DNA of 49,129 nucleotides, taken from Pelomyxa schiedti. Lineage: Eukaryota > Protista > Evosea. Below the pieces are notes generated by a model that saw only the letters and a list, made by a program, of their open reading frames with translations, did no database searches and had not been told where the DNA came from. The translations under genes were made by a program, and so were the position numbers. The stretch is taken from positions 1 through 49,129 of the forward strand of contig JAHLWZ010000913.1 in assembly GCA_020536535.1 (NCBI GenBank), written 5' to 3'. Shown here piece after piece: positions 1 through 49,129 of this stretch. Position 1 is the first letter of the stretch; each line of letters begins with the position of its first letter.

Positions 1-32
1 AAACAAAAGTGAAGCTTATAAATAAAGTGTGT

Positions 33-106
33 CGCCCACTCTGGGGCTCGAACCCAGGACCACTTGATTAAAAGTCAAGCGCTCATGCCATCTGAGCTAA
101 GTAGGC
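33..106 (-). tRNA. trnK-UUU: tRNA-Lys(UUU)
   Basis: Reverse complement GCCTACT...AGTGGGCG; anticodon arm CTTGA-CT TTT AA-TCAAG; T-loop GGTTCGAGCCC. Confidence 0.95.
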
Positions 107-237
107 TGGCAAAAAGAAGCACTCTCACAATTAAAGAGGAAGGAGAAGGGGGGGAAAAAAAAAGAAACAGAAACAAACCCTTGAACACCAACCACACACA
201 AATACAGAAGCAAGAAGAAAAGGAAAAAAAAAAAGAC

Positions 238-320
238 CGACACCAGCAGGATTTGAACCTGCGCCTCCAACGGAGAAGTGATTTCTAGTCACTCGCATTA
301 GACCACTCTGCCATGGTGTC
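238..320 (-). tRNA. trnS-AGA: tRNA-Ser(AGA)
   Basis: GACACCA/TGGTGTC-G acceptor stem; AGTGA-CT AGA AA-TCACT; long variable arm; GGTTCAAATCC. Confidence 0.95.
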
Positions 321-437
321 TTCTCTTATACATTTTCTATCGTTTATATGTGATTATACACTGTAAAAGGAGGCACAAAACGGGGTGGGGGAAAAAAAAC
401 AAAAGATTGGATGGGAAGGGGAGCGGGGGAAAAAAGT

Positions 438-524
438 TCCTCGCTGCCGGAATCGAACCAGCGACAAATGGATTACTTTGCTTTGCACTACAGTCCACTA
501 CTCTACCAACTGAGCTAAGCGAGG
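438..524 (-). tRNA. trnY-GUA: tRNA-Tyr(GUA) with a 14-nt intron (474-487) at the canonical 37/38 position
   Basis: CCTCGCT/AGCGAGG-A acceptor (C1-G72, eukaryotic Tyr identity); GTGGA-CT GTA G[TGCAAAGCAAAGTA]A-TCCAT; GGTTCGATTCC. Confidence 0.95.
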
Positions 525-656
525 TTTCAGAGGTATGTTCAGAAAGACCTCTCATGTATTTCTCTCGTATCCAACCAACGGCAGAAAAGGAGGAAAAACC
601 TCTTCAAATGCGAGAAGAAGCGGGAGCTTTTGTGCATCTTTTTTGAAAAAAAAAGA

Positions 657-738
657 TGTGTTCGATGGGATTTGAACCCACGCCACCGAAGTGAACAGAG
701 CCTTAATCTGTCGCCTTAGACCGCTCGGCCACGAACAC
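657..738 (-). tRNA. trnL-AAG: tRNA-Leu(AAG)
   Basis: GTGTTCG/CGAACAC-A acceptor; ACAGA-TT AAG GC-TCTGT; long variable arm; GGTTCAAATCC. Confidence 0.95.
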
Positions 739-992
739 TACAGAGTTTGAAGCAAGGTCTTGCACTACGGGTAGCTCCACCCAAAAGTGTGGGAGCGAAG
801 CGAACCAACCACCCGTCGCACCTATTCTTGCATTGTGTGTGTAGAGTGCCTCTTTGCCACTCCTATCTAATAATTCTTCTCCTTCCTTCCCTCCCACCAA
901 CACAGCTTGTTTGTGTGACTTTCATAATGATGTAATGTAGAAAGCATAAAAGTGTCACTCATGCCTCTGCAAAAGTACTTGTTGTAGTAGCT

Positions 993-1076
993 CTCACAAG
1001 TTCCCACCCACCATTATCCTCACAAAAACCCTCACCACTACAACCTCCACAAATGCCCACTACAATTCTCACAAAA
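993..1076 (+). repeat. Degenerate ~23-26-bp tandem repeat (CTCACAA...CCACTACAA) in the Leu-Ser spacer
   Basis: Units start at 993, 1019, 1045 and 1068, each beginning CTC(C)ACAA; CCACTACAA is present in two units. Confidence 0.5.
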
Positions 1077-1169
1077 GTGAATGAAAAAAAGCACAGAACC
1101 GAGGTTCTTTTTTTTTCCCCAAAGCACCGCCACCGCCACGTTCAACGTCAAGGTTGTATTTTTTTAGAG

Positions 1170-1252
1170 GACACCATGGCGGAGTGGTCTAACGCGGTAG
1201 ACTTGAAATCTACTCTCCTTTGGAGGCGCAGGTTCAAACCCTGCTGGTGTCG
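1170..1252 (+). tRNA. trnS-UGA: tRNA-Ser(UGA)
   Basis: GACACCA/TGGTGTC-G; GTAGA-CT TGA AA-TCTAC; variable arm; GGTTCAAACCC; followed by a T-run. Confidence 0.95.
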
Positions 1253-1492
1253 TTGTTTTTATGTTTTTTTTTCCCCTGGTCCCTCTTTTTTGTTGTCTTG
1301 CACAGCCAAAGAAAAAAGTGGAAAGAACATATACATAGTAAGTAAGTACATCAATAAAAAGACCTTTTCAAATAATACCTATCATTGTCACAAGATGAAG
1401 GACTCAGCTCAATCCAATCATTCATACAACCAACAGTGGTAGTAATAAACCAAAAAAAAGTTAAAAATTTTTTTTAAAAAAAAAAAAGTATA

Positions 1493-1564
1493 CGCCCCAT
1501 GCAGGGGTCGAACCTGCGACTCCCGGATTAGAAATCCGGTGCTCTTCCTCTGAGCTAATGGGGC
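1493..1564 (-). tRNA. trnR-UCU: tRNA-Arg(UCU), intronless
   Basis: GCCCCAT/ATGGGGC-G; CCGGA-TT TCT AA-TCCGG; GGTTCGACCCC; downstream T-run. Confidence 0.93.
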
Positions 1565-1699
1565 ATGCTTTGGTTCTGCAAGAGATTGGACTTTATAACT
1601 GAACTGATACTCAAACGTCTAGTCCAAGCAAACCGGGATGAAATTTTTTTGACTTGCACACACAGTCATCTGGACATCTCTACCTTGCTTTTATTGATA

Positions 1700-1770
1700 G
1701 GCTCTGTTGTTTAGTGGCAGAATACTTGTTTTGGGTACAAGTGGCCCCGGTTCGATTCCGGGCAGAGCCC
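1700..1770 (+). tRNA. trnP-UGG: tRNA-Pro(UGG)
   Basis: GGCTCTG/CAGAGCC-C; CTTGT-TT TGG GT-ACAAG; GGTTCGATTCC; TTTT downstream. Confidence 0.93.
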
Positions 1771-2021
1771 TATTTTAAACTCTGTGTTGTTTTGTGTTGT
1801 GGCTGCGTGGTGCTGTTTGCTGTTGGTTGGCATGAAGATTTTTTCCCTCTGTTTGGCTTTTTTTTGCATTTGTTTAGTTTGTGTGTTTAGTTTGCCTGAT
1901 GTCTTCTCCTCTTTACATGCACTCCAGCAACACAAAAAAGAAAAGAAGAGTGTGGTGATGGATGCTGCTCACTTCCTCAGGGGAAAAAAAAACAAAAGTG
2001 AAGCTTATAAATAAAGTGTGT

Positions 2022-2095
2022 CGCCCACTCTGGGGCTCGAACCCAGGACCACTTGATTAAAAGTCAAGCGCTCATGCCATCTGAGCTAAGTAGGC
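2022..2095 (-). tRNA. trnK-UUU: tRNA-Lys(UUU), second copy
   Basis: Identical to 33-106. Confidence 0.95.
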
Positions 2096-2133
2096 TGGCA
2101 AAAAGAAGCAAGAAGAAAAGGAAAAAAAAAGAC

Positions 2134-2216
2134 CGACACCAGCAGGATTTGAACCTGCGCCTCCAACGGAGAAGTGATTTCTAGTCACTCGCATTAGACC
2201 ACTCTGCCATGGTGTC
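2134..2216 (-). tRNA. trnS-AGA: tRNA-Ser(AGA), second copy
   Basis: Identical to 238-320. Confidence 0.95.
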
Positions 2217-2333
2217 TTCTCTTATACATTTTCTATCGTTTTTATGTGATTATACACTGTAAAAGGAGGCACAAAACGGGGTGGGGGAAAAAAAACAAAA
2301 GATTGGATGGGAAGGGGAGCGGGGGAAAAAAGT

Positions 2334-2420
2334 TCCTCGCTGCCGGAATCGAACCAGCGACAAATGGATTACTTTGCTTTGCACTACAGTCCACTACTCT
2401 ACCAACTGAGCTAAGCGAGG
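2334..2420 (-). tRNA. trnY-GUA: tRNA-Tyr(GUA) with intron, second copy
   Basis: Identical to 438-524. Confidence 0.95.
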
Positions 2421-2552
2421 TTTCAGAGGTATGTTCAGAAAGACCTCTCATGTATTTCTCTCGTATCCAACCAACGGCAGAAAAGGAGGAAAAACCTCTT
2501 CAAATGCGAGAAGAAGCGGGAGCTTTTGTGCATCTTTTTTGAAAAAAAAAGA

Positions 2553-2634
2553 TGTGTTCGATGGGATTTGAACCCACGCCACCGAAGTGAACAGAGCCTT
2601 AATCTGTCGCCTTAGACCGCTCGGCCACGAACAC
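2553..2634 (-). tRNA. trnL-AAG: tRNA-Leu(AAG), second copy
   Basis: Identical to 657-738. Confidence 0.95.
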
Positions 2635-2672
2635 TACAGAGTTTGAAGCAAGGTCTTGCACTACGGGTAGCT

Positions 2673-2714
2673 CCACCCAAAAGTGGTTCGCTTCGCTCCC
2701 ACACTTTTGGGTGG
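2673..2714. repeat. 13-bp perfect inverted repeat (fold-back) at the array/unique-sequence junction
   Basis: CCACCCAAAAGTG (2673-2685) and CACTTTTGGGTGG (2702-2714); 2684-2714 is the exact reverse complement of array spacer 777-807. Confidence 0.9.
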
Positions 2715-2748
2715 TTGCCTATTTTATTTTTTATTTTTTTTTCGTTTT

Positions 2749-5700
2749 TTAGCTGTTTCCTGGGTTGAAGAAGAAATTGAAGAAGGCAGAAACGCCCTCT
2801 GGTATGGTTGTCTCTGATGGGGGTGTTGACGGAGGAGAGGCAGTTGGTGGGGGCCGTGGAGCGGGCATTGTGGGAATAGGTAGTGGTGGTGGTGGAGGTA
2901 GTACTGAGCCCGGAGGTGGTGGTGATGTACGTGGTGCGGGTGTGTAAGGAACTGGTTGCCATGCTGAAAGAGTAGTGGTGCTGTTTAGTGCATTCTCTGG
3001 TGTACTTTGTGGAGGGGGTGCTGATGCTGATACTGAAATAAGATGTGGTCCGGCTTTTACCACTGATACAACAGGCCCACCAGCTAATCCAGGGGCTGCA
3101 GTGATACTCACACCACCGGGATGTGTTGCAGTTTTGGTCCTCCCAGATATGCATTGCAATCTCTTCATGCTCTTACAGTTCCATACAGCAATACTCTATG
3201 TATAGGTTAGTTTCTCCCGCTAAAGTGAGTAAAGTGCAACTTTGTCAGAAGAGGCACTCCATAACTGCTCAGGAAAATTACTGCCTGGAAAATTTACAGA
3301 AACCATGGAATTCACTTGATCACCATGAGCATTGGGGAAGAAAGCAGTACACCTGCCAGTCACATATCCACTGTGTGTGCCATTTCTATATTTGGTTAGC
3401 CTTTTCTGTTTGTTTAGTTAAAACTACGTTGGTTTCTCCAGCTCCCATGCACGGACAGAACCAATAGCGGAACTGCAAGATAAATTTAGTTAGAAAGCAA
3501 ATCTTTTGGGAAGATTTACGCAGTGCACAGGAGATTCATTTCTGGAATCCTTGCTAATGACGTTGTTGCTCCAGATAAGTGTGGTACCCATCGGTATACC
3601 ACTTCAAGGGTCTGTGGGTTTAGTTCAACAACGTCATTGTTGCTGAGTCCTATGACCAGAATATCCTACCCTAACGTAAAAAAAAAAACATAACTCTTAC
3701 AGGCATTCTATAACCTCATCACAAAAGATTGATGTTGGTTGTATGGACAGAGATGCAGACCGCTCCAGAGTGTGTCCATCCCAAGCACATATCTTGCCAT
3801 CAGCAAAGCCTATCCATACAAGTGCGGAAGAGCGTTTGATTGAACTGCCTTCTGAGGCAAGTATTGAAGGCAGTAGTGAGGCACCAGAAGGGGAGGCGCT
3901 GGTACCAGAGTACATACAAATAACAGCAGTTCTGATAAATCTAAGATTAAGACAGTGGGTATGGGTCAGACCGAGTATTGGAGGCAATGAAGCGTTCCAC
4001 CATAGTATGGGTCAGGGCATCAATTATAACCAAACAACCATCACTGGTTCCGCACAATACAGATGTGTCAGCAGGAGCACCACATCTCACTTGATCTACC
4101 TCTAGTGTTGATACCTACTAACATATCAAAATTGGCCATAACCATGATTATTATACCAATGAAAAGCCCGACTTAGAAAGAGTATAAGTATTTAGCAGGC
4201 CAGACTCAAACGCTACCCAGAGTTTATTGCAACACCATATTGCGAATAGTGGATTTGTCTGGGAAATTGTGGTGCTCACAACAAGAGGTGACGTAACTTC
4301 ATTTGGAGAGTACGATAAAACGTACGTGGCAGAGGCATCTCTTTGAGAGTTAGAGGGGCCCGAAAATTTGTTGGTATACAATTCCTTCTCAGTCACCTGG
4401 GCTGATGTCGTTGAGTTCAAAATTTCAACAATAGTTTTGAGCAGAGGTCTTGAGAAAGTTGGGTTTTCGGCAGTCTTCACCAGTTCAATAATTGCAGGAG
4501 GACAGTCCTGTGAAGGTTAATGGTGGATAGGAGGATAGCTATGATACCTCTGTGAGAGATTTGGTCAGTTGAGTCAGCTCAACATTTGACTTGGCAACAT
4601 TCGGCACGTACATTTCCCACAGGAGAAGAAGGAAGCTGTGTGTGCATTAGAGAAAAACTTGTCTGGAAAAGGAAACCAGAAGACATCAAATTCCTCTGTC
4701 CAAAAAGCTGCCTTGATGAGGAATTTAAATTTAAAAATGGAGGATCAGGAATACATATTTATTAGCCCAGGTAGGTTGAATCAGCTCTGAAGCACTAAAA
4801 CCTGCCTTGGAACTGACTGGCGAGGTGTCACTAGGTGAAGGATTTGGTGACATCCAGAAGGGACCTTGGCTAAAGGAATCATGCAATCCTGGGAAATACG
4901 GTATTCCCAACTTGCAGGTAATATTACTCCCAGTGTGGTTAATCCATATATTTTGACTGTAGGTACTTCAGCATTACCGAAAAAAAAAAAAAAAGATAAC
5001 CTGTGGACTCTACCATGGAACAGAGGAGGAACTGCTGTATGCAATTCTTTCAAAATGGAACACAGGTTTCGTGAAATCCTTCCCTTGTTTAGAGTGAAGT
5101 AAATAAGGCAGGACAATACATCATCTTCTCTTCCAGGGTTACCCCATCATGTGTTAGGAAGTCATGGAGAAGAAGCCCACCAGGTTCAGTATAAACAGAA
5201 CAGGTAGCCTCAGATATCCCTAACTTGGGATTCATTGAAAGTTCTGAGATCTATACTACCTTTTATCTGCAACAATCCTTTGAATCCACGTAGAAGTGCC
5301 AGTTTCGTAAAGAACACATCAATTGAATCACGGGGAATGGAATCAAAAGAGTGTTGTTGGAATCCAGAAAGTTCTGGCAACTCCTGTATTATAGGATTTT
5401 TCGTGGAACTGCTAACTGTGGTTTCTGAAGCAGTATTTGGCTCGTTCTTGGAATTGAGATCACTGGAGTCAGGAGATACACTCCTTTCCTTTTTTCCAAA
5501 CACAGGTAATGCTTCCTCACTGTGAGCTGCATCAGGTAGCAATAGCCGAGCGCACATATGTATCCCTGTTTTACGACATTTGATCCAGCCCCAACCATCC
5601 CGCGCCCCTCTCACACATTCCCTCTGTGTAAATTGGCACAGATGACAACTGGGGCATAGAATCAAATGGCGTGATAGTGGCTGTAAAACTCCAGCATGTA

Positions 5701-8700
5701 CAACACTGCATGTGGATTGCATGGCAAGTACTTGAGATAAGAGTGTATTTTGTGCTTGTCTCGGAGAGAGTTGAGACACTGTAGTAGCTGTGTGTGGAGG
5801 CATACGAACAGAAACTGTTGTTGAATTTTGAGAAAGAGAGAAGAAAACGAAGGCAATTTCATGTCCAAGAAGAAGTAGCACCGCATTTTTCCAAACAGAG
5901 AGCCTTTAGTAAAACTTAAATTTAATGGCGATCTTGGTAAGGAAACCTTTGAACACCGGGAATAGACATAGTTGCTGAGAGCAATTCTGTTCCAGCATTT
6001 GGAGGAAGGTGCTGCAATTCGAAGACATGGGTAATCTCAACAGTCGCATTTGGGATAGCAGACCACCACCCCTCTGTCATTCCAGAAAGTTCTTGAGACA
6101 TTAGTGTTGGGCACAGAAACTATTACCAGTAAGGGACGTTCATATTTTTAATGAGTCAAAACCTGTTCCACTATATTGGAGGAATTTCTTGTTGGGTATC
6201 CAAAAGAAATGGCCTCCAAAACTTCACAAATGATGTTCCAATCAGGTTTGCTTGAAAGGCCACAGTGGCCTGTTGCTCTATTCTATGCTATCTTTAATCT
6301 TGGGAATGAAGAGAAAAGACATACTTCAGTAGCCTCTCTTAGCCAGTCGAACCATTGAGCAAGCCAACCAATATTTATAACAATCTTTTCTCGCAAAATC
6401 AAAATCAGACCTTGTGGGGAACAATCAACAGACTTAGGTAAATAGTAAGAAATACACACCCATTTCCGACATGAACCTTCGTAACTGCCATGCTTTACCA
6501 GGTTCAATCCCACAGTCAACTGCCCACGCCAAAAACGTGGGTGCTGTAGTCAATGGCGTTGACATAGATCTGTTCCTCAAATATTCAGCAAAAAAGACCC
6601 AGCTCTCGGGTATGACCTGCACTGATTACCACTTGTTACAAATCGTAAGAGCGACCTTGTTCCCCTTCAGAATATTGAAAATAGCATCTCTAAGTTCAGT
6701 AATCCTACCATTGCCTGTAGGAATGACATCACGCAATCCAGCGTAAAGTGCCTAAAAAGTATGAGATAGAAAAGAAGAAGTGTGTAAACTTTTGGATAAC
6801 GGTGCTTGGCATGTGCAATGTTACTCATTGCATCATTTTCTACATCAGAGTCTGCATGTGTACCAATAAGGAGAAGTGGAGAAATATCACTGGCGTCTGT
6901 TAGGCACAAAACCCAATTCATGAGGTAATCCACCCAAGAAAAGTCCTTCTGTAAAAAGTACAATCAGTTCAAGAAGTAAAAACAGAAATACTTTTACCTT
7001 CTCAGCATTAAAGACAATTACAAAAGTATTTGAACCATGAGGTAAGAAGTAAGGAAGTACATTGAGGTATTCTGGATCTCCAGTAAAGTCCCAGAGGAAA
7101 ACGGTAGTTGCCGGAGAAAATGAAGTAGTATCACTATAGAGTTGTTGGACAGTAGTGATAGAGAGTAAAGGTATTTCAGCCTCCGTCTTGGAAATCCTGT
7201 TGCTGTGCATTGAAGTGAGGTACGTCTATCTGCATAAATCAAAAACCTTCTTCCCAAGGCTCGAGATAATGAATTAACCACAGTAGAGGTGCCAGCCTTA
7301 TGACCACCCAAGAAAATAATTCTATGTGACTGCCAATTAGATGCCGACATGCGTACCATTTCTAAATGTCTGCCATCCAGTTAGAGGACTTCAATAGTTG
7401 AGTATACTTTTTCATGGCTTTCCATTGCTTGTTAGGTATATCTTTCGGAAAACCAGTCAAAGGGTTCCCTAACCATTTTACATCCTGGGAGTTCCAAATA
7501 AGTTGTTTGTTGCGGGTGGGAAAAAAAGAATCACCTTGAGTGGCATTGTTGCAAGCCATGTTGGGAATGACTCAAAATTATTGCCAGACAAATCAAGTGT
7601 GCGCACTTCAGTTACAGAGGCAAGGGCCTCAGGAAGTGTGTGAAGTTGCATGTGTGAAAAATCAAGAGTTGATAATTCCTTGGATCTCAAATTACGGTCG
7701 ACATCAGCCGCTTTTCCAGCAAGTAATGCATCAAGAATTTGCTTTTTCATGAGGGACTGAGCCTGTGTAGTGGGTGTCATTTGTTGTTGAGGTTGAGGCT
7801 GGTTTGGTAGAGAAGTGTGGGAATTGAGTAGAATCTTGCTCCCAGATGGTACAGTTGCTGATTGATGAGAATTGAATGAGAAATAGGAGGTTGCTATATG
7901 GTGCATTACTAGATCTACATTTTTTCCTGTTTTGGAGCTCACTTCAAAGAAGTCCATGTGTCTTTGTGATTTTGGTTGAAAGGTTAGCATTACAGGTAAT
8001 GGTCTTACTCTGACTTCGAAAAAGCTCTGCCCTCTTCAAAGGAAACAGTTCGTCTCTTGGTATGACAGTGGTTTCCCACAATCACTTTACAGATATCCTG
8101 CAAGTTCAGATAGGTGGCAGAGTTCCGGATCCACATGGTTAAATCTGCATCTTATTAATACCTACAACTGTAAGAACACTTGTGCTTGCTTGAAAAAGTT
8201 TCTCTGTGTTTTATGCTGTAAATGTAGACAATAGCAAAGCATTTGTGAAAATAGGATCCAGTTAAGAACCGGAAACGTTCTTGACCTCTTATAAACTATA
8301 AGAAAAACGAGAAGGAAAAATGAACAATACTGTGGTTGATGTATTACAATCCTAACACATCTTTCACCTACATGTTCTATTCTACTTCTGGATGACATTT
8401 CTTTTTTGTTTTTTTTTTTTGGTTATTTATTTCAATGAAAAAAATGGATGGAATAAAAAAAACTCCAGGTACCAACAGCTAGCTCCGCCAACTTGAGAGT
8501 GTCCACTTTCGCTGTATCATCTGAACGCATGAGACCTGGAATTCAAGGTCACGATGTTACGAAGTTCGAGTCTCTGCAATATAAACCGGTCCACGTAGAC
8601 CACAGCTGCTCCTTATCAGCCTCGTAGTCCCCCAACATCAAGGCGTGAAACGACTCTTCTTTAGTAACACAAGGGGCCGCATTTCCACTCAACTTACGTG

Positions 8701-8707
8701 TGGCCAT
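2749..8707 (-). CDS. Multi-exon ROCO-family (LRRK-like) protein: degenerate Rab-like domain, LRR, Roc, COR, pseudokinase, WD40, Pro-rich tail
   Basis: Rab-like peptides: FHALMLGDYEADKEQL, IVIHQPQGQERFRFLTGSYF, KVIVGNHCH, FFEVSSKTGKNV. LRR: LRSKELSTLDFSHMQLHTLPEAL, VRTLDLSGNNFESFP. Roc: IIFLGGHKAGTSTVV, LWDFTGDPEY, LLIGTHAD. COR: IPESW. Kinase fold: LHTAVPPLFHGRVHSQNIWI. WD40: LWSASSDKSIAVWN. The Rab C-terminus and the LRR lie in one ORF (7478-7990). Confidence 0.8.
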
Positions 8708-9065
8708 ATCCACACGCACCGTATTCCCTCCTCTGAGTTTATTACAATTTATGCAATTATTGTGTTTCTTCCAAAGAAAACCCCAGAACAGCCAAGGCAG
8801 GGAAACAGCGCCAACGGAAAATGGGAAATCCAGGCGATCTGATCGTGGGCTTCAGAGACCGCTCCGCTGCGGCGATCACCGCTCCATTTCTTTTCTATTT
8901 CAAAAAAGGAACCCGAAAAGAGGCACGACTACATCGCCCGCGCGTGAGGTCCCACGCCAACAACCAAGTTAACAACAGCACCATCATCAATACTGTGGTG
9001 CCGCCGTTGACAGGGCGCCTACACAACACCAACACCAACAACAACAACAAGACAACAACACGGCC

Positions 9066-20321
<11,256 letters not shown>

Positions 20322-20492
20322 AACAAGAGAAAGCCCCTCTGGCCCTATTGTCTGTCTATCACAACAACCATGCACAAAGTGTCAAGTAATACTAGAGCCC
20401 ATCAAAAGTCTGTGTGTAAAAACATAGGAAGAAAAAAAACAAAATTTTTTTTCCGGTTTTTTTTTATTTTTCTTCAAATTTGCCGGGGAAAA

Positions 20493-22293
20493 ATGAAGGC
20501 TCTTGTGTTGGCTGTGCTCGTAATCGTGGCAATTTGTCCCATCATTGATGCACAGATGGATTCGAGACGGGACTCCATAAAGCAGGTACCTGAGCACTTT
20601 GTTTTTGGGTTTACACTTGACATCAAAATGGAAAGTTTGCTTTAGTAATTGTTGGGTTGGATGTTATGTAGGCAATGAAGCACAGTTGGGAAGGATATGT
20701 GCAGTATGGGTGGGGAATGGACAACATGAAAACAATCTCAGAGGAAGGATACAACTGGTTATATATGAACCTGACCGTGGTGGATGCAATAGACACCCTT
20801 TGGATTATGGGACTAACTGACGAGTACAATGATGCCAGGGCAGTGATAGAATCCTACGGATTTGCTCCAGTTGGGTTTTTTGCTTAAGCATGAATATTTC
20901 AAGAAAACTCACAAAATGGCCAACAGGACAAATTTATATCACTATTTGATGTAACAATGAGAGTAATAGGAGGCCTTTTGAGTGCGCACTCCCTTACTGG
21001 GGATGAATTGTTCCTGTCAAAAGCAGAAGAATTGGAACGGAGGTGAGCTTTTCCCTTACCACTTTATTATTGATGATTGTTCAGGCTTCTCCCAGCTTAT
21101 GACACCCCATCAAAGATTCCCTATAATAGCATTAACCCACAGAGGTAATTTCTACTACAGAACTGTGGTTTTGGTTATTTCTCTTACTGCCTTCAGTTCC
21201 AAGGCAAGGCCCGATCTTACAACAAACCTGGCGCAGGCTGGTACATGTTTGATGGAGTTGTACTACCTATCCCATCACACGGGAGATAACACCTTTTCTG
21301 AAACTGCAGCAACTGTTGTGGATTCCATTGTTCAGATGCCTCACGATATACCAGCCCTGTACCCTATCTACATTGACCCAGTTACAGGGAAACCCAACAA
21401 GGTACTTTGTTTCAAAACAATTCATTTTATTTGCTCACGGTCTTGCTCTATACAAGGACACTGTTTCTATTGATTGTGACGGGGATAGTTTTTATGAGTA
21501 CTTAGTCAAGACCTGGGTTCTGCTTGGGGGGCCCAACTCGGATAGTGAAGATGCATCTAATTACAGGGGCATGTGGGACGATTCCATGGATGCCACAATT
21601 GGTGGGGACTTTATGTATCCTTGTTCTCTTGTAACTACCGTACCAGAATACCTCATCAAAGTGAGTTCACCTTCAAGCTTTTATTACACGACCAGTATGA
21701 CCAGGAACATTCCAGATAATGTCATGGGGCATCTTGGCTGCTACGCTGCAGGAATGTTTGCCCTTGGAGCGAATGCGTTCAACTCCAGCATCCCGAATGG
21801 CAATTACCTAAGCAACACTCATATGCAAATTGCTAAGGAGCTAATACGAACTTGCCATGAGACCTACATCAGTACAGCCACAGGCATTGGCCCGGAAAAA
21901 TTCAAGGTGATACAGTAATTTCGGAATTTCCTCTTACACACATTAAAGTTCCATGAAGGCTCAGATTTTTCCATTCAATCACCAGAATACCTACTGCGAC
22001 CTGAAGTAGTGGAATCCTATTTCTATCTCTGGAGGTATACACATGATGAAATGTACAGAGATTGGGGTTGGGATGCGTTCACCGCAATAAATGCTACATG
22101 CTATGCACCTGCCGGATTTACCGATATTGCTAACGTGGATTCACTGAGCACTTCATTACTCAATGACCAAGACCCTTATTTCCTGGCTGAGACACTCAAA
22201 TATTTGTACCTTTTGTTTTCTGAGGATGAACTTGTGCCTCTTGACAAATTTGTCTTCACCACGGAAGCACACCCGCTATCGATATTTGTCTAG
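20493..22293 (+). CDS. Class I alpha-1,2-mannosidase (glycoside hydrolase family 47) with N-terminal signal/anchor; multi-exon
   Basis: MKALVLAVLVIVA signal; HSWEGYVQYGWG, VDAIDTLWIMGL, IGGLLSAH, DSFYEYLVK, HLGCYAAG, LRPEVVESYFYLWR, FLAETLKYLYLLF, TTEAHPL. Confidence 0.93.
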
Positions 22294-22424
22294 AAAAGAG
22301 ACAAACACAGGGTTGTAAATTTAGAAAAAAAAAAAGCTAAAAATTTTACACTATGCCCGCACATTACTGAGAAATCGTGTTTCACAACGGCCACAAGATG
22401 TAGGAAGAAAAAACTTTTGATGTT

Positions 22425-23914
22425 CTATGTTCTTTTAGCTTTTTTCATTTGGGCTGGGTGGTCTCTGATGAAAACAACAGTGTTGTCTGGAATATCTTCT
22501 TGAATCCAGGAGTTTGCTCCAATGCTAACGTTGTCTCCAACTGTTATTGGGCCTGGGGATGAATGTAAAGTTAAAATAAGGATAAAAGAGGGCAAGAAAA
22601 GAATTACCTAGAAGTTTTGCACCGGTACCAATGACAACGTGATTACCAACGGTAGGATGCCGTTTGTAGCCTCCTTTCTTCAATGATTTGGTGGTCTCGT
22701 CAATCTCAAAGTGTAGGGCACCAAGAGTGACGTTTTGATAGAGGCGACACCAACTTCCAAGTTCTTTTGTTTGTGTTTTTGTGTGGCAAGTAGAATGAGT
22801 AGGTGTTAAAACCTGCTGTTTCACCAATGACAGTGCCAACACCATGGTCAATGAAGAAGAACTAACACAAACGTGATTATAATAAACAAGCACAGAAGTG
22901 GAGTTACTTCGCCGATTTTAGCACCAGGGTGAAGGTCAATGGCAGTAAGCCTGTGGACCATTTCACACAGCTCTCTTGGGTACACAAGGGCTTTTAGTAG
23001 ATAAAGTTCATGAGCTACGCGTTGAATCATGACTGCAGCCAAACCTAGCATTGTCTAAGTACCGAGGTTCCCATGGATACAAGAAAGGCACACTAGGGTA
23101 GCAGCGAATGATTTCCGCAAAAGAGGCAGCAGCAGGGTCACCTTGGTACGCAGCCAGCACTGTATAAAGCTAGTCAGAATAAAAAAAGAGCGGAGAGCCA
23201 AGAAACCATCTTTTTTCAAAAGCTCACGTATAACTCCAAACTGCAGAAACAGTGTGCCAAGCATAGTTGAAACAACACTAACATCCTGGTGATATGGGAA
23301 CATTCCGTCAAACATCACTCCTGCCAGGTGATACAACTTTTCGCGTAGGAGAGCTTTGTTCTGAGGAACACATAGTTCATAGCAGTTGTAGAACCTCGGC
23401 CACATAACCTTGTAGGAAGAGAAAAGAACAGAAGTACAGTAATCAGGAAAACTTTGAGGCCACGCCACAATTAAATCCAAACCTCCATAAGCAAGTCCAG
23501 CTCAGTGAAAGTTGTCCTTGTAGGAAACGTGACATATCTCGTGATGGAGGATGACGAAGACGACTTTGTTGAATGCAGCTGCCGCAAGCTGACTTCGCTG
23601 CTGCCGTTGGGCGTGTCTTCGAGTCCAACAACGGGCGCCACTGCCGGCGAGGGCGGCGGTTGCGCTGTTTCCGACGGCGTCGGAGCCGTCGAAGCGGGAG
23701 GAGGGGGCTGGACGGTAGTTGTTACGGCGCAACCGCCCAGAACGGAAGAAGAGGACGACGAAGATTGAGGAGCGAGGCTCGATGCTGCCACGAGGGAGGT
23801 GAAACGTCGATCTTCCGAGTCCGCATCGTAACTACGCTGTAGAGCCGAGAGCACATCGTCAGATGCGATAGTGTCCAGGAACGGAGCCAGGGGCACAGGC
23901 CAGACGTATGTCAT
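22425..23914 (-). CDS. cysE: Serine O-acetyltransferase (cysteine biosynthesis), Entamoeba-type; multi-exon
   Basis: [61 protein letters not shown]...[20 protein letters not shown] hexapeptide beta-helix; stop at 22425-22427. Confidence 0.93.
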
Positions 23915-24066
23915 CCTCCTCTAGTGATCTTTATTTTATTATCTAAATGACACCAAAGACGCCACGCGCAACTGGCCCTCAGAGCAGGGAACTCAGATCA
24001 AAGTAAATTGTTTTCGAGAAGGGCGACAGCCCGAGAAATCTCAAGGAGAAAAAAAAAAAAAAAAAA

Positions 24067-26692
<2,626 letters not shown>

Positions 26693-26894
26693 TTTTCATG
26701 TTCCCACCTTTGTTGTCGTGGACGAGACCCACCGTGTACAAAACACACCAACATCACCAAAATCCACGACCAAAATTGGACCCTGAAGCGCACACCAAAA
26801 AAAAAAAAAGTGCCAGAGTTGGTGCAGTTGCAAGTCGGGCGGAAAGGGGGGAAAAAAAACCCCAAAGAAATCAAAGCTCCACACCACCAAATTA

Positions 26895-30411
<3,517 letters not shown>

Positions 30412-31067
30412 TAGAAACGAACCTACCTACCCATTTTTGAACAAACATAAGAAACCGTTGTTAAACGGTTGGAATGCCACACGAGCGCAAGTGCAACATT
30501 AGGGAAACCACACACACGAAAGAAAACCTAACAGTTGGGTGCCTACTTCTATTCGTCAAAAACAGACACTAACGCCTTTCATTGACAATCACACAAACCG
30601 CTGAGCCATGTTCAGAGAATATCCGTGAACCAGGTGCACTGAAGATTGCGTTTCTCAAGCAACAACAGTTCCGAGGGCGGTCGTGGAATTCCGAGCACCG
30701 TACGCCGGGGGGTTTGAACTTCGGGGGTGGATTTCGTGTCAATTTACCTTTGTCATTTCGGGCATTCCGCGATTGCGCGTTTTTTCCGTCTTTCACCCCA
30801 GCCTGATGCGGAAGGGAGGGATCTGTGGTAGCGATCAAGGAGGAAAATGTGCGCAGGGAAAGCAATTTAGGCGAGATAATCAAGAAGCCGTGGTACGGAA
30901 AAAACAAATAATCAGCTGATGATATTTGATCAGTTCAAAAAACCCTCTACCGTTCACTTTATAAACGAAGCAAAAAAAGCTGTACCAAAACACAAACAAT
31001 AAAACAAACAAAAGCAAGAAAGAACCTAGCAACACAGCAACCAATACAAAAATAACTGACAACAAGA

Positions 31068-32021
31068 ATGAACTTCCCCATCGAATGTGTGGACGCTGAA
31101 ATGGCCAACAACAACGAGACCCCAGTGCAAGGCAGAAAAACCTCCACAACATCATACGGACTTTCCCGTGACTCGCACAAAAGGAGCAGGGCTCATGCTC
31201 GTGACTCAGTAGGCAGCAAGACATCCTATCCCACAATCCCGATTCAGGCAGTTAATGCCGACGATACCCAACGGCTGGCCGACGGACTCTCCGAGCTCCT
31301 CCTTCGCATCGTAAATGCACCCGGGCCCAGCGTCGGCCCCCAGCCTCAGCAAAACAACAACCCATCACGAGGCACCAAGACGATCTTTGACGGCTCGCGA
31401 GGCCGCGCTCCCACAATTTCGCTTTACGACTTCACGCTCCGCGTGAGCCGGCACTCTGGGTGCACGAGGGCGGCGCTTGTGGCGGCCTTGGTGTACTTGG
31501 ATCGGCTAATGGTCAAGCACCCATTCCTGACCTTGACCGAAACAAATGTCCACAGGCTTCTATGGACATGGTAGGCCTTTTCTTCCTCTTTTTTTTTCCC
31601 GATTTTTCTGACCACCTTGGTAGCGTCGTAGTGGCCATCAAATACTTCGAGGATAGCTTCTATAGTAACGCGTACTATAGTAAAGTCGGGGGTGTTACAT
31701 TGGTGGAGATGAACCACTTGGAAGTAACACTGCTGCTCGCGCTGGGGTTTGACCTCTTTGTCACCCCAAAGCAATACCAGCAATACGACGACGCACTGAC
31801 TTCATCGTGTGGTAAGATCACCAAATCCCGTGGTGTTCAGTGATGGCTTACCTTTTCCCCTAGACTATGCTGCAGTAAGAAAAGCCCAAAGAGAAGCGAG
31901 CCTGACACTCGCCGCGATGGTCTGCCCTGCCCACTACATGCAGCCGATGCAGATCTCTCCACCTGTACAGTGCACATCCACAACACAGCCGATGAAGAAG
32001 ATCCCGGCATCATCCTCATGA
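31068..32021 (+). CDS. Pho80/CYCU(P)-type cyclin
   Basis: PTISLYDFTLRV...ALVYLDRL...TNVHRLL, KYFEDSFYSNAYYSKVGGVTLVEMNHLE; two short GT-AG introns. Confidence 0.9.
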
Positions 32022-32101
32022 TTCCGGCCCAGGATCTCCTGTGCACAAACAACCAAAATCACACACCATGTAGATTCCACAACTGTAGTGAGTCGTGGAA
32101 T

Positions 32102-32575
32102 TTAAATATAATTATTTATTCCGGCACCCTCGTTTGTTCTCGCTTTTTCAGTTTCTTCGAACTCCCAACTTGGTCCCAGATCCAAGATACCGCGGTCCCC
32201 AGAGGACCAGTCAGAAAAAAACACCGCAACTGTGGGAAGCATTTTTGGCTTAGTCACTATTGGTGTGGGAATGTTCCACTGCAGGGAAAATGTCATGTTG
32301 GATAGCTTCTCGGAGTGGAAAGTGGATTGGTGGGTGCAGGACTGACTTGGGTCGCTATCGTAATGGGGTTGTTGTGGTTGTGTTGGGTACGGCAGAGTAC
32401 AGTTCAGTAAAGTACAGCCAGTCAGTGCGTCATGATGAAACTGTACATAGGTTAGAAGGGAGAGTGGTACGAGAGTGGAGGAGAAGATTAAGTTATACCT
32501 TGCAGCGTCTGTGAAAAAAAATCCTTGTGTAGAAGAAGGTATTCTTATTTCCAATCTCGCACTTCCAGAACCACT
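32102..32575 (-). CDS. Hypothetical gene, 3' part only; no recognisable domain
   Basis: Clear minus-strand intron GTATAAC...CTAAC...TACAG (~32443-32498) followed by a ~113-codon open frame to TAA at 32102; 5' end not resolved. Confidence 0.3.
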   Translation of the reverse strand, partial: SGSGSARLEIRIPSSTQGFFFTDAARYNLIFSSTLVPLSLLTYVQFHHDALTGCTLLNCTLPYPTQPQQPHYDSDPSQSCTHQSTFHSEKLSNMTFSLQWNIPTPIVTKPKMLPTVAVFFSDWSSGDRGILDLGPSWEFEETEKARTNEGAGINNYI

Positions 32576-33132
32576 ACCGAACAACAACCACGGTTCTGTG
32601 AGCTATTTGGAGAAAGGCTTCGCTAGTTGGGGAAATCAGGTTCTCTTGTTTCTTGTTTGTATGCAAAAAACTTCGGTTTGCTTGCAACCGGCGTTGTGGT
32701 TCCCTTTCATGGTCAGCCAAAAGCACCACACGAAATCACCTCAACAAACATCATTCCCAGGGGTTGATGGCAACAGCCCACAACTGACTGCCCTGTCAAA
32801 GTTGTTGTTCCTTTGCTCCACGTCATCCCCTTTTTAATGTGCACGGTAACCAATCATGCAAGACTAGCCATCCGCACAAGCTCCAAGTTGGGTTCATCAT
32901 GATGGCAGAAGTGTCACCCAACTTAGACCAAACACTGCACACTACAACCGACACCGTGCCAAAAACTACACATAACGACAGGTCATTTCGAACAACAAGA
33001 CTGCGTACAGCCTCTGGGAGCAAAAACTTTGCGCGCCAACTTTTTCGGTTTTTAAAGGAAAATTTTTTGGAAATAAAACATAAACAAAAAAAAGGCGGCA
33101 AGAAACAGCATGCACAGTGAAGGCCAAGTGGT

Positions 33133-33230
33133 GCATTTTGGGAGCAGCAAGGCGCATTTGGGAGCATTTGGGAACATTTGGGAGCAAAGAGTGGGTGGTT
33201 GTGCAGCATTTGGGAGCAGAGCAGTTTGGG
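33133..33230 (+). repeat. Clustered 10-bp repeat CATTTGGGAG in intergenic DNA
   Basis: Tandem copies at 33155, 33165 (one mismatch) and 33175; further copy at 33207; variants at 33134 and ~33222. Confidence 0.8.
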
Positions 33231-34122
33231 TGGTGGTGGTGCATGCATCATTTTTGGGGATAGTGGGGTGGGATACATAATAACATCAGCCATTCTGATA
33301 GATAATACAGGCGGGGGAAAATATTATTAATGCCTCGTATATTTGTAGCTGTGTGCGGTTGGTGCCGGTTCGCCCCTGAAACGCCATCAACCACCCTCGG
33401 ATGTAAACACCTTCCTTTAAAATCAAAAAGATACTCTTTCTTTATGTGAGGCGTGGGCAGTAGCATTCGGCACTACTACTGGTAGTGCCAATACGACTTG
33501 GCAGGGTTCTGTTCCCTCACTAATTTTGTGAGAAGCAAGTGAGAACTCGAGGGAAAACCTACCTTGACGAGCATGAGAAATAGGGAGGTCACTGTGACAA
33601 GCGTGGCTCCAACGCGTCGCAGACCGCCAAAGAAAAGAAAATAGGTTCACAAGGAGCGGAAAGCACGGCTCGAAGAGCAAAGGGTATCCGGATCAGAACC
33701 ACCTACAAACGAACGACAGCCCCCGCATCGCCTTCGTGTTTTTATCGGATTTCGGGGATGGGGCCCAATGAGCCTGATATCCTGGATGATAGGTGGCTGA
33801 CACAATCAACCAGGACACCGCCTTCCTGTGCGGTGCACAAGATCCCTCTTTGCACCTTTTATTGTTCGCCCGTGTATTTGTTGGCATCACCGTCCCCTTG
33901 ATCTTGCGTTCATTTTCCCCAAAAAAAAAAACAAAAAATAAAAAAAAAAAACCCCACTAAGCAAAGGTCGTTGTCATCAGAGACCAAGACCGAAACACGG
34001 GACAACAACAGTCTTCTTCCGAAGAGGCAGCAGCAGCATCATCATCAGCGTCAAGCGACGACAGCCAGCACCGACGCAACCCGGGCAGCAGCCGTCGACG
34101 ACAGAAGGGAGGTGGTGATAAA

Positions 34123-37100
34123 ATGTCAACCAACAACGACTCGAGGGCCGCCAGCAAGTCCAAGTATTTCGATGAATCTCACAGTGAAGAGACTGAACGG
34201 TTGCTTCCGTTGGTCCCCCCGCCAGCTACAATCCCCGACCTGCCACATGTCAAAGTAACTTCCTCCTGCAAAAGTCTCACTGTATTTTGACCCTCCTTTT
34301 TTTTTTTTTTCCCTATATCCCAGAAACCATCACCATTGAAAAAGTTCACGGTGATCTTCACTTTGCAATGGTGGTTACGATTTTCTTGGGCTGTTCGAAT
34401 AAAAACCCACTTTGAATACAAATATTTGGTAATTTCTTACACCCAGCACCTTACACACAGTGTGAATATTCATATACCGTGCATTTCAGGCTAGAACCAT
34501 AAACCTTCCAGTTCCCCCCAATCAGAAGCACAAGTTTCCCTCCAATGCTATTAAAAACAATCGTTATAATGTACGAGTCTTTCTTTCTCATACTGTACTC
34601 AGACCTTTTTTGTAGCCTATCACTTTTTTGCCCCTTGCACTGTTTCTGCAATTCAAATACTTTTACAATCTGTATTTCTTGTGTCTTGCTTGCACACAAT
34701 TTATTTCTGTATTACAAGTTGGTGCGTGTCATCCCTCATATTGTACATCCTAATGGAAATAGGGTACCTTTTTACCTACTGGCTACCTCTTATGTTTGTG
34801 GTGGGCCTTGCCCTATGCAAGGAAGCGTATGACGATATAAAAAGATGGAAACAGGATAATGTTGTTTCCACAAAACTAATTATTATCAATTCACTCATCA
34901 TACTAGCATGCAAATAACCAAATGTATCAACGGTTACTCCCATCAGGGGACTTGGTACCAATTTCTTCAGCTGGTATACAAGTTGGTCACATTATTGTTG
35001 TCAATGTGAATGAACGAGTATGACTGTCATCTCTACATACCAAATTGTCACCAACTTCCAGGTTCCAGCAGACTTGGTTCTTTTAAAAACTACTGATAAA
35101 AGTGGTGCATCATTTATAAGGACAGACCAACTTGATGGAGAAACAGACTGGAAATTAAGGTTTGTCATAACAGCTTTTACTGCTAATACCTTTTTTCCAG
35201 ATTACCTATAGCAAAGACTCAAAGGATGTCTAACCAAGAAATAGCTGGCCTCTCTGCAGCCGTATATGGTACTTCACACTTGGCGGAACCTTGAAACTAA
35301 GTTATCATTCAAGCTGAGGAACCCAAGAGAGAAATTTACTCTTTTGTTGGAAAGATAACGTATGAAGATGGTTCTCCTGGTGCAGTTACGTCTGATTTTA
35401 ATGGAAACACTGATTCTAACATTAGATGGTTGATGTTAAGATACAAAGTTGCATCAGTTTGGTTTTCGTAATAGCTTATTATCTATGCGTTTATATTAGG
35501 AGACAAGAAGTGCTCTGAACAGGGCAGAACCTTGTTCAAAAACAGGAATCACTGAGCAGGAAATCAATAGCACAACCCAAGTTACCACGTTTTTCTTTTG
35601 TTTCTTGTGACAAGACAATAGTACTTATTTCTCCTGCTGGCTGGTTTGGCGTTCTTACTGGTGGCATGTACTGGGTTCACTGGGTTTTGGTACATCTACA
35701 TTTTCCGATTTATTATCTTGTTGTCCTCCATTATTCCCATCAGGTAGAATTTCTCGACAAATGTTTCTCCTATTCACCAAACAATAGTATGCGTGTGAAC
35801 CTTGATTTTGCTAAGATGTTTTATGCAATTTTGATAATGATGGACCCAAGGATCAAAGGTCCCTATCATCCTTCCCATCATCTTTTCTTTTTTCTGAGAG
35901 TACCAAGGTACTATTGTCAGGAACAGTAACTTACCAGAACAACTTGGGCGCATACACTATTTGCTCTCTGATAAAACTGGCACACTCACACAAAATGGTG
36001 AGTTTTGGTTAGGCTAAGTGTTTCCACTCATTATACTCAGATATGACTTTCAAGAAGCTTCACATGCAAAATGTTTGTTTCCGCTCGGAGGATCTCGATG
36101 AATTGCATGAAATAATCACAGAGCAGGCCGCTCCTAGTGCTGGGACACGGCAGAGAGGTCTTCAACCTCCTTTCCCCTTCTTTTAATATCTTCTAGCTGT
36201 CAAGCATAATAAGGGTATAAACAATCAAGTTTTGAACTGTGTGAAGGCACTTGCCCTCTGTCATAGTGTTACTCCAGTTCGTGAGCATGAGGACAGTGAT
36301 GAAATAACATACCAAGTACAAACCCTTTTTCTCCACTATTTTTCTCACTAATAATAGGCTGCCAGTCCAGATGAAGTGGCCCTTGTCAAATTTACTGAAA
36401 AAGTTGGAATGACTCTGCATGAGAGGGATCTGCACACCATAATCCTGAGGAACTCCTCTAATGATTTTGAGGTATGAACCTCAGCACATTCAAAGTCTAA
36501 GTATATTCTAGAAATATGAAATACTTGAAACATTCCCATTTGCATCAGCTACTAAGCGAATGGGGATCATTTTGAGAGATGGCAATGGTATTATCACATT
36601 TTGGATGAAAGGTTCCTTTTTATTTATTTGTCTTTACTGTATTTAGCATTTCTCAGGAGCTGATGTTGTCATGGGAAATATTGTTCGACAAGAAGGCAAT
36701 GAATGGTCTCTATCCATATCCTGGTGGCAGGAATAACAATTTTTGTAGGATGCAAGAAGAAACTGGAAACATGGCCAGGGAGGGACTAAGAACTCTTGTC
36801 TTTGGCAGCAAAGTGCTATCTGAAGAGGAATATGATGATTTCAGACACAGGTAACTCTATTTTGAATCCAACTATTAACAATTTTCTTCTGCAGGCTTCA
36901 TGAAGCTCAATGTTCCATTGAAAAAAGGGATATAAATATCCGTGCTGTTATAGATTCACTTGAAGTGAACTTGGACCTTCTTTGTGTTACTGGTGTGGAG
37001 GATAAATTGCAAGTGAGATTTTCCCTTGTCAGTTCTTCTAAGCTTAAATGCGCAAGGACGGCGTTATGGAAACTCTGGAGAAACTTAGGGATGCCGGAAT

Positions 37101-38746
37101 AAAAACCTGGATGCTCACTGGTGAGAACTTTACACAAGGGAGTGGAAATAATACTAAAAAAGGAGATAAACTGGAGACCGCCACTTGCATTGCCATTAGC
37201 ACAAAACTTTTTACTCAGGCCCATCCAATTAAGTCTATTAGTGTCAAAACCGCAGCCGATTTGCTTGCAGAACTTGAAGATTTCTTTGCACATTCAGATT
37301 CGTACATTGTAATTGGTAGGCAACAGCCACACTGTTGGTTTTCAAAATCCAATAACTATCTAGACGGAACCTCATTGCAGCTTTGCCTTGATCATTACCG
37401 ACCTCACTTCTTCATGGCCGCTCAACGGTCACCTGGAGTGGTATGCTGTCGGTGCTCCCCAACACAAAAGGCAATTTCCATTCTTTTTCCATGGGAAAAA
37501 CTTTTGTAACATCAACAGGCTGAGATTTGCAGACTTTTCTCTGATTACTCGTCTCTTCAGACATGTGCCATTGGAGACGGTGGGAATGATGTCAGTATGA
37601 TCCGTGCAGCCGATGTGGGCATTGGAGTGGAAGGTAAAGAAGGAAGACAGGCTGCCATGGCCTCTGATTTTTCAGTAGCACAGTTCAAACACATTTTAAG
37701 GCTTATTGGTAAGATTTGTAGAAGAAATCCTACTTACTTACAACTCTCCTTTTTTTATAGTGTGGCATGGACGAAATTCCTGTAAGAATGAAGTTGGTAG
37801 GTTTTTTCTTACTCATTCTAGACAAGAGATCAGCAATGTTGTCACAGTTCATCATCCACCGTGGTGTAACCATTTCCTGGATTCAAGTTATTTACTCTGC
37901 GGTATACTACTGGTCAGCGAGTGCTATTTTTACTGGATGGCTGCTTGTTGGGTAACTAAATCAAACACTGCTCCCTCTAACAGACCAAACAAGATACCCC
38001 ACCATTTATACTATGGTTCCATTCTTCTTCCTTGTGCTTGACGAGGTATGGCTTTTTAAGACAACGAACATCTCTTCCCTGAAACTAATGTTTTCCTGTC
38101 GTGCACTTTATTTTCTAGGATATACATGATTACATTGCTCTTCGGTTCCCTGAGTTATACCGTGACTTACAAAAAGGACGTATGCTTTCTATGAGATCGT
38201 TTTTTGAGTGGAATTTTATCTCTATGTATCAGGTATACTCTCTCCTCTCATAACGAACTAAAAAGGCCAGGGGTGTGTGATTATGATAGTCACAATATTT
38301 CTCTTCGAAACAAATTGGCTGAATGTCGAAGGCATATCTTTCACAGCACTGATCTTCAATGAGCTACTCAACTTGGCCTTTGAAACCCACACTTGGACAA
38401 TACTAATCTTCCTTGGTCAAATTATTACCCTTGTCCTGTATGTTGGCTCTCTGTATATTTTCGCAGGCTACTTTGGTATCACTTCTTTCCCTTTTCCTGC
38501 AGAACAGTGTTTAACTGCTGGCACCAGACACGGCTTCACTTCTTACTTGGGAGTGGTGGGGGAAAGTCCTGCTTGTTACACTAGTCAGTTGTTTACCTGT
38601 ATCCCTTGTCAAGGTACTACCTTTCTCCTGTTACTTTTGCTCACATATTTAAGTGGATATACCGAAAGTGGAGGCCACCAGGCTACGAGGTGCTGAAGAA
38701 GTCACTACCTTCAGAACACAAGGGTTGCACTTTCATAAACTGCTAA
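34123..38746 (+). CDS. ATP9: P4-type ATPase phospholipid flippase, ATP9/Neo1 subfamily; very intron-rich
   Basis: [14 protein letters not shown] (ATP9/Neo1-type), [79 protein letters not shown]-terminal transmembrane segments. Confidence 0.92.
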
Positions 38747-38851
38747 AATAAGAGATAAATACTTTTTTTTTTCCTATTTACTTTGAGTACCAAGAATACA
38801 GTCCATAGTATGGGAAACATTAATTATTAACAAAGGCTGGGTGGCCGAATA

Positions 38852-41800
38852 TTACAATCTCCCAGTGGTACGTTTTCGTATTGGTTCTGTTTTGTTGGCT
38901 TGCTGCTGAGCTTGCATTGCCAGTATGATTTCCTTTACAGATGCTGGTGTTCCGTTTGTACTAGTATTGCAAGCGTTCACTGCTTTTGGCATTCGTTAAT
39001 CGTTCACTTACAAACATACAAAAAGAGAGTAGAAAATACCAGTAGGAGCTTCTGGAGCACTGTTAGGCTTTGGTGGCACCACCGGCTTGAGCACCACTTT
39101 GTTGCTTCGTGGAGGAGGCTGTGGTGCGGAGGCACAAGAATTATCTGGCCCACCTGGACCGGAATTCACTAATCCAGACGGTGGGCGAGACACAACCACA
39201 GGACGTGCCCTTGGATTAGTGCCATTAGTTGAGGAGGTTGGTGTGGGACTTGAATGTGTATTGGCTGTGGTAGTTGGGGCTGAGGCTGTTGTTGATGACC
39301 GCGGTGATGTCATTGGGGGCCGGTCCTCTGGGCGTGGTTCCTTCTTAGGTTCTTCTCCCAGGCTAGCCCTTTTTTGGTGTTGTTGTGGTACTTCTCTTTC
39401 AGGGTTCTCCCCCTTGTCATATTCTTCTTGGCATCCTTTGTTGTTTGTGTCCTGCTGTTGCTGTTGTTCGTGTTTCTGAGTGCCTTCATCATCAGCTCTC
39501 GTGGGAATTGTGTTAAACTGTTCCCTAGCTTCCTGATCCGTCTTCTCATGATCATCCACTTGGGTGTTTGCTGAAGTTTCTTTGGTTCTTGTGGTGTAGG
39601 TTTCCTCTGTGGAGTTGGCAATTGTTGGAGCACTGTGAAGAGCTGGTACAGTGCGAGAAAGTGGCTCAGCACATAGCCTGACAACTAAGCGGCCCTGTTC
39701 CACAGACAACGCGAAGTTGTCCGATGAGCACCTGTGAGGGAGTGGCACTGTCAGCGAGAATGATGATGTGGCAGCTGTTGTGGAGGAGTAAACCTCCAGG
39801 TCCTCCTTTGTGTGTAAGAATTCACTGAAGGATTGTGATTGCGCAGGGTGAGTTGTCCCGGATATCATTAGGTGTTGTGGTGACGTGGGTTTTGGGGTGG
39901 CTGGGGGTGCTGGAACGTTTAGTGATATGACGACACTGCTAGTGTCAACATCGAGGATCATAATGATAATATAGACAGTAGTTTTAGCAGTGTTGCTCAG
40001 TACTACGTAGCTGGGTTGATTGAAGGGGGCTAGGCTCGTGGGACGGACTGCTCTATTTGGCTGCAACCAAGAAGTGGATTTGTTCTATTGGCGCATTAGA
40101 GTGAGAATTCAAGGCAAAGTTACCGGCACTGGTTTGGCGTTTGAACTTGTCACTGATGGTTCACTGGCTGGGGGTAGGGAAAGTCTTTGACTGGGAAGAG
40201 TAACAGGGAGAGGAGGGACTTTGGTTGATTGGTTGTCAGGGGCAGGGTGGGTGGGTGTGACGGTGGGCTCAGCAGAGGTGCTAATGTCGGACGAGCTGCT
40301 TACAGTGTTAGAAGATGTCTTAGTAGCAACAGAAGTGCACTCCTTGGAGGAGTTTGAGGTTGCAGAAGGTGTGCTGTTCACTTCTCGTGAGGCATTTGCA
40401 TCAGTGTTGACAGTCGAATCAGGTGCTTCAATAGGGGAAGGGACTGAATTTGTAGCCTCTGTTTTTGGGGGCGTACCAATTGCTTCAAGCTTGTTCTTCT
40501 CTTCTTGCTCCTGTGGATTGCAATGAATAGCAAAAAGGGTGGGCAAAGACAAACTGTTAAATCAAGGAACTCCATGCAGAACTTGCAGACACGCACTGGT
40601 TCTTCTCCAATATGAGGCAGCACTCGTTTTAGATGGCAACACTTGCCACACATTATCTTTCCGCAATTTCTACAATGATGCTTGTTTAATGTTAGTAATA
40701 TTCAAGAACACAACAATGCAAACCCTCCGTTTGATCACAGTGAATTTTTGTCCACATATCATGCAGATGAGGGATTTTTTATCTTGAAGCCACACAGGAG
40801 CTTGGGTTGTATTTACAGCCGAACCTTGGGTGATAATCTGACTCGTACCTACATGAAATTTAATTTAGAAAATAAGTCTTTGGAAATACCAACGCCTCGA
40901 GCACCAAAGAGGATTTCATTGAAGTCTAGCAGCCACCCTATTGGTGCATTACAAAGGCCTTTCACAAAGTTGATTTGATACCGTCTCTTTCAGGGCGTTC
41001 TTCTGCGTACACAGTGAAGGATTTCCCATGTGCAATTATTTGAAAGGGATACTTGGCAATTTCACCATCAGTGGGTGCTAATGGATCCTCGTTTGCAATA
41101 GGGATAACTTTAAGCTTCTCTTTTGACACAGGAAAAGAACGATGAAACAAAAATGTGGTTTTGCCCGACTGACTAACCACTGGTGAACCATAAATGAGGC
41201 AATCCGAAAAGAGCCAGAAATGTCTTAAAGTGGTGAGGTTTTTTTTTTTACAACATGAAAATTACAACCTTTTTTTATCACTTTTCCTGCATTCTTTAAA
41301 CAGGTAACCTTCGCGAATAAAAAGGTGATCAGAAAGAATCTGCTCTTTCATATCTGCTGAGAGTTTAACGAAGGATTTTTCAATTTCAATCAGTTTGTTT
41401 CGATTTTGCTCTTGTTTGATGCTGACATTGACTGACTAAAAACTGTTCAGTCAAGAAAAAAAGGGTTGCTGTACTCACTGCTGCAAGGGATTCTAAGTCG
41501 TGGCAAACTTCGTTGACTCCAGAGGAGTCGGGGTGCTCGGCTGGGGTAACTTTAAGATATTCCTATACACTTTTGATAAGAAGCTTCACCCTCAATAATT
41601 GGGATACCTTCAGTAGAAGTGTATAGCGAGGAACCCTCTTTAATTGAGGTTAACCAACAGTCTTTGGAATAGTGCAACCTGAATAGGGGTAATCAGATAG
41701 GCAGCTAAATCCTTTCCTTCGCTGGCAGGCTTTGCTTTCACATTCTGACGAGATTTAAAAAAACAGAAATGTGGGTATGCTATCACCTCAATGAATGTTG

Positions 41801-43104
41801 TGAAGGCTTTGGATTTCTCATTGAGGGAGTAGATTGCTTGCACACATTTATCATAATTTTGAATGTATGGTGTGTATACAGCTGAGATAGAAGCAACCTA
41901 TCATTTTGATTGGAAGAGCTAACAGTGAAGGAGGAAACATACAAAAGGTGAAAAAACATCAGCCAGGCTGGACTCAGGAGTCCAACTTGAGTCATATTGT
42001 TTAAGGGCCTCACACAAGTTGCTAGACAATTTCTCGATGTCGGTGATATTATGAAATATAATAGGTATAAGTGTGGGCTTCATAATCGAAGATCCTGTCT
42101 CTTTGATGGGGTTCAAGTATTCCTGCGTTGTTACAATAATATTAAAAACTGACCAGTACCAACAAAGTATTGGGTGCAAAAGAAAAAAAAAAAAAAAGGG
42201 AATGGGGACAGGGAGGTCGGGGGTGAAGAAGTACATTGATCAGGACACCCAAACCCCTGAGGTAAGTCTTCTCAGTAGTGTACAATTCCTCCAACACCCT
42301 CTGGCGCTTTCCATCAGGTCCGGGCAAGTACTCCCTCTTTGGGACCAAAATAGACGGTGCCCTCCCACCCAGAACCCCCGAGGCTGAAGCCCCTCCCACA
42401 ATTGCAGACAAGGCCCCGTTCACGTTCACGTTCCCGTTCCCGTTCCCATTATTACTCGCACTGTCGTTCCCATTTGCAGTTCCGCTTGCCCTTCCGCCGG
42501 CGCTCCCCGTGCTGTCCACAGACACGCGCTTGGTGCTGCACTGGCTCCCGCTGTCGGAGGAGCTCCCGTCCGCACAGACGGCCGGGGCGCATGGCGGCGC
42601 CTGGGGCCCCGCGGACGTCCTCTTGCCCTCGGGCCCGGGGCCGCCGCCCCCGCCCGGGGTGCTGGCCCCGCCCTCGCACAGGACCCCCCCGCTGCTTCTG
42701 TTTTCTCTCGCGGTGGTGTTGCTGCCACCGCCGCCTCCGCTGCTGCTGCTGCCGGGGTCGGCGTCCGGGACGATTACGTCGGTACTGGTGGCGTCGCGGT
42801 GGACGTCGCCCGGGCATGTCGGGGCGGCGTGGGCTGGGGGAGGCGGCGGCGGAGGGGTGGCTGGCGGGGTAGGGGGAGGCCGCGGGCCCAGGGAGGCCGA
42901 GGCCGTGGACGAGGAGGGAGGGGGCGTGGCTGGTGGAGGCGGGGGCTGCGGGCGCCGCGGGGCTGCTGTCTGGGGAGGTGGGGGAGGCGGGCGGCTGGGG
43001 ATAGGGCGAAAGGGCTCGACCTCGGCAGTCGTGGTGGTGGAGGTGGTTGGAGCAGCGGGGGCCATGTGCCCTGCTCCGCTGGGTGCGTGTACTACCGCTG
43101 TCAT
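38852..43104 (-). CDS. FGD/Frabin-like RhoGEF: Pro-rich N-terminus, DH, PH, FYVE, possible alpha-crystallin-like domain, low-complexity tail
   Basis: DH: RQRVLEELYTTEKTYL, YLITPIQRVPRYTLLL. PH: EGYLFKECRK, HFWLFSDCLIYG. FYVE: APVWLQD...[28 protein letters not shown]...RVCKFC. Confidence 0.9.
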
Positions 43105-43682
43105 CGCAAAATTTCTTTCGTTGAATCTGCTATCAGAACATGCAGTTTTCCTGAGAAAAGTCGTTGAGAAGGAAAAGGGTTCTGCGATGGTGCCTAGGCA
43201 CCATCCCAAAAGTCCTCCTTAGAGTGTGTTGGTGGCATTTTTCCTCGAAACAAATGAAACACGAACTTCTCGGCGTGCAGGTTTCGCATCGCACAATGAA
43301 AGTGCGGTGTCAAACCCCACTGGTTGTGCCCGTTTTCGTGACACTGGTCACGAATTGGAGGTCAGAGCCGGCGATTGGCCGTTCGTCACGGATTTGCAGA
43401 ATCAAGAATTAATTGTGTCCCCTCAGAATTATGGTTGTTGAGTGCGTGAAGCCTCAACTAGTTCATCACAAGCACTTATGCTTTTGGATTCTAAACCTGA
43501 GCATTACCTAGCTCACTTTTTTTTGATTGTCATGCATACCTATGACACTGAAGCTTGCTTGATTTGGACTGTTCTTCTCCACTAGGTTGCTGTCAAAATC
43601 GATACCATTTGGTAGGTATTCTGCTGATGAAACGCCGGGCAAAGTTGAGACCAGTGCTGGTACTGTATTCAGCACCTCAAGT

Positions 43683-44096
43683 GTAGTGTCTGTATTCTCG
43701 TCAATTGGACCAAAGACCTCCCTTTTCACACTTTGTCACCATGTATACACAAAGAAATTAGTGGAGAACAATGCGCAAAAACAAAAGGCTTCACAGTCCA
43801 GGAGGATCTCTTTTGATCTTCTTTCTAGATAACAAGTCGTGGAAGCAACAACAAGCCAGAGTATTGTGGCCATTGACTTTAAAGTTTTCCCTGACCACAC
43901 CAGCCAATTTGTTCGCTTCCAGGAAAGAACACTGACATTTCGTACGCGATTCATAAAAATTACTCTTTGGGGAATGGATGTTCTCTTAGAAGAAAAGGAT
44001 TAGTAGATCCGGCTTGTCAAGAAAAAAAAGGAGAAAAACCTGCAGCGAATTCTGGGTCGTGGACTTGCGTTTGGCTTTGACTGCACAGTCAAGCGA
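43683..44096 (+). pseudogene. Decayed or highly divergent Rab-like small GTPase
   Basis: VVSVFSSIGPKTSL (G1-like); SIVAIDFK|ERTLTFRTRFIKITLW|DPACQEK (switch I/G3-like, joined over a 39-nt GT-AG intron at 43884-43922); GLAFGFDCT. Disrupted by in-frame TAA at 43830, a GA donor at 43972 and an A8 frameshift at 44022-44029. Confidence 0.45.
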
Positions 44097-44787
44097 GTTC
44101 CGTTCAATCACAAACCCTATCAGGTAAAAAATAAAAAAACCCAAACAAATAGGCGGACAGTTCTGCTGATGGGCTCCAGTACTGCTTCCTGTTCTCTTCT
44201 ACCTTTTTCTGTTTGTGGGCCTGTAATTGCCGTGCTTGTTAGAGAAGACATCCACCCTCGGAAACTGGCTCAGGTCGCTTTCTCCTTCTATTACCTAGTT
44301 TGCCCTGTCATCATAACCCTGTGCCAGGTCACTATAAAACTCAATCGGTCCTCACGTATACAATCAAATATTTCAGAAAGAGAGGTCTTCCGGCAAGCCC
44401 TCTGTGCAGAATTTCGAACAGCCAGCGGCCTCAATAGTATGTAAAATCGGCACTTTTACGAGATGGCATTGAATGGAGGTTCTTCCCTGCAGAGGCTGAG
44501 TGTTGGAGATGTAATGAGGAGACAGGTGTACCTGGTAGACTGACCATAGAAGATCACGAATCGCACTATGATGCGGGCTCAGATACAGAAGAGTACTATC
44601 TCACACTGAGGTCTATCTGCACTTCTTCCAGACTGCACCTCAAATCCGCGGTAGTTCTACTTCTAAAGGGTTTGTCAGGGCATACAAAGAGCAATCCTTT
44701 TAATTTGAGATCAAGACCAAAAAGTATGAACAGTACCTTGCTCTCGGACTTACTCAAAACCCAAAAGCCCGGGGAGGACAGCTTTGT

Positions 44788-45864
44788 TTGCAGACGGGCT
44801 CAACTGCGGAACAGCAAAAATTACGCTCATCAGTCAGCTCAAGTCCCCGACCAGCGGCCACATGTTTGCCAGAAGAAAAACAGTTAGGAGAAACGGAAGT
44901 ATCACCTAAAGGATATGTCCCCATTGGATATATCTCGCACTTTCAGTTCCAATGCGGAATTCCTGACGATCAGAATTCTTTTCAATCACTCAACAGTCCA
45001 CCAACTATCCCCCCCTCAAAACCCACTACTACTTCAAAACCAGCTCCCGGCACCAATGCTGACACCCAAGCACATCTGAATCGACCCAGAGAGATCCCTA
45101 TTAAGCGGCATTTAATTCACTCCCACCCACTATCCATTGAGACAGTATCAGTTCCTCAACACACCACTTGGGCCTCACTTACCATTCAACCACGCGTCAT
45201 AATCTCACCCACCTTTCAGCAACAGTCCACCAACAATGCATTCTGCCACCAGCTTATAATTAACAATGAACAGTCCAAAGGCAAGCCTGAGGATAAACAT
45301 AACCGCAAATGTATGAATAGAAGTCGGGAAGCTGAATCCAATGTCACCACTATTTTCTCTGCCAGGATAAATCCACGCAGTGAGAGTTTCCTGAATATAC
45401 GTGAGCTACTTTTTTATTCCTATGTGTCATATGCTATTTCTAATTGCATTAGTACATTAATAGCAATTCCAATAACAAAAAAAAAAAAAAAAAGGAAAAT
45501 TAACACACTAGTTCTAGCTTGGAACTTTCTTATTTCAGTGATGGTCATCAGAGCAGTAGTTCCATACAATAGAATAGAATTTGCTGACAGATGGAGAAAC
45601 GCAGTGGTGCAGTGCGGGGAATCTCGCCTAGCCAAAAAAGGAGTGGTGGAAAAGACTGTCATAACCAGCATAAAAATGAACTCTGAAACCCAGAGGCGAG
45701 AGACGACATACGTGAGTGTGACATCATTCCCCGGACCCGAGCTGGCGTCCAAGGCGCTGGTTACGTGGGAAAACTACATGTCGAACCGCGTGCCCAATCC
45801 CCCAAATTTTGACTTCCTGAGCTCTGGCATTACAAGTTGCATTGCCTTTGTGCCCAACTGGTGA
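44788..45864 (+). CDS. Hypothetical protein, possibly the 3' exons of a larger gene
   Basis: 358-codon open frame with a Pro/Thr-rich linker; it includes an A-tract that looks intronic; no recognisable domain. Confidence 0.35.
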   Translation: MQTGSTAEQQKLRSSVSSSPRPAATCLPEEKQLGETEVSPKGYVPIGYISHFQFQCGIPDDQNSFQSLNSPPTIPPSKPTTTSKPAPGTNADTQAHLNRPREIPIKRHLIHSHPLSIETVSVPQHTTWASLTIQPRVIISPTFQQQSTNNAFCHQLIINNEQSKGKPEDKHNRKCMNRSREAESNVTTIFSARINPRSESFLNIRELLFYSYVSYAISNCISTLIAIPITKKKKKRKINTLVLAWNFLISVMVIRAVVPYNRIEFADRWRNAVVQCGESRLAKKGVVEKTVITSIKMNSETQRRETTYVSVTSFPGPELASKALVTWENYMSNRVPNPPNFDFLSSGITSCIAFVPNW

Positions 45865-45952
45865 TTGTTGTTTTGGAAAAGGGAAAAAAAAAAAAGAAAA
45901 AAACAGCCGAGCTTCCTGTTCCTTTCGTCTTTTTTTCCGTATTTCGTTTGGT

Positions 45953-46258
45953 ATGGCGACCACCACGTCGTGGGCAGAGCAGTCCTTCGCCGAGGAAGAG
46001 GGAGGCCAACAGTACGACGAGACGTACGTCGACGACGGCGGCGGCACCGGAGACGACGCGCAGAACCAGAGCTCCAGGGCCTCGGCGCCGTCATCCTCCT
46101 CGTTGCAGCCACAACAACAAAGTGCTGCGCGCGGCCGCGGCGCCCGCTACGCAAGCAACAACCGCTACCTCGGCGACCCAGCCGCACTAAACACCCACCC
46201 ACAACAGCGCTACCAGCAGCAACCACGGCAGATGCACATGCAGATGCAGATCCCCCCG

Positions 46259-46298
<40 letters not shown>

Positions 46299-46569
46299 GC
46301 GTGCCACAGCAGATGCAGATGCAGCAGACAGAGAGGCAGCGGTATAGGCGGGTGGTCGTGGAGGAAGGAGGTGACTATTATGACGAGGGCGAGGGCCGAG
46401 GCTCGGCGGAGGGCGTGGCTGCCCACAGGAGCCCCCCTCCCACAATGGACAACGGCCGGCAGCGCGCCGGGCCCTACAGGCACACCACCCCTCCCCCGCA
46501 GCAGCAACAGCAGATGCATCAGATGCAAACGCAAGCCCCAGCGCAAGTGCAGCTGCCTCTTCCGCCTCC

Positions 46570-46649
<80 letters not shown>

Positions 46650-48770
46650 TACGGCAGATGAATCAGGCAGTAACTACCTCTGCGAGTAACACCCAGTTCA
46701 TTAACACCAACAACAACAACACCTACTACAGCGGAGGAGGAGGCAGGGGTCGGGGGCGGGGGCGAGGCCGCGGCGCCATCTACATCGGGGATGGAAATGG
46801 GAATGGGAATGGGAACGGCAGTGGGACAATTCAGGGCGTTGACCGTGTGTCACTGCAGTCCCTTGGCGGCGATGGGATAAACATCGAGGTTTACGGCATC
46901 GACGAAGCCGACGCGACTCCTCTGGGTGACCCCTCGTCGCGGAGCTACCCTCGGCCACAACAACAACAACAACAGCAACAACAGCAGCAACACTCGTACG
47001 CGCCCCCTCAAAGGGCCAGCCAACCACACACGCAAGCACAGTACCAGCACCCTCACGCCCACGCGCAGCCGTACCAGCCCGAGCAGCAGCAAGTCCAAGA
47101 GAGGCAACGGTCACAGCCACAGCCGCACCCGCAGCAGCAGCAGCGCTGGCAAGCACAACAGCAAATCCAAGAGAGGCAACAGTACTACCCCCCTCATCAA
47201 GGAATTCCACAGCAGCCAGCCAGGTATCAGCAACAGCAGCCGCCGCCACGCGTTGCTTCTTATCACCAGAATCCACAAGGGATGGTGGTGCACCAGCAGA
47301 ACCGAGGGTACCAACAGACTAGTGCGTATGCTGCACAGCCTAACGAAGAACTTTCACTTCAAGAAGCACAAAGGCGAATGCAAGCCAAACTTACTGCCAA
47401 GCGAATTGAGCTGACCAATAGTGTTGTGGCAAACAAATCTGAGCCCATCACGAAGGCAAAACCAAAAACATCCAATGTTGCACCCATGTCTACTGGGGAT
47501 AGGGATACACCAAATTCGCCAATTGAAAATAAACCCCACGTCGCTGAGAAAGGTGCCTATGCACCAGCGAGCCACTGGAGTGAACCAGACAATTCCCTTC
47601 CAAATGCTCCTCGTTTTACCCGAACTGTTAATGATGGCCAAGTTGTAGTGAAACTTGCTCTACCATCAACTCCAGGTATAAATTCTAACCCCGAGAAGAA
47701 TATCCCCATAGTTCCCCCTGCTTCAGCAGTGTCACCTCTCAAACCCGCAGCAGTACCGACGCAAGGTGCCTCTTCCCATTACGTTCAGCCACAGCATCAA
47801 AGTAACAGTGCACGTAATCTCCCCCCTGTTGCAGAAGTAGCCACTTCTGATACCAGTAACACAAGGCCTCCTGTCCTCACTCCCACCAGGCGGCAACAAC
47901 AAAATCAACCAAAGATTAATGTGAGAATGTCCAGAAGAAGCCCACATGCTGCTCCAAGTGCATGGGATTTCAATCCAACTTCAGAAAATAATACACCGAA
48001 TGCAAATTGTGCCATCAACAGCGAAAAGGACCAAGTAGCCCCTGAAAAGAGTGCCCAGCAGGACCCGAATCCTGGAGTATCCCCTCTGCCCCCCAGCATG
48101 ATCCCTTCAAATAGCGAGGGAGATCGTGCCACTGTACAGCATCCTACTCCACAGACCAAAGTAGCAGCTTTGGATGACAGGTCAACACCTAAGCAAGCAC
48201 CCACAACCTCAGGCGAGCAGGGACCGGTCCTACAAGATACCACCCCAACACCCTCAAATGGCAGCAGTACTTCAGCAGTTCCGGACAGAGAGGAGAACCA
48301 GGCGGAGGCCACACAGGAGCAAATTGATGACGGCGCCGAAAATGACATTGTTGCAGAAATTGCATTTTCTGATGGACAAGTGGTGGAGCTGCACTGTCCC
48401 AAGGTTTACTTGCACTCCTATCGCGCGTTATTTTTCTTACCACAACAAGGACGGGGACCCCCATGAAGCTGCTACGAAGTTTGTGGAACAAACCGGAATG
48501 CCGCCGCACTTTATTGCAGTGATTGAGGAACACCTAGCCAGTCTCCTTTCCCAACAAGGGGAAGAAGAAGAAGAAGAAGAAGCAGAAGAAGAACTAGACC
48601 CACAGAATCAAGAACAAGACCAGCAAAATGTTGAGGGTGCACCAGAGGAGCGAGTACCGGAAAATGAGCATGAACAAGAAGAACAATATGAGCCAGAGGA
48701 CCAATTGCAACAGGAAGAGGGCCAAGAAAACCAAGAGGGAGAGGGAGACCAAGTACAGCACAATGACTGA
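45953..48770 (+). CDS. Gln/Pro-rich low-complexity protein with RG repeats, a C-terminal PFU-like module and an acidic tail
   Basis: ATG at 45953 (MATTTSWAEQSF); open frame to 48403; GT-AG intron 48404-48449; last exon to TGA at 48770. Confidence 0.75.
46571..46648 (+). repeat. Pure (CAG)25 plus CAA microsatellite encoding Q26
   Basis: Uninterrupted CAG run 46571-46645. Confidence 0.95.
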
Positions 48771-48889
48771 ACCAAAAGAAAGCCAATCAGTCATCAATCA
48801 AAAGTTTTTTCTTTTTTTCGCAGCAGCTAGACAACGAAAAAATTAGAATTGGGTCGAAGGCTTCCACAGAAACCCAGTGAATCTTCTAG

Positions 48890-49129
48890 ATGGCCTCCGT
48901 CGGCGGCCGCGGTGGGAGTACGCCGCCCACCTCCCATAACTCAGAATCAGCAGGTTCCCCAGCAGTAGCTACCACCACCACAACCACAACCACAACCACC
49001 ACCACAGTCGCCAGTAGCAACAGCCCCACCCCAACAATGACATCTGCAGTAACGTCGGCGGACGCTTCGCACGCGGAGAGCCCGAACCCCAGCGCCAACG
49101 CCAACGCGAGGGGGCACGAGCACAGCCAC
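48890..49129 (+). CDS. 5' end of a gene with a Thr/Ser-rich low-complexity N-terminus, truncated by the window end
   Basis: ATG at 48890, open to the end: MASVGGRGGSTPPTSHNSESAGSPAVATTTT...; same GC-rich first-exon style as neighbouring genes. Confidence 0.6.
   Translation, partial: MASVGGRGGSTPPTSHNSESAGSPAVATTTTTTTTTTTTVASSNSPTPTMTSAVTSADASHAESPNPSANANARGHEHSH

Follow-up and report, generated by a model that had tools for sequence, protein, structure and literature searches.

The closest described counterparts of the locus analysed here are the tRNA gene arrays of Entamoeba, in which units of ~0.5-2 kb, each with several tRNA genes in mixed orientation, are repeated head-to-tail (Clark et al. 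2006; Tawari et al. 2008, PMC2652664; bioRxiv 10.64898/2026.07.06.736064). Several distinct arrays per genome, near-uniform copies within an array and an archamoeba host are further features of the Entamoeba system, all of which hold for Pelomyxa schiedti, and seven-gene units are already known in Entamoeba invadens. The multi-tRNA arrays of Schizosaccharomyces japonicus (PMC7619369) are likewise extended tandem repeats, whose units span several kilobases and hold many tRNA genes; they were collapsed in earlier assemblies and exposed by depth and long reads, and they are centromeric or telomere-adjacent and mixed with 5S rDNA and LTRs. The Pelomyxa unit, unlike these, contains no 5S or other non-tRNA Rfam family. 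In an animal genome, that of Xenopus laevis, a 3.18-kb repeat of eight tRNA genes in mixed orientation occurs in tandem in the order of a hundred copies and is not known to be linked to a palindromic boundary element. P. schiedti itself is a free-living anaerobic archamoeba related to Entamoeba, and no report of tRNA arrays in this species was found in the literature searched.

The window, the whole 49,129-nt stretch analysed here, is contig C913 from its base 1, and genome-wide searches cover the 52,367,397 bases of the P. schiedti assembly in 5337 contigs. ARAGORN locates 11 tRNA genes at positions 1-2685 and none in the remaining 46 kb of the window, and all 11 score 55-69 bits against an Rfam tRNA gathering score of 29. 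A complete array unit in its long form (1989 bp, positions 1-1989, delimited by direct repeats and own-genome search) carries seven genes identified by ARAGORN and Rfam: tRNA-Lys(TTT) at 33-106 on the minus strand (64.4 bits, with a T run downstream), tRNA-Ser(AGA) at 238-320, minus (T11 beginning 4 nt downstream), tRNA-Tyr(GTA) at 438-524, minus, tRNA-Leu(AAG) at 657-738, minus (T9 beginning 3 nt downstream), tRNA-Ser(TGA) at 1170-1252, plus, tRNA-Arg(TCT) at 1492-1565, minus, and tRNA-Pro(TGG) at 1700-1770, plus. The gene left without a name in the ARAGORN output is tRNA-Tyr(GTA), which is interrupted by a 14-nt intron (474-487) between tRNA positions 37 and 38. The Ser(TGA) and Ser(AGA) genes form an inverted repeat (83%, own-genome search). 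A last, partial unit in the short form follows at 1990-2685 (ARAGORN, direct repeats and alignment), with Lys (2022-2095), Ser (2134-2216), Tyr (2334-2420) and Leu (2553-2634) genes, all on the minus strand, and the assembled array on C913 amounts to 1.35 units.

The seven-gene unit reported by the first-pass annotation, with its gene order and strands, is thus borne out by ARAGORN and Rfam, and its head-to-tail repetition, the hallmark of an Entamoeba-type array, by direct repeats that pair 1-121 with 1990-2110 at a spacing of 1989 and 226-525 with 2122-2421 at a spacing of 1896. In pairwise alignment, copy 2 lacks a 93-bp spacer segment of copy 1 (122-214), has a few changes at 216-225 and carries a single substitution at 346; forms with and without 122-214 are both found at high depth, the joint 188 to 2104 reaching 1323 in sequencing run X1. 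Tandem Repeats Finder detects no short tandem repeats in 1-6000, so that the earlier description of the array as poor in such repeats is valid for the seven-gene unit; in Entamoeba, complex intergenic short tandem repeats are a feature of E. histolytica and E. dispar only. Rfam searches of the unit spacers reveal no other RNA genes, the sub-threshold matches falling on tRNA genes or on the boundary palindrome described below.

All are ordinary eukaryotic tRNA genes, each with a cloverleaf above the Rfam threshold, CCA not encoded and a T-run polymerase III terminator. The array tRNA sequences are expressed and processed, at the level of sequence and not of the individual copy, as RNA reads do not separate array copies from a paralogous cluster on contig C237 or from other identical genes. 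RNA contigs lacking 474-487 represent spliced tRNA-Tyr, with the template-switch oligo at 524, and tagged RNA 5' ends lie at 1564 for Arg and at 1700 for Pro, the Pro RNA having a depth of 1600-2000. The array probably functions as a block of additional tRNA gene copies.

The repeat ends at 2685, as first annotated, within a 42-nt palindromic element (2673-2714, plus strand) that consists of 13-nt arms at 2673-2685 and 2702-2714 and a 16-nt loop at 2686-2701, and that is supported by its DNA fold (-14.6 kcal/mol, z -5.4), its conservation at C237 and its recurrence in the genome. The cluster on C237, present in one copy, matches the C913 unit in all seven anticodons and in their cyclic order, with genes 91-100% identical. 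Its spacers are ~77% identical to those of the array, compared with 99-100% within the array, a pattern of near-identical array copies and a diverged paralogue that is also seen in tandem families of the rDNA type under concerted evolution, although rDNA is one polymerase I operon and the Pelomyxa unit comprises seven kinds of polymerase III genes. Beyond the element lie a T-rich flank (2715-2751), a context shared by other full elements, and one or more adjacent single-copy spliced genes (2752-5443, minus strand; supported by joints and contigs in the RNA data, with a DNA depth of 24.9 and 9.34), with the 3' end ~40 nt from the element and GT..AG introns of 39-47 nt. The element together with ~10 nt of flank aligns between C913 and C237, and DNA depth falls over ~100 bp where the array ends, the step lying between bins 2601-2800 and 2801-3000; on this comparison the right boundary is native and the junction of array with single-copy DNA genuine, in agreement with the first reading of the sequence.

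Full elements recur at 27 sites genome-wide, compared with none for a control pattern, and 8 of the 27 lie 32-456 nt from a tRNA gene when only tRNA genes already located are considered. The element marks a single edge of the tRNA clusters, and its polarity is the same in all six resolved cases. Inside the array, the unit-to-unit join holds only a half element (777-807; alignment, and an own-genome match of 2684-2714 in minus orientation to 777-807), made up of the first palindrome arm and the loop in reverse, with the second arm absent and no stable fold found for 777-807. In the arrays of C913, C3186 and C962 each unit has one such flipped-loop half, and further halves lie on C725 and C1662. 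A metagenome scan with the palindrome pattern returned 17 matches, mostly perfect-palindrome stem-loops and none with a loop and flank of the Pelomyxa type.

This anatomy could also fit a mobile cassette with the tRNA cluster as cargo, in which the hairpin is a polar end for a hairpin-recognising rolling-circle enzyme and arrays result from failed termination. The one-sided, polar element and the recurrent breaks at the same stem-loop border are consistent with such a cassette, as are the Helitron-type Rep domains in the genome and the restriction of similarity between C237 and C913 to the cassette itself, their flanks being unlike; the flanks of C237 have no tblastx match to those of C913 or of C1041, a contig considered below. 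Of the features of Helitron-like elements (a hairpin ~10 nt upstream of a 3' end of CTRR type, a 5' end of TC type and insertion between A and T), however, only the hairpin is found, with no CTRR-type terminus after it; searching the opposite cluster ends for a conserved motif gave homopolymer matches only, and no Rep gene is linked to any of the arrays. On visual inspection a target-site duplication flanks the element at two sites out of five; it is not consistent and was rejected. As the cassette is deduced from anatomy only, we consider it improbable.

The array is multi-copy. Its contigs reach a k-mer depth 60-400 times the value for the neighbouring gene, not the ~2-fold excess of a simple duplication, with spacer-only contigs at 1232-2541 against a flank of 24.9 in run X1 and at 982-3841 against 9.34 in run X2, values that are not copy numbers and that come from one sample, probably the assembly's own data, so that the two runs are not independent. 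High-depth variants are present at positions 148, 382, 1263, 1806, 1808 and 1984, and diverged units lie on separate contigs (C3141, 96%; C3599, rearranged), giving at least four distinct unit versions by own-genome search and alignment. The depth excess and these versions together establish multi-copy status, and the comparison of unit with flanking gene that the first-pass annotation proposed thus comes out in favour of a true array. The copy number itself is uncertain because the source DNA was phi29-amplified from single cells, which biases depth and produces chimeras; two loose ends in X1 (unit positions 146 and 1977), considered as further array edges, both map inside C714 and were taken as amplification chimeras. 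Although just 1.35 units are assembled and X1 has chimeric joins, a local duplication giving just two copies is very improbable, as is an artefact of assembly or amplification, in view of the depth excess with its sharp boundary step, the multiple unit versions, and a boundary sequence kept at a diverged paralogue, unlike any chimera.

Alternatively, there could be two or three chromosomal units only, with the depth arising from extrachromosomal circular copies favoured by phi29 rolling-circle synthesis. Whole-genome amplification was indeed used; a one-unit circle would hold the internal join, the very form that reaches high depth, and its integration by homologous exchange would give, in order, the left flank, the last gene with a half element, the rest of the unit, and the last gene with a full element. 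The diverged unit variants, down to 96% identity, nevertheless point to many long-lived copies, other arrays in the genome likewise collapse at contig ends, and none of the evidence is specific to circles, making this reading unlikely. Entamoeba-type arrays are expected to hold tens to hundreds of units each and, together, nearly all the tRNA genes of a genome. In P. schiedti, further tRNA arrays are on C962, C3186, C87 and C725, and 25 of the 63 best tRNA matches are no more than 1.1 kb from a contig start, compared with ~11% expected; single interior tRNA clusters are found on C213 and C237. The C962 array contains a (CA)63 run.

The window starts at the first base of C913, inside the repeat, so the array does run off the contig end, as first annotated, and this observation had led to the proposal of a chromosome-end structure with the telomere-like role suggested for Entamoeba. 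The assembly, in which no long canonical telomere repeat was found, is compatible with that proposal: a run of four vertebrate-type hexamers is found just 3 times assembly-wide and the reversed form 21 times, the placeable sites being short runs and a single sequence that was read being contig-internal. The contig end is, however, accounted for by repeat collapse. In the own-genome search C1041 supplies a left flank in compatible orientation, through a junction that could itself be chimeric, and a sister array of Trp, Cys and Val genes on C725 lies inside a 71-kb scaffold with unique DNA on both sides and an N run within the array. Furthermore, the genome encodes a telomerase reverse transcriptase that carries both RNA-binding and catalytic motifs (RNA-binding domain matches above cut-off on C931; an exon matching human TERT at E 2e-7), whereas Entamoeba is reported to lack telomerase. 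The chromosome-end proposal is therefore not supported and, in our view, quite unlikely.

Taken together, the window probably contains the right end of a multi-copy chromosomal tandem array of 1.9-2.0 kb units with seven polymerase III tRNA genes in the nuclear genome, amplified from a founder cluster and most likely located within a chromosome, not serving as a telomere substitute. In the amplification that we propose, a founder cluster in the order Ser-Arg-Pro-Lys-Ser-Tyr-Leu would have given rise to the array, with a diverged single copy surviving on C237. The polar 42-nt palindrome would be the original right edge of the founder; it survives whole in the last unit alone, and at every internal join it is cut at the border of loop and second arm, with the loop flipped. 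The first duplication may have been a hairpin-provoked template switch or break at the element; unequal exchange would then have enlarged the array and gene conversion kept its copies similar, the array most likely lying within the chromosome between two convergently transcribed genes. In a broader and doubtful version, the conserved polar palindrome would be the engine of array formation in Pelomyxa through hairpin-dependent amplification, perhaps also movement, always breaking at the loop/second-arm border with a loop flip, and hairpin-seeded arrays would be ancestral to Archamoebae and the source of those in Entamoeba.

Compared with the Entamoeba arrays, the Pelomyxa unit has spacers of 41-47% G+C and not extremely A+T-rich ones, its arrays coexist with single dispersed clusters and a telomerase gene, and a terminal position of the kind proposed for Entamoeba is not supported. 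No mention of the palindromic boundary element was found in the consulted passages of the Entamoeba array papers. Of the isoacceptor pairs, 4 of the 21 in the Pelomyxa unit also share a unit in some Entamoeba species (raw table count); linkages that recur in Entamoeba include Ser-AGA with Lys-TTT and with Pro-TGG, and Pro-TGG with Leu-AAG (raw counts). The first-pass suggestion that the system extends to another lineage stands for the occurrence of arrays outside Entamoeba, but the host is an archamoeba and a free-living relative, not a distant lineage.

How the Entamoeba arrays originated has been an open question since 2005; data from Pelomyxa and Mastigamoeba were absent when the comparative study was made, according to its authors, and the later Mastigamoeba genome paper describes 219 scattered tRNA genes and no arrays. 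Over the collapsed array contigs, the C913 window adds a real array-to-gene boundary and C237 a surviving founder-like paralogue, and the palindrome, recurring both at boundaries and where units meet, points towards a concrete mechanism of amplification. Arrays in free-living Pelomyxa show that neither parasitism nor telomerase loss is a requirement for the trait, and whether arrays arose once or several times becomes testable.

ARAGORN places 11 tRNA genes within window positions 1-2685 and none in the remaining 46 kb, and all 11 exceed the Rfam tRNA threshold. The first copy of the unit (1-1989) reads Lys-TTT, Ser-AGA, Tyr-GTA, Leu-AAG, Ser-TGA, Arg-TCT and Pro-TGG, in agreement with the gene content and strands of the first-pass annotation; the head-to-tail repetition it described is borne out by direct repeats, the second copy restarting from 1990 with Lys, Ser, Tyr and Leu. 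Copy 2 lacks 122-214 and otherwise differs from copy 1 at a handful of positions. A T run of at least 4 nt, the polymerase III stop signal, lies 3-25 nt past the end of each array tRNA gene. A repeat search found no short tandem repeats in the unit, which is thus STR-poor as described, and no other Rfam family was found in the unit spacers. RNA contigs, which bear the Smart-seq2 template-switch oligo, start immediately behind this oligo, in Pro at 1700, in Arg at 1564 and in Tyr at 524 and 2420, and others connect 473 to 488, removing the 14-nt Tyr-GTA intron at the canonical 37/38 position. These oligo-tagged 5′ starts and intron-removing joints show that the array tRNA sequences are made and processed, although identical genes elsewhere could contribute RNA.

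The genome paper on P. schiedti, an archamoeba, reports 52.4 Mb in 5337 scaffolds, obtained from seven single cells by GenomiPhi amplification, together with Smart-seq2 transcriptomes; the assembly examined here holds 52,367,397 bases in 5337 contigs. The public runs containing the window derive from a single study and comprise one DNA sample (runs X1 and X2) and single-cell RNA libraries. Depth, taken as one k-mer figure per assembled contig, is 1232-2541 in X1 for spacer-only contigs, including one spanning the unit join at 779-884, whereas the 5.6-kb contig that carries the adjacent gene has 24.9; the corresponding values in X2 are 982-3841 and 9.34. Between bins 2601-2800 and 2801-3000, summed depth, in the thousands over the array, drops to that of the flank; so sharp a step is unlike amplification bias, which is expected to vary over kilobases.

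Several unit variants each exceed a depth of one thousand, long and short spacer forms are both found at high depth, and further unit fragments occur on other contigs of the assembly, C3141 (96% identity) and C3599 (rearranged between two inverted Ser genes). The high spacer depth, sharp boundary step, high-depth variants and extra fragments together rule out a two-copy duplication. With the phi29 amplification of this DNA as a caveat, we estimate that the array may have tens to hundreds of units. In the C3599 variant (L004:1-761) the segment between the Ser genes, which are 83% similar, appears flipped, through either an inversion by exchange between them or a chimera. Two X1 contigs leave the array, at positions 146 and 1977, and continue inside C714 (13176-13205 and 18719-18748). 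The C714 ends of the joins lie on opposite strands with 5.5 kb between them; the joins are probably phi29 chimeras and caution against any junction known from amplified DNA alone.

At the right boundary, the palindrome at 2673-2714 folds into a hairpin with 13 bp in the stem and 16 nt in the loop (–14.6 kcal/mol, z –5.4). Relative to the internal unit, this full element has its loop inverted and carries a second arm. An amplification chimera as the source of the boundary form is rejected, since the palindrome recurs on C237, where a single set of the seven array genes, 2.3 kb from the contig end, keeps their cyclic order. The C237 genes are 91-100% identical to those of the array and the spacers about 77%, and beyond its Leu gene lie the same palindrome and some 10 nt of shared flank. 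The junction between array and single-copy DNA claimed in the first-pass annotation is thus genuine, its palindrome preserved at a diverged cluster, and the sequence common to C237 and the window indicates that the terminal form is ancestral and the internal join derived.

To the right of the element comes a T-rich stretch, then a spliced gene on the minus strand whose 3′ end lies at 2752; RNA contig joints define nine introns in it, of 39-47 nt with GT..AG ends (3195-5259). Farther right, long plus-strand open frames at 12757-18222 match Laminin_G_3, a neurobeachin-type solenoid, PH_BEACH and BEACH, identifying a predicted BEACH-family gene. Four islands of 60-63% G+C (9001-10000, 27001-28000, 42001-43000 and 46001-47000; background 41-47%) contain long open frames on both strands, with no Pfam matches.

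A genome search for two 11-nt arms 10-30 nt apart returned 27 sites versus none for the reversed control pattern, and 8 of the 27 lie 32-456 nt from tRNA genes located beforehand. In all six orientable cases (C913, the window's own contig, and C237, C213, C1019, C725 and C1016), the polarity is identical: cluster, arm, loop in one orientation, arm, short conserved flank and T-rich DNA. Half elements keep the first arm, reverse the loop and lose the second arm, with the break 0-3 nt from the loop-arm border. Each unit has one in the C913 array, in a Gln-Lys array (C3186, C4759) and in the five-gene array with which C962 ends; others are found on C725 and C1662. The Gln-Lys array has its counterpart full element on C1016, next to a solitary partial unit copy and with the same inverted 30-mer signature as in the window. 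C725 reads Trp, half element, Cys, Val, Trp, full element, flank. In all three arrays with a visible left edge, the distance from that edge inward to the half element is 130-300 nt. The general layout is left flank, last gene with half element, rest of the unit and so on to the last gene with full element and right flank.

The C962 array (34669-37667; L032, L078) runs off the contig end with a unit of about 1.5 kb containing Leu-CAG, Pro-CGG, Arg-TCG, Val-TAC, Leu-TAG and a (CA)63 microsatellite; its half element is degenerate. Collapsed arrays are seen on C3186 (913 bp; 670-bp Gln-Lys unit) and C87 (738-1898; 513-bp Ile-AAT unit), and the palindromic element is absent from the Ile-AAT unit. 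C1662 (L033:1-3899) is a 3.9-kb palindromic contig whose 1807-nt arms, 99% complementary, each carry Lys, Arg, Asp, His, Gly and Pro genes; the 285-nt centre between them contains a Thr gene, and a half element lies near each outer end. Of the 63 best-scoring tRNA matches in the genome, 25 are no more than 1.1 kb from where a contig begins, versus about 11% expected at random, which suggests that repeats interrupting the assembly contain many tRNA genes.

The breaks fall repeatedly at a single stem-loop border, with the loop inverted. The palindrome may prompt either template switching by fold-back or cleavage at the stem base; the freed end would rejoin upstream to create the first duplication, and unequal exchange and gene conversion would then expand and homogenise the array. 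The layout would also suit a circular unit that integrated through homologous exchange, or a mobile cassette of rolling-circle type. Helitron-type Rep domains are present in the genome, but Helitron-defining termini are absent at the element sites. The Rep matches lie on C1445 (1767-2297), C4466 and C668, one inside a 694-codon open frame, and have no known link to any tRNA array.

Base 1 of the window, the contig end, repeats 1990, so the contig merely stops within the repeat. The terminal 124 nt of C1041 are identical to unit positions 664-787 and join unique DNA about 275 nt past the end of a plus-strand ORF, in an orientation that suits the left flank of the C913 array; an own-genome search found no contigs besides C913 and C1041 with unit spacer adjoining unique DNA. 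The C725 array, which includes a run of N, occupies 60-62 kb on a scaffold of 70.9 kb. C931 (L077:2960-4926, minus strand) encodes a telomerase reverse transcriptase split by short introns: two exons score above the cut-off for the telomerase RNA-binding domain, another matches human TERT residues 823-857, and motifs T, 1/2, A, B′ and C, the catalytic ones included, are readable in translation. The telomere-like, chromosome-end role raised as possible in the first-pass annotation fits with no long telomere repeat having been found in the assembly, but it is unsupported given the C1041 flank, the C725 array within its scaffold and the telomerase gene, and an internal chromosomal position is more likely. 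Short runs of the reversed vertebrate telomere hexamer are about seven times commoner than those of the hexamer, neither forming a long array.

The nearest in kind and host lineage are the arrays of Entamoeba, whose units reach seven genes in E. invadens; Entamoeba was reported to lack telomerase and telomere repeats. In Mastigamoeba, the genome paper describes the tRNA genes as scattered, 219 in all, and reports no arrays. Tandem tRNA arrays are not exclusive to Entamoeba, since Schizosaccharomyces japonicus carries long multi-tRNA ones at centromeres and close to one telomere (PMC7619369). The P. schiedti genome paper does not mention tRNA, and our literature search found no link between Pelomyxa and tandem tRNA genes. 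New here are the host, the presence of telomerase alongside such arrays, and a palindromic element at their boundaries and joins.

Follow-up and report, generated by a model that had tools for sequence, protein, structure and literature searches.

The gene Pelo_14039 of the anaerobic amoeba Pelomyxa schiedti encodes, as one spliced and expressed unit, a Rab-type domain fused in cis to an LRR-Roc-(COR)-kinase-like-WD40 chain. It runs from position 8707 to position 2749 on the minus strand of the window (the whole stretch of 49,129 nucleotides that was analysed, contig JAHLWZ010000913.1), and its product is already deposited as a hypothetical protein of 1570 aa (P0001). The order of the predicted domains is Rab-like head, Q/P-rich linker, LRRs, Roc, COR-like region, kinase-like remnant, WD40 propeller and Pro-rich tail (Table 1), which bears out the fusion of a Rab-like head with an LRR-Roc chain proposed in an earlier note on this DNA. 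The Rab-like, Roc and kinase-like parts have each lost motifs, and Pelo_14039 is probably a real ROCO-family gene with a Rab-derived head whose product works as a non-catalytic scaffold or regulator.

Table 1. Features of Pelo_14039, with positions in the window
Feature	Residues	Positions	Strand	Basis
Exon 1: β1, degenerate P-loop GDYEADKE (8632-8609), α1	1-40	8587..8707	minus	exact P0001 mapping
Exon 2: switch-I-like, poorly conserved	41-61	8473..8535	minus	exact P0001 mapping; without RNA cover
Exon 3: β2-β3, HQPQ replacing WDTA at its end	62-84	8331..8400	minus	exact P0001 mapping, alignment, AF2
Exon 4: switch II GQERF, RabF-like motifs, β4	85-117	8190..8287	minus	exact P0001 mapping, Pfam Ras, RNA contig
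GC..AG intron, 45 nt, with two in-frame TAA codons		8145..8189	minus	RNA joint 8144->8190
Exon 5: α3, β5, GNHCH replacing GNKxD (8076-8062), α4	118-162	8009..8144	minus	exact P0001 mapping, Pfam Ras, RNA
Exon 6: Rab-like G5 (VSSK), α5, Q/P-rich linker, first LRRs	163-305	7535..7961	minus	exact P0001 mapping, continuous frame, RNA, Pfam
Q/P-rich linker		7742..7879	minus	within exon 6
23 further exons		3' of exon 6 to stop at 2749	minus	P0001 mapping
LRR region, exons 6-8	~237-335	7357..7741	minus	Pfam, BLASTP with P0156, RNA introns 7485-7534 and 7370-7407
Roc G domain	~345-500	6731..7329	minus	Pfam Roc, PDB, alignment
COR-like region	~526-860	5435..6616	minus	sub-threshold COR-A, COR-B alignment, RNA joints
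Kinase-like remnant	~880-1135	4322..5377	minus	weak PDB matches, BLASTP to C562, alignment
WD40-type β-propeller	~1180-1460	3082..4189	minus	PDB phmmer; five RNA-supported introns
Pro-rich tail and stop codon		2749..3081	minus	P0001 mapping; RNA contig 2850-3195

The deposited protein maps exactly onto the DNA of the window in 29 exons, its 1570 codons being read without a stop or frameshift. Upstream of exon 1 an in-frame stop is placed at 8854, and no ATG is found from there to 8707. The RNA contigs provide 11 spliced joints and one loose end, and 12 introns have RNA support (among them 8145-8189, 7962-8008, 7485-7534 and 7370-7407), all of which agree with the 29-exon model; exons 4-5-6 and exons 6-7-8 are connected in this way at GT/GC..AG introns. 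As seen from the RNA joints, the introns are of ordinary length (38-50 nt), one of them belonging to the GC-AG class, for which the Pelomyxa schiedti genome paper gives a share of 1.59%. Tiny introns of 18-25 nt, which would account for two changes of frame and a TAA TAA in frame, were ruled out by these joints. Exons 1-3 have no cover in the RNA contigs because a poly-A tract (8392-8434) breaks the contigs, and their exact borders are those of the deposited model only. The predicted exon 4 acceptor, at 8287, is the precise end point of one RNA piece, whose contig has 19 more letters beyond it that could not be placed.

Exons 1-5 and the start of exon 6 form a complete Rab-like fold, as the earlier note had read from a series of short exons, and the four peptides quoted there are all encoded on the minus strand (in exons 1, 3/4, 5 and 6). 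Pfam Ras matches residues 67-187 of P0001 (E 2.7e-23), with profile positions 57-91 falling on exon 4 and positions 90-133 on exon 5, which is flanked by RNA joints on either side. In a PDB sequence search with the head, 60/60 among the matches listed were Rabs. The AF2 model (pLDDT 78.9) displays the full six-strand, five-helix G fold and retrieved Rab35, Rab2, Rab8 and Rab1 as top matches in a fold search with Foldseek (TM 0.73/0.85-0.89), an outcome favoured by an input alignment that consisted of Rabs. Within exon 1 this model places β1 at residues 18-26 and α1 at residues 32-39, and the pLDDT falls below 50 at residues 43-60, in the stretch encoded by exon 2. The ancestry of the N-terminal domain lies in a Rab GTPase, whose fold it keeps.

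The nucleotide-binding motifs of the head show several replacements. At G1, where the consensus is GxxxxGK[S/T], the second Gly has become Asp and the Ser/Thr has become Glu, with the Lys kept. At G3, WDTAGQ reads HQPQGQ, so that the Asp of DxxG is gone and the GQE of switch II is kept, and at G4 both the Lys and the Asp of NKxD are replaced (GNKCD reads GNHCH). G5 is nearly intact. No C-terminal Cys prenylation motif is present; the domain is internal and its helix α5 runs into the Q/P-rich linker.

This transition takes place inside exon 6. The mechanical ORF at 7478-7990 contains the true exon (7961-7535), whose frame continues into the LRRs and contains neither a stop nor a terminal Cys motif, exactly as had been claimed. 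Pfam LRR_1, LRR_4 and LRR_8 all match this exon, LRR_1 with 22.3 bits and above its cut-off, and two RNA contig records overlap inside it and continue by splicing into the neighbouring exons to either side. Separate transcripts for the Rab and LRR-Roc parts had been named as one observation that would overturn the fusion; the RNA joins exons 4-5-6 and exons 6-7-8, and the two parts are not separate there. Since α5, linker and LRRs share one exon and the RNA makes these connections, a two-gene origin is essentially excluded.

The Roc domain is recognised by Pfam on residues 347-473 (31.2 bits, with a cut-off of 27), and its best PDB matches are LRRK2 Roc structures (E 2e-5). The Lys of its P-loop is replaced by Thr (GGHKAGTST, 7308-7282), and the DFTG (7093-7076) and THAD (6864-6850) motifs are kept. 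In the region that follows, COR-A reaches 16.9 bits where its cut-off is 35.3, a weak signal without a match on the whole protein, and the COR-B part aligns (E 1e-4) to the COR-B ORF of a paralog, C562, which itself matches Pfam COR-B; RNA joints are found nearby at 6617-6655 and 6752-6789. For the kinase-like part, the Pfam search of P0001 gave no kinase match; all of the 27 weak PDB matches (E 0.056-2) are protein kinases, and the C562 kinase exon is matched in BLASTP with an E value of 0.002. The alignment reveals neither a Gly-rich loop nor a VAIK segment. FHGRVH (5020-4950) takes the place of the HGDLH of some paralogs (canonical HRD), with the HRD Asp changed to Arg, and KLG (4916-4899) that of DFG, with the Asp changed to Lys; an αF-like DVFCF... 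segment is placed at 4687-4611. The AF2 model of this region failed (pLDDT 45, unusable). The C-terminal region gave PDB phmmer matches to U5-40K (5e-5), beta-TrCP (4e-4) and WDR5, the WD40 matches ranging from E 5e-5 to 1e-2, together with weak Pfam propeller matches. Of the downstream domains read in the earlier note, the Roc and WD40 parts therefore stand and the COR part is weak; the kinase fold is only partly confirmed, because there is no Pfam kinase match and the PDB kinase matches are weak, and what is seen appears to be only a degenerate remnant of unconfirmed fold.

Two other genes of this genome, on contigs C562 and C1001, share the layout. Both contain Ras, LRR, Roc, COR-A and COR-B, followed by collinear downstream ORFs of kinase and then WD40-like sequence (for the kinase, Pfam matches come from the C562 ORFs, the exons of C562 being searched one at a time), and in both an ORF of 391-407 aa spans the Rab's C-terminal half, the LRRs and the Roc's N-terminal half. 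The C1001 protein is P0156, deposited as 'GTP-binding protein yptV1'. Residues 1-560 of P0001 are collinear with P0156 across Rab, LRR and Roc (E 2e-20 over 527 columns, with only 22% identity), and C562 and C1001 are the best matches to the P0001 Roc among the sampled ROCO loci. Unlike in P0001, the P-loops of Rab and Roc, the Gly-rich loop, HRD and DLG are all intact in the two paralogs, whereas their Rab switch II has lost the Gly and the Gln of the GQE that P0001 keeps. They also have far fewer introns, none of those in the Rab part being common with P0001. Pelo_14039 thus appears as the most divergent of three genes with the same layout, the other two having far more canonical Roc and kinase motifs; given two other genes with the same domain order, the three form a small lineage-specific group. 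The ORFs on C388 and C30, two other ROCO genes, gave no Pfam Ras match on a separate head.

The earlier note did not recall this architecture as described, and a limited literature search likewise retrieved no paper describing a Rab-LRR-ROCO layout. Within limited sequence searches no example was found outside Pelomyxa, and no ortholog of Pelo_14039 from another species. In word searches with the whole P0001, its residues 1-195 and the 407 aa ORF of C562 (length window 0.55-1.75x), the proteins that extend over Rab, LRR and Roc at once were all from Pelomyxa. The representative search with exon 6 returned only the protein itself and LRR proteins, a metagenome scan with P0156 one LRR-only locus, and the atlas searches only generic LRRK1, MFHAS1 and ROCO clusters; a Rab-like head was seen in 0/150 LRR matches.

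The LRR-Roc-COR-kinase-WD40 order of human LRRK2 (and LRRK1) is also that of the Pelo_14039 chain. Rabs are recruiters, activators and substrates of LRRK2, which binds them via its ARM/ANK repeats; Pelo_14039, in contrast, has no ARM or ANK repeats (no Pfam match) and carries the Rab-like domain at its N-terminus instead. To our knowledge, it is not known outside animals in what manner and at which site a Rab contacts a ROCO kinase. Roco2 (QkgA) of Dictyostelium discoideum, an amoebozoan LRR-Roc-COR-kinase like the chain described here, is bound by Rab1A-GTP with its kinase activity raised, and the kinase becomes Rab1A-independent when the N-terminal LRR part is removed (PMC3128523). Of solved structures, a Rab1A is nominally the best match to the head of Pelo_14039, which directly precedes the LRRs. 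Whereas the Dictyostelium Rab is a separate, prenylated and cycling protein, the Rab-derived domain is covalently fused and lacks both the tail and the nucleotide motifs, and the kinase part, unlike that of Roco2, is devoid of catalytic motifs. Among Amoebozoa, IMLRK of Entamoeba and Dictyostelium, an inactive myotubularin-LRR-ROCO-kinase (PMC2927912), sets the precedent of an enzyme-type domain without catalytic activity ahead of LRR-Roc-COR-kinase. The head of IMLRK is a dead myotubularin phosphatase and not Rab-like, and its kinase is generally intact, unlike that of Pelo_14039.

A scaffold without catalytic activity is the most likely role of the protein. Because the Rab, Roc and kinase-like motifs are lost, it would most likely be unable to phosphorylate or to switch in the manner of LRRK2, loss of motifs being in itself no proof of lost nucleotide binding. 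The earlier description of two G-domains in one chain holds for the folds, both of which are present, and fails for working switches, as the P-loop, DxxG and NKxD of the Rab and the P-loop Lys of the Roc are lost. A scaffold or regulator of this kind might, for example, pair via Roc-COR or WD40 with catalytically intact members of this genome's very large ROCO family (Pelomyxa has roughly 80 Roc-COR domains), and the Rab-like head would replace, in fixed form and independently of membranes, the Rab input that ROCO kinases such as Roco2 and LRRK2 normally receive in trans.

By analogy with these systems, a Rosetta-stone reading of the Rab-ROCO fusion is plausible. Its stronger form, in which the head would be a built-in ligand or pseudosubstrate docking on the LRR/kinase side of its own chain and the three genes a true Rosetta stone, is possible and, on balance, doubtful. 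If true, direct coupling between Rab and ROCO kinase would be ancient in Amorphea and common to amoebae and animals, and the dead Pelo_14039 copy would regulate its active relatives in a dominant manner.

It is unlikely that Pelo_14039 is instead a paralog in decay, copied from a Rab-ROCO kinase gene and still transcribed, but without function and turning into a pseudogene. Such decay would fit the disappearance of catalytic motifs from all three enzyme-type domains, the position of the gene as a singleton cluster (no Roc-COR relative was detected in its own genome at E 0.01), and the low depth of its RNA contigs, some of them unspliced. It is hard to reconcile with a reading frame that stays open through all 29 exons, with the splicing of every tested intron as modelled, and with fold-determining residues of the head that still yield the Pfam Ras match given above. 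The variants between runs (4 synonymous, 2 nonsynonymous and 4 non-coding, the sole indel being intronic) are also counted as signs of selection, the six coding variants being very few.

An unusual working double switch, with the Rab-like and Roc domains binding nucleotide non-canonically, seems improbable. Some atypical G proteins tolerate such changes of motif, and the Lys, GQE and G5 retained in the head, together with the DxxG and THxD of the Roc, would be in keeping with it; however, the second P-loop Gly, the Mg-holding Ser/Thr, the DxxG Asp and the NKxD Lys and Asp of the head are all replaced, and the Roc P-loop carries Thr at the position of its Lys. It is very improbable that the head is a duplicated Roc rather than a Rab: Pfam Roc does match residues 25-144 (30.7 bits), but the scores of the Ras model (61.7-82.8 bits) are far above this, none of the PDB matches listed is a LRRK2 Roc, switch II is of the Rab type (GQERFR), and the aligned part of the paralog heads shares 48-57% identity with Rab1-type proteins. 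Finally, a gene-model artefact merging an adjoining Rab gene and ROCO gene is scarcely credible, for although none of the RNA contigs extends over both Rab and Roc exons and exons 1-3 are without RNA, one uninterrupted exon holds both the last part of the Rab fold and the LRRs, the RNA records overlap inside it, and the same continuous arrangement is found in single ORFs of C562 and C1001.

As a non-catalytic scaffold, the dead copy would offer a natural experiment on the scaffold role of ROCO proteins without any catalysis. The fusion joins two partners, Rab and ROCO kinase, that are known to cooperate as separate proteins, and this natural covalent chain is found in three versions in one genome, two of them active-looking and one fully dead; its compactness would also suit it as a construct for structural studies of how Rab, LRR and Roc are arranged. 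Because ROCO proteins are known for their varied accessory domains, a specialist would find the fusion neat and not startling. At the position equivalent to Thr72 of Rab8A, the LRRK2 phosphosite, Pelo_14039 has Phe and the C1001 paralog has Thr.

The window ROCO gene is a single minus-strand gene with very short introns, between 8707 and 2749. A search with its longest Rab/LRR exon (7535–7960) returned, with 100% identity across that exon, a database protein of 1570 residues (P0001). P0001 is entry Pelo_14039 from the anaerobic amoeba Pelomyxa schiedti, annotated as a hypothetical protein, and represents the spliced product in what follows. Mapped exactly, codon by codon, it occupies 29 exons separated by 28 introns of 38–72 nt. 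The ATG at 8707 is the first downstream of an in-frame stop at 8854, and all four peptides quoted in the earlier note are present on reading the three minus-strand frames.

The N-terminal head of P0001 is matched by Pfam Ras at residues 67–187 (E 2.7e-23), and its best 60 sequence matches among solved structures are all Rabs, a Rab1A coming first, followed by Rab18, Rab2, Ypt1 and Rab8. The AF2 model of the head, made from a small Rab alignment (mean pLDDT 78.9), contains all six strands and five helices, with disorder limited to residues 43–60. Its top fold matches are Rab35, Rab2A, Rab8A, Rab1A and Rab11; since a Rab-only alignment biases toward the Rab fold, these are supporting rather than independent evidence. 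Judging from sequence and model, the head is Rab-derived and its predicted fold complete, as had been claimed. Its aligned motifs differ from those of a working Rab: GDYEADKE at the P-loop (canonical GDSGVGKS), HQPQGQ at switch II (WDTAGQ), GNHCH at G4 (GNKCD) and SSK at G5 (SAK). The head has no terminal cysteine motif; the claimed reading on into the LRRs without a prenylation motif takes place entirely inside exon 6, where helix α5, a Q/P-rich linker and the LRRs follow one another uninterrupted.

Behind the LRRs, which give modest Pfam matches, the second G domain reaches the Pfam Roc model with 31.2 bits, above cut-off, and its closest solved structure is the Roc domain of LRRK2 (E 2e-5). 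In the alignment this Roc retains DFTG and THAD, with a threonine at the lysine position of its P-loop (GGHKAGTST). The proposal of two G domains in one chain stands as regards domain identity, Rab-type and Roc, but with motifs replaced in the head (P-loop, switch II, G4) and at the Roc P-loop lysine. The COR region is weak; COR-A falls below the Pfam threshold, and the COR-B part matches (E 1e-4) a paralog exon that itself matches Pfam COR-B. WD40 proteins are matched by the last 300 residues at E 5e-5 and weaker. Of the domains claimed after the LRRs, Roc and WD40 are recovered, with a COR-like region following Roc. In the intervening kinase-like part no Pfam kinase model was reached; each of the 27 weak PDB matches is to a protein kinase, with the alignments falling on the catalytic loop and helix F, and the kinase exon of a paralog is matched at E 0.002. 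Aligned with other Pelomyxa ROCO kinases, this part is without the Gly-rich loop and VAIK segment, KLG replaces DFG, and the catalytic loop reads FHGRVH versus HGDLH or HRDLH; the intron after this loop occupies a position common to several of them. The AF2 model (pLDDT 45) is too low in confidence to support a kinase fold, and this part of the claim is borne out in part, as a kinase-like remnant.

Transcript data came from two single-cell RNA-seq runs (X1, X2) and two DNA-type runs (library not on record) of one study. Their contigs, placed on window 2850–8849, gave 11 minus-strand joints with GT..AG or GC..AG ends, and a twelfth intron was matched by one loose contig end; all 12 RNA-indicated introns agree with the P0001 model. 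One RNA contig joins exons 4, 5 and 6 down to 7728, and a second runs from 7751 through the remainder of exon 6 into exon 7, with a loose end that matches where exon 8 begins. Both contigs overlap within exon 6 and share non-reference alleles with one of the DNA-type runs. Continuity of the head with the LRR exons is thereby seen in RNA for exons 4–8, across the two overlapping contigs; exons 1–3 are uncovered because a poly-A tract breaks every contig. One RNA piece stops exactly at the predicted exon 4 acceptor, with 19 further contig letters unplaced. The Rab halves are separated by two in-frame TAA codons, which could pass for the sign of a broken gene but lie inside a 45-nt GC..AG intron; introns of this type make up 1.59% in the Pelomyxa schiedti genome paper. 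The unspliced X2 contigs are pre-mRNA or genomic DNA carry-over in the single-cell library.

Coordinates of features in the window and at other loci (L017, L018 and L023, subranges of contigs C1001, C582 and C30 of the Pelomyxa schiedti genome, G000)
Feature	Position	Strand	Remark
GC..AG intron	window 8145-8189	minus	confirmed by RNA contig; conceals two in-frame TAA codons
Unspliced X2 contigs	window 7890-8068 and 8113-8269		two introns crossed; same introns spliced in X1
tRNA genes	window 33-2634		11 genes, directly 3' of ROCO gene
Low-complexity ORF, then three very long ORFs	window 9066-18222	plus	low-complexity ORF GC-rich, Pro/Gly/Gln-rich and head-to-head with ROCO gene
Gene of P0156 ('GTP-binding protein yptV1', 629 aa)	L017 (G000:C1001:13500-23499) 7837-2371	minus	Rab-LRR-Roc-COR-kinase-WD40-like; P0156 is a truncated model of it
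In-frame stop	L017 5498-5500		between two same-frame ORFs
LRR/G-domain gene	L018 (G000:C582:1500-9500) 6555-3679	minus	RNI-type LRR ORF, then Ras-like G domain
ROCO-like ORFs	L023 (G000:C30:24000-33999) 10000-7025 and 5410-2405	minus	tandem, ~1000 aa each

The frame stays open across 29 exons and splicing is correct, which favours a real gene over a decaying copy, the latter a reading we consider improbable. Ten single-base differences were found between runs (4 non-coding, 4 synonymous, 2 nonsynonymous) and the only indel is intronic, a pattern that, small as the numbers are, is what purifying selection predicts and that likewise disfavours decay.

The ROCO family is very largely expanded in this genome, where COR-A matches number about 97, spread over many contigs and including tandem clusters on C388 and C30; to our knowledge the expansion is among the largest. 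Genes on two other contigs, C562 and C1001, display a Rab-type head, LRRs, Roc, COR-A and COR-B, then collinear kinase and WD40-like ORFs, the Pfam kinase matches coming from the C562 ORFs. In each, one ORF of 391–407 aa covers the C-half of the Rab, the LRRs and the N-half of Roc. Downstream of the P0156 model on C1001, further ORFs encode COR-B, a kinase and a propeller-like region, and the in-frame stop in this gene may be intronic or premature. Where it aligns, the Rab-type portion of the C562 ORF shares 48–57% identity with Rab1-type proteins, and the top-scoring solved structures for the C1001 head are Rab8A, Rab1A, Sec4, Rab3, Rab35 and Rab10. The switch II Gly and Gln are missing from the Rab part of both paralogs, which keep the Gly-rich loop and HRD; unlike P0001, with GDYEADKE and GGHKAGTST, they retain both the Rab and Roc P-loops. 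Residues 1–560 of P0001 are collinear with P0156 across Rab, linker, LRR and Roc (E 2e-20, 22% identity), and among some 20 sampled loci, mostly ROCO or LRR genes, the P0001 Roc matches these two genes best. No intron position in the head is common to P0001 and the paralogs, so that a shared origin for the three fusions is likely rather than demonstrated.

Rabs recruit LRRK2, which in turn phosphorylates Rabs. Binding of Rab1A-GTP to Dictyostelium Roco2 raises its kinase activity, and removal of the N-terminal LRR part renders the kinase constitutively active and Rab1A-independent (PMC3128523). We infer that the head fused to these Pelomyxa proteins would be a permanent, membrane-independent substitute for Rab input in trans, and that the window copy, with no catalytic capacity remaining, probably acts as a scaffold or as a regulator of active ROCO relatives.

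The architecture does appear undescribed, as the earlier note supposed: literature searches on layout and species found no account, the genome paper mentions neither Rab nor ROCO, and sequence searches, limited by word matching or length windows, gave no example outside Pelomyxa. ROCO reviews list ARM, ANK, RasGEF, cNB, GRAM, myotubularin, PTP, DEP and other accessory domains, none of them Rab. A precedent exists in the IMLRK proteins of Entamoeba and Dictyostelium, with a dead enzyme head on LRR-ROCO-kinase (PMC2927912), and the Rab-headed ROCO is a further variant within the known diversity of accessory domains.

Elsewhere in the genome, the tandem L023 ORFs give only weak COR-A matches, with P-loop, Gly-rich loop and HRD patterns absent, and the L018 gene, in which no COR was seen, is another multidomain small-GTPase layout. 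In the window, the Lys-Ser-(87-nt unassigned tRNA)-Leu unit occurs twice in the tRNA array, ~1.9 kb apart, and beyond the low-complexity ORF come the three very long ORFs, of 709, 799 and 960 aa, whose sole match is faint and armadillo-like.
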